The notes below the pieces were generated by a model. It saw only the letters and a list, made by a program, of their open reading frames with translations. It was not told where the DNA came from and did not search any database. From a virus (taxonomy: Duplodnaviria; Caudoviricetes), in the IMG/VR virus record IMGVR_UViG_3300046710_000151, positions 12,584 through 76,583 of that record: DNA of 64,000 nt. One strand, written 5' to 3'. Positions 1-64,000 of this stretch are shown here, piece by piece. Each line of letters starts with the position of its first letter. Within the stretch, counting starts at the first letter, position 1. The translations under genes and the position numbers were made by a program.

Positions 1-2
1 GA

Positions 3-335
3 AATGTTCTTAGAAGGTTCCATGGGTGTCCAGTCAGGGTACTTTTGGGAGATTCTGCCGAGATACTTCCATGGGTGTTACGGGATGTTCCGCGAGCGAC
101 TGTTTGGCTCGATGCCCACGACAGCACCGGAGAGATCCTGACAGGGGACAAATACCCGCTCAAAAGGGAACTTGAGTGCCTGGTGGGAACGCGCCACACC
201 ATTTTGATCGACGATGTGCGGTTGTTTCCACTGTACGGACTCAGCATTGAAGGTATCCGCGCCATGTTCCCCGAAAGGCACATACATTTTGAGAATGGTT
301 GCCAGCCTGACGACATTATGGTGCTGGAGCCATGA
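3..335 (+). CDS. 5'-truncated putative SAM-dependent methyltransferase-like protein
   Basis: Frame is open to the window edge; motifs GDSAEIL, WLDAH and ILIDDVRLF resemble small class I methyltransferases found beside phage glycosyltransferases. Confidence 0.5.
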   Translation, partial: NVLRRFHGCPVRVLLGDSAEILPWVLRDVPRATVWLDAHDSTGEILTGDKYPLKRELECLVGTRHTILIDDVRLFPLYGLSIEGIRAMFPERHIHFENGCQPDDIMVLEP

Positions 336-1060
336 ACTTCGTTATCTGGGCTCCGCCGTTCGATCTGGCATTCGGCGGGTCGATAGCTCTTCACCGCCTC
401 GGCCACAACCTGGCGACCTTGGGCCATCGGGTTTGGCTGTGGGCATCGAGCAAAAACCCAGAATGGTTGGGCCAACTCACCGAGGACTTCAGTGACGTGC
501 CAGACGCAATCGTGGTGTACCCCGAGGTGGTCTGCGGAAATCCGCTCCTCTCATTCGACCGCGTGGTGCGATGGATTCTCAACACGCCGGGCGTCATTGG
601 TGGTGATGGGGTCTTCGGCGACCGGGATCTGATCCTGCTTTGGTCTCGGGAATACCGGGTCGATCCAAAGTACAAGGTCTCAGGCGAACTGACCGCATGG
701 CGCGACTGGTCGCACTTTCGGGACCTCGGGCTGCCGCGGCGGGGAGCCTGCTACGCGGTGCGCAAGGGCACTGACCGGCACGCGCACCCGGCAGACGCCC
801 TCTGTATCGACGACTACGGTCTGCGCGGCGGTGACGATTATCTGATTGAAGTCTTCAACTCCCGCGAAGCGTTTTACTGCTACGACGATCACACGGCCTT
901 GGTGGAGTTGGCCCGGCTGTGCGGCTGCCGGGTCGTCCCGGCCTTTCCTTCCGCTCCATCGGACGCTGAACGCATGGCACTGGCCGATCAACAGACGCGG
1001 GAGTTCGTGGATCTCTGCTACCAACAGTGGCCGGATCTGAGGCTATCGTGCCCGGCCTGA
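332..1060 (+). CDS. putative glycosyltransferase (GT-B-like)
   Basis: N-terminal GGSIALHRLGHNLATLGHRV, IVVYPEVV.GNPL and VVRWILN motifs; ATGA-coupled to the upstream gene. Confidence 0.55.
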   Translation: MNFVIWAPPFDLAFGGSIALHRLGHNLATLGHRVWLWASSKNPEWLGQLTEDFSDVPDAIVVYPEVVCGNPLLSFDRVVRWILNTPGVIGGDGVFGDRDLILLWSREYRVDPKYKVSGELTAWRDWSHFRDLGLPRRGACYAVRKGTDRHAHPADALCIDDYGLRGGDDYLIEVFNSREAFYCYDDHTALVELARLCGCRVVPAFPSAPSDAERMALADQQTREFVDLCYQQWPDLRLSCPA

Positions 1061-1737
1061 CGCTCCTGACGCCAACCGGCGCGCGGCCAGAAGCTTTCGC
1101 CTTGTGTGAGAAGTGGCTGGAGCGGCAGACCTACCAGGGCGAGATCCAGTGGCTGGTGGCCGATGACGGCCCGGTGCCCACGCCCTGCACGATGGGGCAA
1201 ACAGTGATCCGTCCGGAGCCCTTCTGGCAACCGGGGGAGAATACGCAGTTCAGAAACCTCCTGGCGCTGTTTCCGCTCATCAAGTACGACAAGATCGTCC
1301 ATTGGGAAGATGACGACTGGTATGGGCCCGGGTATCTGGAAACCGTATCGAAGTGGCTTGACGAAGCGCCGTTGGTGGGCGAGATTCCAACCCGCTACTA
1401 CAACGTGCGCGCCCGGTCATGGAATCCATTCGGGAACGACAAGCACGCTTCGCTTTGCCAGACGGGGATGCGGCCGGAAGTGCTGCCCGTGCTGAAGCGC
1501 ATCTGCGAAGCCCGGCGCTGGGTGGATATGGCGCTATGGAAGGATTTTCCCGGAAAGATGTTTGCCGGGGAGCAGAATGTGGGGATCAAGGGCCTGCCTG
1601 GCAGGCCGGGTCAGGTGGGCGCGCATCAGAACCCGCGCACCTTGCGGCGCATGGTGGCCGACCCGAACCTGGAAACCTTGCGTAGTTGGATCGGGGAAGA
1701 CGCGGAAGCGTATCGGAAGTTTGGAGAACCCTCATGA
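1027..1737 (+). CDS. glycosyltransferase family 2-like protein
   Basis: LLTPT..RPE, QWLVADDG and WEDDDWY (DxD) motifs of the GT-A fold. Confidence 0.75.
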   Translation: MAGSEAIVPGLTLLTPTGARPEAFALCEKWLERQTYQGEIQWLVADDGPVPTPCTMGQTVIRPEPFWQPGENTQFRNLLALFPLIKYDKIVHWEDDDWYGPGYLETVSKWLDEAPLVGEIPTRYYNVRARSWNPFGNDKHASLCQTGMRPEVLPVLKRICEARRWVDMALWKDFPGKMFAGEQNVGIKGLPGRPGQVGAHQNPRTLRRMVADPNLETLRSWIGEDAEAYRKFGEPS

Positions 1738-2990
1738 AACTCAGCCGGCTTGCTTTCCTCGCTCTCGCTTCATGCCTGTCAGTGCAGGCCGCGGATTACT
1801 ACGCCGCGCCAACCGGCTCCCCGTCCTGCGATGGAACGCCCACCTGCGCGTGGGATCTCCAGACGGCCCTGACCAAGCCCCTCATCGGCGGCGACCGTCT
1901 GCTGTTGACAGAAGGCACCTACAAGGGAGCCTTCTCATCCTCGTTGAATGGCGCTGGCGTCCAGATCCAGGTGCTTCCCTATTCTGGGGCACACCCGAGA
2001 ATTGACGGATCGTTGTCTCTTGGCGGCGGATACGTCACCGTCCAGGGTCTTGAGTTCTTTTCGTCAAACACGAATAGGACCGGAGCAATTGGGACGGACT
2101 GCCTTTACACCGGAGGGCCGTTCATCAACCTGGTCCACAACGTCATCCACGACTGCGGCGGAGATGGAGTAGGCTTCTGGTCTGCTGATCCGAACGGGGT
2201 CGCCTATGGGAATCTGGTTTACTACAACGGGTACAACGACGTTGACCGAGGCCACGGGCACGGGTTCTACACGCAGTCGAATCCCGGCGACACGAAGCTG
2301 TTGCAAGACAACGTGGTGCTCAATCAGTTCGGCTGGGGGCTGCACGGGTATACCGAAGGCGGGTTTATTGACGGCATCACGTACCGTGGGAACGTTGCGG
2401 CGAACAATGGCAGTTTGGCGACGGTATCGTGCGCCAAGGGCGGGAACAACAATATCCTTCTCGGTGGCGCTCCTGTAGCTTTCGGTGCGGCGTGGGACAG
2501 CAATTATTCGTACTACCCGTCGAACGGTTGCGTGAATGCGAACCTGGGGTACATCGGCGGGACGAGCGGAGCCCGCTTGACGAACAATTGGCTCATCGGT
2601 TCGACGCCTTTGCAGGTTGTCGCTGCTACTGGGCTGGTGCAAACCGGAACCGTCTCGTATAACTGGAAGGGCAAGAAGTATCCGGTTTCCACTTGCATCG
2701 TGCGTCCTGATCTCTATGAAGCTGGCCGCGCACTCCTGGTGGTAATCAATCTGAGCGGGTCAACCGCTGCGCTGTCTTGCGACGTATCGGCGATCGGCTA
2801 TGCGAGCGGGGCGCAAGTGCAAGTGGCATCGGCTGAAGATTACTTCGGTGCGCGTCGCACCTTTACCGTGAGCGCGGGCAAGATCAGTCTGTCTGTGACT
2901 GGCTGGACCGTGGCCGCTCCTATTGGATGGGCTAAGCCCGCGAGCATGCTGCCCAAGTTTGGGGTCTTTATTTCGAGAGCGAGTTTCTAA
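1734..2990 (+). CDS. secreted right-handed beta-helix (pectate-lyase-like) protein
   Basis: Signal peptide MKLSRLAFLALASCLSVQA from ATG 1734; YYAAPTGS...DG start and Asn/Gly-rich parallel beta-helix repeats. Confidence 0.65.
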   Translation: MKLSRLAFLALASCLSVQAADYYAAPTGSPSCDGTPTCAWDLQTALTKPLIGGDRLLLTEGTYKGAFSSSLNGAGVQIQVLPYSGAHPRIDGSLSLGGGYVTVQGLEFFSSNTNRTGAIGTDCLYTGGPFINLVHNVIHDCGGDGVGFWSADPNGVAYGNLVYYNGYNDVDRGHGHGFYTQSNPGDTKLLQDNVVLNQFGWGLHGYTEGGFIDGITYRGNVAANNGSLATVSCAKGGNNNILLGGAPVAFGAAWDSNYSYYPSNGCVNANLGYIGGTSGARLTNNWLIGSTPLQVVAATGLVQTGTVSYNWKGKKYPVSTCIVRPDLYEAGRALLVVINLSGSTAALSCDVSAIGYASGAQVQVASAEDYFGARRTFTVSAGKISLSVTGWTVAAPIGWAKPASMLPKFGVFISRASF

Positions 2991-2991
2991 C

Positions 2992-5028
2992 ATGGCCTTC
3001 ACTGCATCTACAGTTTGGGAAGTGCAGACCGGCGGCCTGGATGATTTCCAGACCGTATCCTCTGTAGTTGCGGGCGCTGGGTCCGGCTACACGAATGGTG
3101 ACATCCTGACGCTCTCTGGCGGCACTTCCACCACGGCGGCTACCTTCACGGCTATAGTAGCGGGTGGAGTGCTCACGGGTGTTACGCCGCTGAACACCGG
3201 CCACTATACCGTGCTCCCCGCAAATCCGGTGAGCGTGACGGGCGGTACCGGAACGACGGCGACTCTCACCGTGACCTGGAACGCAGGCGGCAACGGCGGT
3301 GGCTTTGATGCGGGTGTGGCGGGGTTCCCCACGGATGGTGCGATCAGTTCTGCCAACACGGCCTCGCCGGTGCTTTCCAGCGCCAGCTACAACTTCGTGA
3401 CCGGCGACGCGACCGCTGGCGCGTGGGCATATTTGAAGGCGGGCACGGGTGTGATCGCGGGTTGGTACAAGATCGTGTCTTGCGCTGGGAACGCTGCCAC
3501 GCTTGACGCCGCGATAGGTCACGTGGTGCTTGCCACTGGTGCCCTGAATACGGTAGCTGGGTGTTCCGCTTCGGCCTCGCTTACCAGCATCACCTGGGGC
3601 TGCGACTACTCGCAATCCGCCACCCCGATTCTGTCTTTCACTGATTTAGTGATTGACGGGACGACTGACACCAAGTTCACCAGCGCGGCGCATCCGGTCG
3701 GAAAGAACTTCATTGGCAATATCATTAACGTAACTGGTGGCACGAACGTTACCGTTCAGCGGGTCGCGGTGGTTTCTACGGTTACAACGACGGCGACGTG
3801 CGATAAGTCCCTGGGCACGTTGAGCAGCACGGGCGGAATTGCGAGTATGGCCGGGTGCTTGAAAAGCGTCGGCGCGGCAGGCGCTTTGACAACGTCTAAC
3901 GGTCAATCGGTGTGGGTTAAATCGGGCTCTTACAGTATCACTTCGGCAACTGCAAATATTCCAGGCGGATGTTATGTGCCATCTTCAAACAGATATTTTA
4001 TAGGTGGCTACCAGACACTAAGATGGGACTTTGGAACGGCCCCCGTGTTGACGGCCTCTGGGATCAGTACGGCGACTTTAGTAAACAACAGCTCGTCATC
4101 CTCTTCGTTGACGGTAAATCTGTCCGTAGATGGAGCCTCTCTGACAGCAATTAACGGAATAACCTCCGGGAATATCTACAGATGTAAAGCGTCGAATTGC
4201 TCAAATGTGGGAATCGATGCTGTCGGTTTTTCGATACTATGTTCCGCCACTGGATGTTCGGGGACTGCTCCAGCGCTCCGTCTTAGGGGCGGCTCTATTG
4301 CTTGTGAGGCGTACTCAAATGCCACTACAGGGGCCGGCATTGATAGCTACGGTTCGACTGCGCTTTACTGTGTATCTTTCCTCAACTCCGGGCCTGGTTT
4401 CACTTCAGGGTCGAGTCCATCGCATCATGTTGGGTGTGTAGCTTACGGGAATGGGGGGAATGGTTTCATAAACCCAAATAATGCGAACGGCTCTTTTGTC
4501 AATTGTATAGCGGAATCAAACCTGGCAGCCGCGTTTAGCAATGGTCAATCCGGGACTCAAATCATTAACTGCGCAACTTTCAACAACACGTCAGGATCGG
4601 GACTCACACCAGGGTTTACGTCTGGATCGCTTACAGCGGGTAATATCGCTTATCTCGCCACCGCCTTTGTCAACGCCGCCGCAGGCAACTTCGCCCTGAA
4701 CAACAACAACCCCGGCGGGGCGCAACTGAGAGCAGCAGGCATCCCCAGAGTATTCCCCGATGGTCTGACCACCGGGTATCTGGACATCGGGGCGGCGCAG
4801 CACGCGGACCCGACCATCTCATACCCCGCCGCGTCAAAGGTCTATGCCGGGACGGATCGTGGAGACGGAGTGACCGGCACGCTGCACGCGAGCAATATCT
4901 CCACGGCGGCTGGGTCGGGAAGCAACTTGAGCGCCGGGATACTGGCGACGGGAAACACGGTTGATGACGTAGTGGGATCGTTGGCGGGCGGTGGAGCGCA
5001 ACTTATCGGCGGAGGGAAACTGTCATGA
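2992..5028 (+). CDS. virion/tail-associated Gly-Ser-Thr-rich protein with a C-terminal beta-helix-like region
   Basis: ATG 2992; GSGY-type beta repeats, NC.A..N repeats and DIGAAQH motif; lies in the late operon. Confidence 0.55.
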   Translation: MAFTASTVWEVQTGGLDDFQTVSSVVAGAGSGYTNGDILTLSGGTSTTAATFTAIVAGGVLTGVTPLNTGHYTVLPANPVSVTGGTGTTATLTVTWNAGGNGGGFDAGVAGFPTDGAISSANTASPVLSSASYNFVTGDATAGAWAYLKAGTGVIAGWYKIVSCAGNAATLDAAIGHVVLATGALNTVAGCSASASLTSITWGCDYSQSATPILSFTDLVIDGTTDTKFTSAAHPVGKNFIGNIINVTGGTNVTVQRVAVVSTVTTTATCDKSLGTLSSTGGIASMAGCLKSVGAAGALTTSNGQSVWVKSGSYSITSATANIPGGCYVPSSNRYFIGGYQTLRWDFGTAPVLTASGISTATLVNNSSSSSSLTVNLSVDGASLTAINGITSGNIYRCKASNCSNVGIDAVGFSILCSATGCSGTAPALRLRGGSIACEAYSNATTGAGIDSYGSTALYCVSFLNSGPGFTSGSSPSHHVGCVAYGNGGNGFINPNNANGSFVNCIAESNLAAAFSNGQSGTQIINCATFNNTSGSGLTPGFTSGSLTAGNIAYLATAFVNAAAGNFALNNNNPGGAQLRAAGIPRVFPDGLTTGYLDIGAAQHADPTISYPAASKVYAGTDRGDGVTGTLHASNISTAAGSGSNLSAGILATGNTVDDVVGSLAGGGAQLIGGGKLS

Positions 5029-6758
5029 TTCATCTTGGCTACATGCCAGTCAACGGCGCGGCTTATCTGCCGTTCTCAACTAACGACGCCAACGGGGCAG
5101 CCATCACCTTCACCGGGACGGTTTCGAATTTCAAGGTCTACAAGAATGGCAGCGTCACAGAGCGAACCTCCACGGCTGGTATCACGCTCTCCAAGGACTT
5201 CGACGGGGCGACCGGATCCCACCTGATTACCTTGGATCTTACAGACAACACCGATGCCGGATTCTGGGCTGACGGGGCGGTCTACACCATTGCGGCCAAC
5301 GGGATCACGGTGGACGCGAAGACGGTCACGGCCTGGGTAGGGGCTTTCAGGATTGGGACGGCAGCGGCGAACACAACGCAGGTAAATGGTACGGCACAGA
5401 CGGCGCGGGACTTGGGCCTGAGCGTACTCCTCTCTTCTGGCACTGGCACCGGGCAACTGGACTTCACTGCGGGCGTGGTCAAGGCCAATTTGGCTCAGAT
5501 TCTCGGCTCGGTTATCACGGGTACGGCGGCGTTGCTCGTGGCCGCGTTCACGAAGTTCTTCAACGTTGCGGCCCCGACTGCTACCTGCCTTAGCCTGCCC
5601 GATGCGGTACCGGGTGCTAACGGTGGTCTGCCAACAACGAACGGGACGAAAAATAACCAAACGGTGGACCTGACAGCAGGTCAGAGCATCGCAGCTTCCA
5701 GCGTCCCCGCCGTCACGCTCGCTAACGGAGCGCATGGCGGGGCGGTGGCGACCATTACGTTGCAGGCCCCAATTGCAGCGACCGTACCGGACAGCCAAAA
5801 GGTGGATGTGCACACCATTAAGACCGAGGCGGTCACGTGTGCTGCGCCCGTCACGGTGCTTGCGAGCGTGGGGACAGCGGCGGTCAGCACGGCGCAGACC
5901 GGAGACGTGGAGACGTTGATTACCACAGTAGGAGTGGCGGGCGCTGGCTTGACGGCACTCGGCGACACGCGGCTGGCCAACCTAGACGCTACGGTCGGCA
6001 GTCGCTCCACTTATGCAGGAGGGGCTGTGGCATCAGTCACGGGCTCCGTTGGGTCGGTGGCGTCCTTCGGAACCCTGGTCGCCGATATCGCTACAGCGAT
6101 CTGGGCAGCGGGAGCCAGGACCTTGACGGCCTTCGGCTTCTCGGTTACGGCCAGTTCGGTTGCTGACAAGACAGGCTACTCGCTGACGACCGCACCTCCC
6201 ACAGCTTCGGACGTAGCGACGGCGGTATGGGGTGCGGGCACGCGTACGCTCTCCAGCTTTGGGACGCTGGTAGCAGACGTGGCTACGGCGGTGTGGGGGG
6301 CTGGGACACGGGTCCTGACAGCTTTTGAATTCACGGTGGCGGCGACTCCCGATGCCAACGTGGCGCTGATTAAGGCCAAGACCGATTTGATCCCAGCAGT
6401 TCCGGCAGCAGTGGGGTCTGCGATGACCTTGGATGCCGCCTACGACCCAGCCAAGAGCGCGGCTCCCACCGGCGCTGCCATGACGCTCACCGGTGCCTAT
6501 GACGCGGCGAAGACGGCAGCGCCCACCGTGGCGCAGATTTTTGCGGCGCTGATGGGGGCAGACACCAGCGCGATCACTACTCTGGCGGATGAGAGCCTGT
6601 TGACGGCGCTGCGGTTGCTCGGCGGAATGAAAAACTGGTCGGTCAAGATGGAGGCCGGGCACGTCAACCTGTACGCACCCGGTAGCGGCACCCCGGCGGT
6701 ATCTCGCGCGATAACGACGGATGTTGGAGCGTTGCCGATTACGGAGGTTACCGCGTGA
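5025..6758 (+). CDS. virion structural protein with Ala/Thr-rich internal repeats
   Basis: 577 aa; repeated VA(T/D)AVWGAG(T/A)RTL and AYD.AK.AAP units; ATGA coupling. Confidence 0.55.
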   Translation: MIHLGYMPVNGAAYLPFSTNDANGAAITFTGTVSNFKVYKNGSVTERTSTAGITLSKDFDGATGSHLITLDLTDNTDAGFWADGAVYTIAANGITVDAKTVTAWVGAFRIGTAAANTTQVNGTAQTARDLGLSVLLSSGTGTGQLDFTAGVVKANLAQILGSVITGTAALLVAAFTKFFNVAAPTATCLSLPDAVPGANGGLPTTNGTKNNQTVDLTAGQSIAASSVPAVTLANGAHGGAVATITLQAPIAATVPDSQKVDVHTIKTEAVTCAAPVTVLASVGTAAVSTAQTGDVETLITTVGVAGAGLTALGDTRLANLDATVGSRSTYAGGAVASVTGSVGSVASFGTLVADIATAIWAAGARTLTAFGFSVTASSVADKTGYSLTTAPPTASDVATAVWGAGTRTLSSFGTLVADVATAVWGAGTRVLTAFEFTVAATPDANVALIKAKTDLIPAVPAAVGSAMTLDAAYDPAKSAAPTGAAMTLTGAYDAAKTAAPTVAQIFAALMGADTSAITTLADESLLTALRLLGGMKNWSVKMEAGHVNLYAPGSGTPAVSRAITTDVGALPITEVTA

Positions 6759-6952
6759 GGTTTTTACGATTCCTGCTGGGATGGTGGGGAGCGCCCGAAG
6801 TCATCCCCAATGTTCCAGGCCGGGTATGCCTCTCCGACACGCGGGCCTTCCGCATCGTCACCGAGGATAAAGATTCTTCGATCACAGCTATTCGGGACCG
6901 TTCCGCCTGCGTTTGTGTCGTGACCGTTCGCCCCTTGAGGTGTTCCGCATGA
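6755..6952 (+). CDS. hypothetical protein
   Basis: Overlaps stop and start codons of both neighbours. Confidence 0.45.
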   Translation: MRFLRFLLGWWGAPEVIPNVPGRVCLSDTRAFRIVTEDKDSSITAIRDRSACVCVVTVRPLRCSA

Positions 6953-7245
6953 GAAGCAACGAATACTATCCCGGTCAGGAAGTGCGCATCTCGGCGTCGT
7001 TCTCCAACTTGGCCAACGTCGCGACGGACCCGAGCTCGGTGACGATCAAAGTGAAATCACCATCGGAATCCGTTGAGACTTTCGTTTACGGAACGGACAG
7101 CGAACTGGCGAAGGACGGAACTGGATTGTATCACCTCAATTACACGCCGGATATTCACGGAGTTTGGTTCTACCGGGTGGAATCGACCGGGCCGGCGACT
7201 GCGGCAAAAGAAGGCACCTTCGTGGTCAAGGAGAGCGCCTTTTGA
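6949..7245 (+). CDS. small Ig-like virion protein (head-tail region)
   Basis: ATG 6949; all-beta pattern with GLYH..Y.P...G.W.YR motif. Confidence 0.55.
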   Translation: MRSNEYYPGQEVRISASFSNLANVATDPSSVTIKVKSPSESVETFVYGTDSELAKDGTGLYHLNYTPDIHGVWFYRVESTGPATAAKEGTFVVKESAF

Positions 7246-7580
7246 GCCGCTTCGATGACGCCTTGGCCAGAGCGGATGCGGCGCAACTGGCGACCCATGG
7301 GGACTCGGTTACCTTCCGCGATCCCACTGGAGATAAGCCGGATTGCGATGTGGTGATCGTTTTCGGGGAGCGTGATGTGCCGGAACCACCCAACAGCATG
7401 GGCGTTTCTAAGGGTCAGTACAGTTCGGCATGGACGCGGCTTTCGCAGTTTCCTGTAGAGAATCCCACAGGCTATCAACTGCTGATCTCCGACCTGGAAG
7501 TTTACTGGATTCGGGAAGCCACGGCAGACGGCGGGGGCGCAGTCAATATGAAACTGCATAAGGTAAAAGCGCCGGCATGA
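7242..7580 (+). CDS. putative head-tail joining (stopper-like) protein
   Basis: TTG start overlapping the previous stop; size and position match lambda gpFII-like genes. Confidence 0.5.
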   Translation: MSRFDDALARADAAQLATHGDSVTFRDPTGDKPDCDVVIVFGERDVPEPPNSMGVSKGQYSSAWTRLSQFPVENPTGYQLLISDLEVYWIREATADGGGAVNMKLHKVKAPA

Positions 7581-8089
7581 TCCAGCTCTCAAATCCCGTA
7601 CGTCTGGCCGTGCGTCAGGAGTTCGCTAGCCAGTTCAACGCGCAACTGGCACTCGCCTGCGCCCCGCTGGGATTGACGCCATTCGAGATCGACTTCGCCA
7701 CTCCCGGCAAGAACTACTTCGATGGCCCGCTGGACCTGAACGATTTCCTCAGTTACTTGGAAGAAAACCCGGATGCCGTTCCCGCGCTGTGCCTATACGG
7801 GATAAAACTCGGAACGGACAGGCGCACAGTGGCAAGGTTCTCTGGCAACGTCGCCATCGGCGGCGCAGTCTTCCTCCGATACCCGGTGGATGCTACGGAC
7901 TTCGAATCGCTGAAAGAAGCGGTGGAAGCGGCGATCACCGGGATCATTCACGAATCGGACACAGACGACTGGGGACATGGCACCTATGAGAACGATCTGC
8001 GCTTCACCTCGTCTGGCCTAGTATTTCACAACGGCAGTTTCTACCGCACAATCTCGTTTTCAATGAGTTTTCAAATTACCGCAAATTAA
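7577..8089 (+). CDS. putative tail terminator/completion protein
   Basis: Position immediately before the tail tube gene; about 170 aa. Confidence 0.45.
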   Translation: MIQLSNPVRLAVRQEFASQFNAQLALACAPLGLTPFEIDFATPGKNYFDGPLDLNDFLSYLEENPDAVPALCLYGIKLGTDRRTVARFSGNVAIGGAVFLRYPVDATDFESLKEAVEAAITGIIHESDTDDWGHGTYENDLRFTSSGLVFHNGSFYRTISFSMSFQITAN

Positions 8090-8103
8090 AAGGAGAGCAC
8101 CAA

Positions 8104-9099
8104 ATGGCAAACTATTCCAGCACGCGCCTGCAACGCGGCTACGTCACGAAAGAAATCACGTGGGGGCAGGCGGTCGCGCCGAGCAATGGCGACGCCTTCC
8201 TCTTCACAGACCTGACAATGGACGATATCCAGACGGTCGAGGACCGTCCCGACAAAACGGGGTCCTTATCCCGCGTGGTGGGTCAGCGCACGCGGCGCAA
8301 CGGTACCTGGTCCATGAAGGCTTCGCTGGCGAATGGCGGTACGGTCCCGGACATCGACGCCTTCCTGGAATCGCTGATGGGCAAGCCGGCGGCAGGAAGT
8401 ACCTACCAGCCGGAAGACCTCGACCCGAGCATGACCATCTGGGATTTCAACCGCCCCTCCGGCATGAATCAGCGGTGTGCTCCGGGCTCGATCGTGTTGG
8501 GAATGCAAATCTCGTTTGGCAAGACGTTCGCCGATGTCAGTTTCAACGGCGAGTGCAAATGTGTCCTGGGGTCCAAGACCTTTTCCGTCGAATCGGATGA
8601 AGCCAAGAGCGGCCTGGGATCGTTCCCCGCCGAGCCGTCTTCTCCCACAGTAGTAGGCGCGACCTTGGCATCGGTGGTCACCGGCTACAAGGGCATCATC
8701 ACCCTGGCCGGACAGGAGTTCACCTCCATCCGCGACGGACAACTGGAAATCAAGGTGGAACGCGAACTGAAAAAGGATAGTTGGAACAACGATCTTCCGA
8801 CCGGCATCATGAGCGGCGTTCGTACCGCGTCCATCCCTCGGGTGACGATGGACGATGACGACAGCACGGAACTCGCTACCTTGATTGCCAACGCCTACAG
8901 CGGGACGGCGGTGGTCGATTTCGGTTTCCAGCTTGGCAAGGTGGTGGGTGGCATCTACACGCTGACCTACCGCAATATCGTCCTGCCTAAGCCGAAATAC
9001 GATTACAGCCAGAAGCGCCGCGGTATCGTGTTCGAGAATCTCCAGGCCGCCGCCACCGACATCACCAGCAAGGACGAAGTACAGATCGTGGTCGGCTAA
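8104..9099 (+). CDS. major tail (tube) protein
   Basis: Strong RBS (AAGGAG); beta-rich 331 aa; precedes chaperones and tape measure. Confidence 0.7.
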   Translation: MANYSSTRLQRGYVTKEITWGQAVAPSNGDAFLFTDLTMDDIQTVEDRPDKTGSLSRVVGQRTRRNGTWSMKASLANGGTVPDIDAFLESLMGKPAAGSTYQPEDLDPSMTIWDFNRPSGMNQRCAPGSIVLGMQISFGKTFADVSFNGECKCVLGSKTFSVESDEAKSGLGSFPAEPSSPTVVGATLASVVTGYKGIITLAGQEFTSIRDGQLEIKVERELKKDSWNNDLPTGIMSGVRTASIPRVTMDDDDSTELATLIANAYSGTAVVDFGFQLGKVVGGIYTLTYRNIVLPKPKYDYSQKRRGIVFENLQAAATDITSKDEVQIVVG

Positions 9100-9107
9100 A
9101 AACGCTT

Positions 9108-9656
9108 ATGATCTCCCTCACTACCACCAAAATTACGATGGACTCGCTCCTCCTCAAAGGGGCGCGGGTCCATCTCCGCAAGTTCACCGTGGATCGTCAT
9201 ACCCACGTCACTATAGCGCTCGCAAATCCTCGGGCCAAGCTGGGCAGTCTCTACCGCGAGTGGGGCCAGTATTCTCTTGTGCCGGATGAGACTGACGAAA
9301 CCGGGAAGGTCACGAAACCGGGAGATTCGGCTGAGATTCGTGAAGACAAAATCGTCCAACGGATGCGTCTACAGGGAGAGATCGATGCCTTAACTCAGAT
9401 CAACCTCAAGGCGGCAATCCTGTGCGAATACGTGGAGTCCATCGAGGGGGTGGAGCTGGACGGTGAACCGATGACGCCGGAAATGCTGGTGACCACTGGG
9501 CCGCCGACGTTCGCCGATGAGGTCTACGCCTTCCTGGAGGCCAACAACGGCCTGCCCCCTTTCGTCGCCATCAAATCTCCGTCGCCGCCGCCTTCACCGA
9601 CAGCGGAGGATGGGAACATCCCAATCCCGGCCCCGATACCAAGCCAGGCGCCCTAA
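9108..9656 (+). CDS. tail assembly chaperone (gpG-like)
   Basis: Follows the tail tube gene; contains the slippery heptamer C CCT TTC at 9557-9563. Confidence 0.7.
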   Translation: MISLTTTKITMDSLLLKGARVHLRKFTVDRHTHVTIALANPRAKLGSLYREWGQYSLVPDETDETGKVTKPGDSAEIREDKIVQRMRLQGEIDALTQINLKAAILCEYVESIEGVELDGEPMTPEMLVTTGPPTFADEVYAFLEANNGLPPFVAIKSPSPPPSPTAEDGNIPIPAPIPSQAP

Positions 9657-10036
9657 ATCCACTCTACGATTGCGACCAGTGCCGCCTGCACAAGATCTGG
9701 AAGATAGAGGATCGGAATTGCCACAAGTATTTCCCGTTAAAGCATTCGAACTCATATCGCTGGAACCCGGAGTGGCACACCGATAAGGGCACTCCCTGGA
9801 CCATCGACGTGGAATCGGAAGAGTGCCCGCGGTCGCTGATTGACGAGCAGTCGATGGTTCTCCTGGTGCTGGTGAGGCAGGACCGGCATGCCAAAGAAGC
9901 AACCGGGGCCACGATGTACGGACCGAACCGCGGCAAGTGGCCGGTCGCGTGGGATGACGCGGTGCAGATATGCGAGCGGGTGAGAATCATGGAACATAAC
10001 GCCGAGATTGAAGCGATGAACAAGGATCGGAAATGA
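9557..10036 (+). CDS. -1 frameshift extension of the chaperone (gpGT-like T part)
   Basis: The -1 frame is open from the slippery site (PFRRHQISVAAAF...LYDCDQC...) to 10036 without its own ATG/RBS. Confidence 0.65.
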   Translation, partial: PFRRHQISVAAAFTDSGGWEHPNPGPDTKPGALNPLYDCDQCRLHKIWKIEDRNCHKYFPLKHSNSYRWNPEWHTDKGTPWTIDVESEECPRSLIDEQSMVLLVLVRQDRHAKEATGATMYGPNRGKWPVAWDDAVQICERVRIMEHNAEIEAMNKDRK

Positions 10037-10296
10037 CGATAGGGCAAATCACCCAGCTTTCCGCTAATTTCACCCCTGCTATGCCGAGGCCAAACTTGGA
10101 GGCAATCATGCTGGCCGCGCTCATATCGGATAAAGCTGGTGACGTACCATCGAAAGACCAGGCGGATTTGGCATTTCTCCGTTGGCTGGAAATCAAAGCG
10201 CCCTGGACGATGCAATGGTGGCGCGCAAATTACCAGGCGGCTTCGGTGTTGGCCGTAGGCGAGTGGGCTCTGGTGATTTCCAAGGCGACGGATTAA
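10033..10296 (+). CDS. hypothetical protein
   Basis: ATGA-coupled 87-aa ORF. Confidence 0.45.
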   Translation: MTIGQITQLSANFTPAMPRPNLEAIMLAALISDKAGDVPSKDQADLAFLRWLEIKAPWTMQWWRANYQAASVLAVGEWALVISKATD

Positions 10297-10321
10297 CCCA
10301 TGGCGCGTGAAGTCGTAGCGG

Positions 10322-10513
10322 TCACGGTGCAACGCGCGATCCTGACGCCAAATCCAGGACGCAGAGCAACGTAACCAGAAAGCATATCACCGCAACGATC
10401 CTCACGGACGCATGTGCCGAATGTGAAGAGAATCGAGTCTCCGCGCTGCCGACCAGTTCAAGGCATCGGAGCAAAATGTATCCGCCAACCATCACGCCAA
10501 TTGTAGGAATCAT
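10322..10513 (-). CDS. small two-TM membrane protein (antisense moron)
   Basis: MIPTIGVMVGGYILLRCLEL...VAVICFLVTLLCVLDL, two hydrophobic segments; opposite strand to the tail operon. Confidence 0.5.
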   Translation of the reverse strand: MIPTIGVMVGGYILLRCLELVGSAETRFSSHSAHASVRIVAVICFLVTLLCVLDLASGSRVAP

Positions 10514-10569
10514 AAACGGAATCAGTATCTCACGATTCTGGCCGCCGGTGGTATCGCTGGAGAGTTTCC

Positions 10570-11010
10570 ATGGCGCGTAAACGGTTTGCAACCAAGATCA
10601 CCCACGCCCGGTTCGTTTACGGCCCTTTCAGTAGTGAGGTCATGGCCCATCTTGCTGGAGGCTTGCGGGATTCCATGAGAGGCCGCATTGCACAGGGGTT
10701 GAACGCCAACGACCAGCCAGCGAAAGAACTGTCGCCCGGTTGGGCGAAGCAGAAGGTGGCTAAGGGGAAGATCCCTATCCGCAATTGGACGATGACGGGA
10801 AACACGATGCGCTCCATGGTGGTGCTGTCGGCCAATGAAAATCGTGCCGTGATCGGATTCAATAATCCCGTAGCGGGAAGAATCGCGCGTTTTAACCAAC
10901 GTCGTGAAGACGCTTTCGGCGTATCGTCGCACGATAATCAGAACCTTATGGTGGACGTTCGCGCCACAATGCAACAGGTCAAGGTTGTTACGGTAAGGAA
11001 AATCGCATGA
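10570..11010 (+). CDS. basic tail-completion-like (HK97 gp10-like) protein
   Basis: Basic; TG.TMRS and VIGF motifs typical of neck/tail completion proteins. Confidence 0.45.
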   Translation: MARKRFATKITHARFVYGPFSSEVMAHLAGGLRDSMRGRIAQGLNANDQPAKELSPGWAKQKVAKGKIPIRNWTMTGNTMRSMVVLSANENRAVIGFNNPVAGRIARFNQRREDAFGVSSHDNQNLMVDVRATMQQVKVVTVRKIA

Positions 11011-14000
11011 ATGATCCAAACAACCCGCAGGTGGTTCTTGAAATCGACGAATCGCAGGTCGTCCAAGGGACCGCGAATGCGAACACTGCGCTCGACAACT
11101 ACGACAAGAAAACCGCCGCGTCTGTGGGGAGAGCTGGGAAGGCGTTCGAAGAACACGGCGGTCTGGTGGTCAGGACCTCCGACCGGACGCGGACCGGCCT
11201 GAAGCGTCTGATCGAGACGTTCGAGCAACAAAATGCCGCCTTCGGAAGATCGCCGGTAGAGCAACTTGGCGCGAAATACGATCTACTCACCAAGCGCCTG
11301 GCGGGCAATGTGGATATGCTCAACCGGGCGGCCAAGGCCCACACCGAGTTGAGGGACAAGATGCTGGCGGCACAGAAGGCCGAGTCGTCCATCTTGAGCC
11401 CCCAGGGTCCTGCCGGGATGTCAATACGCGCCGTACGCGACATCGCGGAAGGGCGGATCTCCTACGGCATCGCTACTGGCGCTGGGGCCGTTGCTGGAAT
11501 GAGCGGTGCCCTTGGCGTCGTCACCGGTCTTGGTATCGCACTGGGAGCCCTGACGATTGCCGGATATAAGGCTGCCGAATCTCTCGCAAGAACTGCGGTG
11601 GAAATCCGCGACGTGCAGGCGCGTACCGGTTTCACTGTGCCCGAGGTAAACCAGTTTAGCTTTGCGGCCAAAGCCGTAGGCCAAGACATCGGCGTCTTTG
11701 AGAAGGGAATGCGCGGTCTTTCTCAGGCGGCGGAAGATCAATCCTCCGCTGGTGACAAGGCGCGATCCTGGATGCTCAAGTTCGGCATCGACATCCGTGG
11801 CGTACGCGACGGTTCAGTCAGCACCGCTGAGGTCATCAAGCAACTCGCCACTGGCCTAAATGGTATCCCCAACGTCCTTGAGCGCAACAAGGCCGGGATG
11901 GACATCTTCAAGCGCGCGTGGCTGGAGATGGCCCCGGCGATCTTGCACGTGGCGGACAATATCGAGACGGCCAAACAGCAAGGATTTGGCCCGAGCGAAA
12001 GCGACGTGGCGCGATTCATGGAGCTGAATCGGCAGATCAATATATACCAGGGCCATTGGGCCGATCTGATGCGCGATTTCAAGGAAGGACTGGTAATTGA
12101 GGTAAAACTGATTGGCAGTGGTGCAAAGTTGCTGCTGGGAGGCATGCCGGGCGAAGCTGGAATCAGCGACGCGGCTTACGAGAAATTTCAACGCGACTCC
12201 GCTCTATCGAATGAGATCAAGGCCGCCAAACCTGTCCTCGGGAACTGGGGTACACACGTTCCGCCAGATGAAATCGGACGTCTGACAATGGAGCGCACTC
12301 ACGCTCTGGCAAGGCTCGATTCTGGTACGGCTTTCGACCAAGAAAACGCGACCGGGCAGCAGGCGGACGATCTTAAGTATGCGGCTAAACTCCAGAAACA
12401 AATCGAGGATCTTCGCAAAGGGACCGATGCGGCAAGTTTGGCGCGCAAGAAGGCGGAGCGAGATTCGGAAGATGACGCTATCCGCGCTTACGAACGCAAC
12501 CAAGGCCCGGAACGCAAACTTAAAGAAGCTGAGAAACGGTTGAGTGGGCTCCCGGAGATTCAACTCAATGTGAGCAGTCCACAGGACAGGATAGACCGTA
12601 TAAAGGCAGAGCATGATGTCGAAAGCGCCAAGGCGGCGGTCAAAGCGTTTGACGAGCAGAAAGCCATTCGAGAGAAACTTCGCAAGGCGAGAATCACGGC
12701 GGCCGAAGAGGACGCGAATCCGTTTGGTATGCTCCCCACTGAACGCCTGCGGATGGAGAATGCGAAGGAACCAGGGGCAACCCCGGCTTCAATCGCCGAG
12801 TTCCGCAAGATCACCCAGCCCCAACTCGACAGGGATCAGCAAAAACGCGACGATGCCGCCACCACATTGGCCCGTCAGGAAGAAATCTCCACCGCCCGCG
12901 AACTGCTGCATATCAAGCAGGCGGTGGGCGCCGAAACGCCGATAACCGATTTGGGTAAGAATGGCGTGACCGCGCTTGACGTGGAGAAGAGCATCAACGA
13001 GCAATACGACCGGCGCGTGAAGGACGCGGCGGAACTGCGCCAGCAGGAAATTGGATGGGCAACGGAGAAGAAACTGGACCTCCGGGATGAGGCAAGTTGG
13101 ATCGCGCGCAATCTGGCGATTCAGAAAGCCTGGAGTACGGAAGACATTCAGAACGCCAAGTCCCGCGCCGATCAGGAGAAGCAAATCTCCGATCTCCATG
13201 ATAAGGACCGGGACAAAACGCGCCAGTTCAATGAGTCGATGAGCAAGGTCCTGGCCGGCGACAAAGAGGCGGAGATCAAGCACGCTGCCGATCTGGCCGC
13301 GCGCACGGCGGAGTTGCGATTCAGGGGCGATAACCCTGCTGCCGGGATCATGGCGGACCTGGCCATCAGGAAGCAGGAAGCGGTGGCGCTAAATGCCGAG
13401 ACGGAACGGCAGCTTGCGCAGGACTACGCCGACAAGCTCATCAATTACGACCAACTGAGATTGGGAAACGCCAAGGCGCTGAAGGACCTTCACGACGCGG
13501 ACGGCAAGGCTCAAGAGGAAGCGCAGTATAAGCTGCTGGAAATGCAGCAAAAGCAACTCGACGCCATCAAGGGCACAACGCAAGGGCTGCTGCACGGCTT
13601 ATTCACCTCGCCGTCCACCTTTGGAAAACAACTCGGCGACACGCTCCGCGACGCGGCATTGAAGCCGATAGAAAGCGGGTTGAGCGAGATAATCGCCAAA
13701 CAGTTGCATCCGGTGATCTTCGGCTCGACTGGCACGGGAGGCATCGCCGGCGGGATCTCCGCCAGGCTGCACGGCCTCTTCGGCACCTCGGGCACGGGAG
13801 GCATCGCGGATGTCCAACTGACACCGCTGGGCTATGTGCCGGTGGTTGTCATGGGCACCGAAGGCGGCTTGAGCCTCGCTGGGGCCTTCAGTCCCGCCGT
13901 CAGCACGTTCAGCCGGTTGACCGCGGAACTCGCTGCAAAACGAACCACCGCGCTCCCAAGCGCAGGGCTGGGCATTCTTTCGCCTTTCCTCAGCCTTATC

Positions 14001-15548
14001 CAACTCTTCAAGCGGGCTCAATCGCCCGTAGAGCAAATCGGTCTCGGCAAGATCGACGCTGCTGGTATGGCGCGCGATTCCTCCGGTTTGGTCCTGAGAG
14101 GATTGGAGCAGAGTGGCGGATTTAGTAGCGCAGCGAGCACGTGGGCGCGGCTGGCGGACGCGGTGTCTGGTTCAAAATTCGGAGGGAGCCCGAGCGATAC
14201 CGCTGGAATGATTACTGCTGGGAATATTGATCTAACAAAACGACCAGTCGTCACCAACGCTGACGGATCAATCAGTACGGTACGCTCCATTTCCGTCAAC
14301 ATCGACGGAATGGAAACTCTCATTCCTACCGTTACCGATGCGGGCCGGATCGTCTCGAACGCAAAAGCGATTGACATCTTTCGGCAGACAGGGCAGCATC
14401 TTGGGCAATTCGCTACATCCGTTGCGGCGGACGCATATGCCCAGATATTACATGAACGGCAGGCGGCGCTGTATCTCCCTACGCCGCCTACTGAGCAAAT
14501 CGGCCTCGGCAAGATCGACGCCGCTGGACTGCCGCGCGATTCCTCCGGCCTAGTGCTGAGAGGGCCGGGACAGGCCGCCCTCGATCCACTGAGCAGCGCC
14601 ACAGGGTTGAACACTACGGCTACGGACTTGAATACCAAAGCCCTCGACGATCTGACGGCGCTGTTGGCTGAAGCGCGAGCCAATGCGGTTTCGGCATCGA
14701 GCGGCGGAGGCGGGTTCAGCAACGTGGGCGCGGGCTTCAGCAGCGCGGCATCCACCTTTGCCCGGATCTTGGCGGGCGGGGGTTCGGGTGGCGAAGTGAT
14801 TGGCGGTGGGGATTCCACGGCTGGGCTAACGCAGTTACCGGGCGGTCTGTGGCAACGCGGTCCGGTGGGCGGCGGCGCGGATGTTGGGTATACCCCTACG
14901 AACTGGGGATCTGGTGAGGGTAATGGTTCGGAAACCTACGGCCTGCCCACAGATAATCAGCGAAGCGGCGGCAACAGCGGAGAGGGCGGCGGTGGGATGA
15001 CGCTGGGCAAAGGGGTTGGCCTCGCTGGTATGGCTGTGGCTGGCGGCTTCGGCATCTACTCTGGTATCCACGCCGGCGGGGCGCAGGGCGCGCTTACAGC
15101 AGCGGGGAGCGCGGCGGCTATGGCTGGCGGAATCACTTCCCTGCTTATCCCCTCTCTGTCTGCCACCCTCGGACCGATTGGCATGGCACTCGGTATGGGG
15201 CTCGGCATTGTGAGCACGCTCCTGGGAGATCCGAAAAAGAACCGGGCAGCGGAGATGGACACTTGGCTCCAGCGTCATCAATCCTCGCTGCCGGACCCGG
15301 TGTCGATCGAGCGGGATACTCGAGGGCGGGATGTTTCCTACAATATGCAGGGGAACTTGCGGCCCATTCAGCAGTACACCACCAACAACAATACAACCAC
15401 CACGAACAACGTCTCCGCAATCGACTCTCAGGACGTGAGCCGATTCTTTGCGAATAACGCGGCCGCGGTGAACAAGGGTGTGGCGCGGGCCATAGACGAA
15501 GGCGGGGAGATGGTGCCGAAGCTGGCGAGCGCGATGGGGCTGCAATGA
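11007..15548 (+). CDS. tape measure protein
   Basis: 1513 aa, helical/coiled-coil, Gly/Ala-rich hydrophobic C-terminus, follows the chaperones. Confidence 0.85.
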   Translation: MNDPNNPQVVLEIDESQVVQGTANANTALDNYDKKTAASVGRAGKAFEEHGGLVVRTSDRTRTGLKRLIETFEQQNAAFGRSPVEQLGAKYDLLTKRLAGNVDMLNRAAKAHTELRDKMLAAQKAESSILSPQGPAGMSIRAVRDIAEGRISYGIATGAGAVAGMSGALGVVTGLGIALGALTIAGYKAAESLARTAVEIRDVQARTGFTVPEVNQFSFAAKAVGQDIGVFEKGMRGLSQAAEDQSSAGDKARSWMLKFGIDIRGVRDGSVSTAEVIKQLATGLNGIPNVLERNKAGMDIFKRAWLEMAPAILHVADNIETAKQQGFGPSESDVARFMELNRQINIYQGHWADLMRDFKEGLVIEVKLIGSGAKLLLGGMPGEAGISDAAYEKFQRDSALSNEIKAAKPVLGNWGTHVPPDEIGRLTMERTHALARLDSGTAFDQENATGQQADDLKYAAKLQKQIEDLRKGTDAASLARKKAERDSEDDAIRAYERNQGPERKLKEAEKRLSGLPEIQLNVSSPQDRIDRIKAEHDVESAKAAVKAFDEQKAIREKLRKARITAAEEDANPFGMLPTERLRMENAKEPGATPASIAEFRKITQPQLDRDQQKRDDAATTLARQEEISTARELLHIKQAVGAETPITDLGKNGVTALDVEKSINEQYDRRVKDAAELRQQEIGWATEKKLDLRDEASWIARNLAIQKAWSTEDIQNAKSRADQEKQISDLHDKDRDKTRQFNESMSKVLAGDKEAEIKHAADLAARTAELRFRGDNPAAGIMADLAIRKQEAVALNAETERQLAQDYADKLINYDQLRLGNAKALKDLHDADGKAQEEAQYKLLEMQQKQLDAIKGTTQGLLHGLFTSPSTFGKQLGDTLRDAALKPIESGLSEIIAKQLHPVIFGSTGTGGIAGGISARLHGLFGTSGTGGIADVQLTPLGYVPVVVMGTEGGLSLAGAFSPAVSTFSRLTAELAAKRTTALPSAGLGILSPFLSLIQLFKRAQSPVEQIGLGKIDAAGMARDSSGLVLRGLEQSGGFSSAASTWARLADAVSGSKFGGSPSDTAGMITAGNIDLTKRPVVTNADGSISTVRSISVNIDGMETLIPTVTDAGRIVSNAKAIDIFRQTGQHLGQFATSVAADAYAQILHERQAALYLPTPPTEQIGLGKIDAAGLPRDSSGLVLRGPGQAALDPLSSATGLNTTATDLNTKALDDLTALLAEARANAVSASSGGGGFSNVGAGFSSAASTFARILAGGGSGGEVIGGGDSTAGLTQLPGGLWQRGPVGGGADVGYTPTNWGSGEGNGSETYGLPTDNQRSGGNSGEGGGGMTLGKGVGLAGMAVAGGFGIYSGIHAGGAQGALTAAGSAAAMAGGITSLLIPSLSATLGPIGMALGMGLGIVSTLLGDPKKNRAAEMDTWLQRHQSSLPDPVSIERDTRGRDVSYNMQGNLRPIQQYTTNNNTTTTNNVSAIDSQDVSRFFANNAAAVNKGVARAIDEGGEMVPKLASAMGLQ

Positions 15549-15763
15549 TTCAACTACTTCTGGCTTTCTCCCTTGGAATTGTAGTGGGCTTTTTTATCGC
15601 GCGCAACACGCGTTCCCCGTTTCCACAGGAGCGGGAGCCGTGCAGGGTCACGAATAACGTCTGTGCTCTCGACGCCGAGTCTGTCAATGCGGCGGTGGCG
15701 CGTGCTGTCGATGTGGACGGTGAGATGGTGCCGAAGCTATCGAAGGCGCTGGGGCTGCAATGA
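15545..15763 (+). CDS. small protein whose C-terminus copies the tape measure C-terminus
   Basis: Ends VARAVDVDGEMVPKLSKALGLQ versus TMP VARAIDEGGEMVPKLASAMGLQ. Confidence 0.5.
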   Translation: MIQLLLAFSLGIVVGFFIARNTRSPFPQEREPCRVTNNVCALDAESVNAAVARAVDVDGEMVPKLSKALGLQ

Positions 15764-16035
15764 CGAACCTGTTGCTATTTGGAAAAGGCTTTTCGACCTG
15801 CCCGCAGACGGACCATCCGTACTGGCACTGCACCTGTGAATCCGTGCTCGCCTTCGAACTACAGCGTAGCGAGCGGGCCGTTACTTTCACTTGGCAGATC
15901 CGGCTATTCGGGTACGGCTGCTGGGGATATTTCCGGTGGCTGGTGCGGAAAGGCAGATGTGCGCGAAAGCCGGATGTCACTTACCTTCGGTGGATGCTCC
16001 GGGACGGTCTGGTTATTCTGCCGCTGAAAGCGTAA
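15760..16035 (+). CDS. hypothetical protein
   Basis: ATGA-coupled 91-aa ORF. Confidence 0.4.
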   Translation: MTNLLLFGKGFSTCPQTDHPYWHCTCESVLAFELQRSERAVTFTWQIRLFGYGCWGYFRWLVRKGRCARKPDVTYLRWMLRDGLVILPLKA

Positions 16036-16036
16036 C

Positions 16037-17251
16037 ATGGCCGGCGCCTTCCCCACTCTCGCGCACGGGCAGACCACGCAATCGGGTCTGGTGCATAAAC
16101 TGGAAATCCGTGCGGACATCCAGCAGTTCCGCTCCGGCGCAGAGCAGCGGTACGCGATCTCGGGACTCCTGAACGCCTTCACTATCGGCCTGTCAAACCT
16201 GCGCTGGTCGGAAGTCCAGGACATCCGGGATTTCTTCATCCTCCAACTGGGTGCCTTCGATTCGCTCTGGTCAATCACCCTGACGGACCCGGCCACTGGC
16301 ATATCCAGGCCCTATTTGAACATGGCGCTGGATAGCGATGAACTCTCTGTGAGTGAAACCAAGCCGGCGCGCTATTCGGTCTCGTTCGATGCCGTGCAGA
16401 CCGTGGGGGAGACCGTAAGCGTCAGCTTGCAGCCGATGTTTCCACTGCTCGCCACGGGAGCCAAATGGCAGTTGCCCTCCAGTTCGGTGCTGAAGTTCAA
16501 AACCGACCGCAACGACCTGGAAGCGGGCAAGCGCATCAGCTATTACGTCTGGCCAGGACCGGCGCACAAGTGGACGCTCGACTTTTCGCTCATCACGGAC
16601 GCGGAACTGGCGACGTACGTTTCGCATTACTTGGGGCAGGGTGGCCCGGTGAACCCATTTAGCTTCGCCGATCCTGACACGCTAGAGACATACGAAGGCT
16701 GCCGTTACGCCCTTGGCGGTATCGAGATCACGCGCCGGTCTCGTGATGCGAACCGACTGAGGCTGACGATTGAGGGGCCTCCCGGCCCGCCGCTGCCTGA
16801 AGCGGAACCCATGTCGGCAAACCTGGGTTTCTCGCTGACTACCTCGTGCCCGGACCCAGCCACGTGGGCCACGCTTTGGGGGCCAGATGCTTTATCGTGG
16901 GGTGCCGGGAGCGGTGGTACATCCGCGTCGGTGAATCTGTCGGTGTCGCCTTCCGGACTGAGGGCTTTCGTACTCAATTTGGCTTTTGGACACTCAGAGT
17001 TCTGGTGGGCGCCAGGTTTTTTGGAGACCGGATCGCTTGCCGAAGCGGCGCATGCAACCGTGTCCGGAATTCACCTCGAATGCACCTACGCAGATGGCTC
17101 CGTCAGGATCAAACGGCCTCGTCATTCATCCTCAAGTTCGGCGGGAGCTTGGGGGACCGCATCGGCGTCTAGGACTGGAGCAACGTTCGCTATCTGGCAC
17201 ACGAGCGGACTGAGTAATATGGTCGGCGCCCAATTTAGAGATTTTGCATAA
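16037..17251 (+). CDS. distal-tail (Dit/gpM-like) protein with two similar domains plus a C-terminal extension
   Basis: Two MFP-type beta domains (FF....G....F...DP pattern) directly after the tape measure; last ~155 aa are duplicated at 22110. Confidence 0.55.
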   Translation: MAGAFPTLAHGQTTQSGLVHKLEIRADIQQFRSGAEQRYAISGLLNAFTIGLSNLRWSEVQDIRDFFILQLGAFDSLWSITLTDPATGISRPYLNMALDSDELSVSETKPARYSVSFDAVQTVGETVSVSLQPMFPLLATGAKWQLPSSSVLKFKTDRNDLEAGKRISYYVWPGPAHKWTLDFSLITDAELATYVSHYLGQGGPVNPFSFADPDTLETYEGCRYALGGIEITRRSRDANRLRLTIEGPPGPPLPEAEPMSANLGFSLTTSCPDPATWATLWGPDALSWGAGSGGTSASVNLSVSPSGLRAFVLNLAFGHSEFWWAPGFLETGSLAEAAHATVSGIHLECTYADGSVRIKRPRHSSSSSAGAWGTASASRTGATFAIWHTSGLSNMVGAQFRDFA

Positions 17252-17373
17252 CGTCTGAATCTTTCCAAGGAGCAACACATGTTTACGCACAGTATCCAGC
17301 GCACCTACAACGACGGCATCACAAACACCGGCGGCGTGGAAACGGTCACCGCCGATAGCACACGCAACTTTGA
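16786..17373 (+). repeat. 588-bp direct repeat, copy 1
   Basis: About 12 mismatches versus 22110-22697 by manual alignment. Confidence 0.95.
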
Positions 17374-17677
17374 CGGTACCGTGCCGGGGTCCGGTACTCC
17401 CGACTACGAGATCGATTTCCCTCTCACCCGTGCGAACCTTAAATCGGTCTGCATCTCGACCGACAAGGCGCTGACCATCTGGATCAATCACTCCAGCGAG
17501 GACGTGGGTGAGGACATCGCGGTCCCGGCCGGGCAACCGGTGATCTGGAGTCTCGCGGCCAACGGGCTCGATAGCTGCCCGTTCGTAGACGACGTGACCA
17601 AACTGTACGTCACCGTCGTGGGAACCGCCCCGGCCATCCTGAAGATCCGGGCCTTGAGCGATCAGACGCCGGCGTAA
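17279..17677 (+). CDS. conserved hypothetical tail-region protein
   Basis: RBS AAGGAG; 132 aa beta-rich. Confidence 0.6.
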   Translation: MFTHSIQRTYNDGITNTGGVETVTADSTRNFDGTVPGSGTPDYEIDFPLTRANLKSVCISTDKALTIWINHSSEDVGEDIAVPAGQPVIWSLAANGLDSCPFVDDVTKLYVTVVGTAPAILKIRALSDQTPA

Positions 17678-17886
17678 GGAAAGAGCGCCCGGCATTCGTC
17701 AATTGTCATGGGGTACTCCGAGTTATAGCAGCCTTCCATCGCGCAACTCTGCCAATGATGCGCCCCTTCGTGGCCTGCGGGGCGGTTGCAATAGCAACTC
17801 AGCTTTCGGGGGTCGGGGTCCGTCGGCTTCCGGTGATCCTTTCCGCACGTCGCCCCGCATGTTCGCTTGTCCTTCTGATCGTCCAT
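17662..17886 (-). CDS. small Cys/His-rich antisense ORF inside the inverted-repeat segment
   Basis: MDDQKDKRTCGATC...CYCNRPAGHEGAHH...; reads through the left repeat as MTIDEC. Confidence 0.4.
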   Translation of the reverse strand: MDDQKDKRTCGATCGKDHRKPTDPDPRKLSCYCNRPAGHEGAHHWQSCAMEGCYNSEYPMTIDECRALFPYAGV

Positions 17887-17926
17887 AAACCCAAGTTTAC
17901 TACACCTAAATGACAATTGACGAATG
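17693..17926. repeat. perfect 17-bp inverted repeats flanking a 200-bp segment
   Basis: CATTCGTCAATTGTCAT at 17693-17709 and ATGACAATTGACGAATG at 17910-17926. Confidence 0.9.
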
Positions 17927-20900
17927 TAAGGAACTGGTAGCTACCCACCAACCGCTGCTGCTAATCACGATCACCTTCCGGTCGGGTCTGGCCTCGGCGA
18001 CGGCTACCATTTCCTCGGGCGGCGCAATCGACTCCATTGGGGTCGATAACGGCGGGGACAGCTACGTCTCCCCGCCCTACGTGACCATCCTGGGCGATGG
18101 AGGCGGGGCCATGGCAACCGCAGTCGTCACCGATGGCGTGGTCACAGGGGTGACCGTCGATGAGGGCGGGGTCGGCTACACGTTCGCCTTTGTCGTCTTC
18201 GGTGACGTGCTCTTTCTCAGTACGAAGGATGTCACGTACAACGGCATCGACTACCAGGGCCGGTTGAGCGATTTGGACTTGGAAGCGGTGCAGATGATGT
18301 CCGAGTCGGGGGTGGACGTGCCCGCTTCTCTCACCCTGCACATTGCCGATGCAGATGCGGCGCTTTACCTGAATTGGGAGGAAGGCGACGGCCGTGGGTT
18401 CCGGGGCGCCAAGGTGGAAGCCCGCATCGTCTTCTATGACGTGCTCAGTGGGACGTTCTCCGAGGATTCCGTTGTCCGGTACACCGGCATTTGCGACCCG
18501 GCGACGCCAGCCGACGAAGCGATCCTGGAAGTCCGAAGCACCAACCGGCTGAACGCCGGGATGAAGATGCTTCCCACGGAACTGATCCAGAAGTACTGCT
18601 GGAAGATCCGCCCGCGAACCGCCTGCCAGTGCGCCGAAGCCGACACCCCCGGCTCCCAGTATTATCCGTGCGGTATCACCGACCCGAATGCGGCGGAGTG
18701 CAACACCACGAAAACAGGATGCGCCGCTGCTAACAATTCCCCCCGATTCTCCGGCGTCGCGTTCGCTCCCCTGCAAAATGGCGGGTATGGCCGGGAATAT
18801 ACCTCTGGTGCCTGGGTCCAGTTGTTCAACAACGCCAACGTGGCCAAGTACGGGCAGCCGTGGCCATTGGTGCTGGGCCGGGGTTACGTGGAGCCCCCCG
18901 TTCTGAACATGCGGCAGGACGGAAATTATACACGAATGGATGTCGGCCTGTGCGTCGGGCACATCGACACCGGCCGTGATGCGACGGTTGCCATGATTGT
19001 CGCAGTCAACGGCGTGCGCCTTCCGCCGGGCGGGTATGACGATCCGAGCCTGGGATGGGTGGCTCTGAATCCCGGCAATGTCGGCTGGTGGAACTGGGTC
19101 GGACGGGGCTGGCGCGATGGAGTTATCAATCCGGGGACCGATCCATACGGTTCCGAGGCCACGATTGAATGTGTCATTCCGCAAAAGGCGGCTGGCGGAA
19201 ACACCGTACCGCAGGTGTCCGTACTCTTCACCGGACCGATGCCTGGCGCCCCGTTTCAGGGGCCCACTCCCGACGTTCCGGTGGACAGTCCGGCATGGCA
19301 TCTCTACGACATCCTGCGGCGCACAGGCTGGGATGCGAGCGAACTCGACTACGACTCTTTCGCGGCGGCCGCCCACATCTGCTCCGAATTCATCGCCTAT
19401 AGTTCCCAGTACGGAACCACGCCAGGCGGGTCTGGAGTCACTGGGATTACGCTGACCAACCATGGAACCCGCTACACGTTCAGCCCGACGGTGACCATTG
19501 TCGGTGGCGGCGGGACGGGTGCCACGGCGGTGGCTTACGTGGTTGATCCGCAAAGCTATAACCACAACGGAATTGGCATCATCCAATATATTGAGGTCAC
19601 CGATCCTGGCTGGGGGTATACCAGCCAGCCCTCCGTCGTCATCACCGATCACTATGGATCGAATGCCGCGGCCACCGCCAGTTTTTCTGCCGATGCCGCC
19701 AACCCGCTGCACGTTCGCTATCGATCGAATCTCATTATCCGCGAACGCCGCCAAGCGTCGGAGATTATCCGGGGAATCCGAGGGAACTTCGCGGCGCTTT
19801 TGCAGCCGAACAGTGCCACGGGGCAACTCGGCGTGTTGGTGAGGGGAACGCTGGCCGCGCAGCAGCCGATCCCTCAGCCTGGTTCCAATTACAACGATGC
19901 CATCATGAGTCAGTTGCGCGATGGCACGCCAGCTAACGGGTATCCGGCCTATCATTTCACGGAAGACAACACCATCTCCATCAAGGGCATTCCCCGGCCG
20001 ATCAGCGGCACGCCAAACCGGCTGGTTTTCCAATACCAGGATGCCGAAAACCAGTTTGCCGCGACCTCTATGGGGCTGGTCGAGTCCGATGACGTGGAGC
20101 GTATCGGGCAGGAGGTGGCGGCAACCGCACAAATCCTGGGTTGCGCCAATACCGACCAGGCAACCCGGCTTGACCAGATGGCGCTGAAGGAAAGCCTGCG
20201 GGGTAATGCCAACGGGGATACCCGTGGTACCCGCTACTTCGAAATCCAGACATCGATCCGTGCGATCCGCGTGGGGCTCGGCCAACTGGTCATTGCCACA
20301 TGGGTGAAGCGAAATCTCGATCAGCAGCAGCTGCGCGTGATGGGTGTGCAGGGGCCGAACAAGCGCGGTGTCATCACCATCACGGCGGCATGGCATGACG
20401 ATTCCTGGTACGTGGATGCGCTCCTTCAGAAGCCCGCAGACGGATATTCCAATCCTGGAAGGAACAAACTGGCGCGGGCCTCTTATCCGGTGTGTCCGGA
20501 TATGGTGGGGCCGCGGGCGGCTTCCGGTGGAGAACTTCAGGGCGATCCCCTGGTGGATGAAACCGACCGGACCTTTGCGGTCCTGCCGATCTACGACGTT
20601 TCGACAGACGGCGTGGTGCTGGCAAAGATGCGGATTCGGACCAAGATCGGCGTCAACCAGTTCGGGTCGGCCCATCCGCCGCAGACCGGAATTCAAGCCT
20701 CTACCTCGGATTCGGGCGGAACGCTTGCCTCGGGGCTCTATTACCTGGCACTATCCGCCCGCGATGGAAACGGAAAACTCTCCACTCTCTCCCTGATCGC
20801 TTCAAGGCACATGCCGGAGGGTGTAACGACGGGCTCCATTATTCTGCCCGTCCAGTGGTGGCACGCAAGCACTGCGGGGTGGGAACTCTTCGCCGGCCGG

Positions 20901-22001
20901 ACGCCGTTCCGGTTGAGCCATCAACTGAGCGGAACCGAAACACCCGACAGGGTCACCCTCCAGGATTACAAGGTCTGCTCGTGGGGAGCGCCGGATCAGG
21001 AGTTGGACGCTTTGGTGGCGGTGGGAAAGGTAGTGCGGCACTCGGGGATCACAGGCACCCCTCTGCTTGACGTGGCAGCGGACACCCTCACAATCTCTGG
21101 CGATTGGACTGGGGTCGATCTCGCCGGCCGGAAGTGCTCGATTTTGGCGAAGGGTGACGAAGTATCCGAAGTCCCGATCCTCAATTACACGATCACCGGG
21201 CACTCGGCCACCTCGTTGGGCGTTACCGACCTGATGGTGACCCCTGATCCCGTGCTGGACGGGGTGGTCAAGGGCGACGTGCTGACGATTCGACTGAAGC
21301 CGACCATCACCGACAGCGGGCAAACGCTGACCGATGCCGCCTGGGATAACCCGCTGGAGAACAATGGCGGCGGTTTGGCGCCGGCAGAAGAGGTCGGCCT
21401 GCTTTGCCGCATCCTCTACGGCACCGGGCAGGGACTCACCAACACGGTAGCGTCAGCGACGGCCACGAGTCACACCATGGCGCGGGCGTGGCTGGTGGCC
21501 CCGGACAGTACGTCCATTTTCATCTTCGAAGAGGCAAGCTGGCTTCCCCTGGACACCCCCATCCGGCCGATCAACAATGCGGACCCGGAAACCGTGTTGA
21601 CGTTGACCTTCCCGGTCGAAAACTACTGCAAGCGCACCATGCTGGTGGGCCTGCAAACCGAGGATGGCAGCGAAGCGGTCAGCGTGGAAGCGCTCATGCC
21701 GGTGCGGGAAGTTTACGTGTACGGGCAACCTGAAACCACGGTCACGATCACGGAGAGCGACAGCCCCTACCAGTGGCGCTGGTCAGACATGAACGTCTAT
21801 GCGGACTGTTCGGATGGCCCGGTGGAAATCGACTTGCTTCCGATGGTTTCCTACGCAGGAAGACCAGCGTTCATGAAGAAAATCTCCCTCGATTCCTTTA
21901 CCGTCACGATCAAGCCGTTCGCGGACGAACGAATCGACGGGGAATCGGAAGTCATCCTAGCCGATCAGTGGGAATCGTTGCACATCAAATCAAATGTCTG
22001 A
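17910..22001 (+). CDS. tail tip / host-specificity (gpJ-like) protein
   Basis: 1363 aa; PNRL...YQDA.N.F and GC.N..QA.RL motifs of phage-tail_3-like domains; inserted GGSGY-type beta repeats. Confidence 0.75.
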   Translation: MTIDECKELVATHQPLLLITITFRSGLASATATISSGGAIDSIGVDNGGDSYVSPPYVTILGDGGGAMATAVVTDGVVTGVTVDEGGVGYTFAFVVFGDVLFLSTKDVTYNGIDYQGRLSDLDLEAVQMMSESGVDVPASLTLHIADADAALYLNWEEGDGRGFRGAKVEARIVFYDVLSGTFSEDSVVRYTGICDPATPADEAILEVRSTNRLNAGMKMLPTELIQKYCWKIRPRTACQCAEADTPGSQYYPCGITDPNAAECNTTKTGCAAANNSPRFSGVAFAPLQNGGYGREYTSGAWVQLFNNANVAKYGQPWPLVLGRGYVEPPVLNMRQDGNYTRMDVGLCVGHIDTGRDATVAMIVAVNGVRLPPGGYDDPSLGWVALNPGNVGWWNWVGRGWRDGVINPGTDPYGSEATIECVIPQKAAGGNTVPQVSVLFTGPMPGAPFQGPTPDVPVDSPAWHLYDILRRTGWDASELDYDSFAAAAHICSEFIAYSSQYGTTPGGSGVTGITLTNHGTRYTFSPTVTIVGGGGTGATAVAYVVDPQSYNHNGIGIIQYIEVTDPGWGYTSQPSVVITDHYGSNAAATASFSADAANPLHVRYRSNLIIRERRQASEIIRGIRGNFAALLQPNSATGQLGVLVRGTLAAQQPIPQPGSNYNDAIMSQLRDGTPANGYPAYHFTEDNTISIKGIPRPISGTPNRLVFQYQDAENQFAATSMGLVESDDVERIGQEVAATAQILGCANTDQATRLDQMALKESLRGNANGDTRGTRYFEIQTSIRAIRVGLGQLVIATWVKRNLDQQQLRVMGVQGPNKRGVITITAAWHDDSWYVDALLQKPADGYSNPGRNKLARASYPVCPDMVGPRAASGGELQGDPLVDETDRTFAVLPIYDVSTDGVVLAKMRIRTKIGVNQFGSAHPPQTGIQASTSDSGGTLASGLYYLALSARDGNGKLSTLSLIASRHMPEGVTTGSIILPVQWWHASTAGWELFAGRTPFRLSHQLSGTETPDRVTLQDYKVCSWGAPDQELDALVAVGKVVRHSGITGTPLLDVAADTLTISGDWTGVDLAGRKCSILAKGDEVSEVPILNYTITGHSATSLGVTDLMVTPDPVLDGVVKGDVLTIRLKPTITDSGQTLTDAAWDNPLENNGGGLAPAEEVGLLCRILYGTGQGLTNTVASATATSHTMARAWLVAPDSTSIFIFEEASWLPLDTPIRPINNADPETVLTLTFPVENYCKRTMLVGLQTEDGSEAVSVEALMPVREVYVYGQPETTVTITESDSPYQWRWSDMNVYADCSDGPVEIDLLPMVSYAGRPAFMKKISLDSFTVTIKPFADERIDGESEVILADQWESLHIKSNV

Positions 22002-22098
22002 GAAATCTGAGTGGCTTAAAGTCGGCAACGCTTACGCTGCAACATCAAATCAAATGTCTGAGAAATCTGAGTGGCTTAAAGTCGGCAACGCTTACGCT
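21982..22098 (+). repeat. tandem duplication, 57-bp unit at 60-bp period
   Basis: ACATCAAATCAAATGTCTGAGAAATCTGAGTGGCTTAAAGTCGGCAACGCTTACGCT at 21982 and 22042. Confidence 0.95.
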
Positions 22099-22575
22099 AT
22101 AGGCCGCTGCCCGCCGCTGCCTGAAGCGGAACCCATGTCGGCAAACCTGGTTTTCTGCCTGACTACCTCGTGCCCGGACCCAGCCACGTGGGCCACGCTT
22201 TGGGGGCCAGATGCTTTATGGTGGGGTGCCGGGAGCGGTGGTACATCCGCGTCGGTGAATCTGTCGGTGTCGCCTTCCGGACTGAGTGCTTTCGTACTCA
22301 ATTTGGCTTTTGGACACTCAGAGTTCTGGTGGGCGCCAGGTTTTTGGGAGACCGGATCGCTTGCCGAAGCGGCGCATGCAACCGTGTCCGGAATTCACCT
22401 CGAATGCACCTACGCAGATGGCTCCTTCAGGATCAAATGGCCTCGTCATTCATCCTCAAGTTCGGAGGGAGCTTGGGGGACCGCATCGGCGTCTGGGATT
22501 GGAGCAACGTTCGCTATCTGGCACACGAGCGGACTGAGTAATATGGTCGGCGCCCAATTTAGAGATTTTGCATAA
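21994..22575 (+). CDS. chimeric ORF: duplicated N-terminal peptide fused to a copy of the 16037-17251 C-terminal domain
   Basis: MSEKSEWLKVGNAYA twice, then PPLPEAEPMSANL...QFRDFA. Confidence 0.55.
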   Translation: MSEKSEWLKVGNAYAATSNQMSEKSEWLKVGNAYAIGRCPPLPEAEPMSANLVFCLTTSCPDPATWATLWGPDALWWGAGSGGTSASVNLSVSPSGLSAFVLNLAFGHSEFWWAPGFWETGSLAEAAHATVSGIHLECTYADGSFRIKWPRHSSSSSEGAWGTASASGIGATFAIWHTSGLSNMVGAQFRDFA

Positions 22576-22697
22576 CGTCTGAATCTTTCCAAGGAGCAAC
22601 ACATGTTTACGCACAGTATCCAGCGCACCTACAACGACGGCATCACAAACATCGGCGGCGTGGAAACGGTCACCGCCGATAGCACACGCAACTTTGA
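22110..22697 (+). repeat. 588-bp direct repeat, copy 2
   Basis: See copy 1. Confidence 0.95.
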
Positions 22698-23434
22698 TGG
22701 AAGGCAGCAACGATGGCGTTACATGGGACACGCTAGACACGGTAAGCAGCGAAACCGGATGGTCTGATGGAGAGATCAGAACGTACACCTGTGACGTGGC
22801 AACCACTGCTTACTGCATGTTCCGCCTGAATGTGACGGCGATCCAAACAGGCGGCGACTTGTTGCTGATCGGAGAGCTATATCTAATTGGTGATGCGGAC
22901 GCAACACGAGAACTTACCATCCATGACATGACCACCAACAGTAGCCACGCTCCACAGGTGGCTTCTGCTTCCACGCACTTTGGCACCTTTGACGCTTTCC
23001 AAGTTTTTGATGGAAATGCAGACTTCATACACCCTTGGGTTGGAACCAATACGGGCGTCGATTGGATCAAAGTGGATTTTGGCCCCGGCGTTGCAAATGT
23101 GGCAAGCGGATACCGAGTCCTTGGTCCCGCAGGTTATCCGCTGCGGGCTCCCAAAAACTGGACCTTCCAGGGCAGTACCGATAACTTGTCTTGGGATACC
23201 CTGGATACTCAGACGAATCAGACCGCGTGGCTCGCTGGAGAGATCCGATTTTTCCCAATCACTCCGGGATTGGGATACCGCTACTTCCGGCTGAACATCA
23301 CGGCGAATAACAACAGCGGCGGAGATGCGGCCTACACGGAAATCGCGGAATTCTACATTATTGGAACAATCGGTGCAGCGCCATCAAGCACCGCCCGTGG
23401 CTACATCTCCGGCCCCGGATGGGCGTATCGGTAG
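22694..23434 (+). CDS. discoidin/F5-8 type C (galactose-binding-like) domain protein, probably N-truncated
   Basis: EGSNDG..WDTLDT half-domain followed by a full domain (FDG...W...DFG...APKNWTFQGSTD..SWDTLD...YRYFRLNIT). Confidence 0.7.
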   Translation: MMEGSNDGVTWDTLDTVSSETGWSDGEIRTYTCDVATTAYCMFRLNVTAIQTGGDLLLIGELYLIGDADATRELTIHDMTTNSSHAPQVASASTHFGTFDAFQVFDGNADFIHPWVGTNTGVDWIKVDFGPGVANVASGYRVLGPAGYPLRAPKNWTFQGSTDNLSWDTLDTQTNQTAWLAGEIRFFPITPGLGYRYFRLNITANNNSGGDAAYTEIAEFYIIGTIGAAPSSTARGYISGPGWAYR

Positions 23435-23514
23435 GAACCGCTGCAAGGTGGGATGAACGAGTTGGTATTTGTGCCGCGCGCCCGTGCGGAGAAAACGGGC
23501 GGAAAAGGAGCATT

Positions 23515-23958
23515 ATGATTCAACGCAGCTCAGACGGAAATACCCTTACTGGTGTGGATAACGGGAAGTCGTTCTCCCACAACAAGATGGAGGGCGCACC
23601 ATTCGACGAAATGCTGGTTACCCTCGACGCGCAGATGCAAGCCGAGAGGGAGAATACCCAAACGCTCCTGGACTACAACCAGAAGCTCGGCAACGTGCAG
23701 GGGCCACTGGACGCCGGACAGGCACCAGCGGGGACGCCAGTCGCGCCGCCGAAGCCGCAGGCAAAGATCGTGAGCGATACGGGCGTGGTGAGTTCCGCGC
23801 CATTCGACCCGCCGCTGGCCGATCTGGTGATACCGAAAACTACCCCCAGCCAGGTCAACACGGGGGCCGGCGGTGGACTCAGCGACCACGATATGCTGCT
23901 GAGGCTGTACCAGGTGGCCTTCCCGAACGGTGACCCGGCTTACCCAGCCAAAGGCTAA
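23515..23958 (+). CDS. hypothetical protein
   Basis: RBS AAGGAG before ATG 23515. Confidence 0.55.
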   Translation: MIQRSSDGNTLTGVDNGKSFSHNKMEGAPFDEMLVTLDAQMQAERENTQTLLDYNQKLGNVQGPLDAGQAPAGTPVAPPKPQAKIVSDTGVVSSAPFDPPLADLVIPKTTPSQVNTGAGGGLSDHDMLLRLYQVAFPNGDPAYPAKG

Positions 23959-23981
23959 CGCGTTATACCCAAAGTTCTGCC

Positions 23982-24590
23982 ATGCGCCGCAATCTTCTTA
24001 TCCTTGTCTTGTCCGGTGCTTGCTACGCGCAGGCACCGGCCGCGCCCTCAGCGCCGGTCAAGGTAAGCATCCAGTTCGTTCCCGAGCCGATGGAGGTGCT
24101 GAAGGCGGTCGGCATCGCGTCCCGACTCGGCCTGTGGCGCATAGGGATCTGCAACGATAGCGCCATTGCGGTGCAGATCCCGCCGGAGCGCATCTACATG
24201 GCCGCCGGATCTGTCCGGATCGTCTCCCCCGCGCGGGCGTCCCTGGTGCTTAGCCAGCGCCAGAAGCAGAGCGTGAAGGCGGTGATGGTCGAGGTCATCG
24301 AGTATGCGCTGATTGGGGCATCGGTGATCGGAGGCGGCGGGATGTTCTCGATCAGCACGAAGGGTTTGGGTGAGTTGGCGCTGGCGACCGGGGTGGCGCA
24401 CACGGTCCACGACAAGCTACAAGGCCAGATTCCTTCTCTGGCCGCATTCACCGAGGATGCCCTGACCGGTCCAGTGGCGCTGGCTCCGGGGCAGTGTGCG
24501 ACTAAATCCGCCTTTGCAGCCAAGATGAAGAATCCTCAGGTGGTCACAACCGAGATTTCTTTATCCTATGTGGCCGGACCGCTCAAATGA
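23982..24590 (+). CDS. secreted/membrane protein
   Basis: Signal peptide MRRNLLILVLSGACYA; internal hydrophobic segment. Confidence 0.6.
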   Translation: MRRNLLILVLSGACYAQAPAAPSAPVKVSIQFVPEPMEVLKAVGIASRLGLWRIGICNDSAIAVQIPPERIYMAAGSVRIVSPARASLVLSQRQKQSVKAVMVEVIEYALIGASVIGGGGMFSISTKGLGELALATGVAHTVHDKLQGQIPSLAAFTEDALTGPVALAPGQCATKSAFAAKMKNPQVVTTEISLSYVAGPLK

Positions 24591-24769
24591 GCCCCGCCCG
24601 TCTGGCCCAGTTGATGGAGAAATACCGCGAGATCGAAGCGCGCGGCTGGCCAACGTATGCCGATAATCCCGCGCGCTGTATCGAGTGCGCGGCGGAGTTT
24701 CTGACGCGGCGGGATGAACTGCTGAGAGAAGAAAAGGAGACCAAGCAATGCCAGACATACTCGGCATAG
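24587..24769 (+). CDS. hypothetical protein
   Basis: ATGA-coupled. Confidence 0.4.
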   Translation: MSPARLAQLMEKYREIEARGWPTYADNPARCIECAAEFLTRRDELLREEKETKQCQTYSA

Positions 24770-25044
24770 AGGCCATTGAATATAAGGTGATCGATTCGTT
24801 ACTCGACCGGCTGAAGGCCGAGATTATCCCGGCGTTGGAAGCGGTGATAAAGCGGCGGGTGGACGATGCAATTGAGCAAGTTTCCAACACGATCCACGGG
24901 GCGCTGGTGGGCGCGCAGGGGATCGAGGACAAGGCTGCCGCCGATATTAAGATGGTCATCGGCGCGCTCGATGGGTGGATGGTTGTGCTCGACCCTCCAA
25001 TCGTGATCCGGGCCATTCGGTTGAGCAAGCCGGGGGCCGCATGA
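24748..25044 (+). CDS. hypothetical protein
   Basis: RBS AAGGAG; overlaps neighbours. Confidence 0.5.
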   Translation: MPDILGIEAIEYKVIDSLLDRLKAEIIPALEAVIKRRVDDAIEQVSNTIHGALVGAQGIEDKAAADIKMVIGALDGWMVVLDPPIVIRAIRLSKPGAA

Positions 25045-26150
25045 GATTCGCAATTGCCCTCCTATTTCTCCTCAGCCTTTCCGCCCATTCCGCCACGCTG
25101 CTGCGCATTCAGTGCGGCGGTCCGGGCGGGCTGGACGCCGCGGGCAACGTGTGGGCGCCAGACGCCTACTTCACCAGCGGCGCTCGGTGGGGCGCGGCAG
25201 AGCAAGCGGTGGCTGGTGGGTTGCCGCTTCCGGCGCTGCCCTACAACACGCTGAGGTACTCGGCACCCGCAGGCACGCCGATCTTCTACGCGATTCCTTT
25301 GCCTGCGGGATCGTACACGCTGAAACTGTTCTTCGGCGAGCCGAACAAAACAGGGGTCGGCCAGCGCGTGTTCTCTGTTTCGGCCAACGGCGCGGCCCTC
25401 ATCACGAACCTGGACCTGTTCGCTATGGCTCCCGGTGCCCTGAAGCCCTACACCGTGAGTTTCCCACTGGTCACCACGGGGACGACGCTCCGGATCGTCC
25501 TGACGCCATCAGTGGGTAATGCCGACATCTCGGGGATTCAGGTGGATGACGTGACGCCTCCGCCGATACCTGTGGGTTACAAAGGACAATGCGAGGACGG
25601 GATTAGGAGTCAGCTTATAGTTGGTAGCCAGGGGGGATTATTTCCTGCACCTTATAGCATGTTCTCCTGTAAAAATATGAGTGGGGGGTCACTGCGCATC
25701 ACGAGGTTCAACTGTCAGGCGGATGTGGCTGGACAGATTGCTGATTTGCAGGCGAGAGGATCGGATGGTCTGCTCCACTCACTGCTGACATCTCCAGTTG
25801 TATGCACGACAGACGGCGCGGAAGGTTCGGTATTGCCGGGGGCGTCTTACGCCGATGGAGAGGTACTGTGGTGGTTCATCCGGATTGTCGATTCGACAGA
25901 TCCCGGTCTTCCTTTAGTGAACCAGGTATCGTTGGTGGCGGTTCTGGAACAAGCATCTGTAACTGTACCGCAGGCACAACTACTCGGGCTGGAGAAATGC
26001 TCTGGCACGGGTACTGGCCGGGATTGCACCGGGATGCTGCGCGCCAAGGTTAGTTTAGGAGACGGCAGTCTACTGTCGTTTTGGGGCATACCGGCTCCGG
26101 AGGCATGGACGGTTCCGTTGCTGGGGATCACATGGACAACTGTTAAGTGA
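25041..26150 (+). CDS. secreted malectin-domain protein
   Basis: Signal peptide from ATG 25041; RIQCGG...GNVWAPD.YF, Y.TLRY, Y.LKL.F.E....G.RVFSV..NG motifs of malectin. Confidence 0.8.
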   Translation: MRFAIALLFLLSLSAHSATLLRIQCGGPGGLDAAGNVWAPDAYFTSGARWGAAEQAVAGGLPLPALPYNTLRYSAPAGTPIFYAIPLPAGSYTLKLFFGEPNKTGVGQRVFSVSANGAALITNLDLFAMAPGALKPYTVSFPLVTTGTTLRIVLTPSVGNADISGIQVDDVTPPPIPVGYKGQCEDGIRSQLIVGSQGGLFPAPYSMFSCKNMSGGSLRITRFNCQADVAGQIADLQARGSDGLLHSLLTSPVVCTTDGAEGSVLPGASYADGEVLWWFIRIVDSTDPGLPLVNQVSLVAVLEQASVTVPQAQLLGLEKCSGTGTGRDCTGMLRAKVSLGDGSLLSFWGIPAPEAWTVPLLGITWTTVK

Positions 26151-26335
26151 GCATTATGCCTGACAGTTTGGCGCTCAATCAAAAACCCATCCGTCCTAGA
26201 AGTGACGAGCCGAGGTTCGGGCAGAAATTGTGCCCCGAATGCGATCGTTCATTGCCGTTTGAGACCAAAGCTCAGAGACACCCGGCGTGCAAGAAAAAGC
26301 ATGACGCCGAGCGTGCAGCCGAGCGGAAGCGATGA
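26147..26335 (+). CDS. small Cys-containing hypothetical protein
   Basis: CPEC motif; coupled to neighbours. Confidence 0.4.
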   Translation: MSIMPDSLALNQKPIRPRSDEPRFGQKLCPECDRSLPFETKAQRHPACKKKHDAERAAERKR

Positions 26336-26595
26336 GAGCCGGTGAGCATACCGGGCGCTGCCGGTACTGCGGACATCCCCTGCGGGGTCGTTTGCAGATG
26401 TGCACACGGTGCCGGGTGCCGTCTCAGCAGTATGACGCAGCTTTCAAAAGCGCGCGGGTGCGGTGGCAGACCAAGATGCGCCACCTACTCTGTAGGACTT
26501 GGCTGGAACTGCGGCGCATCCGGATCGATTTAGCAGGACCGCAAGGCTGGGTGCCGCTGGATCTGCTGATGCGCCTCGATGGGCGCGCGGCATGA
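26332..26595 (+). CDS. small zinc-ribbon protein
   Basis: CRYC...CTRC. Confidence 0.45.
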   Translation: MRAGEHTGRCRYCGHPLRGRLQMCTRCRVPSQQYDAAFKSARVRWQTKMRHLLCRTWLELRRIRIDLAGPQGWVPLDLLMRLDGRAA

Positions 26596-26623
26596 TTTGC
26601 AAAAAAGACTGGAAGGCCAAACG

Positions 26624-27187
26624 ATGTATCAACTCTTGGTAAATCTCTGGACGGCGGTAACTATCGCAGTGGCGCTGCTGAAGAGCATCGTTGCCGCGCA
26701 AGTCACCGAACAAATTGCGATCCAAGTTCTCAACGGAAAGCTGGATCATGTCATCGACCTCCTGACGCCCAAGCCCGCGGTGAAGTTTATCATCATCGCG
26801 GAAGTGGATGGCTGGATAACCTACGGAGCAAAGGAAATTCAAATGACGGACACACAACAAGCGATACTGACGATCGAGCCGGTGGACAAGAAGGGCAACC
26901 CGGCGCAACTGGACGGCCCTCCCGAATGGGCGTCGTCCAACACGGAAGTCATCACGGTCACCGCGGCAGCGGATGGCCTCAGCGCGGTAGCCCTGGCAGT
27001 CGGTCCCTTGGGGACGGCGACCGTTTCAGTCAAGGCCGATGGCGACCTGGGACCGGGGGTTACCACGATCTCGGGGACCATCGACATCACAGTAACAGGT
27101 GGTGGTGCGGTGACTCTCAAGATTGCGATGGGCACGCCCACCGAGCAGGGCCCGGTGGCGCCGCCGATCGCACCGAACGTACCGTAA
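26624..27187 (+). CDS. membrane-anchored Ig-like protein
   Basis: N-terminal hydrophobic helix; W.SSN.EV.TV Ig-like (Big_2) motif. Confidence 0.55.
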   Translation: MYQLLVNLWTAVTIAVALLKSIVAAQVTEQIAIQVLNGKLDHVIDLLTPKPAVKFIIIAEVDGWITYGAKEIQMTDTQQAILTIEPVDKKGNPAQLDGPPEWASSNTEVITVTAAADGLSAVALAVGPLGTATVSVKADGDLGPGVTTISGTIDITVTGGGAVTLKIAMGTPTEQGPVAPPIAPNVP

Positions 27188-27244
27188 CGCTCTGATCTTC
27201 CTCCGCCGGCGTCGAAAACTCCGGCGGAGACCCTGGAATAGCAG

Positions 27245-27667
27245 ATGGAAATAAGCCAACCACTCGCCAATCAAGGTGCGCGGATGCCGACCTATCGACC
27301 TCTGCCGGTTGCAAGGCGGCCAATCCATCTGACGAAGAGAGAACAAACGGTGGAGAGGGAGTTGGACTCGGGAAAAAACAATAAGGAAATCGCCGCGGTA
27401 TTAGGTATAGCGGTGGGCACCGTGAAGGCCTATCTCGTGCATCTCAAGGCGAAAGATCCCGCATGGGCCAATAGGTACACCACCGGGAACCGCTTGGTAA
27501 GGGGACGCGAGCGAGTCATGGCGATTCGGCTCAATAGCTGGATTGTTGCGTGGGGTGATGCTTTACCGACTCCGGCTCTTTCAGAAATCAAAGGGATTAT
27601 GGCCGATCAGGTCTGCCAGACGCTCTCAGGGATTGAACTTCCCTCGGGGAACTTGACATGCCCATAA
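27245..27667 (+). CDS. LuxR/GerE-type HTH protein
   Basis: LTKRE.......G..NKEIA..LGIA..TVK.YL motif. Confidence 0.75.
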   Translation: MEISQPLANQGARMPTYRPLPVARRPIHLTKREQTVERELDSGKNNKEIAAVLGIAVGTVKAYLVHLKAKDPAWANRYTTGNRLVRGRERVMAIRLNSWIVAWGDALPTPALSEIKGIMADQVCQTLSGIELPSGNLTCP

Positions 27668-28089
27668 AATGTTTTCTGATCGAGCCGATTTACGGTGATG
27701 GCGATATCGGGTACGAGGCTTTTGATCGGCGACCGATCGTCGGCTGGGTCCGGTCAGACACCGGCGAGCGGCATGAGCGCAACTGTGAATTCGGCGCAGG
27801 CGCTATGTGGTTCGCAACATGGTACGGCCCAAAATACAGCGAATGGCAGAATCAGGCCGGGCCACCACTGATCGTACGTTGTCCGGGAGAGCGCGACTGG
27901 AATATCGATTCCAGATGCAGTAATTGTGGACTTCCGGACGACAGACTCCATCGTTGCTGGGTGCGCCACGGAGAGCCGCCGAACATTACCGTTGATAAGG
28001 CTGGCGTGACTTGCTCCGCTGGGGCCGGGAGCATTGTACTCCCCAACTGGCACGGTTTTCTCAGAAACGGCGAATTGGTGGTGGCCTAA
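27658..28089 (+). CDS. conserved Cys/His-rich phage protein
   Basis: CSNC...HRCW and C.AG.GSI....WHGFL.NG motifs. Confidence 0.55.
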   Translation: MPIKCFLIEPIYGDGDIGYEAFDRRPIVGWVRSDTGERHERNCEFGAGAMWFATWYGPKYSEWQNQAGPPLIVRCPGERDWNIDSRCSNCGLPDDRLHRCWVRHGEPPNITVDKAGVTCSAGAGSIVLPNWHGFLRNGELVVA

Positions 28090-28256
28090 TGCTATTGCAG
28101 CCCGAAGTCCTGAAGTGCTAATGTCCCTGTGGCAAGACCCACGTCCTGCCCGCCGATACCACGGAGTTCGTATGCTCCTGTGGCCGGCCAGGAACCGTGC
28201 AGTGGGGAGAAGTCATGCAGTTGGTTGAGCCGGCGCATGCGGAGCCGCGAATATGA
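28089..28256 (+). pseudogene. zinc-ribbon mini-gene with in-frame TAA at 28119-28121
   Basis: MLLQPEVLKC*CPCGKTH...VCSCG...; start and end both overlap neighbouring stop/start codons. Confidence 0.55.
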
Positions 28257-28486
28257 AACGCGTCCAGCGCGAGACTCGCCGCCGGCAAATCGCCATGGGT
28301 ATCTGCCTGGGCATGTCAGTACGCCAAATGGCAGAAGCGCTTGATCTCAACATCCCGACTGTTTACAAATCTCATTATCGGGTAATCCGCGATGCCGGAA
28401 TGAGTGATCGTGTTGAATTTGCATTGCTTCAAAATGCGGGAGTGCGAGAGGTTCTCCGCCGAACTTTCCCAGGTGCCGGAACGTGA
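28253..28486 (+). CDS. LuxR-type HTH protein
   Basis: G.SVRQMAEALDL.I.TV.......RDAG...RVE motif. Confidence 0.6.
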   Translation: MKRVQRETRRRQIAMGICLGMSVRQMAEALDLNIPTVYKSHYRVIRDAGMSDRVEFALLQNAGVREVLRRTFPGAGT

Positions 28487-28640
28487 AACTCCCTCCCTAC
28501 TTGCGCGCCGTCCCCGTCGGTCGTTGTGGTCTGACACTTGAGCCCCGCTGGTGGGGCGGTCCAGTAGCCGCGGTTCGCACGTTGTATCAGGCTTGGATGG
28601 TCAGGCCGAAATGGAAGAAGAAGAAAAAGGAGCATTCCCA

Positions 28641-28910
28641 ATGACCTGGGGCCAATCGCAGTTCGACAAACTCCTGATGGCATTCTTCGTACTTGCGCTC
28701 ACTGGACTCGCTACGGCATCGAATGACAAAGTGGCCGCCTTCGCGCTTCAGGGAGCTGCCGGGTGCTTGGGATGCCTGCTAACCCTCGTCACCGCGCGGC
28801 GAACCACTGGGCCGGAGCCTACGTCTTCAGTGACCACGACCACATCTGAAACCGTCACGCCCGCGCCTCAGACGAAGGCGGAAACGCCAAAGGAGATCCC
28901 CGCCGCATGA
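28641..28910 (+). CDS. two-TM membrane protein (holin candidate)
   Basis: ATG 28641 with RBS; two hydrophobic helices followed by RR and a hydrophilic tail. Confidence 0.45.
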   Translation: MTWGQSQFDKLLMAFFVLALTGLATASNDKVAAFALQGAAGCLGCLLTLVTARRTTGPEPTSSVTTTTSETVTPAPQTKAETPKEIPAA

Positions 28911-29512
28911 TTCCTCGCTTGATTTCGGCGTACTTGCTGGGCGTCGTTGTGATCGCCGCCTTTTTCACATGGGGCCAGTCTCCAAAAGAGGTTTCCCCAG
29001 AAATTGTGAAGCAGATGACCAGGGAGGCGCAGGGGCCGATTCCGTACGATGCACAGCGGGAAGATTCTGTCATCCTGCGGGCATTGGCCGTGCTCACACA
29101 GCAGGTTGCCGATCTGGAAAAGACCATTGACGTGCATCGCGTGGAAATCGATTCGATGGATCCGCAAAAGAATGCGGAGCGGATCTTCAGCCTGGAGCGT
29201 GACCGCGACGAGCGCCGCGAAGCCGAGAAGAGACAGGCGGCGGCGAATGACAAACAATGGGACCGGGCATGGAACGCCTTTCTTGCAATCATACTACTAC
29301 TGGTGGGTATTGCGGCTCACATGGGAGAAAGGCGCTGGGCTGACTGGAAGCGGCGCACAGCGCGGGACGCCGTGGTGGACACGAAGCTGAACGATATCAA
29401 GCGCACTGCCGATGGATTGAGCGATAAGCGCGCGTCGGTCTCGAGGGAGCTTGGCCACACTGAGGGGGTTGCCGAGGAAAAGGCCGCCGAGAAGTTGCGC
29501 AGCGAGAACTGA
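28907..29512 (+). CDS. membrane coiled-coil protein
   Basis: Two TM segments separated by a coiled coil; last gene of the rightward late block. Confidence 0.55.
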   Translation: MIPRLISAYLLGVVVIAAFFTWGQSPKEVSPEIVKQMTREAQGPIPYDAQREDSVILRALAVLTQQVADLEKTIDVHRVEIDSMDPQKNAERIFSLERDRDERREAEKRQAAANDKQWDRAWNAFLAIILLLVGIAAHMGERRWADWKRRTARDAVVDTKLNDIKRTADGLSDKRASVSRELGHTEGVAEEKAAEKLRSEN

Positions 29513-29566
29513 GCGATTTAGTGCCGCCCGCTTCCGCCACTCCGCGCTCAGTCGTGCCACGTCCGG

Positions 29567-29887
29567 TTATGCGCTCTTCGCCAGCCGCAATTCATACGCT
29601 TCGTTGAATCCCCGGATCAACGCCGGGATATCCAGCCCGTGCAGTTTGGCGAAGCCGCGCGGATCGGCGTCGTACTGATCGTGCTCTTTCCGTGTCAAAG
29701 GAATTGCTGAGAGATCCGATGACTTCTGAGACGTGGCGTGCGGTCCGGTGTGGCAGGGATCGCAGGGGCCAAGCCCGGAAACGACCGATGCCTGCCGGCG
29801 GATGAAGCGCAGGTAAGCCGGATCTCGCACCGGCGCGGAGCCAGAGTACATGCGCTCACTGCGGATTCGCTTGGGTTGGACAATCAT
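29567..29887 (-). CDS. DUF968/NinG-Rap-like protein (degenerate)
   Basis: RD.AYL.FIR, D..H and KSSDL.AIPL...H motifs; usual Cys ligands partly replaced. Confidence 0.55.
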   Translation of the reverse strand: MIVQPKRIRSERMYSGSAPVRDPAYLRFIRRQASVVSGLGPCDPCHTGPHATSQKSSDLSAIPLTRKEHDQYDADPRGFAKLHGLDIPALIRGFNEAYELRLAKSA

Positions 29888-30138
29888 TTCGGATCACATT
29901 GGTAACGAGAACAGATCATACGGAAGCGGGCGCAACGGTGCGCAGGGGTTGAGTATGGAACTCGCGCAGACCACCTGCACGTCGGTCTGTTCGCGCCCGC
30001 ATCCGCCGCAGTGGTAAAAGAAGCCCCCCGTCAACGTGGCTGAATCGATGGCGTATTCAGAACCCACGGCGATGCCGTCATCCAACACAGGAAATCCGCA
30101 TGGGCAGATCGATAGACGCTGCAACTTGGCGTTTTTCT

Positions 30139-30384
30139 TCATGCGCCCGCCGCTCCCTGCGCTCTGCGGCACCCCAGGCTCTTCTCGCAGGCCGCGGCAA
30201 CGGACAGATTCGAGCCTGCGCAGCGCTTCCAACGCTGCGCCGCGAAATGCCAGATCAGGATGCGCTCCCCAGTCAGGTCGGTGCCGATGGCCTGGAACTG
30301 CACGGTGCGGAGGCAGACCGGGCAGATGACCGGGGTGGGCTTCGGCGGCGCTTCGTCGCGGTAGGGAATGCAGGTGAGTTTCAT
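30139..30384 (-). CDS. small Cys-containing hypothetical protein
   Basis: CPVC...H...RC motif; leftward early operon. Confidence 0.4.
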   Translation of the reverse strand: MKLTCIPYRDEAPPKPTPVICPVCLRTVQFQAIGTDLTGERILIWHFAAQRWKRCAGSNLSVAAACEKSLGCRRAQGAAGA

Positions 30385-30400
30385 ACCGGTTCCTTTTTCA

Positions 30401-30730
30401 TTAGATGCAGTATTCTGGAGCGGCTTCCCTGGTTTTCACCAAGTAATGCCATTCCTGATCTCGGATCACAGGTGCGGAGAGTGCTACTACGACATCGCGG
30501 CTCGAAGCGTAAGGCGGTGATCCAATGCGAGGAAAACGAGGCGAACGTAACTCTCTCGTGAGTTCCGCCTCGGTCCTGAATCTGATTTCCACCTTGCTAG
30601 CGTGCGTGGGAACGGAATCTCGTAATTGCTCCGGCTTGCGTCGGCAGTCGAGACAGTAGCATGCCCGCGTTTCCTCCGATTCAAACGTCATCGAAAGCAG
30701 GAATGGACTCGGATGATATGCTTTGCTCAT
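30401..30730 (-). CDS. hypothetical protein
   Basis: Leftward early operon. Confidence 0.4.
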   Translation of the reverse strand: MSKAYHPSPFLLSMTFESEETRACYCLDCRRKPEQLRDSVPTHASKVEIRFRTEAELTRELRSPRFPRIGSPPYASSRDVVVALSAPVIRDQEWHYLVKTREAAPEYCI

Positions 30731-30974
30731 TCGGCTTCCTTATCCAACTCCGTCCGGCCCTGGGGCTGGCGTAGGCAAGAGGGTGTTTCCCGGTTCGCGC
30801 AGAACGAAGCGGTAGTCGTCGATGCGGCCAGCCCACAGCGCGCCGAGGTCACGCGCCCGGTTGTATTCGGGGCTGTCGTATGGGCTGGCGGCGCGTAGTG
30901 CGTCTTCTGCGATCAGCCGTTTCTGGGCATGGCGGAAGGGGGCTTCGATCTGTTTGCGGGGGAGCATCCGGGGC

Positions 30975-31247
30975 TTAGGCATGGATGTCTCCATCGGTTG
31001 ACGCTGCTTCGGCGTCCTCTTCGGCGTGTCCCTGACACCCCGTCTGGTAATCAAAGTTGTCACATGGAGTGCATGGGATGACCTTGTGGCCTTTGGCAAT
31101 TTCATCCATGAGAACGTCTTTTGCTTCGCGGGCCGTCATTGTTCGCCCGTCATCGTGTAGGAATACCCCTTTCATCTGGCGGTCACTCCAATTGTGAAGC
31201 GCCCCGCGAAGATCAAGGCAGAGGTGGTACATGGTGGTCTTAGGCAT
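30975..31247 (-). CDS. conserved phage hypothetical protein
   Basis: C.NFDY..GC.GH motif. Confidence 0.5.
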   Translation of the reverse strand: MPKTTMYHLCLDLRGALHNWSDRQMKGVFLHDDGRTMTAREAKDVLMDEIAKGHKVIPCTPCDNFDYQTGCQGHAEEDAEAASTDGDIHA

Positions 31248-31283
31248 AGGTGCCTCCCTCCGCTAGTGTCCGCATCCGGGGCT

Positions 31284-31523
31284 TCATCGTTGGCTTACTG
31301 GTTTGATGTGCGTCCATTTTTCACCATCCCATTCGTCGCGGCCCGACACGTGTTTAATAAACCGCTGTGCGGTGCCGTCCGGGTAGCAAGTGTAGGTCAT
31401 ATCGTTGGCCTCGAAGTCAACGTATGCGAGCCTCAAGCGCAGGGCGATATCGCAGCCGTTGCGCACGGCGTCGTCCAGATCGGAGCCGATCACCGCATTA
31501 AGCGTCAGGGATAGATTGTTCAT
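31284..31523 (-). CDS. hypothetical protein
   Basis: Coupled to the upstream gene. Confidence 0.45.
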   Translation of the reverse strand: MNNLSLTLNAVIGSDLDDAVRNGCDIALRLRLAYVDFEANDMTYTCYPDGTAQRFIKHVSGRDEWDGEKWTHIKPVSQR

Positions 31524-32095
31524 GCCGCCGCCCTCTTGCCACTCTGAATATAGGATGTGATGAAAAGTGCCCGGATTTCATCCGGTTTTACACGACCGTC
31601 GTGCTTGGTCAGCGAGTGGGCCAATACCATGGCGTACGCATCCACAAGGGCCGAAGCCTCGATCACAAGGCGGTCGGCAGCGGTTACGATGCGTTCGGGA
31701 GCGGTGGCGCTGACCGGCGGCTTGGGCTCCGGGAGTTTGGCCACGGCGAACGTTCCATCGGGCTGCTCACCTACGGCTGGTGCGATCCGCGCCACTTCCC
31801 AGGTACGAGTGCCCTTGCCGTCCTGTCTCATGCAGAGGGTAAACGATTCGCGGACGTTGACGCCTGCCGCTTCGATCTGTCCGGCGACTTCCGGGTCGAG
31901 GAAAAGCACACGGTTATCCACGGTCGAGTACATCACACGGTCGCCAAAATCGTTGACGATGTGCTTGCCCTGGTTGTACTTCAGGGCGAGCGTTACGGGC
32001 ACATTTGGCGCGAATTCAACCACGTCGCGCAAGGTTCGTTGCTGAGCTGCTGCTGCCATTTCGGGTTCCTCCGACGCCTCGCGGCGTTTCGGCAC
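31520..32095 (-). CDS. hypothetical protein (true start probably ATG 32059)
   Basis: RBS GGAGG in the 68-bp repeat precedes MAAAAQQ. Confidence 0.55.
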   Translation of the reverse strand: MPKRREASEEPEMAAAAQQRTLRDVVEFAPNVPVTLALKYNQGKHIVNDFGDRVMYSTVDNRVLFLDPEVAGQIEAAGVNVRESFTLCMRQDGKGTRTWEVARIAPAVGEQPDGTFAVAKLPEPKPPVSATAPERIVTAADRLVIEASALVDAYAMVLAHSLTKHDGRVKPDEIRALFITSYIQSGKRAAA

Positions 32096-32516
32096 GTTAC
32101 CAGCGCGCCTTCATCAGGGAGGTCAGAATCCGCAGTCTTCAATGAACGAGCGGATATGGGTGCCAAGCCGCGTCTGCGTTTCGTCCGCAGCGCGTTTGCA
32201 TTCGGGGCACAGTTCCCCAAACTGGTTCGGCTTCTCGCAATCCGGGCAGCAGAGAACCGCGTCGTCATAGTCCGGCTCTTCCGGGCGTTCAAGTTCCCTA
32301 CCGGGCAGCAGCAGCCCCAACGCGCGGGCTCCCGTAACGAGATGTTGCACAGCATTGTGCAGATCGCGGTTCTGTTCGTTTTCCGATTCGGTGATGTGCA
32401 GCTTAATCAGGTGCAGCGCCTTCGAAAATTCCGTGTTTGCGTCGATTGCCATTTTCGGTTTCCTCCGACGCCTCGCGGCGTTTCGGCGCGTTACCAGCGT
32501 GCCATCGTCAGGGAGG
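32055..32516 (-). repeat. two ~68-bp direct repeats carrying hairpin, RBS and ATG
   Basis: 32055-32122 and 32448-32516. Confidence 0.85.
32123..32452 (-). CDS. small protein with C-terminal CPDC..C.EC zinc ribbon
   Basis: Start MAIDAN supplied by the repeat. Confidence 0.5.
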   Translation of the reverse strand: MAIDANTEFSKALHLIKLHITESENEQNRDLHNAVQHLVTGARALGLLLPGRELERPEEPDYDDAVLCCPDCEKPNQFGELCPECKRAADETQTRLGTHIRSFIEDCGF

Positions 32517-32531
32517 CTAAACGGCTTTGGC

Positions 32532-32840
32532 TTATGCGCCTTCGGCTTTTGCCAGGGCGGCCCGCATTTCGGCATGGTACGGAGCGCGGCAGTTCGCTCC
32601 CACCGAGCAAAACGGGCAGTACTGAATCATGTTGTGGACTACGGCGTACAGGTCTGGCGCGGCGGCGATCAGATTAGCATTCGCCGCTTGTTGTTCTCGC
32701 CCCATCCAGGTGCGGATCTCGGCAACGCCGGACATTCGATTATCCGCATTGCCAGAGAGAACAACCGTATAGCGTGAATTCGCTTTCCACGGTCCCGGTG
32801 TCCATTTCGGCGTGTTATCAGACATGAGAGTTTCCTTCAT
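32532..32840 (-). CDS. conserved phage early protein (TPGPW family)
   Basis: TPGPW...ANANLIAAAPDL motif. Confidence 0.7.
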   Translation of the reverse strand: MKETLMSDNTPKWTPGPWKANSRYTVVLSGNADNRMSGVAEIRTWMGREQQAANANLIAAAPDLYAVVHNMIQYCPFCSVGANCRAPYHAEMRAALAKAEGA

Positions 32841-33295
32841 GCAACTTCACTTCGTTCGGTCTTTGGCGCGCGCGCCGCGCCCATCGGTTTCGGCGCCACG
32901 GCCCGGCGTGCCTGTTCGTAGCGGATCATGTGCAGCTCCGCCAGTTGCGTCAGCGGGAAGCCGGATCGGCCGTAGCGCGCAACGAGCGTGGTCAGGCGGT
33001 CGGCCAGTTGGGCGTTGGTGCTGGCCTGGGTTTGTTCCAATTGGATATCGCGCGTCATGGGCTTGCGGGCAGGCTGGCAGTGGACGCACTCGGCTTCATG
33101 CGCCCGGAGCGCCAGGCGCATATGGTCGATGGTCTGCGCTTGGCAGATCAAAGCGTCGCGGACGGAGCAGCGTGGGCCGAAGATCGCCAGTTCTTCCGCG
33201 TCCTGGGCGGCCAGGTCGGCTTCGGTGACTTCGTTCTCCGGCTGCGGGGCGGGTTCGGTTTCCTCGAAGGTGGTTCGTTCGGTGAAGCGGTCCAT
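32837..33295 (-). CDS. hypothetical protein, first gene of the leftward operon
   Basis: Directly downstream of a predicted promoter. Confidence 0.55.
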   Translation of the reverse strand: MDRFTERTTFEETEPAPQPENEVTEADLAAQDAEELAIFGPRCSVRDALICQAQTIDHMRLALRAHEAECVHCQPARKPMTRDIQLEQTQASTNAQLADRLTTLVARYGRSGFPLTQLAELHMIRYEQARRAVAPKPMGAARAPKTERSEVA

Positions 33296-33301
33296 GTAGA
33301 T

Positions 33302-33399
33302 ATAGTAGCGTATCGCTAGGCTAATTGCAAGAGAAAAATGCGGTGCTTGCGAAAATAATTGTGTGGCGCTTGCAAATCTGATTGATTAGCGGTACGCTA
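33302..33399. promoter_or_regulatory. divergent sigma70-type promoters with two palindromic operators
   Basis: Leftward TTGCAA(33325-30)-N17-TACTAT; rightward TTGCAA(33370-75)-N17-TACGCT; TAGCG-N3-CGCTA at 33306-33318 and 33387-33399. Confidence 0.65.
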
Positions 33400-33405
33400 T
33401 CCGTG

Positions 33406-33558
33406 ATGGCAAAAAGAAAGAATCCAGCCGCAGTGGCTCTAGGTAAGCGTGGCGGGAAAGCCCGCAAGCGAAATCTTACGCCGGAACAGTTGAGCGAGAT
33501 CGGGCGCAAGGGCGGCAAGGCGGGCGGGCGCGGGCGGAAGAAGGACGGTAAGGAATGA
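33406..33558 (+). CDS. 50-aa basic KGG-type protein (below the ORF-track cutoff)
   Basis: MAKRKNPAAVALGKRGGKARKRNLTPEQLSEIGRKGGKAGGRGRKKDGKE. Confidence 0.75.
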   Translation: MAKRKNPAAVALGKRGGKARKRNLTPEQLSEIGRKGGKAGGRGRKKDGKE

Positions 33559-33740
33559 CGCAGACCGGCTTTTATCCCGAAGTATCGGCGATTATCACGG
33601 AATTCGGATGCCGCATGATCCTGCTGTGCGAAGCAACGGAGCGCGCTACGGCCGCAACGACACAGTTTTCCGAGTCGGCACAATGGCTCGACACGCTGAT
33701 AAAGGCAGAGGCGCAAGAGAAGAAGGCCGGCAAGGAGTGA
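33555..33740 (+). CDS. cassette mini-gene 1
   Basis: Starts and ends in linker repeats. Confidence 0.5.
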   Translation: MTQTGFYPEVSAIITEFGCRMILLCEATERATAATTQFSESAQWLDTLIKAEAQEKKAGKE

Positions 33741-33937
33741 GTATGGATGGCAAGGTGCCGTGCGTCAAGGTGACGCGTCCCGACACACACGGTGAAGACT
33801 GGTGTCTCTACCGGATGGCTGGGTTCTCCGTGGCGGATGAGTTCGATGGAGCGGAAGTCGGCGAGCGGATCACGCTTGAACTCTGCGAGATGACTGAGGA
33901 AGAGATCAAGGCTCTCCCTGACTTCCAGGGGTGGTAG
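33737..33937 (+). CDS. cassette mini-gene 2
   Basis: GTG 33737 (or ATG 33743) after AAGGA. Confidence 0.55.
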   Translation: MSMDGKVPCVKVTRPDTHGEDWCLYRMAGFSVADEFDGAEVGERITLELCEMTEEEIKALPDFQGW

Positions 33938-34005
33938 CGTAGCGAGATCGCACGGAAAGCGGGCAAGGCGGACGGGCGCGGGCGGAAACGGAAGGACGGC
34001 AAGGA

Positions 34006-34203
34006 ATGAGCGAGCGGCAAACCATATACGAACTCATCGAGCGCGCCCGTCGCCACGTCATGACTGATCAGGAGCGTGAGGCACAGCGCCGCAGCTTCGC
34101 GTACAGCAACGCGCATCTGGACAATCCGGCGATTACAAGGGCTGATATCGATCACGCGGCTGAAATGCTGGCGGGCAAGGCGGCCGCGGAAGAAGGACGG
34201 TAA
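34006..34203 (+). CDS. cassette mini-gene 3
   Basis: EQR.SFAY.N motif; start within a linker. Confidence 0.55.
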   Translation: MSERQTIYELIERARRHVMTDQEREAQRRSFAYSNAHLDNPAITRADIDHAAEMLAGKAAAEEGR

Positions 34204-34206
34204 GGA

Positions 34207-34554
34207 ATGAGCGTTATGGAAAAAGCCGTATGGAAGCAAAAGCAAATAGACGATGCCAAGAGGAACCTCGAAATCATCGCGATGTATAACGCAAGACTCA
34301 GACAGTTGCGCCAAGTGATGCTTTCTCAGTTCTACCAGCCGTTCTGGAACGCGTGGCTCGATGCTGTGGTGAAGGCTGGTACCTTGACTTTGCCGGGATA
34401 TGCCCAAAATCCGGAACCCTACCGCCGGGTGGACTGGCACCCTCCGCCTTGGTCCGAACTCGATCCATTGCGGTCGGAAGAACGCATCGAGATCGCCCGG
34501 AAAGCGGGCAAGGCCGGCGGCAGAGGGCGGAAGCGGAAGGACGGTGAGGCATGA
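34207..34554 (+). CDS. cassette mini-gene 4, contains a lambda-type portal-like fragment
   Basis: FYQPFWNAWLDAVVKAG.L.LPGY...P..YRRVDW.PP.W..LDPL. Confidence 0.5.
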   Translation: MSVMEKAVWKQKQIDDAKRNLEIIAMYNARLRQLRQVMLSQFYQPFWNAWLDAVVKAGTLTLPGYAQNPEPYRRVDWHPPPWSELDPLRSEERIEIARKAGKAGGRGRKRKDGEA

Positions 34555-34788
34555 TTGCCCTGGGGAAGAAGCAACTGAATGACCCGAATGCTCTGCGGGA
34601 GCGTCGTGCCTGCGTGGAGTCATTGCTGGGAGAAGACCGATCCATTGCTGGGAGAAGACCGATCATCAGTAAGTCCTTCCAGCCAGGAATGGGTAAGCGC
34701 GGCGTACTTTGCTGGTCACAGGCAGCTCCAGCTAAACGAGATTGCAGAGATTGACCGGCTTCTCATCGACTTGCTTCCCGTTCGATGA
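34551..34788 (+). pseudogene. cassette mini-gene 5 frameshifted by a 22-bp tandem duplication
   Basis: CATTGCTGGGAGAAGACCGATC at 34621-42 and 34643-64. Confidence 0.55.
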
Positions 34789-34797
34789 ACTCAGCCG

Positions 34798-35187
34798 CTA
34801 CTTCACCACGCCAACCGCCGGCTTTGCAGTTTTCTCCGATTGTCGCATGACGAAGACGCCGGATACCACCAGGGCCGCCCCGCTTCCCATCGCACTTCCG
34901 CCGATCACGTTCTTGTTCTTCTCCATCCATGACGATCCGCATTGGCCTGCGGTCACCTGGATACCGAAAAAGCTGGATATCTGCTGCGCGCGGTCCTGTG
35001 CAGGGCAGGGCTTGGTGAATGCAACGGTGCCCAATGCCATCAGGCCGACGCCGCCGGCGACCATGATGGCGCCGAGCACGCGGTGGTGATGCCGGGCCGG
35101 GACGGGAGTGGGCTGGACTTGGGGGCTCGCAATGGTAGCTGTCAGTAGGAGCCACATGGTGGTGGCGAGAATGTTTCGTTTTTGCAT
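34798..35187 (-). CDS. secreted/membrane protein (superinfection-exclusion candidate by position)
   Basis: Signal peptide plus two hydrophobic segments; downstream of the putative repressor. Confidence 0.55.
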   Translation of the reverse strand: MQKRNILATTMWLLLTATIASPQVQPTPVPARHHHRVLGAIMVAGGVGLMALGTVAFTKPCPAQDRAQQISSFFGIQVTAGQCGSSWMEKNKNVIGGSAMGSGAALVVSGVFVMRQSEKTAKPAVGVVK

Positions 35188-35260
35188 CTTTTGGGTTTCC
35201 TTTTTACTGTTTAATTTTCTGAATCGCGTTTCTCACACGATCCTTCCGCTGGCCTCGATC

Positions 35261-35662
35261 TCAGCCCCGTGTGCCAGTTCCGCCAGAATCATGTCGCGGT
35301 CGGCGTCCCAATCCCTTTCCGCGTCTTCCAAGCTCGCCCGAATCTCGATCAAGAGCCTTCTTCGTTTGATGAAGCTGCGCCACCGCACGGAGCTTATCGG
35401 TCGCGGCCTGATCGGCGGGGTTGCCAAGTGCATTGCTGAATTCTACAACCTTAGCGGTGGATTCTTCCACGCCTGCCGGTACGGAGATAGTACTGGTTAA
35501 CAGTCCCTTATATGCTCTCCATGCCGCTAACAACAAGGCCCCCCGGGATGGTCCCTTTTCTCCGCGTGCCAGGTACGGCGCTATCTCGCGTCTCAATTCT
35601 TCCTGTAATTCCTGGGGAAGTTTGATCGATTCACCCTGTTTTTTACGTTTTGAATCAGTCAT
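35261..35662 (-). CDS. putative repressor with RHH-like N-terminus
   Basis: SIKLPQELQEELRR...SRGALLLAAW; divergent from 35747. Confidence 0.45.
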   Translation of the reverse strand: MTDSKRKKQGESIKLPQELQEELRREIAPYLARGEKGPSRGALLLAAWRAYKGLLTSTISVPAGVEESTAKVVEFSNALGNPADQAATDKLRAVAQLHQTKKALDRDSGELGRRGKGLGRRPRHDSGGTGTRG

Positions 35663-35699
35663 TTAGTCTAAACTCCAACCTTTCAACCAAAAAAACCTC

Positions 35700-35728
35700 T
35701 TGACCTTTGAAGCACCATTGGTTACACT
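35700..35728 (+). promoter_or_regulatory. sigma70-type promoter
   Basis: TTGACC-N17-TACACT. Confidence 0.7.
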
Positions 35729-35746
35729 TCATCACAGATAAACGAG

Positions 35747-35977
35747 ATGCCACAAACACAACATACCGCAAAAGAAGAAGGCAAGGGCAACGGCGCGTCC
35801 GGTGCCAATGAGCCCCACCCTCCTGCGGGATGGGCTCCGATGTCCATGATCCGCATTCCCCGCGCCCTGAAATGGCGGTTACGGGCAATCGCGGCATCCA
35901 GGGAAACTACGTTGGATCGCCTGGCGACCTCAGTATTGCAGGACTTTGCAACGCGCGAAAAAGGAGCTGCGGCATAG
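35747..35977 (+). CDS. ribbon-helix-helix (Arc/CopG-like) regulator
   Basis: MIRIPRALKWRLRAIAASRETTLDRLATSVL pattern. Confidence 0.65.
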   Translation: MPQTQHTAKEEGKGNGASGANEPHPPAGWAPMSMIRIPRALKWRLRAIAASRETTLDRLATSVLQDFATREKGAAA

Positions 35978-36301
35978 GTGCCCGCAACGAGAACCATGAA
36001 CCACGATTCCATCAAACCCGTAAACCCGCAACACCAGGCGCGGAAACCTATTGTCACGGAAAGGAAAAGCGCGGCGCGGCCCTATGAGTACTTGAGCAGT
36101 CTCATGCCCTGCCTGCGCCAGCAGATCATCGATAGCCTGCGGGCTGGCCGGGGCCTGAAACAGGTCGCAGCGGAGTACGGCGTGACGCGGGACCTTGCCC
36201 TTGAGCTGTGGGTCCGCGCCGATCTTCGGCGCATGGAACTCCGCCTCGCGGCTCTCGAAGATCGCTTCGGACCTCCTACGCGGCTCAGGATGGTGGCGTG
36301 A
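35978..36301 (+). CDS. HTH-containing protein
   Basis: LRAG.GLKQVAAEYGVTR. Confidence 0.55.
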   Translation: MPATRTMNHDSIKPVNPQHQARKPIVTERKSAARPYEYLSSLMPCLRQQIIDSLRAGRGLKQVAAEYGVTRDLALELWVRADLRRMELRLAALEDRFGPPTRLRMVA

Positions 36302-36540
36302 TGCCGATGAATTTTCCAGACATGAAGTCGTTAAAGATGGCGGCTAAAGTGCATAAATTCCGGCAGCCCATGGAAGACGAGCCAGAAATTGAATACCGCA
36401 GGCTGCTGGCAGAGCATGTGCGTCCGATTGATTTAATCGAGTCGGAAGAAATCCGGAATGGGGTCGGATGGGACCGGTGGAATGACGCGGAAAACCGAGG
36501 GATGTTGGCTCGATCAGCGTTGGGCCGGGGGAAGTCGTGA
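36301..36540 (+). CDS. hypothetical protein
   Basis: MPMNFPDM... coupled start. Confidence 0.45.
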   Translation: MPMNFPDMKSLKMAAKVHKFRQPMEDEPEIEYRRLLAEHVRPIDLIESEEIRNGVGWDRWNDAENRGMLARSALGRGKS

Positions 36541-36719
36541 TAACTCAAATGCCCCACACGCCCGATCCCTCCGGCAACGCCCTGCGCGCCCACATGCTGA
36601 GGCAGCAGCGCAACTTGCTGGTGGTCTTGTGGGCCTTCGTGTTTTCTATGCTGGCCTTGGCCGCTCTGGGATGGGTCGGGTATAAGATTTTCGAATGTGT
36701 GAGGTCGTTATGGTTCTGA
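36537..36719 (+). CDS. small membrane protein
   Basis: One long hydrophobic segment. Confidence 0.45.
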   Translation: MITQMPHTPDPSGNALRAHMLRQQRNLLVVLWAFVFSMLALAALGWVGYKIFECVRSLWF

Positions 36720-36982
36720 ATGCGTCCGTGTCCTTCCCCTCCTCCACTCCGGGGCCGGCCGACACCGGCTCCGGAGCCCATCGGGGCAGTGACTATCGGA
36801 CAGCGCCCACCGGCTGGCCCGAGGCGCAACTGGAAGCCTCGCGCACTCTGGTGGAGATGTACCGCGAGTCGATGGTTGCGGAACGACTGGAAGCTTTGCG
36901 CTGGCGGCGAAGCTTTGAAGACCTGGCCGTGGCCGTGGTACTGTGCCTCGCCGCGCTTTTGATTATTTGGTGGATGAGGTGA
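36695..36982 (+). CDS. small membrane-anchored protein
   Basis: C-terminal TM helix. Confidence 0.4.
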   Translation: MCEVVMVLNASVSFPSSTPGPADTGSGAHRGSDYRTAPTGWPEAQLEASRTLVEMYRESMVAERLEALRWRRSFEDLAVAVVLCLAALLIIWWMR

Positions 36983-36989
36983 AGCGGGG

Positions 36990-37223
36990 ATGCCGTGGAA
37001 TCCCCACTGGCGGCGCAAGCGGCCTTCGGCCAAGGCGTGCGACGCGGTGCTGTGGGCACTGCGCGGCGGAATCGAATTGAGCCCGCACGAACTGGCGTGT
37101 GAAACGGAATTGGCGTGGCGGCGGGTGTGCGCGGCGCTGAATGATTTGCTGAGGCGTGGGGAGTTGGACGTGGAGAACGGCAAGTACCGGCGAACGGACA
37201 GGGTGGAGAGGCGGAGCGCATGA
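36990..37223 (+). CDS. winged-helix-like small protein
   Basis: LSPHELAC...L.WRRV.AAL..L...GEL. Confidence 0.5.
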   Translation: MPWNPHWRRKRPSAKACDAVLWALRGGIELSPHELACETELAWRRVCAALNDLLRRGELDVENGKYRRTDRVERRSA

Positions 37224-37558
37224 CGGACATTCTGGCATTGCTTTTCGATATGCGAAATGGCGAGGTCGCGGCGGATATCGCGCGCCACTTCGACGAACTG
37301 AAAACAGCCGTACTGGAGACGCGCGGCAAGGGGAAACTCACCATCGAGTTGAACTTGGAGCCGAGCAAATGCGCGATCGGTGGCGCGGTGCTGGAAATCA
37401 AAGCCGAGCACTCATGCAAGGTGAAGAAACCAGAATTGGCTGTTGGCGCGGCGCATTTCTTCGTAACGGAACAGGGTGACTTGACGCGCGATGACCCTGC
37501 ACAAGCGGCGATGTTTGCGGAACCCAAGCAGGCTGGACAGGAGCAAAAACGTGGCTGA
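37220..37558 (+). CDS. YfdP-like partner of DUF2303
   Basis: GKGKLTIEL.LEP and FFVTE.G.L.R.DP.Q motifs. Confidence 0.7.
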   Translation: MTDILALLFDMRNGEVAADIARHFDELKTAVLETRGKGKLTIELNLEPSKCAIGGAVLEIKAEHSCKVKKPELAVGAAHFFVTEQGDLTRDDPAQAAMFAEPKQAGQEQKRG

Positions 37559-38402
37559 CGGAATCGAAACACCAACGGCGGAGGTGATCCGCGAACTTAC
37601 GACGCTCGGCATTGGTGCCGAGACCCCGGAGGGCGGCAACACGCCCTACGTAATAGTGCCCAGGGGGTGCGAAGTCAGGACCCTGGAAGCGCTCATCTAT
37701 AACGACCGGAGCGCACGGCCCAACCGAATCAAGCAAGCCATTGAGGTCTGGGACGCGGAGAGCTTCATCGCGTACTTCCTTGCCTTCCGCGACGCCAGTT
37801 CGCGTGTCTTTGCGGATGTGCAGGCGGCCACGGTAACGGCGATTCTGGACTATCACGAATTCCGGGAATCCGTCGAAGGTCAGGAAGTGAACGCGCCCCG
37901 CTGGGGATCTCACAAGGTCACGCTCGCCTTGAAGAAGTCCCCCGAATGGCTGCTTTGGATCGCCAGTAACAAAAAGACGATGGATCAGGACGCATTCGCC
38001 ACGTTCATCGAGGACAACAACCCGGACATCTTGGAACCCAACGCGGGCACCATGCGGGAAATCGCCAGCGATCTGCACGAAACCCACGAGATGACCTACG
38101 CGGGCACCACGAAGGCACCGAACGGCTCGCAGCGGTTGAACTACACCCAGGAGAACAAGAGCACCTTCGGGAAGTCCGATGCGAGCGTGCCCGAATCTTT
38201 CCGCGTGGGTATTCCGGTGTACGTAGGCGGCGGCCTTGTGTCTCTCGTAGCCCGACTTCGGTGGCGTGTGGCCGGCGGCAAGGCGAGTTTCTGGTACGAT
38301 CTGCTGCGCGCCGATGCGGCAGAGCGAGCGGCCTTTGACGCCACGCGGGCCACGGTCACAGATGCCATCGGGGTCCCGGTGATTAGCGGAAAGATCGGCT
38401 AG
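37551..38402 (+). CDS. DUF2303 (YfdQ-like) protein
   Basis: SFI.Y, AILDYH, SPEW..W, Q..FA.FIEDN and IPVY.GG motifs; start GTG 37551. Confidence 0.8.
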   Translation: MADGIETPTAEVIRELTTLGIGAETPEGGNTPYVIVPRGCEVRTLEALIYNDRSARPNRIKQAIEVWDAESFIAYFLAFRDASSRVFADVQAATVTAILDYHEFRESVEGQEVNAPRWGSHKVTLALKKSPEWLLWIASNKKTMDQDAFATFIEDNNPDILEPNAGTMREIASDLHETHEMTYAGTTKAPNGSQRLNYTQENKSTFGKSDASVPESFRVGIPVYVGGGLVSLVARLRWRVAGGKASFWYDLLRADAAERAAFDATRATVTDAIGVPVISGKIG

Positions 38403-38678
38403 GCGTCATGAGGCAACCAAAACCAGAACGGAATCCGGATCACGCCACCTTGAACCGGTGGCAGTTCACCCGCGTTTGGCACATTCGCCCCGCCTCGATG
38501 AGCCGTAGACGCTGGCGCGGTCTCGGCAGCCCCGCGCGGCGTGCAATCCGGAGTGCGGCATGACCATCTGGCAAACATTGCGCAGCGGGCTGTTCGGTAA
38601 GAGCAAGTACGGTCAGCATCAGATCGAGCCCACGCGCAGTAAGCCCACGGAAGTTGCATAGACGAAAGGAACCGGAAC

Positions 38679-38993
38679 ATGAACGCCTCACGCCAAGACA
38701 TGCGCCGCGCGATTGACTTCAGCGCCGTCAGGGAGCCTGACGGCGCCCTCACCAACGCGATTATCGGCCTGCTTTCGCGGCGGAGTGGCCCCATGCGCAC
38801 CCTGGAGGGCGATCAGACTCGCCAGCGCATCCGCCACGCCGCCTACCCAGTAGCGGTAGCGGCGGTCAAAAAGGCCAATCCCGAAATGCGGCGCTGGTGG
38901 TGGCGCAAGTTGGCGCGAGCCTACGCAGTCAAGATGGCGCGCGAGGCGATGGCAAAGCAGGCAACGAAGCGGCGGAGTGAGGTCTCGGCATGA
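38679..38993 (+). CDS. basic hypothetical protein
   Basis: RBS-preceded ORF. Confidence 0.45.
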   Translation: MNASRQDMRRAIDFSAVREPDGALTNAIIGLLSRRSGPMRTLEGDQTRQRIRHAAYPVAVAAVKKANPEMRRWWWRKLARAYAVKMAREAMAKQATKRRSEVSA

Positions 38994-39310
38994 CCCGTCA
39001 ACGTATGGAGATCGAGCGCCAGGTGAATGTGGGACGCGCCCTGATTATGCTCCTGGTCGCGCTCGGAATGTTTGCGGGTGCGCTGTGGTTCGCTCATTCG
39101 CGGGGTGGCGTCTGATGGCTGGGACTGAAAGTAGCGTGTCACTCGATGTGGCGGTCTTGCACGATGCGGACTGCACTTGGGAAAGCTATAGAGAACCCGC
39201 GCCGGGAACCACGGTTTGGGGCCAACTCAATTATGAATGGTGTCGGGTCTTCTGTCATTGGGGTCCGCTTGCGATGGGCCGGAGAATAATTCCGAGTGAG
39301 GAGCTATCTG

Positions 39311-39607
39311 ATGGCCGCCCCTGAAAGCGCCGCGGTCCTGGCCGCGTTGAGTCGCGCCGCACGGTTGCGCGATGCCATGGAGCGGTCCGATCCGTTGGTG
39401 CGTGCGGTTGCGGTGGCTCGGGAAGCGCTACGGCATTGCGATCCACGAAGCGCGGCGTACAAGGCTGGCATGGTGGAACTGCTGCGCCGAAGGTTCGGCG
39501 GTTCGCGTGGCGATTGTCCATACGTGGCTGGGTCGGCAGAGTTTGATGCCTACTGCTCAGGTATCGAGTGCGGGTGGGGCGTGTGGCGGGAATGCGAATC
39601 TTTATGA
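39311..39607 (+). CDS. hypothetical protein
   Basis: CPY..GS..FDAY..G motif. Confidence 0.5.
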   Translation: MAAPESAAVLAALSRAARLRDAMERSDPLVRAVAVAREALRHCDPRSAAYKAGMVELLRRRFGGSRGDCPYVAGSAEFDAYCSGIECGWGVWRECESL

Positions 39608-40899
39608 AATCTGATTTAACGGTTTTGCCTGTTCCGGCTGAATCCTTCCTTTCATCCGCCCACTCGGGCGGTCGAGGCGATCTTCAGTCGCCGCATACAG
39701 CGTCGGGGGCAGGCGATGAGGGCGAGCATGTGCGACAGCGCGTGCTCGCCATTAAATTGAATTGTGATGACGACACCTATCGTCTGGTGAAAGAGTTAGG
39801 ATGGCAGGCGGCGCGCTACCGCAATCTTTTTCTGCGGGCACGCTGGGCCGAAGCGAAACAGCTTTGCGTCGATCCGGTGAAGGCGGTTCCGCACGATGTC
39901 ACTAAGCACATCCGCGCTACCGAAAAGATGGATCTCGGCTGGTGTGTTTCTAGCGCTTGCGAACGCGAGTCCCAGGTGGCATGGCAGTGTCACTGTCGGC
40001 GCATCCTAGCGGGTGGGCCGCTGCCTGAATCGAGCCCAAATGCGGCCCTCACGATTCGCGGCGACAAGCGCCGCATGGAATCGGGCGTACAACTGGTGGA
40101 GACGGAGCCGGATCGGTTTGTCGCGCGGTTGCGGGTATTAAGTGAGAGATTGGCGGATGGTGCTATGCGCGCGGAGGGCTGCTGGATTGAGGTTCCGGTG
40201 GCACTGGGGACGGCGAAGGATTGGCAGATCGATCTGATCCGCCGTATGAGCGCGGGCGAAGTTCCGATCCTGAAGGGTGCCCTTGTCATTAAGCCGTTTC
40301 GGCATCAGGTGATCTTGCAACTATGCTATCCAGTCACCATTGCCCTGCCGCGATTTGGCAACCGCTGCGCCACCTTGGGTCCGGTCGGCCAGGGCGGCAG
40401 ACTGTTTCTGCGCACAGAATGCGAGACGCGCGATTACTCGGGGCGGCTGCACGCGATTCTGGACCGCAAGGAACACTGGGGCGGTATCCGGCGGCGGGTC
40501 ATGGCGCAGATCGGACGGCACAAAGGTGCCTCCCGGACCAAGCGGGAAGTGCTGGCGCGGATGACTTGGGCCGACTGGCTGAAGACCGAATTGCATCAGT
40601 GGACTTGCGAGATTGCGAAGTGGCTGGACTCGCAAGGCATCGCCAAATTGACCGTGATGGGCTTGGGCAATGCGGATTGGTCAATCTTCGAATTTACACG
40701 AATGCTCACGTACAAGTGTGAAGCGCTGGGAATCACTTTGACCAGCGAAGCGGACTTAGCCGATGTGGGAACTGAACGGTCGGTGAAGCAGGAGATTCAG
40801 CGTGAGCGGCGCAAAACAACCAAACGGGCCGGGGCGCTGCGTACGCTTACGGCCTCAGTCAACGCGCCGTTGGCCAATGATACGACAGGAAAAGGATAA
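39568..40899 (+). CDS. Cas12f/TnpB-like protein with degenerate RuvC (probable start GTG 39730, about 389 aa)
   Basis: Colinear resemblance to Cas12f1 blocks recalled from memory (RRILAGG.PLP, FVARLRVLS, RRMSAGE, LHQW..EIAK.....GI..L, W...EF..ML.YKCE..GI); RuvC-I reads ATLGPV and RuvC-II reads TVMGL; no CxxC finger or RuvC-III. Confidence 0.75.
   Translation: MRVGRVAGMRIFMKSDLTVLPVPAESFLSSAHSGGRGDLQSPHTASGAGDEGEHVRQRVLAIKLNCDDDTYRLVKELGWQAARYRNLFLRARWAEAKQLCVDPVKAVPHDVTKHIRATEKMDLGWCVSSACERESQVAWQCHCRRILAGGPLPESSPNAALTIRGDKRRMESGVQLVETEPDRFVARLRVLSERLADGAMRAEGCWIEVPVALGTAKDWQIDLIRRMSAGEVPILKGALVIKPFRHQVILQLCYPVTIALPRFGNRCATLGPVGQGGRLFLRTECETRDYSGRLHAILDRKEHWGGIRRRVMAQIGRHKGASRTKREVLARMTWADWLKTELHQWTCEIAKWLDSQGIAKLTVMGLGNADWSIFEFTRMLTYKCEALGITLTSEADLADVGTERSVKQEIQRERRKTTKRAGALRTLTASVNAPLANDTTGKG
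39608..39729 (+). ncRNA. putative tracrRNA-like RNA
   Basis: Anti-repeat TCCTTCCTTTCATCC (39643-57), hairpin CCGCCC/GGGCGG, and hairpin GGCGA-TCTTCAG-TCGCC whose loop complements the repeat end CTGAAG. Confidence 0.5.
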
Positions 40900-40904
40900 A
40901 GAAT

Positions 40905-41228
40905 ATGGACAATCAAACGACTACTGCATTAAACGATCTGGCACCGCAAGCGGTCGCTGAGATCAAGAACTATTTTCAATCGACGGTGGACAGCGAGGAC
41001 AGCGCCTACAAACGTGCCGACCTCGGGCTCAAGGTCTTGGGGCGGGTCAACGGCAACGATTCCAACCGAATCAAAGTGCTGGCACTCCAATTCCAGGTGG
41101 CCCGCATGATGGGCGTCAAGGGAGATATGCTGCGTCCGCTGTTGGCGGAACTGAATCCGGCTCTTGCGACTGCCGGGGTAATTGCTGCTCCTCAACCCGT
41201 TGTTGGGGCTTTGTCTCCAGCGGCATAG
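40905..41228 (+). CDS. 107-aa helical accessory protein of the Cas12f-like locus
   Basis: 5 nt after the Cas12f-like stop; the array begins right after its stop. Confidence 0.65.
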   Translation: MDNQTTTALNDLAPQAVAEIKNYFQSTVDSEDSAYKRADLGLKVLGRVNGNDSNRIKVLALQFQVARMMGVKGDMLRPLLAELNPALATAGVIAAPQPVVGALSPAA

Positions 41229-41852
41229 GACTTTGTGGAAGGAACTGAAGGGAACCGACACCAACCCCGGACCCACGGCGCAGCGAGTAGGGACATGGAA
41301 GGAACTGAAGGTTGTCGAGCCCGTGTGCTGGTTTGGGCGCAGCATGTAGGGAATGTAGAAGGAACTGAAGGGTGCAAGGCCCGTCTGCCTTATGCCGCCT
41401 GGGCGCAGCAAGCACGGAATGCGGAAGGAACTGAAGGCAATAAGGCTTTCACACTGCGTCGGCGCAGCAGGGAATGCGGAAGGAACTGAAGGACTGATGA
41501 ACTCCGCGCCCATTCGGGGCACGCCGGGGGAAGGAACTGAAGGGACTCGACAGCGCTCTCTACCGGCGCAGGAAGTAGGGAATTCGGAAGGAACTGAAGG
41601 GCATCGGGTCCGAACAGCCCGCGCCAGTCGAACGGAATGCGGAAGGAACTGAGGGTTGCAAGGCGGCAACACGGTAGGTTGCGGAACCGCCTCGAATGTG
41701 GAAGGAACTGAAGGAAGCATAGATCCGGTTCCGAATCGACTGAACCAGCCGTAGCGCAGCGAGTTGGTGAATAGGAAGGAACTGAAGGCGATACTCTTCA
41801 TCCGCGGCGTTCTTGGCGCAGCGGGTTAGGTGAATAAGGAAGGAACTGAAGG
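41229..41852 (+). CRISPR. non-canonical CRISPR-like array, 11 repeats
   Basis: GGAAGGAACTGAAGG at 41237, 41297, 41357(A), 41423, 41478, 41529, 41586, 41641(GAGGG end), 41700, 41774, 41838; degenerate 5' part GGCGCAGC..GGAAT; unique ~19-40-nt spacers. Confidence 0.75.
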
Positions 41853-41896
41853 TGGCCGCCGTACAGTCCGAGAAGGTTGGCACCGTGCCGTGAAGT

Positions 41897-41997
41897 CAGA
41901 GCCACCGCAGCGCCGGGGTCTTCCCCGGCGACGGTTGCGGCGGCGGGAGAAGGAATCGTGTCTGACTGACGGCGCAGAAATCGGCAAGCCTTCTCAG
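41897..41997 (+). repeat. CAGAGCC...CCTTCTCAG hairpin element (intergenic copy)
   Basis: Same layout as copies at 52980, 55173, 56385 and 57954. Confidence 0.7.
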
Positions 41998-42272
41998 TGA
42001 GTAAAGAACAAGTGGGAAAGAACATGATACATCCGGTCTACCAGCAGCGCATCGCAGTCGCAGTCGCAGCATCGCAAAAGCAGGCGGTCACACTCCGTGT
42101 GGACGGAGACGGCGACACGGCCTACGTGGTGTGGATGGACCGTAACCGGCATGTCATCGCGTCGGGATCGGAAAAGGGCATGAAAGCGCTGCTGCCGGAT
42201 GTGCAGGCGGAGTTCAAGCGGCAGATGGACGCACAGAAGGTGGAAGGTAGAGGCATGAAGGCATGGCAGTAA
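41997..42272 (+). CDS. hypothetical protein
   Basis: Overlaps the start of the next gene. Confidence 0.45.
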   Translation: MSKEQVGKNMIHPVYQQRIAVAVAASQKQAVTLRVDGDGDTAYVVWMDRNRHVIASGSEKGMKALLPDVQAEFKRQMDAQKVEGRGMKAWQ

Positions 42273-43216
42273 CATTTGAATCGAAAACACCGATCAGCCG
42301 GGGCGATGCGACATACCGAATCGCCACCCACGATATTGATATTGACGCGGAGAACAACGGGCGGCATGTTCTGCCGGACATAGCGTGGTTGGAGAAGTCC
42401 ATCGAGGACCGCGGTCAGGACGTTCCGTGCATCGTCACCAAGGATGGAAGCCGCGCCAGAATGGTTGAAGGCCACTCGCGTTGGAGAGCTATCGTCAATA
42501 TCAACAAGCGCCGCGCTCCCGAAAATCAGTTGTTGGTCTGGTGTGTTTATTCCAGAGGCAACCCGGTGGATGCGCTCATTACCGGATTTGTCACTAACCG
42601 GGAACGTAACTCGCTAACGCCTGTTGACGAAGGGTATTTCGTCAATCGCATGTTGAAGTTCGGTAAGACCATCGAAGAGATCGCCGCCATCTGCCACGAA
42701 GATGTGCCATGGTGCAAACAGCGACTCGCACTGGTTTCTCTGACCCCTGAAGCGCAGACCGCCGTATCGGCCGGCACTGTCAAGGTACCAGCTGCTGTTG
42801 CGCTGTCGAAGCTCGCTGCCGAGGAACAGCGGCGCTATCTGAAGAGCGGCGGGAGGATGACTGCGGCGGCGATCAAGCACTCATCGGCCCCGGTGATCGT
42901 CAGGGCGAAGAAGCTGGGACTACCGGAACTCAAGGAGATTCTGCGGGCCGTCGTGGAAGACGGAGAGTTACCGCCGGCATTCCGGGAAGAGATGCACTCC
43001 AAGAAGGGGATCGTGGCCGGTGAGCCGCTGCACACGTTCTGTGGGCTGATCCTTGACATGTTGAATCCGCCCAAGGCGGCGTCGCCGGCAAAAGAGAAAG
43101 GTAAGCCCGGTCCAAAGCGAAAGCGGAAGGCTGCGGAACCTCCGGTTGCGCAAGTGCAGCAACTGCTGGATGCTGTGGTTTCGGAACCGCATTACGAATC
43201 AATCGATCAAGTTTGA
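42263..43216 (+). CDS. ParB/Spo0J-like protein
   Basis: L..SI...GQ..P..V........EGH.RWRA and N.ER..L.P.DE followed by an HTH. Confidence 0.8.
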   Translation: MAVTFESKTPISRGDATYRIATHDIDIDAENNGRHVLPDIAWLEKSIEDRGQDVPCIVTKDGSRARMVEGHSRWRAIVNINKRRAPENQLLVWCVYSRGNPVDALITGFVTNRERNSLTPVDEGYFVNRMLKFGKTIEEIAAICHEDVPWCKQRLALVSLTPEAQTAVSAGTVKVPAAVALSKLAAEEQRRYLKSGGRMTAAAIKHSSAPVIVRAKKLGLPELKEILRAVVEDGELPPAFREEMHSKKGIVAGEPLHTFCGLILDMLNPPKAASPAKEKGKPGPKRKRKAAEPPVAQVQQLLDAVVSEPHYESIDQV

Positions 43217-43247
43217 AAGGAGCGCCGCGTAGAGAAAGAGCCTCACT

Positions 43248-43291
43248 CTGCGGTCTCGCTGGCTTAGTGAATCGGCGGGACCGCTCTTTTT
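43248..43291 (+). terminator. intrinsic terminator
   Basis: GCGGTCTCGCTG...CGGCGGGACCGC stem followed by TCTTTTT. Confidence 0.6.
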
Positions 43292-43402
43292 GCGAAGTCT
43301 TTTCGTGCGGCCATCGGAACGGCGTTTCGTGACTCGGGGGAGGAATGGAGCAACGGCCCGGTGGTCACACGGAAAGATTTGACGAAGCTATAAGGAGAAC
43401 GA

Positions 43403-43675
43403 ATGAATAAGTACATGAGATTCCTCGGTTTGAGAGTGAAGGATCGGGTCACCGGCTTTACGGGAGTGGTCTCCTCAATCTGTTTTGATCTTTACGGCTG
43501 CGTGCAGGCGGCTGTCAGCCCGCCGGCCAAAGACGAGAAGCTGGAAGACGGTCGCTGGTTCGATTTGAAGCGGCTTGATATTCAAGATGAGACGCCAGTG
43601 ATGGAATTGCCGAGTTTTTCAAACGTCCCTGGCGGCGCCGAGAAATCACAGCCGCCTGACTCGCCCATCGGATAA
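43403..43675 (+). CDS. conserved phage SH3-like protein
   Basis: LG..V.D.VTGF.GV........GC motif. Confidence 0.7.
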   Translation: MNKYMRFLGLRVKDRVTGFTGVVSSICFDLYGCVQAAVSPPAKDEKLEDGRWFDLKRLDIQDETPVMELPSFSNVPGGAEKSQPPDSPIG

Positions 43676-44132
43676 CGGAGTTTCCCGCCGGTTCGGGCAG
43701 GGGCATGGAGGCGATTGCGCGAATTACCAGTGAGCAGCAACCTTGGAGGCCCGATGCAATCCGGCGGGTTCGAGTTCGTGAGCAACAAAGGGAAATGGAG
43801 GCGTTATGCGCCTGGGGGAGTAGCGGCGACGCTTTGCGCGGAGATGGGAATTCGCGTTATGTGTCACGCGGCCCAAGCGCCGGTGCTGGTTTCGGCGCAA
43901 ACACCGGGCTATAAACATTGAACGGTTCAGGATTCACTCACGCGGGTTTAGCCGAGAGCAGCGCCGCAATCGCGGACGGTTCGACTGCTGGCTTAATTGG
44001 TTTGTGCCGCGAAAGGGAGGGTTCAGCGCCATGTGCGTGGCCCACGAAATCGGTATAAGCGGCGACAGATTGCCGCACGTTCAGGCGGGCGTCTTCGGAT
44101 GCCCGCCCAAGGGTTGGTAAAAGGAGCATTCG

Positions 44133-44423
44133 ATGGAACGCAAAATGGAAGTGGTTTTGGGGTCGGTATACACGGACAAGGTAACGGGCTTCAGCGGCGT
44201 GGCACTTTCACGCCACCAGTATATGAACGGCTGTGTGCGCATCTGCATCCAGCCGCGCGGACTGCGAGAGGGGAAAATGATCGAGGCTCAGACGTTCGAT
44301 ATTGAGCAACTCGCACCCCCACTTGAGACCAAGCGTCCCGGAAAGTCAGTGATTGACGTAAATCCTCGCGCTACCGGTGGCCCTGGCGACATACCGAAGC
44401 CGCGAATGATCCCCCGGCGATAA
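44133..44423 (+). CDS. paralogue of 43403-43675
   Basis: LG....DKVTGF.GV......MNGC motif. Confidence 0.7.
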   Translation: MERKMEVVLGSVYTDKVTGFSGVALSRHQYMNGCVRICIQPRGLREGKMIEAQTFDIEQLAPPLETKRPGKSVIDVNPRATGGPGDIPKPRMIPRR

Positions 44424-44435
44424 AGGCGTGCTCCC

Positions 44436-44789
44436 ATGCAAACAACCCTAACGACCGCAATCTCATTTCTGCTGCTCTCCGCCGCGATTCTGCTCTGCAT
44501 TTCGCCTGAGGCCAAGCACTGGGCGGCAGAGGTCCTTCATCGCTTGGACGTTTTCCTATGCTCAGAGTTGGAAGCAAGGGCCAAAGCGCAAACGGCAGCG
44601 CGTTCCGCGTGGGATCGCGTCTACCGTGAGCAACGGGGCGCGTGTCCCTGGAACACGGCGGCTCCTTCGTCACACCTAATGGATGGCCTCGCGGCGGTGG
44701 ATTATGCGCGCGCCGGCACCGCTGGCGGGGTGCCGGATGAAAGGTTGGTTTATGACCGGCGGGACGCGCCTCCGGAGGCAGGGCTGTGA
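44436..44789 (+). CDS. hypothetical membrane-anchored protein
   Basis: N-terminal hydrophobic helix. Confidence 0.45.
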   Translation: MQTTLTTAISFLLLSAAILLCISPEAKHWAAEVLHRLDVFLCSELEARAKAQTAARSAWDRVYREQRGACPWNTAAPSSHLMDGLAAVDYARAGTAGGVPDERLVYDRRDAPPEAGL

Positions 44790-44825
44790 AGACCGACCCG
44801 CGCACTGGCCACCGCTACGCGAAAG

Positions 44826-45029
44826 GTGCATTCGATGCCGAACAAGGTTGATAGCCTGCTCCTGCTGGCCGATGCTCCGGTTCCAATGGAAACTATCCTG
44901 GGATGGAGCGTAGGGCAACTTCGGGCGGCGGGGGATTGGGCCTTGCGAACGTATCTGCGCGCGGCGGACAACGCGCATGTGCGTGTGCCAGTGAAGCCAG
45001 CGCATGTGATCGCGGGACAGGTGAAGTAG
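44826..45029 (+). CDS. hypothetical protein
   Basis: AGDWALR..L.A.DN motif. Confidence 0.45.
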   Translation: MHSMPNKVDSLLLLADAPVPMETILGWSVGQLRAAGDWALRTYLRAADNAHVRVPVKPAHVIAGQVK

Positions 45030-45032
45030 AAA

Positions 45033-45260
45033 ATGCCGAAGGAAGTGTTGAGTTCTGAGGAACGGTACGTCATGCGGATTACGTTCAAGGTGGCCATGAT
45101 TCGTGCGGCCGAGATCGTGGAAAGCATCACTGCTGGCGACGTTCTGGACATGCAAGCGCGGCTTTTGGCCAAAGGTATAAGTTTGGAGAACGTAGCGAAG
45201 CTTGACCGCGCAATGCTTGGGGCAACCCATTTGCGGGCCATTGCAGCGGACTTGGAGTAG
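45033..45260 (+). CDS. hypothetical protein
   Basis: RBS-spaced ORF. Confidence 0.45.
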   Translation: MPKEVLSSEERYVMRITFKVAMIRAAEIVESITAGDVLDMQARLLAKGISLENVAKLDRAMLGATHLRAIAADLE

Positions 45261-45263
45261 AAC

Positions 45264-45488
45264 ATGCCGACCCTGGTCAAAGCCGATGAGCGGCACTATA
45301 CACCCAAGGAAATCGCGCAGATTTTGCGCCTTGATCCCAAGTCGGTCCGGGATCTGTTTCGAAAAGAGGAAGGCGTGGTGCGTATCGGGAATCCAGACAG
45401 CACATTCCGGAAGAGAGCGCATACCACGCTGAGGATTCCAGAGAGCGTGTTTGAGCGGGTGCATAGAAGGATGAGTGTGAAGGGGTAA
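45264..45488 (+). CDS. excisionase-like HTH (MerR-like) protein
   Basis: HYTPKEIAQILRLDPKSVRDLF...GV.RIG. Confidence 0.7.
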   Translation: MPTLVKADERHYTPKEIAQILRLDPKSVRDLFRKEEGVVRIGNPDSTFRKRAHTTLRIPESVFERVHRRMSVKG

Positions 45489-45492
45489 AGGC

Positions 45493-45744
45493 ATGGACGA
45501 ACTGAATCCGAACCATCCGGTGACGCGCGAACTCCGTGAGCAGTGGTACAAGTTGTGCGCCATCCTCCTGTGGAAGTCTGGAGCCACTGAAGTCCAGATC
45601 ACCAGCGACGATATTGACGGGTTTATGAAAAGCGGCCTGGCCAATATCACGATGCACCCAAAAGACGACGTAATCACGCTGGGGCTGGTGAGTGATGCGG
45701 AAACCGTGCGGTTGTCGCGCAAGGAAGGGGGATTGCCAATATGA
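45493..45744 (+). CDS. hypothetical protein
   Basis: RBS AAGG; coupled to the next gene. Confidence 0.5.
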   Translation: MDELNPNHPVTRELREQWYKLCAILLWKSGATEVQITSDDIDGFMKSGLANITMHPKDDVITLGLVSDAETVRLSRKEGGLPI

Positions 45745-46289
45745 GTGAGAAGGCCGAAGGCTTTTTGGAAGTTGGCCTGAATGAGCAAGGCGAGATCGTG
45801 GTGAACCATCCTGATCTGAAGCCTGACTCCAACGGCGTGGGGCATATCGTGTTCTCCTCCGTGCAGGCACGCGAACTGGCCCGTTTACTGCTCAAGCACG
45901 CAACGCAATCCGAAAGGGAGGCAATGGAACGTATCTCAGTGGAACGGTACAAGGCGGCTGAGGCGATTCCCGTGGATCGTGATTGCCGCGTGTTGACCGA
46001 CGGCTCGCCGGTCACCGAAGACCACCGCGAGATAAACCCCGCCACCGGCCAGCAAAAAGGCTACGTGGTGCTCTGCGAGGCGGAACGTCGTAAGGGATTC
46101 GTACGGCCGGTTCGCAGAGCATACCTACACAAGACTTGCGGCTCAGTCACGACAATGGGCCTGACATTGGCGGAAACCTACGCTCGCGATCCGACGTTCT
46201 ACAGCGGCACGTTCTGCTGCGCGTGTAGGGCTCACTTCCCGCTCGATCAATTCGTGTGGGAAAGGACCAATGAACTAGTAGGCTCCTAG
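45741..46289 (+). CDS. conserved phage protein with Cys motif
   Basis: GFVRPVRR.Y.H..CG..T.M....AETYARDP.FY.GTFC..C..HFP. Confidence 0.65.
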   Translation: MSEKAEGFLEVGLNEQGEIVVNHPDLKPDSNGVGHIVFSSVQARELARLLLKHATQSEREAMERISVERYKAAEAIPVDRDCRVLTDGSPVTEDHREINPATGQQKGYVVLCEAERRKGFVRPVRRAYLHKTCGSVTTMGLTLAETYARDPTFYSGTFCCACRAHFPLDQFVWERTNELVGS

Positions 46290-46296
46290 AAGCCCG

Positions 46297-47460
46297 TTAT
46301 CGATGCCACATCCCCATCACCTCGCGTATGAGCATATCGGCTCTGCTTCGGACCCACGGCGCATAATGCTGCTCGGTAGTCTTGATCGAACTGTGCCCCA
46401 AGAGCATCTGCACGGTTTCGAGCGACCGCCCGGCTTCCAACAGCCGCACGGCGAAGGTATCGCGGAATCGATGGGCGTGGATGTTAAAAACGCCGGAAAG
46501 CGTGGAGAGCGGGCACAGGTACGAAGAATAGAAGCCGTTGGCGATAGACCGCGCATCGGTCTGGTACCGGGAAGCGACGGGAGGAATGAACGCGCCAGCC
46601 TCGCTCAATCGCGGTGCCTGCCGGATGACTTCGGCTACATCGGGCGGCAAGGGGCACATCACCCACTCCCCGGTCTTGGTCTGGTAGGTCTCATAGACCG
46701 CCACGCCATGGCCGCCGAGCGTGAGCGTTCGGATCTTGCGCGGCTCAAACAGCACGGCATCGCTGGCGCGCAGGCCGGTCCATCGCAAGACCAGCAGCAG
46801 AGCACGGGCGGTTTCGGGATGGGCACTCCACAAGCCACCGAAATGCCGGCGGTTGCCAAACTGCTCAGCCGTGGCGAAGATCCTGGCTTCCTCTTCGATC
46901 GTGAACGGCAAGGTCGGCTCCCGGTTGTCACTGGGTTTCAGCAGTCCCGAGGCCGGATTGTCACCGATCCATTTCCGGGTAAGGCAGAATTTGAAGAAGG
47001 AACGTGCCAAGTCGATGCGGCTCCGGTGCGTCGTGCTGGCATAATCCCAGGTGCTCACCCACTTGTCCAGGAGTCCGAGATTCAATTCGGAGAGGTACTG
47101 GAGACCGGCATGGGCGCACCAGGCAGCGAGAGAGGCCGTCATGGCGCCGTGGACCTGGCGTACCGTGCGCGGCTGGCGCTTGGCGGCCAACAAGGCGTTT
47201 TTCCAGGCATCGAGGGCGCTGGCGATTTCAACGCGCGGGACTTCGGGCGTACCCAGTTCGATAGCGCGTTTCAGGTGCTCGGCAACCTGCCAGCTTGTGG
47301 TGTTCAGCGAATGCCGATGGTAGGCGCCGTGGGGATCGAGGCCGATCAACCAGACCGGGCAGCCGCAACGCCGATGTGTGCGGAGCTCGCCCGTGGTCAT
47401 GCCCTTGGCGCGCAGCTTCTTTTCGCAGATTCTAAGGTGACGGCAGTAGAGGGAGAGCAT
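46297..47460 (-). CDS. int: tyrosine integrase/recombinase
   Basis: TGLR.SDA, HRFRDTFA and LLGHSSIKTTEQHY catalytic motifs; N-terminal MLSLYCRH..C...RRCGCPVW arm. Confidence 0.9.
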   Translation of the reverse strand: MLSLYCRHLRICEKKLRAKGMTTGELRTHRRCGCPVWLIGLDPHGAYHRHSLNTTSWQVAEHLKRAIELGTPEVPRVEIASALDAWKNALLAAKRQPRTVRQVHGAMTASLAAWCAHAGLQYLSELNLGLLDKWVSTWDYASTTHRSRIDLARSFFKFCLTRKWIGDNPASGLLKPSDNREPTLPFTIEEEARIFATAEQFGNRRHFGGLWSAHPETARALLLVLRWTGLRASDAVLFEPRKIRTLTLGGHGVAVYETYQTKTGEWVMCPLPPDVAEVIRQAPRLSEAGAFIPPVASRYQTDARSIANGFYSSYLCPLSTLSGVFNIHAHRFRDTFAVRLLEAGRSLETVQMLLGHSSIKTTEQHYAPWVRSRADMLIREVMGMWHR

Positions 47461-47926
47461 GGGGATGATTAGGGCAATTAGCTTATGGCAGCCTTGGGCC
47501 ACTCTGTGGCTCTTGCGTAATCCGGATGAGAAAATCTACGAGACGCGGCACTGGTATACCGGGTACCGCGGTGAGTTGGTTGTACACGCGGCAAAGAAAA
47601 GCGATGGCGAGGTACGGGCGGCTCTGAGCGATCCGTACATGCTGGAGCGGCTTGCTGCGCATGACATCGAGCATGTCACAGATCTGGCCTTCGGCGCCCT
47701 GATTGGCCGGGTGCGCTTGGTCGGCTGTTGCCAGATGTCTCTGATTCCGGAACCTAGCGAGCGAGAGCGACTGGTAGGTTGCTGGGAGCCGGAGCGATAT
47801 GCCTGGGAGCGCGGGGCACTCACCACAATTTTTTCGCGGCCCATTCCATGGAAGGGCTCGCAGGGGTTCTTTGACGTACCAGCACTCACGGAAGGCGTGG
47901 CGGCAATAGAGGGAGAGCATCAGTGA
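47459..47926 (+). CDS. ASCH domain protein
   Basis: AISLWQPWA...K.YETR.W...YRG.LV.HA..K and P.KG.QG.F. Confidence 0.85.
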   Translation: MGMIRAISLWQPWATLWLLRNPDEKIYETRHWYTGYRGELVVHAAKKSDGEVRAALSDPYMLERLAAHDIEHVTDLAFGALIGRVRLVGCCQMSLIPEPSERERLVGCWEPERYAWERGALTTIFSRPIPWKGSQGFFDVPALTEGVAAIEGEHQ

Positions 47927-48495
47927 CGCCTCGTATGGATAGCCGTTTGATGCAAGCGCGTTTCACATTGGATGAAGCGCAGCGCGCTGGCGATGAATGG
48001 GGTCTGAACTGCGGTCCTGCGGCCATCGCTGCAATGACCGGCTTGACGCTGGAGCAAGTACGTCCGCACCTTGGAGACTTCGAGCGGAAGCGCTATACGA
48101 ATCCGACTTTGATGTGGGAGATTCTGCGCAGCATCGGCGTGCGCTGGCACTGCGGAGCCGCGCAGCATAGCAGTGAGAATCAGGGCATGTTGGCGTGGCC
48201 GGAATTTGGTCTGGCCCGTGTGCAGTGGGAGGGGCCATGGACTGCCCCTGGAGTTCCGATGCGCGTCCGGTATCGGCATACGCACTGGGTTGGGTCGATG
48301 AAGGTAGACGGCGAAGAGCAGAACATCTTCGACGTGAACTGCATGTGCGTTGGCGGCTGGGTGCCGCTGTCTGAATGGGCCGGCAGCGTCGTCCCCTGGA
48401 TTTTGGAGCAGTGCGAGCCGAAGGCCAGCGGCAGATGGCACCTGACGCATTCGGTCGAATTGGAAAAGTTTTGCGACATACCACATGAACAGTAA
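47923..48495 (+). CDS. conserved hypothetical protein
   Basis: NCGP.A.AA and THW motifs (papain-like Cys/His pattern possible). Confidence 0.55.
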   Translation: MTPRMDSRLMQARFTLDEAQRAGDEWGLNCGPAAIAAMTGLTLEQVRPHLGDFERKRYTNPTLMWEILRSIGVRWHCGAAQHSSENQGMLAWPEFGLARVQWEGPWTAPGVPMRVRYRHTHWVGSMKVDGEEQNIFDVNCMCVGGWVPLSEWAGSVVPWILEQCEPKASGRWHLTHSVELEKFCDIPHEQ

Positions 48496-48771
48496 CAGTC
48501 GGGCTACGAGGCGAAAACCGCAGGTTCGGTGTGCTTCCCCACGAGGCGATGGGATGGGGACTCCAGCGTGGTACCGCGCTGGCCGGAATGCTTCAGGCAT
48601 ACGGAGATTATGCTTAAGATCGTCAATTTGCGGCGGGCTATCGTACATCGGTGTAAATGGCTGTGAAAATAAGCACGCAGTACAGGCCGAAAGCAAGGGG
48701 CGGGATGGTGCGTTGCTGCATCCTGAACGTGGATTCCGCCCCTCGGTCTGCGCGGTTGTGGGAGAGTCCTT

Positions 48772-49098
48772 GTGACCCGAGTGGTGAATCGCCGCCGCGA
48801 ACCGTTCGACGTGTACATCGGCCGGCCCGGACCGTGGGGTAATCCCTTCAGCCATAAGCCAGGGACGTTGGCTCAATTCCAGGTGGCAAATCGCGCGGAG
48901 GCCATCGATCGGTTCCGCGAATGGTTTCTGGCCCAGCCGCAATTGGTAGAGCGTGCAAGGCACGAGCTGAAAGACAGGGTGCTCGGCTGCTGGTGCAAGC
49001 CGGCGACGTGTCACGGCGACGTGATCGCGGAGATCATCGACGGAACTGAAAAGCCCGCTCATGGTACGCAGGAATCGCTATTCGAGGTAACTACTTGA
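48772..49098 (+). CDS. DUF4326 protein
   Basis: VYIGRP..WGNPF and LGCWCKP..CHGDV. Confidence 0.85.
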   Translation: MTRVVNRRREPFDVYIGRPGPWGNPFSHKPGTLAQFQVANRAEAIDRFREWFLAQPQLVERARHELKDRVLGCWCKPATCHGDVIAEIIDGTEKPAHGTQESLFEVTT

Positions 49099-49264
49099 TA
49101 ACACTACCAATTGCCTCACCCATCGACATACGCATTATACCTACCTGCACTCCAGGGCCTCGTTTCGTTTCACAAAGAAACAGGGCAGCAGATGGGAATG
49201 AAGAGAAAAAGGGCACTAAAGCACGGGTCGGCGTACGCTCACAGCCCGTCAAAACGGAGGCTTC

Positions 49265-49510
49265 GTGAGCCTGTTCTCGGACCATATAAACAAAGTTGTC
49301 GCCGACCTCGGGCCACTCGCCTGCGATGAGGTGGCGAAAGCCCTGATCCGGGAGCGCGTCATGGAAGCGCGGCACATAGCGGAACGGATTCGCACGAAGG
49401 GGGGCCATCTTCCGGCGTTGGCGGCGATGGTCGATCAGTTGGAGGATCGGGCCAGCCACCTGGACAAGATTGCAAACAACTGGCCGGAGAAGACCGGAGC
49501 GAAACGATGA
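49265..49510 (+). CDS. hypothetical protein
   Basis: Coupled ORF. Confidence 0.45.
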   Translation: MSLFSDHINKVVADLGPLACDEVAKALIRERVMEARHIAERIRTKGGHLPALAAMVDQLEDRASHLDKIANNWPEKTGAKR

Positions 49511-49887
49511 AGACGCCAACGATGTCCATTCTTCGCCGCCTATTCCCGCAGGCCCCGGAGATCGGCAGCACTGCCATGATCTATCTCGGTGTGGGAAAGA
49601 CGGCCGGGAGGATTCACCACACGGTAGTGGCCGGCCCGGACGACATCGCCCGGCCGTGCGTCGTGCTTGGCTACACGATCCGCATTGGAGACAACGGACC
49701 AGCCAGGCAGGCTGGGGTCTTGGTGACGGTACGGTTACTGAATCGCTGCCGGCTGATACCAGACAAGATCCACATGGCATACGCGGATTGCCTTCAGGTG
49801 GCAAGCGATGAAGACGCCGCCCGAAACCATCCCTCGTGGCTGAAACTTCCAATTGGAAGGTTATCAGCCGCAAACAACGGAGCCTAA
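49507..49887 (+). CDS. hypothetical protein
   Basis: ATGA-coupled. Confidence 0.45.
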   Translation: MKTPTMSILRRLFPQAPEIGSTAMIYLGVGKTAGRIHHTVVAGPDDIARPCVVLGYTIRIGDNGPARQAGVLVTVRLLNRCRLIPDKIHMAYADCLQVASDEDAARNHPSWLKLPIGRLSAANNGA

Positions 49888-49893
49888 CACCTG

Positions 49894-50184
49894 ATGCCCG
49901 ATCCTAAAATCCGATTCACTCCCAAAGATCACCGCGAAGCGCGCAAGCTCGGCATCTCGCTCGAAGATCCGCTCGACGGGCACCAGCCCGCGGTCGAGCG
50001 CCTCTACAATACGCTGACGACCGCCTACCAGCGTCTCGACGATGAGTGCGCGCACGTTCACCGGGCGCACCGCGACGTGTGCCGGAAACTGGATGAGACG
50101 CGCGCCCAGGTCAGGTGGCTGATTTGCGTGCTAATTGTGCTGCTGGGGCTTGCGCTCGGCGAAGCATGGGTGATCGGCAGATGA
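49894..50184 (+). CDS. membrane-anchored coiled-coil protein
   Basis: C-terminal TM helix. Confidence 0.5.
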   Translation: MPDPKIRFTPKDHREARKLGISLEDPLDGHQPAVERLYNTLTTAYQRLDDECAHVHRAHRDVCRKLDETRAQVRWLICVLIVLLGLALGEAWVIGR

Positions 50185-51341
50185 GAGATCCAATCACAGC
50201 AATTGCGGCGACCGCCGCACGCCGGATCTGCGGCATGTTCGGGACGATGGATTACTACCGTGATGACATCGCGGCGCAGGTGGCTATGGCTGTTTCGGAG
50301 GGATTGCCTCGATTGCTAAGAGAGCAAACAGCAGGCAGCGCTTGCGGGTATCCAGCCGCACTGGAAGAGATGCGGAAGGACGGGGAGCGGCTGGCGCGGC
50401 TGACAACCTTACATCCTGCGGCGGATTGGCACGAGGATTTCGGAGCAGTGCTTTGGTGGCATCTGCCAATTTGTGAGCCCCCATCGGTCGGATGCGGCGA
50501 GGGGATGAACGAAACGGACCGGCACGGGAAGCCTACCTCATGCGCCCTAGGTCAGCGTTCCGGCTGGCTTACTCATTGGTCGAGGATTCCTATAGGTGGT
50601 GAGAAGGAAGGAGGTGATGCCCCGGTGCCAGAACGCAAACCTAGTGCAGAGGCGGCAGCGAGAGCCGAATGGGGTGATATGGTGCCAACCGAGCAGCAAG
50701 GTGCCGGGGCCTACGCGTTTCTCGCCGGTCGGGGTGCGCGCACCGACCTCAAGCGTCTGATCGACCATCCGCACCCTCGCGAAAGTCAGGAAGCGAACGA
50801 TTGGGAAGATGGATGGAAATCGAAGCACTACGAAATGCTGCGTCCTCCCACGACGCCAGAGAAGCAGCAAGGTGTCGGGGCTGTCGATCTCTCCAGCGAC
50901 CCCGACACGCCGCATTGGGTAGCGAGAGAGGAACTGATAGGCACGGCGCCAGTAGCGCAATTCATGGGCCTGCCATTCTCCACCTTTACTCAATTGGTCT
51001 GCCAACTCCGTGCCAATCTGGCAGCCGCCAACCAGCGCATTGAGGGATGGCAACTTGAAGCTGCGACGCTCCGCGCTGACCTGGAAGCCGCAGCCACCAG
51101 ACTGGCTGTCGTGAAAGCAGAGGCACTAATTGAGATCACGATGGCTAACCGGCGCGCGGAGAAGGCGGAGGCCTATCTACAGAAGGCGCTGTTGATGTTG
51201 GAACGGGCAGCAAAGGCGCTACGTTTTGCAAGCGAGCCAGAGGCGCGTATGGTTCACTTCTACGACATTGCAGCCGAGATTGATGACTTACGTGCCGCCG
51301 CCCTGCTGGCGAAGCACCCGGAGGCGAAGCGTGAAGGCTGA
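50181..51341 (+). CDS. mosaic phage early protein
   Basis: Contains WHED.G.VLWW..P..EPP motif and a C-terminal coiled coil. Confidence 0.55.
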   Translation: MRDPITAIAATAARRICGMFGTMDYYRDDIAAQVAMAVSEGLPRLLREQTAGSACGYPAALEEMRKDGERLARLTTLHPAADWHEDFGAVLWWHLPICEPPSVGCGEGMNETDRHGKPTSCALGQRSGWLTHWSRIPIGGEKEGGDAPVPERKPSAEAAARAEWGDMVPTEQQGAGAYAFLAGRGARTDLKRLIDHPHPRESQEANDWEDGWKSKHYEMLRPPTTPEKQQGVGAVDLSSDPDTPHWVAREELIGTAPVAQFMGLPFSTFTQLVCQLRANLAAANQRIEGWQLEAATLRADLEAAATRLAVVKAEALIEITMANRRAEKAEAYLQKALLMLERAAKALRFASEPEARMVHFYDIAAEIDDLRAAALLAKHPEAKREG

Positions 51342-52440
51342 AAAGGTCTACGGTGTTGCCGACAAGGCCTGGCAGTGCGTGGTGGGTTGCGACCCGCACA
51401 TGCAGTGCGCACCTCGCTGCTGGGCCCGCAAGACGGTAGCGCGCGTGGTGGCGTGTCAGAAGGCGGAACATCCGAAGCGCGCGGAGTTCTTTCGGGTCGC
51501 GCTGTCACCGGACGGTAAGCAGTGGAGCGGACAGACGTACCTCGACGAAGCGCATCTTTTGGACCCGCTGAGGTGGCGGAAACCGGCGGTGATCGCTACC
51601 GGCTTCCATGGGGACTGGGGGAGGCTGGCGGAAGTTGACCAGGACCGAATATTCCAGGTAATTGCGCTCTGCGAGCAACATGAGTTTATGCTGCTAACGA
51701 AGCAGCCGGAGAGCGTCCGTCTGTATTGCGAATTCCGCGCGCACAGGCAAGGGTACGTTGAGGGGAATCTGGCTTTACACCCCGGAACCGAATACCCCGC
51801 CAAGCCATTGCGGAATGTCACGATGGGCTGCTCGGTCATGAGCCAAGTCGAGGCCGACAAGCACCGCGAACCCATGGCCGCGCTCGCCACGCTGGGCTGG
51901 AAGACGCACGTCTGGTACGAACCAGCGATTGGGCCGGTGAATTGGAAGGGCTGGGAGTTCCTGACGCAATTGATTATGGGCGGAGAGAGCAACTGCGGTG
52001 GGCTCAAAGCCCGGTCTTGCGATCTGGCATGGTTGCGGGATTCCCTCGCATGGTGCCGAAAAATAGGCGTGGCGCCATTCGTGAAGCAGTTGGGAGCGCG
52101 GCCTATTGATTCGGAGCTTGGGGCTTCACCTGTTCCGCGCGAGAACGTCCAGATTGTCAAAGTCAAGCACCGTAAGGGCAGTGATCCTGAAGAGTGGCCG
52201 CGCGATCTCCGCGTGCGCCAGATGCCGGGGGCCTGCCGCGTGAGAATCCCCGGCACAAGCCGTAGAGGCGAGCCTGGATTGACCGAGGAATCCTTGGAGT
52301 GCTCGGAGTGCCCATGGACTGGCGAGGAAGGGACGGCGGTGTTTGTGGACGCTCCCGAGGATTCCTACTACAACTGCCCGGAATGTGGCGAGATGTGCGC
52401 CCATGTGCCGATGGATGAATTGCCGGGGGCCGACGCCTGA
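51331..52440 (+). CDS. DUF5131 (phage Gp37/Gp68) radical-SAM-like protein
   Basis: GC.....C..RCWA, LLTK.PE, EP.IGPV, I.GGES and FVKQLG; start GTG 51331. Confidence 0.85.
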   Translation: MKAEKVYGVADKAWQCVVGCDPHMQCAPRCWARKTVARVVACQKAEHPKRAEFFRVALSPDGKQWSGQTYLDEAHLLDPLRWRKPAVIATGFHGDWGRLAEVDQDRIFQVIALCEQHEFMLLTKQPESVRLYCEFRAHRQGYVEGNLALHPGTEYPAKPLRNVTMGCSVMSQVEADKHREPMAALATLGWKTHVWYEPAIGPVNWKGWEFLTQLIMGGESNCGGLKARSCDLAWLRDSLAWCRKIGVAPFVKQLGARPIDSELGASPVPRENVQIVKVKHRKGSDPEEWPRDLRVRQMPGACRVRIPGTSRRGEPGLTEESLECSECPWTGEEGTAVFVDAPEDSYYNCPECGEMCAHVPMDELPGADA

Positions 52441-52663
52441 TGAGGCAATGGATTTCAGGCGGGAGTGGCGCGTAAACGATGCCGGGCAGTTTGCTGAGGA
52501 TGTCAAAGTGGAACTTTGCCGCGAAGGCGAAGACGGCAGCACGCCGTTGACGCGGTTGCTGGACGCTATGTGTCTTGCCGCGATTGAGGCTGGCAGTGCT
52601 GGTATCAAGGTAGACGGTCGCATGCACCGGGATATCGAGAAAGCACATGGGGGAATCCGATGA
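52440..52663 (+). CDS. hypothetical protein
   Basis: Coupled ORF starting near MDEAMDF. Confidence 0.4.
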
Positions 52664-53091
52664 TTGACTTAGACGAATTGGAGCGGCTGGAGAAGGCGGC
52701 GACGCCAGGACCGTGGCGCACGGGGCCTATCAATTATGCCAACATCTATGCTCAGGACGGAGATTTGATCCTCCTGGCAATCAAGGATCGCCCGCGCACA
52801 GTAGAAGATGTGCAAATACTCATTACTGTTCGCAACGCCTTCCCGCACCTTCTCACCATCGCACGGGCGGCGGACGTGCTGGCGAATTGGTTTGCATGGT
52901 CGGCGGTAACTACGGATTGTGATGAGGCGCGCGTCTACCTTCAAGGGCTGATAGACCGCCTTCGCGCGGCGTTGGACCTCAGAGCCGCTGCTGCGCCCGG
53001 TCTTCCGTGCGACGGTAGCAGCGGCGGCGAAGAGCAAGCGGCCACGCGCACGGAACAGAATGGCTCGGCACCTTCTCAGGAATCTTTATGA
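52660..53091 (+). CDS. Ead/Ea22-like early protein (ATPGPW family)
   Basis: IDLDELERLEKAATPGPW; 3' end contains a hairpin repeat. Confidence 0.65.
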   Translation: MIDLDELERLEKAATPGPWRTGPINYANIYAQDGDLILLAIKDRPRTVEDVQILITVRNAFPHLLTIARAADVLANWFAWSAVTTDCDEARVYLQGLIDRLRAALDLRAAAAPGLPCDGSSGGEEQAATRTEQNGSAPSQESL

Positions 53092-53480
53092 TGGCCTTGT
53101 TACCAGAGCCCGTATCCCTAACCCCCATCCCATGGACTCGACGCGATGAAAGGGCTTATGAGCAAGCTCGACAGAGACTTCTGGATGAATGGGGAGCGGA
53201 ACTCCGCGAGCACCTGGCGCTCAATGAGCGAATCGAAGCCCCGCGAAGATCGGATCGCATCGGCCCCATGGAGCAGTTGGTCACCACGCTACTGCCCGCG
53301 CCATCGAGCAAGCAGAAGCGCTACGAGCCTCCACCACTGCACAGGTGCATGAACTGCCCCACGATGATCGACGGCCACTGGCAACGCTGTCCGGAATGCC
53401 GGAAGATGCGCAAGCGGGGGTTGCAACGGGAGAACCGTAGAGCGGCGGGTGGAAGAGCGGGTGCGCAAGCTCATGCCTAG
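53088..53480 (+). CDS. zinc-ribbon hypothetical protein
   Basis: CMNC...CPEC. Confidence 0.5.
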   Translation: MMALLPEPVSLTPIPWTRRDERAYEQARQRLLDEWGAELREHLALNERIEAPRRSDRIGPMEQLVTTLLPAPSSKQKRYEPPPLHRCMNCPTMIDGHWQRCPECRKMRKRGLQRENRRAAGGRAGAQAHA

Positions 53481-53564
53481 CCTCCAGCGCTCCCTCCGCT
53501 TCCCCGCGCCTGCGGGCTCATCCGCGCGCCCGTCACGTGCACCACGGACTGACATGCACACCAC

Positions 53565-53921
53565 ATGGAGGCTGGAATGTTGACCACGAACGTATCTACT
53601 ACAATTCTGGTTCGGTCAAAGGTCGGGCCGAGTCGCCTGCGGGAATTGGCGGAACGATTCCACGCAGACGCGATAGATCCTATCGAGTGCAAGTGTCTCA
53701 GATGTGGCTGCGAATGGGGAGATATTCTCACAACAGACTGGCGCACGGTCACCTGTTCGAACTGCTATTCCGAGCGGGTAATCATCACGATGGTACGGCT
53801 AGGATTCGAGGACTGGGGAGAGCAGAACGGTGGGGTCCAAGAGCAAAGCGCGAGATATGAGAACGCCAAAGATGCCGCCGCGAAGGCGATCACCGCGCTG
53901 GAACGGATCAAGGCGAAATGA
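53565..53921 (+). CDS. zinc-ribbon hypothetical protein
   Basis: CLRC...CSNC. Confidence 0.5.
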   Translation: MEAGMLTTNVSTTILVRSKVGPSRLRELAERFHADAIDPIECKCLRCGCEWGDILTTDWRTVTCSNCYSERVIITMVRLGFEDWGEQNGGVQEQSARYENAKDAAAKAITALERIKAK

Positions 53922-54133
53922 CAACCCTTCAGCGCTCCCTTTGCTTCCCCGCGCCTCCGGGATCATCCGCGCGCCCGTCACGTGCGCCACGCTCTGACCC
54001 GCATGCCGCACGCAACCGTGAAACCGCGGCGCTCATCCTGGCCGATCTGGAGCGGTACGGCGGAGAGGGGTCGCTGATGGTGAGATGGGCGCGGGCGGTT
54101 GCGGAACGAGGAGCAGAATGCCAGAGAAGGTGA
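53918..54133 (+). CDS. hypothetical protein with fragments repeated at 53473 and 56507
   Basis: ATGA-coupled. Confidence 0.55.
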   Translation: MTTLQRSLCFPAPPGSSARPSRAPRSDPHAARNRETAALILADLERYGGEGSLMVRWARAVAERGAECQRR

Positions 54134-54250
54134 CAAGCCATTCCAGGCGATTGAGCGGGGCGAATCGTACTCCGCCGCCGAATCGAACCGTCGCCGGGGA
54201 AGACCCGGCGCTCGATTCGGCTCTGAGGGAATTAAAAGGGAATTATATAG

Positions 54251-54490
54251 ATGACTACACGGATGGACTGGAAGCCGATCACGAAAAGAGCAATCGAGGC
54301 AGCCGAAAGGTTAGGCCACAAAATCGGAGTCTTCGAGGGGCGGAGAAGTACCCTGTCGGTCAAGACTGCGATGTGTGAAACCTGCTACGGCTGCTGCTGG
54401 ATAGGCTACAGCTCGTCGCGCGGATTCAGTGCTGGTGGACGGGTATTGGCCTACCGCTGTGGGACGAAAGAAGCCATGGGCGTTTTATGA
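54251..54490 (+). CDS. small Cys-containing protein
   Basis: C.TC.GCC. Confidence 0.45.
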   Translation: MTTRMDWKPITKRAIEAAERLGHKIGVFEGRRSTLSVKTAMCETCYGCCWIGYSSSRGFSAGGRVLAYRCGTKEAMGVL

Positions 54491-55293
54491 ATGTAGCCAA
54501 GTATATAATTCCCTTCGATTACGCATGTGGAGGTGGCCTGATGTTCCTTTGTCGCCCGTGTTTTGAAAATCGGATGGAGGACGCGGATACCGCGAGTCCG
54601 TTCCTCTACGTGTCCCGCGGCAGGTGCGAGGACTGCGGCGAGGTTGCGAATTGTGCCGATCCTCCGTCTTCGTGGCTGCCCATACCAAGCCCGAAGTTTC
54701 AGATACGCCAGAAGCAGGCGAGTCCTGAGAAGGTGACGGCCCCGCACGCACTCCAGGGTGAGCCGCCCGCTCCCCCCGCCGCTTCAACCGTCGCCGGTAA
54801 GACCGGCGCGGAAGCGGCTCAACCGTTATATGTGACAACAGCGCACCAAACAATCGAGGCGGCGTTGGGGGAATTACCGCACCGTCCCGGATGCGCTTCT
54901 ATCGTTTCCTGCCCTTGCACTTGCAGACGAAAGGAATCCACCGCGCTCGAAGCAATTTGGGGCGCCCTCGAAGCCGCCAGTGGGCGCGCTGTATATGCCG
55001 AATTACTGGCCAAGGATGCCACATTCGACGCAGACCGGTTGCGCTGTGCCGAATTCAAAGCAAGGAAGCGCGCGGAGGCCTTCCGTGAGGCGTTGGAGCC
55101 GTTCGCGGACTGGCGCTCGATCAGCGACATGAGCCGCCGTATCGCGGCTTTACTGGCGGTGCACCCTGACACCAGAGCCAGCGCAGCGCCGTCTTCGGCG
55201 ACGGTTGCGCAGGCGGCGGAGAACGCGCAGCCCGGTTCTCAGAGTGAGAACCCGCAAGCCTTCAAAGGAGAACAACAATGTGGCAATGGCTGA
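54487..55293 (+). CDS. hypothetical Cys-rich protein
   Basis: CRPC and CEDC motifs; ends in a hairpin repeat. Confidence 0.5.
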   Translation: MNVAKYIIPFDYACGGGLMFLCRPCFENRMEDADTASPFLYVSRGRCEDCGEVANCADPPSSWLPIPSPKFQIRQKQASPEKVTAPHALQGEPPAPPAASTVAGKTGAEAAQPLYVTTAHQTIEAALGELPHRPGCASIVSCPCTCRRKESTALEAIWGALEAASGRAVYAELLAKDATFDADRLRCAEFKARKRAEAFREALEPFADWRSISDMSRRIAALLAVHPDTRASAAPSSATVAQAAENAQPGSQSENPQAFKGEQQCGNG

Positions 55294-55475
55294 AATCCAT
55301 GTTTTGTAGTCACCCTAACCTGGAGTTTTCCAGAAACATCTACGGCGATGAAATCAACCAATGTGGAGGAAACCGCTCCATCTGGGTATGCCCCAGCTGC
55401 GGAGCCAAGGAGTATAGGCCTGATCCTCACTACCCGTCAGTACCTCTGGCTAAAAGTAGGGGAGCGAGAAGGTGA
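55278..55475 (+). CDS. small zinc-ribbon protein (prophage family)
   Basis: FC.H......NIYGDEIN..GG.RSIW.C..CG. Confidence 0.65.
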   Translation: MWQWLKSMFCSHPNLEFSRNIYGDEINQCGGNRSIWVCPSCGAKEYRPDPHYPSVPLAKSRGARR

Positions 55476-55813
55476 TGCCTGAGAAGGGTTCGAACCGTTC
55501 CGTACTGAAGAGCGGCGCCCGTGTTCCCCGCCGCCTGGGCCAACCGTCGCCGGATGCCGGAGCTGGCCCGGCTCTGAGGCGGGGTGCGCGCGTGCTCTAC
55601 CTCCCAGCATTCACCCAACAGGAGGCGGATTCGCTGGTCCAGGCTGGTTACGGACATGATACCCGCGAGGAAGCCGAGAAGCACCTCACGGGGATCAAGC
55701 TGCCGCCGACCGACCCGTTCTATGGAAACCAATATCACGTGTACCGATGCGTGGTGTACCCGAGGGTCGATTCCATTAAGGTCACCATGCGGCCACAAAG
55801 GAGGACGAGGTGA
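55472..55813 (+). CDS. hypothetical protein
   Basis: Coupled ORF. Confidence 0.45.
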   Translation: MMPEKGSNRSVLKSGARVPRRLGQPSPDAGAGPALRRGARVLYLPAFTQQEADSLVQAGYGHDTREEAEKHLTGIKLPPTDPFYGNQYHVYRCVVYPRVDSIKVTMRPQRRTR

Positions 55814-56523
55814 GCGTCAAGATAATGAATGCTGAGCAATTGCTGGTAGATGTTACCAATCACAAACTCACGGTTCGGCTGGACAGTGGGGTGTACCGTC
55901 ATCTTGTTTTTCGCCAACCGAGCAACTCCTGGAATATGTGGTTTGAAATCATCACGTGGCCAGGCAGTTTGACTATTCACGGCGACATGGGGACGTGGTC
56001 ATTCTCCCGAGTGAATGACATGTTCACGTTTTTTCGTTCAGGCCAACTAAGGATCAACGCATCCTACTGGTGCGAAAAGATCAGTAGCGAGAGCCGTTTT
56101 GGAGGCCCATCCGAGAAATTCAACGCCGACACGTTCAAGGTAAATGTGCTTTCCAGCCTGGACGGGTACGGGTTAAGTGACCAGCAGAAAGCGGACATCG
56201 TAGAAGCTTTGGAGGAAGAAGTATTCGGCGAGGAAGATGAATCAGCCGCACGACGGGCTCTTTCGGATTTCAAGCACGAAGATTTCACTTTTTCCGACTC
56301 GTGGGAGATCGGCGGCAAGGGCTATGCGTACCACTATCTGTGGTGCCTACACGCGATTGTTTGGGGGATTCAGCAGTACGATGCCAGAGCCGATGCCAGC
56401 GCCGGGTCTCCGGCGACGAATGGCATCGGCGGCGGGGAGCAAGATGGCACGGACACGGCCACGGAGGCTCGGAACCTTCTCAGGCCAACTCCAGTTGATG
56501 ATTTAGCGGAGAGGGGTCGCTGA
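55810..56523 (+). CDS. conserved phage protein
   Basis: F.IITWPG.L.I.GDMG.W.FSR..DMF.FFR...IN..YW.EK and HYLWC..AI.WGI..YD. Confidence 0.75.
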   Translation: MSVKIMNAEQLLVDVTNHKLTVRLDSGVYRHLVFRQPSNSWNMWFEIITWPGSLTIHGDMGTWSFSRVNDMFTFFRSGQLRINASYWCEKISSESRFGGPSEKFNADTFKVNVLSSLDGYGLSDQQKADIVEALEEEVFGEEDESAARRALSDFKHEDFTFSDSWEIGGKGYAYHYLWCLHAIVWGIQQYDARADASAGSPATNGIGGGEQDGTDTATEARNLLRPTPVDDLAERGR

Positions 56524-56563
56524 TGGTGAGATGGGCGCGGGCAATTAGGGAGAAGGGGCGCAG

Positions 56564-57673
56564 ATGAGCCTTAAAGCACCCTTCCCGTGGTTCGGTGGAA
56601 AATCGCGGGTTGCCAATCTGGTCTGGGACCGGCTCGGGGACTGTGCCAACTATGTCGAGCCGTTCTTTGGCTCTGGCGCGGTGCTGCTGGCGCGTCCCAC
56701 GGCGCCCGGTATCGAGACGATAAACGACCTCGATTGCATGGTGGCGAACTTCTGGCGTGCGTTGCAGCATGATCCCGACGGGGTAGCGCATCACGCGGAT
56801 AACCCGGTCAACGAAGCCGACCAGCACGCGCGGCACTTGTGGCTGTGCAGGCAGGAAGACTTTCGGGAGCGGATGAAGGTTGACCCGGAATTCTACGACG
56901 TGAAGATTGCGGGTTGGTGGGTTTGGGGCCAGTGCATTTGGATTGGCTCCGGCTGGTGCGCCAGCAAGCTACCTCACTGCGGGGACGCGGGGACGGGCGT
57001 GCATCGCCAGCTACCTCACCTCGGGAACGCGGGGACGGGCGTGCATCGCAAGCTACCTCACCTCGGGGACGCGGGGAAGGGCGATGAATTGGAAATCGCA
57101 AGCGACCTCACCTCGGGAACGCGGGGAAGGGATCTCGCCGGCTATCTGACGGCGCTGGCCGAACGGCTGCGCAAGGTGCGCGTGTGTTGCGGTGACTGGG
57201 CGCGCGTCTGCGGGCCTTCGCCCACATTCAAGCACGGGGTAACGGGCGTATTCTTGGACCCGCCGTACTCCGATGAAGCGGAACGGCAGAACGATCTGTA
57301 CGCCACCGACAGCGGAACCGTGGCGCAGGACGTTCGCGCCTGGGCCTTGGCAAACGGGGACAACCCGCTGCTTCGCATCGCGCTCTGCGGCTATGACGGG
57401 GAGTACCAGATTCCCGATACCTGGGAAGCGGTGGCATGGAAAGCGCGCGGCGGGTATGGATCGCAAGGAGACGGGAGGGGCAGGGAGAACGCGCCCCGGG
57501 AAACCATCTGGTTCAGCCCGCATTGTCTCAGGCCGCAAGGGAACCTGTTTCACTTCAGCGCACCGGACCCGCCGATTCCGCAGAATAGCGAACTGTTCGG
57601 GCGCGTGCTCGGAGAAATCGATCACTGCAAAGACATGGCGCTTTTGACCGCGCCGAAGGACGTGGAAGAGTGA
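56564..57673 (+). CDS. DNA adenine methyltransferase (Dam/D12 class)
   Basis: PFPWFGGK, YVEPF.GSGAV, NDLD and FLDPPY. Confidence 0.9.
   Translation: MSLKAPFPWFGGKSRVANLVWDRLGDCANYVEPFFGSGAVLLARPTAPGIETINDLDCMVANFWRALQHDPDGVAHHADNPVNEADQHARHLWLCRQEDFRERMKVDPEFYDVKIAGWWVWGQCIWIGSGWCASKLPHCGDAGTGVHRQLPHLGNAGTGVHRKLPHLGDAGKGDELEIASDLTSGTRGRDLAGYLTALAERLRKVRVCCGDWARVCGPSPTFKHGVTGVFLDPPYSDEAERQNDLYATDSGTVAQDVRAWALANGDNPLLRIALCGYDGEYQIPDTWEAVAWKARGGYGSQGDGRGRENAPRETIWFSPHCLRPQGNLFHFSAPDPPIPQNSELFGRVLGEIDHCKDMALLTAPKDVEE
56966..57133 (+). repeat. 42-bp in-frame tandem repeats inside the methylase
   Basis: KLPH(C/L)G(D/N)AGTGVHR at 56966, 57008, 57050, plus a partial copy near 57108. Confidence 0.9.
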
Positions 57674-58086
57674 GCCAACAAATGCCGCTGATTGATATTT
57701 CGGAGTATGAGGTCCAAGCCGAACCAGTACCGGTCCCAAAGCCGAAACCGGACATCATTTATCTGGTGGTGGCCTGGTCCGAATCCGGAGGTTACTGGAA
57801 AGTTCATCGCGATAGCATGCACGATCAGCATTGTGAATCGGATGATAGCAAGCGGTTCACTGAAGGAACGGCACGCGAGCGAGCTATTGCCGCGGCAAAG
57901 AAGCTAGCGGTGCAGTGGACGCATCGCGGCATTGTGCGCCTCCCGGTGGGCCCCAGAGCCGATGCCAGCGCCGGGCACCCGGCGACGGTTGGCATCGGCG
58001 GCGGGGAACAAGCGGCCTCGGACACGGCGACAGAGGCTCGGAACCTTCTCAGGCCAACTCCAAAGGAACATAATGCCGCTGACTGA
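57670..58086 (+). CDS. hypothetical protein ending in a hairpin repeat
   Basis: GTGA-coupled. Confidence 0.5.
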   Translation: MSQQMPLIDISEYEVQAEPVPVPKPKPDIIYLVVAWSESGGYWKVHRDSMHDQHCESDDSKRFTEGTARERAIAAAKKLAVQWTHRGIVRLPVGPRADASAGHPATVGIGGGEQAASDTATEARNLLRPTPKEHNAAD

Positions 58087-58699
58087 ACCGGTGCGCAGGC
58101 TGGATAGAGAACGAAAGATCGCAGCGCTTCGCCGCCTTGCGGAGCGTCCCGGTACCGAAGCTGAAGGCATAGCCGCCCGTGCCGCCCTGGAGCGCCTTGG
58201 GGCATCGGATCTGTCTACTACGGACCCGTGGGAGTTGTTCCGCCAGTTTTTACGCACGGGCGACATGGAGACGCTGTGGGAAGCTACGAAGGATCACCAC
58301 ATCTGCGCATGTGGATCAGCCTATGCGCGTGGGACGCCGTACTGCTCCAAACTCACAAAGCACTGGGATATTCAGGCTGAAATCAAACGGCGTTTCCCGT
58401 TGGGAACCCGTGTCTATTACAACAAGTGGGCCTATACTGCAAACGACCCGGCCACAGTTGTCGGTTACTCCCAAAAGCCATCGAACTGGAACTGTATCCG
58501 CGTCCAATTTGACAATCTGAAAACGAAGCGCAGCATCCCGATCTTCGAGTACGATAACTGGCATCTTTCGACGGAGCCAATACCGGAAGGCCCACAGGCT
58601 GATCTGCTTCGCGGCATCACGGAAGCAATGCGGACATCCACAGAGGCTCGAACCCTTCTCAGGCCAACTCCAGAAAGCGCCGAAGGCGCGCAAAGCTAA
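58073..58699 (+). CDS. hypothetical protein (DUF2786-like N-terminal helix pair)
   Basis: KIAALRRLAERPGTEAEG.AARAALERL. Confidence 0.55.
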   Translation: MPLTEPVRRLDRERKIAALRRLAERPGTEAEGIAARAALERLGASDLSTTDPWELFRQFLRTGDMETLWEATKDHHICACGSAYARGTPYCSKLTKHWDIQAEIKRRFPLGTRVYYNKWAYTANDPATVVGYSQKPSNWNCIRVQFDNLKTKRSIPIFEYDNWHLSTEPIPEGPQADLLRGITEAMRTSTEARTLLRPTPESAEGAQS

Positions 58700-58705
58700 T
58701 CTCTC

Positions 58706-58933
58706 ATGCTCATGCTCATCTGTCCTTGCGGTCGCCGTACACCCTTGCCGGAGTCTACCGGCTCCTACCGGTGTACGGAGTGCAGCCACATCACGTTATT
58801 GACCTGGTTCGAAGGGCCAGACCCACTCGCCGCATTCCGCGCCGTTGCTGCACGCCGCGCCCTCGCTCGGATCACGGAACGTGTAAACGTCGAATTTTTT
58901 GTCACGTCACAGGAAGTCCCATCTTGCCAGTAG
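58706..58933 (+). CDS. small zinc-ribbon protein
   Basis: CPCG...CTEC. Confidence 0.5.
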   Translation: MLMLICPCGRRTPLPESTGSYRCTECSHITLLTWFEGPDPLAAFRAVAARRALARITERVNVEFFVTSQEVPSCQ

Positions 58934-61473
58934 AACAACCCGCGCCAATGCTCGATTGGGCTCTGCGCTACATCCGTATGGGCTGGCCCGTGATCCCCTT
59001 GCGAGGCAAGATCCCACTCACCAAGAACGGATCGCACGATGCCACACTCGACGAAAAGCAAGCGCTGGAATGGTGGACGAAGTGGGCTGAAGCCAACATC
59101 GGGGTAGCTACGGGCCATCGCTTTTTCGCCTTGGACGTGGATATCAAGGGTGGCGGGGAAGAGAGTTTCGACTTCCTGCGCCACCAGCACGGTGCCTTCC
59201 CTGATACGGCGGAGCAGATCACTGGCACGGGCGGCCGGCATTTGCTTTTCTTGCCGCCGGATTTTCCGGTCAGAAACTCAACAAGCGCGATCGCACCGGG
59301 AATCGATATCCGGGGCGTGGGTGGCTACATCGTGGTGGCTCCCAGTATTCACCCGGAAACGAAGCGCGCCTACGATTGGGACGGCCTCCGTGAGATCGAG
59401 GAGCAGCCTATTGCCGCAGCGCCGGCCTGGCTGCTCGACAAGCTGCGCGCAGGTCCGGCAGCGCAGATCCAAGCGAAGCCTGCCCCTGCAAACATCAGCG
59501 AGGGCAACCGCAACACCCAACTCTACAAGCTCGCCTGCTCACAACGGCGCAAGGGTCTGTCCGAATTCGAGATCCTGGCCACCTTGCGGGCTAGCAATCA
59601 GGTCCGATGCTCCCCGCCGCTGCCTGATGCCGAACTCGAAACCATTGCCAAATCCGCCGCCCGTCACGCCCCCGATGCGCGGGCGCTGTTCGTCGTGGGT
59701 GACCGGGGTGACAAATCGTCAAAGGACGCACGCCCTGACGAACAGACGAATGAACTCCGGCTGAAAGCTGTAGACGTGGAAGCGGCGATAGACGACGCGA
59801 TCACGCGCAACGATCTGGTGGGCGCAATCAAGCTCGCGCCGGAAGTGGCCATTCTGCGGCCCATGATGCGGGCCGTCGTGGCGGTCAAACTGCGCCAGCA
59901 CTTCGGGCGGGAATTTCCAGCCCGCGACTTTGATCGGGCGGTGAAGGACGCAGTTGGGGGAGAAGAGAACCCGCCCGCGCCGCCGAATGCCCCGCCTGAT
60001 GCTGGACAGCCTCTTGGGGGCGGCCCCGACCTCCGCTGGTATCCGTTGACCGATGCGGGCAACGGGGAGCGTATTGCGGCTCTGTTCGGCGCGGACATCC
60101 GCTATTGCGTCGAGATGCGGCGCTGGCTGGTGTGGGACGGCAAACGTTGGGCAGTGGACGATTTCAATGTGATCCGGCAACGGGCGAAACAAATGGCGCG
60201 GATGCTCTACCTGCAATCGGCAGGGATGACGCAATTAGAGAAGCACGCGCGGGCCTCGGAGTCCTTCGCCATGGGAACGGCCGCGCTGGGGTATGCGGCG
60301 ACCGAAAAGGGCATCCCGGTATCGGCTGCGGATCTCGACCAGCAGCCATATCTATTGAACTGTCCCAATGGCGTGATCGATCTGCGCACCATGGGGCTGC
60401 TACCCTTCGACCGGGGCTTTCTGATTACAAAGCTCTGCCCGGTGCCTTTTGATCCCAAAGCGCAGGCGCCACGCTTCCAGGCATTCGTCGAGTGGGCCAT
60501 GGGCGGCGGCGCGAATCCCGACGCTGAACTGAGCGAGCATACTGTGCGCTTGGTGGGTTTCCTGCAACGGGCCTTCGGTTATGCACTCACTTCAGACGTA
60601 TCGGAGAAAGCCATTTTTGTTTTACACGGAGAACAGGGCAACAATGGCAAGACGACGCTCTTGACGCTCTTCCGAGACCTGTTGGGCAAAGACTACTCTG
60701 GCCAGCTTTCCATTGACACGGTGATGACGATGAAGAATCAGGATGCGACCGCACGGGCGGATCTGGCGGATTTGCGTGGGACGCGGCTGGTGGTCACATC
60801 CGAAGTCGAAAAGGAGCACAAACTCGACGAAGGAAAAATCAAATACATCACTGCGGGGATGGGTGAGATCAAGAGTTGCCGCAAATACGAGAACCCCATC
60901 GAGTTCAAGGCCACCCACAAGCTATTTATGGATTGCAACCACCGACCCAGGGTCCGGGGGACGGACGACGCCATCTGGCGGCGTTTGAAGTTGGTCCCCT
61001 TTGAGATCACGATCCCCGACGAGCAGAAGGATTTGCAACTACCGGACAAGCTACGCACGGAACTGCCAGGCATTCTTGCTTGGGCCGTGCGTGGCGCTAT
61101 GGCGTGGTTCAAAGATGGGCTCGGCGATCCGCCCGAGGTCGGGCAGGCCGGCATCGAATGGCGGGAGCATGACGACCCGCTCAAAGAATTTCTCGAAGAC
61201 TGCTGCGAATCGGGTGAGGACCTGTTTATCCACGCTTCCGAATTGGCCGCCGGCTACGAATGGTGGGCCAAGCAGAACCGCGAGCGCTACCCACTGGGGC
61301 GTGAAGCCTTTAACGAACGGTTGCTCGCCAAGGGCTACAAGCAAAGCCGCGGGCGGCGCAATGAGCAGGACAAGCAATTCCGTGCCTGGGAGGGGATTGA
61401 ACTGAAAAACGAGGTGACGGTGGCGCTGCAAAAGCGCAGCGGGCAGCCGTCACGGTGGGACGGCCAGGAATAG
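58924..61473 (+). CDS. bifunctional primase-polymerase fused to PriCT and a P4/D5-type SF3 helicase
   Basis: GWPV.PL.GK.P, NIG.ATG, LDVD, TG.GG.H, DIRG.GGY.V.PS.H; EG.RN; TD.GN; Walker A GEQGNNGKTT; start TTG 58924 or ATG 58948. Confidence 0.92.
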   Translation: MPVEQPAPMLDWALRYIRMGWPVIPLRGKIPLTKNGSHDATLDEKQALEWWTKWAEANIGVATGHRFFALDVDIKGGGEESFDFLRHQHGAFPDTAEQITGTGGRHLLFLPPDFPVRNSTSAIAPGIDIRGVGGYIVVAPSIHPETKRAYDWDGLREIEEQPIAAAPAWLLDKLRAGPAAQIQAKPAPANISEGNRNTQLYKLACSQRRKGLSEFEILATLRASNQVRCSPPLPDAELETIAKSAARHAPDARALFVVGDRGDKSSKDARPDEQTNELRLKAVDVEAAIDDAITRNDLVGAIKLAPEVAILRPMMRAVVAVKLRQHFGREFPARDFDRAVKDAVGGEENPPAPPNAPPDAGQPLGGGPDLRWYPLTDAGNGERIAALFGADIRYCVEMRRWLVWDGKRWAVDDFNVIRQRAKQMARMLYLQSAGMTQLEKHARASESFAMGTAALGYAATEKGIPVSAADLDQQPYLLNCPNGVIDLRTMGLLPFDRGFLITKLCPVPFDPKAQAPRFQAFVEWAMGGGANPDAELSEHTVRLVGFLQRAFGYALTSDVSEKAIFVLHGEQGNNGKTTLLTLFRDLLGKDYSGQLSIDTVMTMKNQDATARADLADLRGTRLVVTSEVEKEHKLDEGKIKYITAGMGEIKSCRKYENPIEFKATHKLFMDCNHRPRVRGTDDAIWRRLKLVPFEITIPDEQKDLQLPDKLRTELPGILAWAVRGAMAWFKDGLGDPPEVGQAGIEWREHDDPLKEFLEDCCESGEDLFIHASELAAGYEWWAKQNRERYPLGREAFNERLLAKGYKQSRGRRNEQDKQFRAWEGIELKNEVTVALQKRSGQPSRWDGQE

Positions 61474-61499
61474 GCTGGTAGCCTAGTTTCGCGCGATTG

Positions 61500-61800
61500 A
61501 CTAGCGCGGCGTGACAGCCGTGACGTGCACGATAAGTGTGCCTATTGAAAATGAATGGTAAGTCGTCACATTGTCACCCTGCCTGTCACAATCTCGTCAC
61601 ATCTGTCGTAAGCCTCTCATACCACTTAACTTACACTATATGTACCGAAGAATCTGTGACAACCTATCTATAAGATAATAAAAGGCTGTGACGCTGTGAC
61701 GCTGTTTTGAGTAATAAAAATCGACTACGATCTCGTAAGGAGTAAGTTTTCCGGTGTGACTGTCACGCTTGTCACAGCGTCTTTTTGGGAACATTTCCAC
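61500..61800. other. putative replication origin (iterons plus AT-rich tract)
   Basis: 12 GTGAC/GTCAC pentamers in both orientations (61511-61775), directly after the primase-helicase. Confidence 0.6.
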
Positions 61801-61991
61801 TTGACAACGTTTGGGAGTTTAAGGCACAATTGCTATCGACTGGAGTGCTCACGAAAGCGCCCCGGCGTAGCAAGACACTTTGAGGCTTGTAGAATCCCGG
61901 TCGTAGTGAAGCGGCTTCGCTTTTCTCTTCCGCCCACCTTGCCGAACGTTCGGCAGTCCAAACCTTAGGCCACCGCCAGAAGTGTCCCCTA

Positions 61992-62432
61992 ATGTCTCAA
62001 TCCCAAGTACGAATCCATAATCCCAAGTCCTGTAATCCGTACACGTCCTTAAGATCCGCTCGTCGGGCAGTGGAACGGAGCCGCGCATATTGGCGGGATC
62101 GTAGCGGTCAGCGTATGGCGGAGATTCCGCAATGTGCGAAGCACCGCGCCGGAGGATCGATCGAATACATCGACGATGCCGACTACCGCGCGGCGAGCGT
62201 TGCCCGTGCTTTAGAGCGCCAACGTCAAACGGGCTACGACCGCGATGTAGCGGATGGTGAGATGGCGTCTCTCGAAGCACTCGAAGGTTTGCCTATGGTT
62301 GGCGATGTCATGAAGGTATTCACGCGTCCCGGCTCGGGTCGCGCGATCCAGAGCCATCTGCATATCAGGCTGTTGACGCGTATTCTGATGCAAGATGGCC
62401 AAGCCTCTTCCGTAACCAGTTCAAATCCATGA
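61992..62432 (+). CDS. hypothetical protein
   Basis: First ORF after the origin region. Confidence 0.5.
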   Translation: MSQSQVRIHNPKSCNPYTSLRSARRAVERSRAYWRDRSGQRMAEIPQCAKHRAGGSIEYIDDADYRAASVARALERQRQTGYDRDVADGEMASLEALEGLPMVGDVMKVFTRPGSGRAIQSHLHIRLLTRILMQDGQASSVTSSNP

Positions 62433-62629
62433 AGGGCGGCAAATATCTTGCGGAAATGCGCGGCGCCTTCGAGCAAGCGCCGGAGCAAGCGTCGGTGATG
62501 ACAGTGGAAGACGTGGTAGAACTTGCCCGCGCGCCGTTGTACGCGTTCGCGGCAACGCACGATGGGCAACCACCGCTTCCTTGGCTGGAACGATTTGTTA
62601 GCATGTTCCGCCACCAGGAGCCCGCATGA
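62429..62629 (+). CDS. hypothetical protein
   Basis: ATGA-coupled. Confidence 0.45.
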   Translation: MKGGKYLAEMRGAFEQAPEQASVMTVEDVVELARAPLYAFAATHDGQPPLPWLERFVSMFRHQEPA

Positions 62630-62811
62630 GAAATGGATTGTGCGATTTCTCGCCGCGATTGCAGGTCGCTCCAGGTGACCATGTGGTGATCTCCAATCCG
62701 CACTTGGTGGATACGGATGGCCAAACCGCTACGGTCGTACGGTGTGCCTTGTCTGTACGGGTAAGGCTCGCCAGCGTCATGGAGCGATATGTAGGGGAAT
62801 TATATAGATGA
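62626..62811 (+). CDS. hypothetical protein
   Basis: ATGA-coupled. Confidence 0.4.
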   Translation: MRNGLCDFSPRLQVAPGDHVVISNPHLVDTDGQTATVVRCALSVRVRLASVMERYVGELYR

Positions 62812-63074
62812 CTACCTCTACAGACGGAAAGACCATTGTTTACATAGTCTTCAATGCGGATGGATATGAGTGCAAGGATTTTGTAGGAGCCTTTGAATCA
62901 GAAGCGGCAGCACTCGCTGCTGCACAACGCATCGAAGGGCTAATCCGGCGCTTCTACGCTGAACGCATGGAAGGGCGGCTGGAGTGGGCGGGAGCCGTAA
63001 CGGTTGAGCCCGTAGTGCTCGGTGATTACGATCTGCCTGGGGTCGCCTTTGCGATGGAAGACGTTGCCGGGTAG
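62808..63074 (+). CDS. hypothetical protein (DUF7336-like)
   Basis: VYIVF...GYE...FVG.F.SE..A. Confidence 0.5.
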   Translation: MTTSTDGKTIVYIVFNADGYECKDFVGAFESEAAALAAAQRIEGLIRRFYAERMEGRLEWAGAVTVEPVVLGDYDLPGVAFAMEDVAG

Positions 63075-63303
63075 TCAAGTATATAATTCCCATATGTAGA
63101 CTATCGTGATTTACGGATCGCGCCGGCTGCTCTTTCCGTCCCGTCTCCCGGCCCTCGGAGAGCATCGCGCCCCGCGTTGATGGATGCTGTCGGGAGCGGG
63201 GCGGTTTTGCTTTCCGGCAAAACAGCAACCGGAACCGATTTCCCAAATGTGGATCTCTTCTGTCCTGCTGAACGCGTGGCGCGCGTCCTGCGCTTGCCTG
63301 CTC

Positions 63304-63816
63304 CTACAGGCTGGCCAGGTAGGCCAGGTGTTGGGTGTAGGTGTAGCATCGCCTGGGTGTCGGCAGTGCGATAGCGGCCAGGCGTGCATCAATCTGGTCC
63401 TGGTACTCGGCAGTGCGATATACCCGGTATCCGATGTACGCCCATACCGGCGTGGTCACGGCTGCCAGTATGCCGGCTGCGGGCGACTGGGCCAGCTCCG
63501 GGACGGTGATCGCCAGAGCGGTAATGGCCATGCCTGCGACAGCGCCAAATGCGGTGTAGGCGAGCTCCAGTGTGGGGATGTTCTCGATTCGTGCCACCAC
63601 GCGTGCCCATAGGCTGGGCTGGGCTGGCTGCGCAACGGCAGCCATGCACTCGGAGCAGATCAGCTCGCCGCGTGCTGTAGAGCGATTGCAAGAGCGGCCG
63701 GCGAAGGTGTAGCCCGATTTACAGCGTGCGGTCCAGGTCGGTCTGCGCGTGATGCTGGACTGATTATGCCAGTGTATGGCTGGTAGTTTGATCCCGATGT
63801 CTATGGTCTGCGTCAT
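63304..63816 (-). CDS. membrane protein (moron)
   Basis: Two TM segments; upstream TTGACA-N17-CACGAT on the minus strand (about 63856-63884). Confidence 0.55.
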   Translation of the reverse strand: MTQTIDIGIKLPAIHWHNQSSITRRPTWTARCKSGYTFAGRSCNRSTARGELICSECMAAVAQPAQPSLWARVVARIENIPTLELAYTAFGAVAGMAITALAITVPELAQSPAAGILAAVTTPVWAYIGYRVYRTAEYQDQIDARLAAIALPTPRRCYTYTQHLAYLASL

Positions 63817-63959
63817 CTGATTTTTCCTCCGATCCGGCTTCCCGAATCTGAGACCATCGTGCGGCCTATCCGCCGTGGTGTCAATGGTTTAACGGTTAGC
63901 TGCGGGGTACCTGGTAGGTACCCACTCTGCCCGCGTGGGAGTGCTGGGAGGGGGTGCTT

Positions 63960-64000
63960 GGGTCCTTCCGGGGGGGTCAAAAGCGCGCGGGTGTTTAGGT
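63960..64000 (+). other. cos-like packaging site
   Basis: GGGTCCTTCC...GGGG...CGCGGGTG resembles lambda cosQ (GGGTCCT)/cosN layout; lies after the last early genes. Confidence 0.5.

Follow-up and report, generated by a model that had tools for sequence, protein, structure and literature searches.

We infer, at a probability of roughly 0.6, that a tailed phage from peat soil carries a type V-F-derived, nuclease-dead system that binds DNA under RNA guidance and silences what it binds. The system comprises a dead Cas12f-type protein, a scaffold RNA, a small partner protein and 11 guides arranged as an array, all encoded on the + strand (Table 1). The effector and the scaffold RNA can be assigned by comparison with related loci, whereas the silencing function is proposed from the inability of the effector to cut and from the behavior of its guides.

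A four-part locus carried by mobile elements

The window, a stretch of 64,000 nucleotides, is part of a viral record of 76.6 kb with a CheckV completeness of 73%, and its genes include those for a tape measure protein, a baseplate protein, a primase and a ParB-like protein. An earlier note made from the sequence of the window alone had described four contiguous same-strand parts at 39568-41852, and all four were recovered on the + strand at or near these positions. A second peat study contains identical pieces of it, among them the array, which rules out an assembly artefact. Moreover, the parts were found together in about 20 independent metagenomic loci, of which L008-L014 come from JGI soil projects; the earlier note had made its reading depend on such co-occurrence in other genomes.

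Table 1. Positions of the features of the locus, numbered from the first letter of the window.
Feature	Position	Strand	Remarks
Tracr-like scaffold RNA, ~130 nt	39623..39752	+	Located with a covariance model; overlaps the start of the effector gene
Anti-repeat 1, TCCTTCC	39643..39649	+	Complements GGAAGGA of the repeat core
Anti-repeat 2, TCTTCAGT	39681..39688	+	Loop of hairpin GGCGA/TCGCC; complements the repeat 3' end ACTGAAG(G)
Nuclease-dead, C-terminally truncated Cas12f homologue	39730..40899	+	GTG start; 389-aa core
107-aa helical partner	40905..41228	+	Stop codon within the first repeat
Guide array, 11 units	41216..41875	+	Cores at 41237-41852; period 51-74 nt
GC-rich hairpin	41897..41960	+	Just 3' of the last guide; fold computed over 41853-41995

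Genes of recombination and replication lie around the locus, and the part of the phage in which it is found is an early or regulatory one. Relatives of the locus have RecT, ERF or YqaJ as neighbors and, in addition, a type IV secretion operon; together with the phage genes of the window, these neighbors indicate that the carriers are mobile elements. The earlier note had seen no cas1, cas2 or cas4 in the window, and a Pfam search extended this absence of Cas1, Cas2 and Cas4 to the entire 76.6-kb record. Many V-F loci likewise lack all three genes. Close relatives of the window primase were found in neither GenBank phages nor GTDB genomes, and homologues of the effector were absent from GenBank phages, PLSDB and the GTDB representative genomes. 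The hairpin that follows the array belongs to a family that is repeated in the phage, as its motif (GCGCCGG-loop-CCGGCG) is present in five copies in the window versus 0.34 expected. A possible role of this hairpin is to define where the transcript of the array ends. A scan of the + strand for promoters and terminators gave no signal above background, and no promoter of the scaffold or of the array was recognized.

A Cas12f-type effector devoid of its nuclease site

Comparison at the level of sequence and predicted fold shows the effector to be a Cas12f homologue that throughout its family is devoid of the RuvC Asp and Glu and of the whole TNB/RuvC-III C-terminus. The longest possible reading frame spans 39568-40899 and contains ATG codons at 39592 and 39604, and the conserved core begins at the GTG at 39730. 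The family profile matched AsCas12f (8j3r) with an E value of 7e-21 and dCas12f (9n9c) with 1e-13. When an AF2 model of the effector (pLDDT 93.5) was compared with known structures by Foldseek, AsCas12f was the best match (8e-16), followed by OsCas12f, SpCas12f1 and dCas12f, and Cas12f or dCas12f structures filled all of the top 14 listed ranks. The profile and Foldseek scores obtained with AsCas12f place the WED-REC-RuvC architecture of the protein closest to Cas12f, confirming the fold that had been proposed from the sequence.

The proposal that the protein is dead was also borne out. The position of the RuvC-I Asp is occupied by Thr215 in the window protein, and that of the RuvC-II Glu by Met310; the Asp is retained in one and the Glu in six of 61 family members. 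The RuvC-III segment is missing, and an intact Asp-Glu-Asp triad is therefore absent. The CxxC motif of the zinc finger (TNB) was found in none of the 61 tails, which extend 7-79 aa beyond the last RuvC strand and are helical. Given this inability to cut, we propose that the effector would act as a roadblock.

A covarying scaffold RNA overlaps the start of the effector gene

The scaffold RNA consists of a closing stem (P1), P2, an unpaired anti-repeat, a hairpin with a conserved loop (P3) and a terminal hairpin (P4), and the GTG start of the effector lies inside P4. RNAalifold applied to 10 loci returned 38 scaffold pairs, 19 of which have compensatory changes. In this alignment 95.9% of the cells are paired, compared to 32-50% when the pairing partners are slid; the observed covariation was reached in none of 500 shuffles, and the folding z-score was −5.0. 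The covariance model (R1) located the element directly upstream of the effector gene in loci that were not part of the seed (L012, L007, L017/18, L020, L013 and L021). A comparison of the scaffold RNA with Rfam gave no match.

Could the upstream element be the N-terminus of the protein? This explanation was rejected on the basis of the covariation of the stems and of the conservation at the three codon positions, which is flat in the scaffold region (0.70/0.64/0.71) compared to the protein core (0.68/0.75/0.41). In 14 of 15 loci, however, the scaffold RNA is traversed by the open reading frame of the effector, an observation that is unexplained by a pure 'separate tracrRNA' picture and that counts against our main reading. 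In L011, an array is found between the scaffold and the effector gene.

The two anti-repeats change together with the repeats of the same locus

From locus to locus, changes in the two unpaired segments of the scaffold go along with changes in the 15-nt 3' part of the repeats of the same locus. For anti-repeat 1, the corresponding pairs of anti-repeat and repeat are CCTCTC/GAGAGG, TCTCCTCG/CGAGGAGA, CCCTCTCA/TGAGAGGG, TCCTCTCCGAC/GTCGGAGAGGA and TCTTCTCCGGC/GCCGGAGAAGA in different loci. The loop that constitutes anti-repeat 2 matches the repeat end as UCCUCA/CUGAGGG (L017 and L013), UCUCAA/UUGAGA (L015), CUCCAA/UUGGAG (L021) and CCUGCA/UGCAGG (L020), and the stem around this loop is built from GC, CG, AU and UA pairs. 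Summed over the two segments, the complementarity between scaffold and repeat averages 14.5 nt for cognate and 10.0 nt for non-cognate combinations, and for 12 of the 15 scaffolds the best-matching repeat is the cognate one. The repeat of L020 was forecast from its scaffold and then located at the end of that contig. In the window the pairing is short (7 + 7 nt), which counts against the main reading. Across the loci, these alignments show the scaffold to be a putative tracr-like RNA whose two anti-repeats co-evolve with the repeat ends. The dual-RNA arrangement on which the earlier note had drawn, with a tracr-like RNA and a repeat that bears its guide at the 3' side, is borne out by these sequences.

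In each unit of the window array, the guide follows a 15-nt core that is invariant (GGAAGGAACTGAAGG), and the 5' half of the repeat, which precedes this core, is degenerate (GGCGCAGC..GTAGGGAATG.). With up to two mismatches allowed, the core was found 11 times, two of the copies having one mismatch; the chance expectation is 0.13 matches, and 11 copies were reached in none of 100 shuffles. The multi-spacer array claimed previously is thus real, and the estimate of about 10 guides is corrected to 11. The 76.6-kb record holds no other array. Conservation of the repeat in the window is limited to the 15 nt of the 3' core. The repeats of homologous loci end in the same core, and arrays with this core are present in every locus for which sufficient flanking DNA is available. 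Six loci (L001, L013, L015, L017, L019 and L021) have canonical 36-nt repeats and spacers of about 36 nt, with a period of about 72 nt. Other relatives have "mini-arrays" of 11-16-nt repeats and guides of roughly 16 nt. In the smallest of these units the variable sequence comprises 14-20 nt, in agreement with the 14-16-nt guides of dCas12f (PMC13472631). The number of guide units per locus reaches about 32. All of the approximately 200 spacers are different, with none common to two loci. A scan of GTDB genomes with the array-core pattern returned coding tandem repeats only.

We propose that the scaffold RNA would pair with each repeat-guide unit, the guide being placed 3' of the repeat, and that the effector, probably as a dimer like Cas12f, would load the resulting pair of scaffold and repeat-guide RNA. 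The loaded complex would bind double-stranded DNA that matches the guide over about its initial 16-20 nt, beside an adjacent motif. Because it does not cut, it would block transcription or replication by analogy with Cas12m, a natural form of CRISPRi.

The same components could also serve as a decoy for counter-defence, in which the dead Cas12f and the scaffold soak up crRNAs of a host V-F system, or the repeats compete for the host effector, such that host CRISPR immunity is blinded and no target is bound. There is a precedent in the dead Cas9 that is encoded by phages together with their own tracrRNA, and in the solitary repeat units of phages, both of which have been proposed as decoys (PMC11656645), and a decoy would be consistent with the failure to find a target for any array. 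We nevertheless consider this explanation unlikely. The arrays contain about 200 different spacers of guide length, the variable part of the mini-arrays is held at 14-20 nt in a way that looks like selection on guides and not only on repeats, the scaffold evolves together with the repeats of the element itself, and a V-F system of the host is not known in this case.

The partner protein is a probable accessory of a subclade

The 107-aa cofactor that had been assigned to the system is real and is conserved beside the effector, with 41-66% identity in L001-5, L007, L010-12 and L019 and a weak match in L020. In more distant loci it is missing or undetected and the scaffold and arrays are retained. 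We therefore regard the partner as an accessory of a subclade and not as a core component, which narrows the role given to it in the earlier note. An AF2 model (pLDDT 67) is a bundle of four main helices. Searches with the partner yielded no match of note in Pfam, NCBIfam, PHROG, PADLOC, PDB or Atlas, and Foldseek returned nothing at E<=0.001, with generic four-helix (Hpt-like) resemblances in Atlas. The partner may stabilize binding, help guide maturation, or couple binding to an output. It could also alter the output of the system entirely, a point that counts against the main reading.

One such output would be RNA-guided activation or recruitment, with the partner tying the complex to RNA polymerase or to the replication or recombination machinery in the manner of dCas12f-sigmaE. 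The nearest dead relatives of known function do recruit a sigma factor (PMC13472631), a dedicated and conserved partner is encoded within the operon, and the locus sits amid recombination and replication genes. On the other hand, the partner has no sigma, helix-turn-helix or other recognizable domain, it is absent or undetected in the distant loci that keep scaffold and arrays, and activators have conserved targets whereas the spacers here are all different. These observations leave activation or recruitment a small chance of being correct.

No target of the guides was found in the carrier or in the databases searched

The 11 guides of the window matched the 76.6-kb record no better than shuffled guides did. 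When 201 guides were compared with all fetched loci and the record, 32 matches with two mismatches were obtained versus 21.6 for shuffled guides, and none was exact. Six spacer 20-mers queried against IMG/VR gave no target, a spacer of L005 matching its own contig only. Searches by blastn of the window and L017 arrays against PLSDB and GenBank phages, and of the L003 array against PLSDB, also failed to provide a target; the sole match of these whole-array searches had an E value of 0.6 and was attributed to chance. The earlier note had suggested that host defence genes or competing elements may be silenced and had proposed a spacer search of Acidobacteriota genomes and viromes, which returned no protospacer. 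The window array was compared with 4 and then with 401 Acidobacteriota genomes, of which 13 had matches at E<=0.01 versus about 4 expected. The best of these were inspected and judged to be chance, as they involved repeat-derived or core sequence, did not begin at the repeat-proximal end of a guide, and fell in unrelated genes. The same judgement includes a stretch of 23 nt that is matched exactly in a Bryobacterales MAG. As the phage, the related loci, IMG/VR, GenBank phages, PLSDB and the 401 Acidobacteriota genomes yielded no protospacer, the silencing of host genes or rival elements is a proposal. The guides differ between relatives and none matches its carrier, suggesting that the targets are most likely variable foreign or host sequences and not a fixed regulon. 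Candidates for such targets are competing phages, plasmids or satellites and the defence genes of the host.

These searches also bear on the idea that the guides time the gene expression of the phage itself or control lysogeny. The position of the locus in an early or regulatory region would suit such a role, and a prophage TldR regulates a fixed gene (10.1101/2023.11.30.569447). We give this idea little credence, as 0 of 11 guides match the 76.6-kb record (73% complete) better than shuffled guides, and this applies to the other loci as well within the available flanks. Binding of guide-complementary mRNAs to block their translation or stability is very improbable, despite the antisense orientation of two spacers in relatives (L001 and L005) to a ribosome-binding site and ATG and despite the ability of the type V effector Cas12g to target RNA, because the closest relatives all bind double-stranded DNA and 193 spacers have no orientation bias with respect to ribosome-binding sites and start codons (2 vs 2 by a strict rule; 12 sense vs 6 antisense by a loose one).

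Implications

If our reading of the system as an RNA-guided silencer is right, phages and plasmids of soil bacteria carry a natural multiplexed CRISPRi device in which a 389-aa protein and a ~130-nt scaffold are combined with guides that can do with ~30 nt apiece. A Cas12f-derived branch would then join Cas12m, type IV, TldR and VIPR among the dead RNA-guided effectors with which mobile elements oppose one another or their hosts. Mobile elements are already known to carry dead type V effectors, of which the Cas12f-derived family would be a further variant; a published description of this dead-Cas12f mobile-element family was not found. The series from 36-nt repeats with 36-nt spacers to mini-repeats points to decay of the array, or to its streamlining once only a handle for scaffold pairing and the seed of the guide are selected. 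The series likewise prompts one to ask by what means these arrays acquire new guides. The compactness of the system may appeal to tool builders.

A more extended scenario can be put forward tentatively, with the odds against it as a whole. A CRISPR effector on a mobile element may have shed both its nuclease and its array format, retaining 11-16-nt handles and ~16-nt guides that are renewed without Cas1-Cas2. The scaffold would have been carved from the translated 5' end of the effector mRNA, and the partner would confer an active output, for instance by blocking polymerase or by recruiting it. The result would be a compact multiplexed silencer in conflicts between phages or between phage and host.

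Comparison with known systems

Type V-F Cas12f, in particular the AsCas12f-like Cas12f1, is the best match in sequence and fold and is likewise a miniature effector. A tracrRNA, which is predicted for the phage, a two-part repeat:anti-repeat pairing and a guide 3' of the repeat are common to both. In the phage family, other residues stand in place of the RuvC Asp and Glu, and RuvC-III is deleted together with the TNB zinc finger. Unlike in type V-F, the scaffold lies inside the 5' end of the effector frame, a small partner gene is present, the arrays are degenerate or have 11-16-nt repeats (some relatives being canonical), and the carriers are phages and plasmids, with no adaptation module.

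The dCas12f-sigmaE systems for RNA-guided transcription (Hoffmann et al., Nature 2026, PMC13472631) also use a dead, C-terminally truncated Cas12f derivative and short guides of 14-16 nt. The same study mentions that a Chitinophagaceae MAG has a separate dCas12f cluster linked to an array; this cluster is uncharacterized there and may or may not belong to the phage family (PMC13472631). The dCas12f-sigmaE structures 9n9c and 9n9m were matched at a profile E value of 1e-13 and a Foldseek E value of about 1e-11, with an identity of only ~13%. The ECF sigma factor (rpoE) adjacent to dCas12f bears a C-terminal extension, whereas the partner and neighbors of the phage locus gave no sigma-domain match. 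In addition, dCas12f-sigmaE uses a single chimeric guide RNA and resides on Bacteroidota chromosomes, in contrast to the separate scaffold, multi-guide array and phage carrier described here.

Type V-M Cas12m is similarly a RuvC-inactive type V effector of mobile elements; it is enriched on plasmids and prophages and silences by binding without cutting in conflicts between mobile elements (PMC11656645, PMC11013384). It represents another branch, however, with a Foldseek E value of ~1e-7 for Cas12m2 and no profile match at E<=10, and it is about 600 aa in length with regular arrays and no tracrRNA, whereas the phage system has a tracr-like RNA. TldR, a dead protein of the TnpB family with some members in prophages, is also an RNA-guided repressor with ~16-nt guides. 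It descends directly from TnpB, its single guide is omega-RNA-like and lies at the 3' end of the gene, and its target is conserved; in contrast, the phage family is derived from Cas12f, with the scaffold 5' of the gene and many variable guides. Finally, VIPR of enterobacterial phages is an RNA-guided silencer with at least one accessory gene plus a guide array directed against competing elements (bioRxiv 10.64898/2026.10.15.759431), and shares with the present locus the organization of a phage-borne operon of silencer, accessory gene(s) and guides. The VIPR arrays consist of GGYNN pentamers with a conserved tail that are read as a non-contiguous code (bioRxiv 10.64898/2026.10.15.759431), whereas the array described here is made of 51-74-nt units with a 15-nt core.

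A Cas12f homologue predicted to be nuclease-dead

The record derives from a peat metagenome and represents a tailed phage; its genes include those for tape measure, baseplate/virion, primase and ParB-like proteins. Sequence identical to parts of the locus, the array among them, is present in a second peat study. As the earlier note had described, the effector frame, small ORF, array and scaffold RNA all lie on one strand (see table), and the absence of cas1, cas2 and cas4 that it reported for the window extends to the whole 76,583-bp record.

Single-sequence searches with the effector returned a weak TnpB match only. A 61-member profile matched solved AsCas12f chains (E 7e-21), other Cas12f proteins (1e-15 to 1e-17) and, from the sigma-E system, the 'nuclease-deactivated Cas12f' (1e-13). 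The AlphaFold model built from the family alignment was confident (pLDDT 93.5), and its top structural matches were AsCas12f, OsCas12f, SpCas12f1, CnCas12f1 and dCas12f, with TnpB, Cas12m and Cas12k ranking far lower, which bears out the Cas12f-like fold proposed earlier. Aligned to the profile, AsCas12f has its RuvC-I Asp (GIDLG) opposite Thr215 (ATLGP) and its RuvC-II Glu opposite Met310 of the window protein; the Asp is kept in one and the Glu in six of the 61 members. All 61 end in a basic helix, 7-79 residues past the last RuvC strand, and none has a CxxC motif after that strand. From this short, CxxC-free C-terminus we conclude that the whole family is without the zinc finger and RuvC-III; with Asp and Glu lost as well, DNA cutting should be impossible, in line with the nuclease-dead assignment of the earlier note.

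Close effector relatives number 25 (33-60% identity, all metagenomic), and an exhaustive search gave 97 clusters at 50% identity. Three IMG/VR viral contigs are among the relatives; none came from GenBank phages or PLSDB or, by the patterns used, from GTDB genomes. Their neighbours include RecT, ERF, PDDEXK or YqaJ recombination genes, and one relative sits 3' of a TrbL/VirB8/CagX/TrbI operon. Acidobacteria are a plausible candidate host that fits the peat origin.

Features of the window and of related metagenomic loci (L001-L021)
Feature	Position	Strand	Basis
Locus as a whole	39568 to ~41960	+	
Open frame, 443 codons	from 39568	+	ORF reading
107-codon ORF (partner)	five bases 3' of the 443-codon frame	+	ORF reading
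Repeat array, after the 107-codon ORF	41237-41852	+	
Scaffold RNA	39623-39752	+	RNAalifold, covariance model
Open frame through scaffold	39547-39752; also L001-L005, L008, L010, L012, L013, L015, L017, L020, L021		
Anti-repeat segment TCCTTCC	39643-49		complementary to GGAAGGA of repeat core
Hairpin loop TCTTCAGT	39681-88		complementary to ACTGAAG(G) of repeat core
GC-rich hairpins	41910-41930, 56399-56415, 57968-57984	+	
GC-rich hairpins	54192-54211, 54792-54809	-	
Spurious ORF, 290 aa	40929-41801	-	
Gene called across array, 235 aa	L003:6416-7123	-	NCBI record
Helix-turn-helix protein, 120 aa	L004:5202-5564		Pfam HTH_23, E 3e-7
Repeat-guide units	L006:3593-3960, 5183-5700		
Promoter and scaffold-like hairpin	L016:780-990		
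Best guide match	41613-41635; G002:C3:1302341-1302363		23-nt exact match

A scaffold RNA embedded in the effector frame

Translations 5' of the conserved protein core seem conserved ('PAES..RG.L..PHTA'), also in loci where gene callers place the start further 3'. The DNA alignment of this region across ten loci contains variable hairpin insertions, and RNAalifold predicted 38 pairs, 19 of which carry compensatory double changes. On the predicted structure 95.9% of cells were paired, against 32-50% when partners were slid by 1-3 columns, and none of 500 shuffles reached the observed covariation. The ten-locus covariance model found the scaffold directly 5' of the gene in non-seed loci (L012, 6.5e-13; L017/18, 1.7e-5; also L020, L013 and L021), so the tracr-like RNA of the earlier note is a structured element that recurs in the family; no similar family exists in Rfam. 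Conservation by codon position is flat in the scaffold (0.70/0.64/0.71) and coding-like in the protein core (0.68/0.75/0.41), and in L011 an eight-unit array splits the element from the gene, from which we conclude that the upstream element evolves as an RNA.

In 14 of 15 loci no stop codon interrupts the effector frame anywhere in the scaffold, and most of these have an ATG or GTG start ~4-25 nt 5' of the RNA. Scaffold lengths differ between loci by multiples of 3, yet conservation has no codon periodicity. The mRNA's 5' end may have a second role as scaffold, or ribosomes may read through this region. A distant relative, L016, has its array upstream of the gene and a near-consensus promoter (TTGACA-17-TATTCT) 5' of a diverged scaffold-like hairpin (GGCCA-TTCTCTG-TGGCC), which the covariance model missed.

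The scaffold co-varies with the repeats

Two segments that the consensus fold leaves unpaired show complementarity to the repeat core, and both co-vary with the repeats locus by locus (TCTCCTCG with CGAGGAGA; CCCTCTCA with TGAGAGGG). In L017, scaffold TCCTCTCCGAC and loop CCTCAGT accompany repeat GTCGGAGAGGAACTGAGGG; in L021, TCCCCTCCG and CTCCAAT accompany GCCGGAGGGGAATTGGAGC. Mean perfect complementarity over the two segments was 14.5 nt for cognate versus 10.0 nt for non-cognate combinations, and the best-matching repeat was the cognate one for 12 of 15 scaffolds. From the L020 scaffold, a repeat with the 3' end GCCGGAGAAGA..TGCAGG was predicted, and that exact sequence was then found right at the contig edge. 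Cas12f guide RNAs use such two-part repeat:anti-repeat pairing.

Arrays range from regular to minimal

GGAAGGAACTGAAGG occurs 11 times in the window, always on the plus strand (up to two mismatches allowed, two copies with one; 0.13 matches expected by chance), and nowhere else in the 76,583-bp record. The multi-spacer array noticed earlier therefore stands, its count corrected from about ten guides to 11 units. Spacing is irregular (51-74 nt), and most units carry, 5' of the 15-nt core, a drifted GGCGCAGC..GTAGGGAATG. segment, which is what is left of a ~36-nt repeat.

All loci with sufficient flanking sequence have a same-strand array, which can precede the gene, separate it from the partner or follow the partner. 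Regular CRISPR arrays (36-nt repeat, ~72-nt period) occur in six loci (L001, L013, L015, L017, L019 and L021); those of the window, L002 and, partly, L003 are degenerate; and seven (L004, L005, L006, L008, L010, L011 and L012) have 'mini-arrays' in which the repeat is reduced to its last 11-16 nt. The conserved repeat part is exactly the one that pairs with the scaffold. The shortest mini-array units measure 27-33 nt, of which 14-20 nt are variable, a minimum that fits the 14-16 nt reported for dCas12f guides (PMC13472631). The irregularity of the arrays argues against ordinary Cas1-Cas2 insertion.

In L006, the gene is flanked on both sides by units built on an 11-nt repeat (GGAACTGAGGG), ~28 in number, whose period can be as short as 26-28 nt. 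Neither scaffold nor partner was detected in this locus; if the system is functional, its scaffold must have diverged or be encoded elsewhere. Arrays also create spurious long minus-strand ORFs, as in the window, and the L003 entry at NCBI has a gene called across its array. A GC-rich hairpin family (GCGCCGG-loop-CCGGCG) has five copies in the window versus 0.34 expected, and the one directly 3' of the last guide may mark the end of the array transcript.

A partner protein in part of the family

An ORF 41-66% identical to the 107-aa partner adjoins the effector in L001-5, L007, L010-12 and L019, and L020 has a weakly similar one. No partner was detected in L006, L008, L013, L015-18 and L021, although some of these loci have space for one; the parts do co-occur in other loci, the partner in the closer relatives only. 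The partner is predicted to form a four-main-helix bundle with a disordered tail (pLDDT 67), with no convincing family or solved-fold match. In L004 (IMG/VR contig 3300047160_021434), a helix-turn-helix protein lies between effector and partner, with two repeat-guide units after it and before the partner gene; this insertion resembles the helix-turn-helix genes linked to dCas12f-sigmaE loci.

Guides and proposed role

No two of the ~200 guides are the same; a single similar pair occurs, inside one array. They matched neither their own nor other elements above chance. The search suggested earlier, of spacers against Acidobacteria genomes and viromes, yielded nothing convincing in 401 Acidobacteriota genomes or IMG/VR, nor did GenBank phages or PLSDB. 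The best match, in a Bryobacterales MAG, was judged to be chance; it covers spacer 7's distal end together with repeat remnant and leaves out the repeat-proximal seed.

What the data establish is a nuclease-dead Cas12f, arrays built of repeat-guide units and a scaffold RNA that co-evolves with the repeats. We propose that the scaffold RNA pairs with each repeat-guide unit and that the protein would then bind double-stranded DNA matching the guide. By analogy with Cas12m, which blocks by binding on plasmids and prophages (PMC11656645, PMC11013384), the bound protein could block transcription or replication. Because the guides are varied and self-targets absent, conflict with other elements or with host defences is a likelier purpose than control of a fixed regulon. 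Activation via the partner, self-regulation, RNA targeting and a decoy function for host crRNAs are less well supported than this silencing role.

Comparison with known systems

Loss of RuvC-III in a Cas12f lineage, followed by reduction of its array to a half repeat, was proposed by Altae-Tran et al. (PMC10691335), and Hoffmann et al. (PMC13472631) mention an uncharacterised array-linked dCas12f cluster. In the literature searched, which leaves out most subscription journals, we found no description of the phage/plasmid family, the partner, mini-repeat arrays or the ORF-embedded scaffold. The proposed mode of action is like that of Cas12m, TldR and VIPR, whereas the descent is from Cas12f. 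Compared with type V-F, the family is without the defining catalytic and zinc-finger features; compared with the RNA-guided transcription systems of dCas12f-sigmaE, it is without their sigma factor and single guide.

Follow-up and report, generated by a model that had tools for sequence, protein, structure and literature searches.

A mobile-element-borne module with a Cas12f-like effector predicted to have lost DNA cleavage, a tracr-like RNA, a small partner protein and a CRISPR-like array

The central open reading frame of the module described here, which lies in a stretch of viral DNA of 64,000 nucleotides (the window, i.e. the whole stretch that was analysed), probably encodes the effector of a self-contained and mobile-element-borne derivative of the type V-F (Cas12f) systems in which DNA cleavage has been lost. 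Four linked parts make up one module, namely a tracr-like RNA, the dead effector, a partner protein of about 100 aa and a repeat array. The coordinates of these parts and of the diagnostic positions within them are collected in Table 1.

Table 1. Features of the module in the window (nucleotide positions of the window; residues counted in the effector).
Feature	Position	Strand	Remarks
Tracr-like structured RNA (predicted)	about 39624..39721	+	upstream of effector; compensatory pairs
Closing stem of tracr-like RNA	39627-39631 / 39710-39714	+	
Anti-repeat A TCCTTCC	39643-39649	+	
Local hairpin of tracr-like RNA	39656-39671	+	
Inner stem	39676-39680 / 39688-39692	+	loop is anti-repeat B CTTCAG, 39682-39687
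Cas12f-like effector, predicted dead	39730..40899	+	389 aa counted from GTG 39730
RuvC-I remnant CATLGPV, residues 213-219	40366..40386	+	strand beta1 ends without Asp (hhalign with canonical P0156; 61 representatives)
RuvC-II remnant LTVMGL, residues 307-312	40648..40665	+	Met at catalytic Glu position, family consensus Val (profile alignment to AsCas12f; hhalign)
Conserved C-terminal basic helix TERS...LRTL	40771..40848	+	occupies place of TNB Zn-ribbon and RuvC-III
Partner protein, 107 aa, predicted all-helical, no known family	40905..41228	+	HMM of alignment A2
CRISPR-like array, 11 repeats of about 36 nt	41229..41852	+	3' 15 nt (ending GGAACTGAAGG) kept, 5' half degenerate

The relation of the effector to Cas12f was assessed by structure comparison and by remote homology. 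An AF2 model of the effector, calculated from an alignment built on 32 homologues, had a pLDDT of 86.9, and its best Foldseek match was AsCas12f (8j12_A, E 7.8e-17). Alignment of the model with VIA-align gave Z 21.9 for SpCas12f1 (9i8y_A; rmsd 9.3 over 331 residues), Z 20-21 for AsCas12f and OsCas12f, Z 18.5 for the natural dCas12f of Flagellimonas (Fta; 9n9c/9n9m), Z 14.7 for TnpB, about 14 for Cas12k and 11-12 for Cas12m. The N-terminal half alone reached Z 16 with an rmsd of 2.8 over 171 residues, and the alignment to Cas12f was colinear from residue 1 to about residue 357 of the model, i.e. through WED, REC and RuvC. A preliminary description of this DNA had called the protein Cas12f-like with colinear WED/REC-like blocks and had proposed a model of the monomer as a check; both the identity and the colinearity are borne out by the Foldseek match (E 7.8e-17) and by the VIA-align values (Z 20-22), with Cas12f1 structures matching the monomer model best, and all sequence strings quoted in that description are present in the translation of the plus-strand frame.

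At the sequence level, a search of 1.84 billion representative proteins with the family profile reached P0156, a canonical TnpB/Cas12f-like protein which bears a TNB domain (E 8e-7), and hhalign of the family with P0156 yielded a probability of 93% and E 2.6e-7. Residues 279-338 of the effector were matched by the NCBIfam model guided_TnpB with 17.6 bits at a cut-off of 100 and by a PHROG transposase model with E 0.002, and no Pfam family, OrfB_IS605 included, was above threshold on the effector. The term Cas12f-like is a tested statement on structure and remote homology, and the thresholds of curated families are missed by far. Traits of the Cas12f type which are present are the colinear fold, the adjoining array on the same strand and the tracr-like RNA with complementarity to the repeats (the latter a prediction from the sequence); those which are absent are the RuvC D-E-D triad, the TNB Zn-ribbon PF07282 and a score above the cut-off of a curated model.

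The RuvC catalytic motifs are lost across the family. Upon alignment of the family profile with PDB sequences, the motif IQMEDL of AsCas12f fell over LTVVGL of the family, which reads LTVMGL in the window, and in the hhalign alignment with P0156 GIDIG was placed over ATLGP and IIQMED over LTVMG. The RuvC-I position is held by Leu/Ala-Thr, the RuvC-II position by Met/Val, and the RuvC-III segment is missing. The alignment with P0156 stops at strand beta5, beyond which the canonical protein consists of Zn-ribbon and RuvC-III and the family of a helix only, and this helix at the C-terminus of the family is free of Cys. Among 61 family representatives aligned with MAFFT, the RuvC-I Asp and the Zn-ribbon were each found in none (0/61), and the RuvC half contained no acidic column kept in more than 70% of the sequences; moreover, a Pfam TNB or Zn-ribbon match was not obtained on the effector. 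The earlier claim that the RuvC catalytic residues had been lost is upheld by hydrophobic residues at the positions of the RuvC-I Asp and the RuvC-II Glu in the profile and hhalign alignments and by the lack of the RuvC-I Asp in the 61 representatives. Its companion claim, according to which zinc finger and RuvC-III are replaced by a basic helix after YKCEALGITL (residues 328-337), agrees with the absence of a TNB match, with the end of the P0156 alignment at beta5 and with the helix of the AF2 model, the basic stretch SVKQEI...LRTL being located at residues 351-373 (nt 40780-40848). Of the interpretation attached to these claims, the part which assigned DNA binding only to the protein is supported by the catalytic loss, the kept fold, the co-varying tracr-like RNA and the guide array; the other part, docking of the new tail to the adjacent small protein or to RNA polymerase, is retained as a tentative idea.

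A nuclease that is still active, with catalytic residues relocated as in the TnpB clades with rearranged RuvC sites (PMC10691335), might be considered in view of D235, D316 and E340, which are invariant or nearly so within the close subfamily. However, D316 aligns with a non-catalytic N/D-W motif of canonical active relatives, and the missing RuvC-III/TNB segment, which is lost entirely, and the lack of a well-kept acidic column among the 61 representatives likewise speak against such a site. A relocated active site is judged very unlikely because the RuvC rearrangements known from TnpB clades retain the RuvC-I Asp (PMC10691335), a residue found in no family member. With good support we infer an effector that would bind DNA without cleaving it.

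In the AF2 model the C-terminal helix spans residues 346-378 of the effector, and VIA-align aligned it to no Cas12f chain. In the close homologues R350 is invariant and T348, R360, A369, R371 and L373 almost so; from residue 346 to its end, the effector contains 10 K/R versus 4 D/E. The basic helix may substitute for the lost TNB domain, which binds nucleic acids, or it may contact the small partner protein. Weak matches to an eL43 zinc-ribbon domain in the effector were rejected, since they stem from four cysteines which are present solely in the protein of the window.

The open reading frame of 107 aa that follows the effector is, as judged from its conservation, a real and tightly linked gene. 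By means of an HMM built from 14 relatives, the partner was detected downstream of the effector and on the same strand in 18 of the 19 loci with enough DNA, either directly 3' of the effector gene or after a mini-array, and it is retained even where effector identity drops to 35%. The AF2 model of the partner is of low confidence (pLDDT 67). Foldseek returned no PDB match at E <= 0.001, only generic helical bundles were obtained from the ESM Atlas, neither Pfam nor PHROG matched any of the 14 members, an NCBIfam match for the partner was not found, and longer, fused forms were not found either.

It is rather unlikely that the C-terminal helix and/or the partner couples target binding to the recruitment of RNA polymerase for activation as in dCas12f-sigmaE, of a recombinase or integrase or of a host nuclease, instead of leaving the bound effector as a passive roadblock. 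Such recruitment would be in line with the persistence of the partner across the loci, with the conserved C-terminal tail, with integrase or recombinase genes near some loci and with the precedent of the sigmaE C-terminal domain that binds the truncated RuvC of dCas12f (PMC13472631; 10.1101/2025.06.10.658880). On the other hand, the partner resembles no sigma factor or other known family, sigma region 2 (Sigma70_r2) was not found in the record of the window, where r4-like HTH matches located 12 kb away were sub-threshold, the neighbouring genes vary between the loci, and many fast-changing spacers suit a conflict better than a dedicated regulation.

Upstream of the effector, a tracr-like element of about 90-130 nt is common to 15 loci. 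RNAalifold analysis of 13 distinct loci sequences (alignment A3) yielded 24 consensus pairs, and compensatory changes were seen in 15 of these; the proportion of paired cells was 95.8% as compared to 38-60% with the partners slid, and the observed values were reached by none of 500 shuffles. Anti-repeat A, which is left unpaired within the element, complements the segment of the repeat that lies immediately 5' of ACTGAAGG, and the two sequences vary in step, the pairs of anti-repeat and repeat being TCCTTCC/GGAAGGA in the window and TCCTCTC/GAGAGGA, TCTCCTC/GAGGAGA, CCCTCTC/GAGAGGG and CCCTGCTC with GAGCAGGG elsewhere. The loop CTTCAG is complementary to CTGAAG. Duplexes of cognate tracr-like RNA and repeat had a mean of -14.9 kcal/mol versus -9.6 kcal/mol for non-cognate combinations, and six repeat classes were each matched. 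By this covariation, the upstream RNA is a predicted tracrRNA-type partner of the array. A search of Rfam matched no family, and CRISPR-DR29 at 41907-41941 was far under threshold.

The position of the RNA element bears on the start of the effector, the frame of which is open from 39568 to the stop codon. In 11 of 13 loci the structured element lies inside the open frame of the effector, with a start codon upstream and inserts in multiples of three, so the element may form part of the 5' coding sequence of the effector; a mini-array stands between the RNA element and the effector gene in L005/L007 and L012. The database form of the effector of the window comprises 431 aa from an ATG at 39604, and it is uncertain whether the N-terminus corresponds to the GTG used for numbering here or to a start further upstream.

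The array motif ending GGAACTGAAGG, with one mismatch allowed, had 11 matches in the array and 14 in the window versus 1.1 expected by chance. All array copies lie on the + strand with periods of 51-74; each spacer between them is unique, with a length of about 20-39 nt, and the last one extends to about 41880. The motif copies of the window are taken as a CRISPR-type array because homologous loci carry canonical arrays with 36-nt repeats or half-repeat arrays with the same motif end. Besides the window, 14 loci (L001-L005, L008-L010, L012-L016 and L020) have arrays adjoining the effector gene and always on its strand. Regular arrays with repeats of 35-37 nt and periods of about 72 are found in L001, L002, L008 and L009; compact arrays composed of a 15-17-nt 3' end of the repeat and spacers of about 16-20 nt are found in L003, L004, L005, L010, L012, L014, L015 and L016. 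In some cases compact arrays flank the genes on either side, and L012 has up to 30 units; the arrays of the module hold 5-30 unique spacers. Due to the fact that the repeats are half-degenerate and irregularly spaced, the array of the window could be decaying.

The irregular spacing of the motif copies, together with a ParB-like gene at 42263-43216, 1 kb downstream, could also be read as the work of a DNA-binding protein without an RNA guide, for which the repeated 15-nt motif would serve as iterons or as a centromere. This is hardly credible, as homologous loci contain canonical 36/36 repeat-spacer arrays, the repeats co-vary with the upstream structured RNA, ParB is not a conserved neighbour and the protein has the fold of an RNA-guided family.

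Targets of the spacers were searched for in several collections. The spacers of the window had no self-match within the 76.5-kb record, and comparison of the array with phage and plasmid collections gave matches at chance level only. For two complete related phages the spacer matches did not exceed the level of shuffled spacers, the arrays of L008, L001 and L009 yielded no targets, and cross-targeting among the family loci was not found, the spacers being unshared between relatives. A scan of IMG/VR with three spacer 20-mers gave no match, and one spacer 18-mer had four matches in GTDB genomes, none of which extends beyond the 18-mer. That searches found no spacer targets would, along with the phage-encoded and nuclease-dead nature of the effector, suit a decoy or anti-CRISPR function in which the dead Cas12f and the tracr-like RNA soak up crRNAs or tracrRNA of type V-F systems of the host, and phage-encoded dead Cas9 offers a precedent (discussed in PMC10910872 and PMC11656645). 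Such a function is nevertheless quite improbable in a module that is self-contained, with arrays of unique spacers of its own and a tracr-like RNA co-varying with its own repeats. Spacers in such numbers, unshared between relatives, are more in keeping with a conflict with other mobile elements or the host than with a fixed regulatory circuit.

The effector has 31 close homologues with identities of 43-61% and with many invariant columns, including some in the C-terminal helix, and the family comprises 126 clusters at 50% identity, all of which are metagenomic. Because of these homologues with their invariant columns and the 126 clusters, the effector gene appears to be under purifying selection and to be no decayed relic. 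The family is missing from cultured phages, and a pattern scan of GTDB genomes gave no match; its carriers are phages and one conjugative element. The record containing the window is a virus record from a peat metagenome, and the DNA sequencing runs that match the locus are two, both peat metagenomes, one of which is probably the source, with no RNA sequencing run among the matching runs. In the window, the genes near the module include those for DUF2303, the ParB-like protein, Dam and a Prim-Pol/D5 primase, and the surroundings of the homologues include genes for RecT, ERF, YqaJ, terminase, portal, integrases and TrbL/VirB8. Adaptation genes were searched for in five virus records (G000-G004): Cas1 and Cas2 were not found in the record of the window (G000), and Cas1 was not found in the other four (G001-G004), which include two complete phages.

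Regarding the mode of action, we infer binding to RNA and to DNA, dimerisation, an output and roles for tail and partner, which together give the following scheme. The locus of the module would be transcribed on the + strand, and the upstream RNA would use its two-part anti-repeat to pair with the 15 conserved nt at the 3' end of every repeat. This pairing would yield tracr:crRNA scaffolds of the Cas12f type, with a guide of about 16-25 nt after each. The effector, which is probably dimeric like other Cas12f proteins, would bind the tracr:crRNA and form R-loops on matching DNA. Cutting would be impossible with hydrophobic residues in place of the RuvC-I Asp and the RuvC-II Glu and with a basic helix instead of the Zn-ribbon/RuvC-III segment. 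Binding without cleavage would most likely act as a roadblock to transcription or replication on rival mobile elements or host genes, and the conserved partner of about 100 aa would modulate or transmit the output.

A further-reaching reading is possible, though doubtful, namely that the family represents an undescribed dead type V subtype specific to mobile elements, in which the partner, located on the helix or on the RNA, provides a new output by recruiting or blocking RNA polymerase or a host defence factor, and in which guides are renewed without Cas1-Cas2. The units of half-repeat and 16-20-nt spacer, which are roughly as long as a mature crRNA, hint at a different route of guide capture. 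If the preferred reading of a cleavage-free type V-F derivative is true, the lineage would be a third setting for dead Cas12f/TnpB proteins beside the natural RNA-guided repressors (TldR) and activators (dCas12f-sigmaE) that were recently demonstrated, and a complete module of phages and of one conjugative element with many fast-changing guides would point to cleavage-free interference against mobile elements or the host. The effector of 389 aa with its natural multi-guide array is predicted to be a compact programmable DNA binder, and the partner and the half-repeat arrays raise two testable questions, namely how binding is translated into an output and where new guides come from if Cas1-Cas2 is lacking.

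Among known systems, Cas12f1 of type V-F1 (AsCas12f, OsCas12f, SpCas12f1 and Un1Cas12f1) provides the best structural match and shares with the family a size of about 400 aa, an array of 36-nt repeats in some loci and a tracr-type RNA with a two-part anti-repeat. Two duplexes of repeat and anti-repeat are a feature of Cas12f1. Unlike Cas12f1, the family is devoid of the RuvC D/E/D residues and of TNB, possesses a basic helix, an additional small protein and half-repeat mini-arrays, resides in phages and a conjugative element, and has an effector that Pfam and NCBIfam models fail to recognise.

Dead Cas12f lineages have been described as a sigmaE-linked clade of Bacteroidota and as a CRISPR-linked cluster (PMC10691335, PMC13472631, 10.1101/2025.06.10.658880). 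The dCas12f-sigmaE systems of Bacteroidota (PMC13472631, 10.1101/2025.06.10.658880; Sigma-TnpB in PMC10691335) resemble the family in a dead effector, in the loss of the C-terminal part of RuvC and in a linked small protein. They differ in that their guide is a single omega-like gRNA of 85-105 nt located downstream, without tracrRNA and with one or few fixed guides, whereas the family combines a tracr-like RNA with arrays of many variable spacers and is found on mobile elements from peat and soil metagenomes with about 60% GC. An operonic ECF sigma factor (rpoE) with a C-terminal extension, as those systems have, was found neither in the neighbouring ORFs nor in the gene lists of the homologous loci. 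The family profile showed no special sequence affinity to Fta dCas12f, and therefore the nuclease may have been inactivated independently.

The CRISPR-array-associated dCas12f cluster of Chitinophagaceae, for which a function as repressor has been proposed (PMC13472631, Extended Data Fig. 1), is similar in that a dead Cas12f adjoins CRISPR arrays with a covarying upstream RNA. Its loci, however, are chromosomal in Bacteroidota, its guides match promoters of efflux pumps and no small partner has been described for it. The family may be identical with this cluster, from which it is set apart by description. Likewise, it may already be listed as an unnamed V-U cluster, the comparison with published sets having been made by description; in the literature consulted on dead Cas12f, no family of phages or conjugative elements with such a partner, an upstream tracr-like RNA and half-repeat arrays was found to be described.

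TldR proteins share the dead RuvC, the C-terminal truncation and RNA-guided binding for repression, and they are sometimes carried by phages. They derive directly from TnpB and are genetically associated with fliC or oppF, and their single omegaRNA overlaps the gene at its 3' end and carries one fixed guide. The family differs by its tracr-like RNA, its arrays of 5-30 unique spacers and its different partner, and neighbours of the fliC/oppF kind were not present in the gene lists of the homologous loci. Cas12k of CAST and CasMu-V (PMC10910872) is comparable as a type V effector without RuvC-III that serves targeting only. A reading as a Mu-type CAST was ruled out since no transposase genes adjoin the loci: transposition genes of the Tn7-like or Mu kind were absent from the called genes at seven homologous loci and from the vicinity of the locus in the window.

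Cas12m (V-M) and type IV systems of plasmids have in common with the family that they are borne by mobile elements, bind without cleavage, have been proposed to act in competition between elements and lack adaptation genes at many loci. Cas12m itself belongs to another Cas12 lineage (Z 11-12), has about 600 aa and no tracrRNA, and keeps RuvC for crRNA processing. By analogy, the spacer sets of the family appear to resemble those of Cas12m and of the type IV plasmid systems more than those of TldR or dCas12f-sigmaE, and the family is best read as a rare relative of the known dead Cas12f/TnpB kind, to which dCas12f-sigmaE, TldR and Cas12m belong.

Coordinates of the features in the window and in two homologous loci
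Sequence	Position	Feature
Window	27371-27448; 28307-28381	Sigma70_r4_2-like HTH, sub-threshold (22.6 and 14 bits)
Window	39568-39729	Open reading frame running on into the effector
Window	39604	ATG of the effector frame
Window	39940-40000	Four cysteines of the REC helix (residues ~71-90)
Window	41312-41335; 41372-41401	Spacers 2 and 3
Window	41897-41990	GC-rich hairpin
Window	41907-41941	Rfam CRISPR-DR29, sub-threshold (E 0.85)
Window	43403-43675; 44133-44423	phrog_37639/phrog_16275 paralogues (~90 aa)
L003	5181-5543	HTH_23-like gene (120 aa)
L008	5001-7000	Effector family member

The module was also found in a complete phage, G003 (IMG/VR, 40,510 bp, direct terminal repeats). At its effector locus, L005, compact mini-arrays of half-repeats and short spacers lie on both sides of the effector and continue into the terminal repeat, and a 114-nt unit that spans the partner gene's 3' end and three repeat-spacer units is tandemly duplicated. 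At locus L008 the effector family member directly follows the conjugation genes TrbL, VirB8, CagX and TrbI, and the module therefore also occurs outside phages. At locus L003 the inserted HTH_23-like gene separates the effector gene from that of its small partner.

In the window array, spacers 2 and 3 share ~70% identity across their first 20 nt and look as if they were directed against variants of one target. The last spacer is immediately followed by the hairpin. The two paralogous phage proteins are encoded 450 nt apart, downstream of a ParB-like gene. The Sigma70_r4_2-like matches lie upstream of the module, at a distance of 12 kb, in small ORFs and probably represent ordinary phage HTH regulators.

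The four cysteines (C-x4-C ... C-x-C) were observed only in the protein of the window, the same positions being Ala, Ser or Tyr in all homologues. These residues account for the weak eL43 zinc-ribbon matches of this effector (E 0.006-0.01).

The open reading frame that runs on into the effector contains the tracr-like RNA, and its ATG is located upstream of this RNA. In relatives the upstream start is preceded by strong Shine-Dalgarno-like sequences, and the hairpin inserts have lengths of 30, 33 or 36 nt. This stretch may serve a double role, as RNA and as coding sequence. Such an overlap would be the mirror image of that in TnpB, where the omegaRNA overlaps the opposite end of the gene.

Follow-up and report, generated by a model that had tools for sequence, protein, structure and literature searches.

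The tracrRNAs of Cas12f1 (type V-F) and Cas12b (type V-B) engage the repeat in two places, through a repeat:anti-repeat stem and through a short pseudoknot stem of 5-7 bp next to the guide (PMC11246509). The ω-RNA of the ISDra2 TnpB, an active nuclease in a transposon, joins scaffold and single guide in one molecule with a crRNA-like part of 16 nt, and its gene overlaps the 3´ end of tnpB, where the overlapped peptide is disordered and dispensable (PMC10097598). Other relatives bind DNA without cutting it. The characterized dCas12f-sigmaE proteins keep the Cas12f fold, have a C-terminal truncation that removes RuvC-III and the zinc finger, are presumed to have a DNA-binding-only role, associate with rpoE, and use short single guide RNAs without a tracrRNA-like species (PMC13472631, PMC10691335). 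An uncharacterised dCas12f gene cluster adjoining CRISPR arrays has been mentioned (PMC13472631), and a stage in which the array had shrunk to half-repeats near the tracrRNA has been proposed (PMC10691335). Cas12m (type V-M) and TldR are likewise encoded by mobile elements and carry out binding-only, RNA-guided silencing without cutting (PMC11656645; bioRxiv 10.1101/2023.11.30.569447).

Here, we analysed a window of 64,000 nucleotides from a virus of the Caudoviricetes (IMG/VR record IMGVR_UViG_3300046710_000151, positions 12,584 to 76,583). Bases 39626-39750 of its + strand probably encode the tracr-type scaffold RNA of a mini type V system that is carried by a mobile element and binds DNA without cutting it. 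By its sequence, this scaffold RNA is placed within the effector's own frame, in the first ~40 codons, and not 5´ of the gene. The features of the locus are as follows.

39604..40899, + strand: effector ORF in its likeliest translated form, from ATG 39604 (gene call of 431 aa; frame conservation)
39626..39634, + strand: 5´ strand of P1, pairing with 39707-39715 (RNAalifold and pair counts)
39637..39640, + strand: 5´ strand of P2 (GCUG), with its partner CAGC at 39698-39701
39643..39650, + strand: AR1, the part of the anti-repeat that is complementary to the 8-nt core of the repeat (GGAAGGA here)
39656..39671, + strand: hairpin CCGCCC/GGGCGG, lineage-specific, in the variable linker that joins AR1 to P3
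39676..39692, + strand: P3 hairpin, stem 39676-80/39688-92; its loop, 39681-87, is AR2 and pairs with the repeat's last 7 nt (CTGAAGG)
39693..39715, + strand: joining block (GCAUA) with the 3´ strands of P2 (39698-39701) and P1 (39707-39715), nearly invariant including codon third positions
39721..39750, + strand: 3´ hairpin, 13-bp stem 39721-33/39738-50, loop GACA (folding energy and compensatory changes)
40905..41228, + strand: 107-aa partner ORF, directly 3´ of the effector in every locus with enough sequence
41218..41852, + strand: array of 11 repeats with periods of 51-74 nt, conserved only in their 3´ 15-16 nt

Like the V-F and V-B tracrRNAs, the element is a trans-type scaffold beside a Cas12f-fold effector and a non-palindromic repeat array, with a secondary structure of its own and an anti-repeat that co-evolves with the repeat. 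It also pairs in two parts, stem and pseudoknot, here of 7-8 bp (up to about 11-15) and 7 bp. Unlike them, it is located within the effector ORF, and in frame, rather than between genes, its anti-repeats are arranged with the stem-forming one 5´ of that forming the pseudoknot, its pseudoknot partner sits in a hairpin loop, its long stem is reduced to 7-8 bp, and its effector is catalytically dead as judged from the sequence; similarity at the sequence level was absent. The anti-repeats of Cas12f sgRNAs have the opposite order to that seen here, AR1 5´ of AR2, and the reversal would be compatible with a circular permutation closed by P1. The order is also the reverse of that in the TnpB ω-RNA, and we count both contrasts against a scaffold.

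With the ω-RNA the element shares the overlap of RNA gene and protein ORF and the guide-pseudoknot-stem layout, and the ω-RNA's 16-nt crRNA-like segment, which precedes its guide, equals in length the 16-nt repeat remnant here. In contrast to the ω-RNA, the overlap is at the effector's 5´ end and the guides come from a separate array. The dCas12f-sigmaE systems are similar in effector fold, truncation and guide length, whereas the present locus has a separate tracr and multi-unit arrays, its partner is the 107-aa protein, and no rpoE-type gene was found on the contig. Cas12m is a larger protein that processes its crRNA itself and works without a tracrRNA; TldR relies on an ω-RNA-type single guide and has no array.

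Pairing and folding across homologous loci

An earlier note, made from the window's letters, proposed a tracrRNA-like element with a split anti-repeat, and the sequence features on which it drew are all present: TCCTTCCTTTCATCC at 39643-57, GGCGA/TCGCC at 39676-80/39688-92 with the loop TCTTCAG at 39681-87, CCGCCC/GGGCGG at 39656-61/39666-71, and GCCTG/CAGGC at 39627-31/39710-14. The last had been offered as a possible closure of the domain and belongs to the 9-bp P1. The 3´ limit has to be moved, since the note ended its element (39608-39729) short of the ~39750 that we find. Within the window alone, the match is modest and suggestive: outside the array there are 12 copies of the 7-mer TCCTTCC where 8.6 would be expected, and the combined pattern of this 7-mer, 20-45 nt and CTTCAG has two non-array matches against 0.03 expected. 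Folded as a single sequence, the element did no better than shuffles (z = -0.35), and its structure is therefore visible only by comparison of loci. The comparison of 17 homologous loci confirmed at the sequence level that the observation is real and far above chance.

The array repeats end in GGAAGGA-A-CTGAAGG (CTGAGGG in repeat 8), and within their last 16 nt AR1 pairs with the core of 8 nt and AR2 with the tail of 7 nt. Over 16 loci, AR1 forms 120 of 128 pairs with the cognate repeat and AR2 104 of 112 with the cognate repeat tail, compared with non-cognate averages of 6.0/8 and 5.9/7. When tracr elements were permuted against arrays, the observed AR1 value was reached in 0 of 200,000 trials (p < 5e-6) and the observed AR2 value in 55 of 200,000 (p 3e-4). 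AR1 has nine different sequences among the 16 loci, and two more in L025 and L027, while L014, L024, L022 and L025, whose AR2 loops vary, each have a repeat tail that matches the loop. In two loci with very different repeats the anti-repeats are fully compensated; the repeat core and tail of L022 are unrelated to those of the window, yet pair 8/8 and 7/7. For L024 and the distant L025/L026 clade, the repeat tail was predicted from the loop and afterwards found, and the covariance model R1 matched elements outside its training set in L010 (81 bits) and L022 (31 bits). This co-variation with each locus's repeat, which the earlier note had named as a check, bears out a split anti-repeat with one segment in a hairpin loop as a pseudoknot-type contact.

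The note had also drawn a 15-nt complementarity between 39643-57 and repeats 10/11. This longer match requires one bulge per strand and is not conserved elsewhere, and we therefore treat only the 7-8-nt core as established. AR1 pairing is short, 7-8 bp in the window locus and 5/8 in L019, and a search of Rfam with the element matched no family; we count both against a scaffold. The stem with the repeat reaches ~11-15 bp in L014 and L017, which have full 36-nt repeats. Pairing between the 5´ part of the 36-nt repeat (G-N-C-G-C-A-G) and the conserved GCAUACAGCG block was considered, and inspection gave no complementarity.

The helices within the element co-vary as well. Compensatory changes were found in 13 of the 19 pairs of P1, P2 and P3, with 7/9 pairs in P1 (RNAalifold and pair counts) and 3/4 in P2, where the middle pair is UA in nine loci, GC in four, CG in two and UG in one; the P3 stem is 100% paired in 8 different sequences. 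Paired cells amount to 90%, versus 72% in shuffled alignments and at most 56% with the partner slid, and double-change cells to 48 versus 13; none of 500 shuffles attained the observed value by any measure. A U-G pair, 39633-39708, is present in 13 of 16 loci, and because the U-G pairs of P1 fit the + strand only, + is the RNA strand. Inserts in the P3 loop fold into additional hairpins with GNRA tetraloops. Linker hairpins analogous to CCGCCC/GGGCGG occur in L011, L023, L025 and L027; most other loci lack them.

The 3´ hairpin has a ΔG of -28 kcal/mol here and of -28 to -34 kcal/mol in 11 other fused loci, and shows compensatory changes in L017, L019 and L014. A detached tracr (L010) retains it with a different sequence. 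Where it is translated here, its 5´ arm reads G-E-H and its 3´ arm R-V-L-A.

Co-variation thus shows a predicted RNA fold of closing stem P1, short helix P2 and hairpin P3, followed by the strong 3´ hairpin, with two single-stranded segments that base-pair with the final 16 nt of each repeat in the array. AR1 and the 8-nt core would constitute the repeat:anti-repeat stem, and the P3 loop and the 7 nt adjoining the spacer the pseudoknot contact; by the same co-variation, this layout reproduces the guide-pseudoknot-stem order of Cas12 and TnpB guide RNAs.

The alternative that survives best is a cis-regulatory structure of the effector mRNA, in which the translation or stability of that mRNA would be controlled by array transcripts whose repeats pair with its 5´ coding region, the true guide scaffold lying elsewhere or not being needed. 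The location within the ORF would suit such a structure, as would a 3´ hairpin that covers possible internal start codons. A scan for a sigma-70-like promoter or an intrinsic terminator at the element found none, which fits regulation in cis and counts against a scaffold. We nevertheless regard this alternative as unlikely. The 16-nt non-palindromic repeat remnant cannot by itself form the pseudoknot-plus-stem scaffold of all Cas12 and TnpB guides (PMC10097598), the loci are without another conserved non-coding element, and the two-segment pairing mirrors type V repeat:anti-repeat geometry (PMC11246509). Moreover, matched anti-repeats persist when detached from the effector. In L003 and L010 the order is tracr-array-gene, with the element upstream of the array, and in L022 a TnpB insertion sequence (1.3 kb) separates element and effector. 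The guide scaffold remains the preferred reading.

Overlap of the scaffold with the effector frame

In 15 loci the element is directly 5´ of, or overlaps, the effector. Codons 1-42 of the effector ORF contain it in the window, where ATG 39604 shares bases with the stop codon of the preceding ORF (ATGA). In 15/15 fused loci, no stop interrupts frame 0 between an ATG just 5´ of P1 and the end of the element, while frame 1 always contains stops and frame 2 is open in 7/15; differences in the spacing of conserved blocks are, every one, multiples of 3. The earlier note placed the translation start at GTG 39730. The open upstream frame, the spacing and the lack of a conserved internal start codon across loci leave that start unsupported, and the GTG is buried in the 13-bp stem of -28 kcal/mol. 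With an open, frame-conserved 5´ extension, the element is not a non-coding gene in any of the 15 fused loci; relative to the effector, it is non-coding in L003, L010 and L022 only. Its position inside a translated frame is unusual for a tracrRNA and ribosomes would unfold it, which again counts against a scaffold.

The note had held that either a translated N-terminal extension or complementarity that is not conserved would speak against its element. The extension is there and the complementarity is conserved too, and since both hold, setting one against the other was a false dichotomy. At first, second and third codon positions, identity is 0.67/0.65/0.68 for the element and 0.68/0.75/0.41 for the CDS, and AF2 gives a pLDDT of ~27 for residues 1-36, which are predicted to be disordered, and above 89 from residue 41. 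Third positions that are conserved like first and second ones, in a 36-residue peptide predicted to be disordered, argue for constraint on the RNA inside a translated frame. Frame conservation indicates that the same nucleotides serve as coding sequence for a disordered N-terminal tail and as predicted guide scaffold.

It is hardly credible that the region is merely a conserved N-terminal peptide of the effector, with incidental repeat complementarity. Such a peptide would account for the open frame and the indels in multiples of 3, and a motif, A-E-S...R-G-x-L-Q-x-P-H-T-A, does recur even in distant family members. However, the conservation has no codon periodicity, compensatory changes are found at synonymous as well as non-synonymous sites, each locus's repeat is tracked by its anti-repeats, the peptide is predicted to be disordered, the L003, L010 and L022 effectors are without it, and distant loci (L014) keep the pairing though the motif changes. 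The co-variation already contradicts this alternative, and an alignment artefact is made unlikely by the successful predictions in L022, L024 and L025.

A DNA-level relic, an inverted degenerate repeat kept similar by gene conversion and with no RNA function, would fit the short complementarity and the general view that tracrRNA anti-repeats derive from repeats, but is extremely improbable, as an inverted copy would have AR2 directly followed by AR1 instead of AR1, 25-40 nt and then AR2 enclosed by a co-varying stem, nothing in the repeat corresponds to P1 or P2, and the U-G pairs are strand-specific.

The effector and its genomic context

The effector is a ~390-aa Cas12f-fold protein that appears nuclease-dead from its sequence and predicted model (AF2 pLDDT 87.6), the Cas12f-fold domain beginning at ~39721-39730. 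In a Foldseek search with the model, the top match was AsCas12f (E 6e-15), followed by Os, Sp and Cn Cas12f and TnpB; a solved dCas12f matched at 1e-12, with a structure-based identity of ~12%. A profile match to the SpCas12f1 sequence had an E of 9e-4, and in Pfam, PHROGs, NCBIfam and PADLOC the only matches were to TnpB or transposases and fell below threshold. The fold includes WED, REC and the RuvC core, but the Asp-Glu-Asp triad and the zinc finger (TNB) of Cas12f are missing: in a profile alignment to AsCas12f, the RuvC-I Asp site is a near-invariant Thr and the RuvC-II Glu site is Val or Met, and the C-terminus, which ends in a basic helix, has no CxxC pairs, no RuvC-III and no zinc finger.

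The 107-aa partner ORF, 19-62% identical among loci, matched nothing in Pfam, PHROG, NCBIfam or PADLOC. Spacers of roughly 15-25 nt gave no convincing self-target in the 76.6-kb contig (12-14-nt chance-level matches only). Three 20-nt spacer prefixes had no exact match in IMG/VR, and spacers matched no other related locus except for those shared by L006 and L012 and one case in L013. Adaptation genes occur in many, not all, V-F loci; here, a Cas1 search of the contig had no match, and there was none among the called genes of related loci. A Sigma70_r2 search of the contig found no sigma-70-family gene, and no transposon ends were seen at the locus.

The effector family comprises about 134 clusters at 50% identity, all from metagenomic mobile elements; no relatives were found in 185,579 species genomes, in cultured phages or in PLSDB plasmids. 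Its repeats range from complete ones of 36 nt to half-repeats of 16 nt, and the tracr is separate.

Proposed mechanism and implications

We suggest that the effector binds the tracr:crRNA hybrid and that the spacers guide it to bind DNA, not to cut it. The gap between the end of the upstream gene and the ATG is 0-36 nt in many loci, and a discrete small RNA would therefore need processing; the scaffold could be released from a polycistronic transcript, or act within one. Ribosomes on the effector mRNA would melt P1-P3 and the 3´ hairpin. Because the scaffold is the first ~40 codons of that mRNA, each transcript could be either translated or captured by the protein, and by binding its own mRNA the effector could exert feedback on its translation. 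That the overlap is functional in this way, a stoichiometric feedback between synthesis and assembly, is a tentative proposal.

A tracrRNA can hide in a protein-coding frame, where pipelines that scan only intergenic DNA would miss it, and such an embedded tracrRNA would appear in gene calls as a spurious "conserved N-terminal motif". The sequences define a minimal predicted dual-guide architecture, with a scaffold of ~125 nt and a crRNA of a 16-nt handle and ~20 nt of guide. As a predicted natural DNA-binding-only Cas12f relative of ~390 aa, the effector would lend itself directly to reconstitution and be attractive for compact CRISPRi-type tools. The family appears to be a living intermediate, matching a stage proposed on the pathway from Cas12f to single-guide dCas12f (PMC10691335). 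If the overlap is functional, a tracrRNA that is circularly permuted and embedded in an ORF, and that works with repeat remnants of 16 nt, would represent a new organisational principle among the RNA-guided systems of mobile elements.

A nuclease-dead Cas12f-like effector and its locus

The window comes from an IMG/VR virus record of 76.6 kb, which CheckV estimates to be 73% complete. The features that concern us are as follows.

39568/39604-40899, + strand: effector ORF
39608-39729, + strand: noted element, immediately 5´ of the recognisable protein domain
40905-41228, + strand: 107-aa partner ORF
41218-41852, + strand: array of 11 direct repeats

The 389-aa part of the effector from 39730 matched no curated family. 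It has 32 close metagenomic relatives, and a profile search of 1.84 billion representatives returned 134 clusters. The AlphaFold model is confident (pLDDT 87.6), with AsCas12f (E 6e-15), other Cas12f proteins, a solved dCas12f and TnpB as its best structural matches. Profile alignment to AsCas12f places a near-invariant Thr at the RuvC-I Asp position and Val or Met at the RuvC-II Glu position; the C-terminus is a basic helix, with neither zinc finger nor RuvC-III. Given these matches and losses, and a contig in which neither Cas1 nor a sigma-70-family gene was matched, we class the effector as a nuclease-dead, Cas12f-like protein that is CRISPR-associated and carried on a mobile element. Type IV secretion, recombination (ERF, RecT, YqaJ, SSB) or integrase genes lie beside the related loci.

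The 107-aa protein matched no known family and is conserved throughout the effector family (19-62% identity), its start often overlapping the effector stop. The tracr/array/partner module is often rearranged: in five related loci (L006, L009, L010, L012 and L021; for example, L009:2538-2879) the conserved partner ORF of ~100 aa is embedded in the array, flanked by repeat units, and in L003 and L010 an array also separates tracr from effector. A ParB-like protein (42263-43216; PHROG 1033, E 7e-21) encoded just downstream of the window's array points to a phage that is plasmid-like or competent for partition. Two tandem features, at 21982-22098 and 56964-57127, bear no relation to the tracr element: a 60-nt stretch perfectly duplicated and a 42-nt unit in ~3 copies. 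Window spacers 2 and 3 (array 41252-41680) have 11 of their first 17 positions in common, and spacer 8 starts similarly; these spacers may address related target sites, and a search for their targets found none.

Anti-repeats that follow the repeats of their own loci

The earlier note had read the element as tracrRNA-like, with a split anti-repeat, and every sequence feature it named was found where it had placed it. Judged from the window alone, the split anti-repeat is only suggestive. The 7-mer of the first segment (AR1, 39643-50) occurs 12 times outside the array, with 8.6 expected, and the two-part pattern has 2 non-array matches in the window versus 0.03 expected. A single-sequence minimum-free-energy fold was no improvement over shuffles, and an Rfam search matched no family.

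Comparison across loci bore out both the split anti-repeat and the covariation that the note had proposed as a check. We fetched 28 related loci, each with its own repeat variant, and counted pairing over the 16 in which element and array were both readable. In the window's repeats, conservation is confined to the last 15-16 nt, which comprise a purine core of 8 nt, a single nucleotide and CTGAAGG. AR1 homologues paired with their cognate core at 120 of 128 positions, and homologues of the second segment, a hairpin loop (AR2, 39681-87), with the last 7 nt of the cognate repeat at 104 of 112. These totals span 9 AR1 variants and 6 loop variants, and when elements were swapped onto wrong arrays they were reached in 0 (AR1) and 55 (AR2) of 200,000 permutations. 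A single change is compensated in L014 (repeat tail CTGAGGG, loop TCCTCAG) and a wholesale one in L024 (TTGGAGG, TCTCCAA); in L022, repeat core and tail are unrelated to the window's, yet pair at 8/8 and 7/7 positions. The weakest locus, L019, pairs at 5/8 in AR1. Predictions also held: for the distant L025/L026 clade the repeat was predicted from AR1 and loop, read first, and exactly that repeat was then found, while a covariance model detected the L010 and L022 elements, neither in its training set.

L022 also carries a TnpB gene (OrfB_IS605 and Cas12f1-like_TNB, 2287-3471) between tracr element (2102-2235) and dead effector (3501-4649; whole region 2102-4649), an active relative inserted into the locus of its dead cousin. 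In L013 (1500-1537), a stray repeat unit lies between the tracr closing stem and 3´ hairpin. The 19 nt that follow it are perfectly reverse-complementary to the opening effector codons (R-V-L-A-V-K-L) of other loci (19/19 in L020 and L009, 17/17 in L007); the start of the L013 gene itself departs from these at 6 synonymous sites. The 19 nt may act as a natural guide, directed at competing elements or serving autoregulation, or may simply be the hairpin arm beside a misplaced repeat.

An RNA fold within an open reading frame

An alignment of 16 elements resolves three helices. P1 (9 bp) takes in the GCCTG/CAGGC closing stem proposed in the note, P2 has 4 bp, and P3 is the GGCGA/TCGCC hairpin already noted. 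Compensatory changes affect 13 of 19 pairs, and 90% of cells are paired, versus 72% in shuffles and at most 56% with the partner slid; on no measure did any of 500 shuffles come up to the observed value. That the RNA is the + strand follows from U-G pairs in P1. In many loci the P3 loop has a 30-36-nt insert after AR2, folding into two more hairpins, one with a GNRA tetraloop. The CCGCCC/GGGCGG hairpin, present where the note described it, fills a variable linker and is lineage-specific. Most loci have a strong hairpin downstream of P1 (39721-33/39738-50 in the window, -28 kcal/mol), with compensatory changes in L017, L019 and L014; the detached L010 element has a hairpin of unlike sequence in its place. 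The RNA module thus reaches ~39750.

The note had also argued that translation starts at GTG 39730, which our comparison does not support. Wherever the element abuts the gene (15 of 15 loci), the effector frame runs open through it from an ATG lying a few codons 5´ of P1, usually directly after the previous stop (in the window, 39604, overlapping that stop as ATGA). Every one of these loci has stops in frame 1, and 7 of the 15 have frame 2 open. Spacings between conserved blocks are all multiples of three (18-39, 18-54 and 36-135 nt), internal start codons are not conserved, and GTG 39730 itself sits within the stem of the 3´ hairpin. An extension of 40-55 residues with the same in-frame motif occurs in most of the family, distant members included. 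Of the two findings that the note had set against its own reading, a translated extension is thus likely and a loss of complementarity in homologues was not seen; extension and complementarity coexist.

Constraint nevertheless falls on the RNA element and not on the peptide, since identity is flat across codon positions (0.67/0.65/0.68, versus 0.68/0.75/0.41 in the CDS), residues 1-36 are predicted to be disordered, and three loci have an effector without the extension and keep a matched element elsewhere. The extension's "conserved motifs" are RNA helices read as protein; the G-E-H codons, for instance, make up an arm complementary to the V-L-A codons. In the nearest precedent, TnpB omega-RNA, the overlap is instead with the 3´ end of tnpB, where it encodes a disordered peptide that can be dispensed with (PMC10097598). 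We found no description of a tracrRNA in frame inside an effector ORF in the literature searched.

Proposed guide assembly and a possible intermediate in a Cas12f lineage

Taken together, the comparisons show a structured + strand RNA with two pairing sites for the final 16 nt of each repeat, beside a dead Cas12f-fold protein. That the element is a functional RNA pairing with the repeats seems to us almost certain; its role as a scaffold (tracrRNA) is strongly supported on comparative grounds and quite likely. The guides of every Cas12 and TnpB have a guide-pseudoknot-stem core in common, and omega-RNA has a crRNA-like part of 16 nt (PMC10097598); in Cas12b, f, g and l, a long repeat:anti-repeat stem is combined with a pseudoknot stem of 5-7 bp (PMC11246509). 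Here AR1 and the repeat core would form the stem, and AR2 and the repeat tail the pseudoknot. The effector would bind this hybrid, and short guides would direct DNA binding without cutting, as in dCas12f, Cas12m and TldR. AR1 lies 5´ of AR2, the opposite of the segment order in omega-RNA, which would fit a circular permutation placing the RNA ends on P1, with the old ends closed by the variable linker. A scan found no promoter or terminator at the element, and in many loci the ATG directly adjoins an upstream gene. The RNA probably arises by processing of a polycistronic transcript, or works as part of one; feedback on translation, though speculative, is plausible.

A Cas12f lineage has been inferred to lose activity together with RuvC-III and to have had its array reduced to a half-repeat close to the tracrRNA, before the two fused into a single guide (PMC10691335). 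A sigma-factor-linked dCas12f end-point, without tracrRNA, has been characterised, and an uncharacterised CRISPR-linked dCas12f cluster mentioned in passing (PMC13472631). Among our loci, L014, L016, L017 and L019 have full 36-nt repeats, and L001, L002, L007 and L009-L011 have units of a 16-nt repeat remnant and a ~15-25-nt spacer, with a separate tracr. The present family, whether the same as or distinct from that cluster, looks like an intermediate stage of this pathway.
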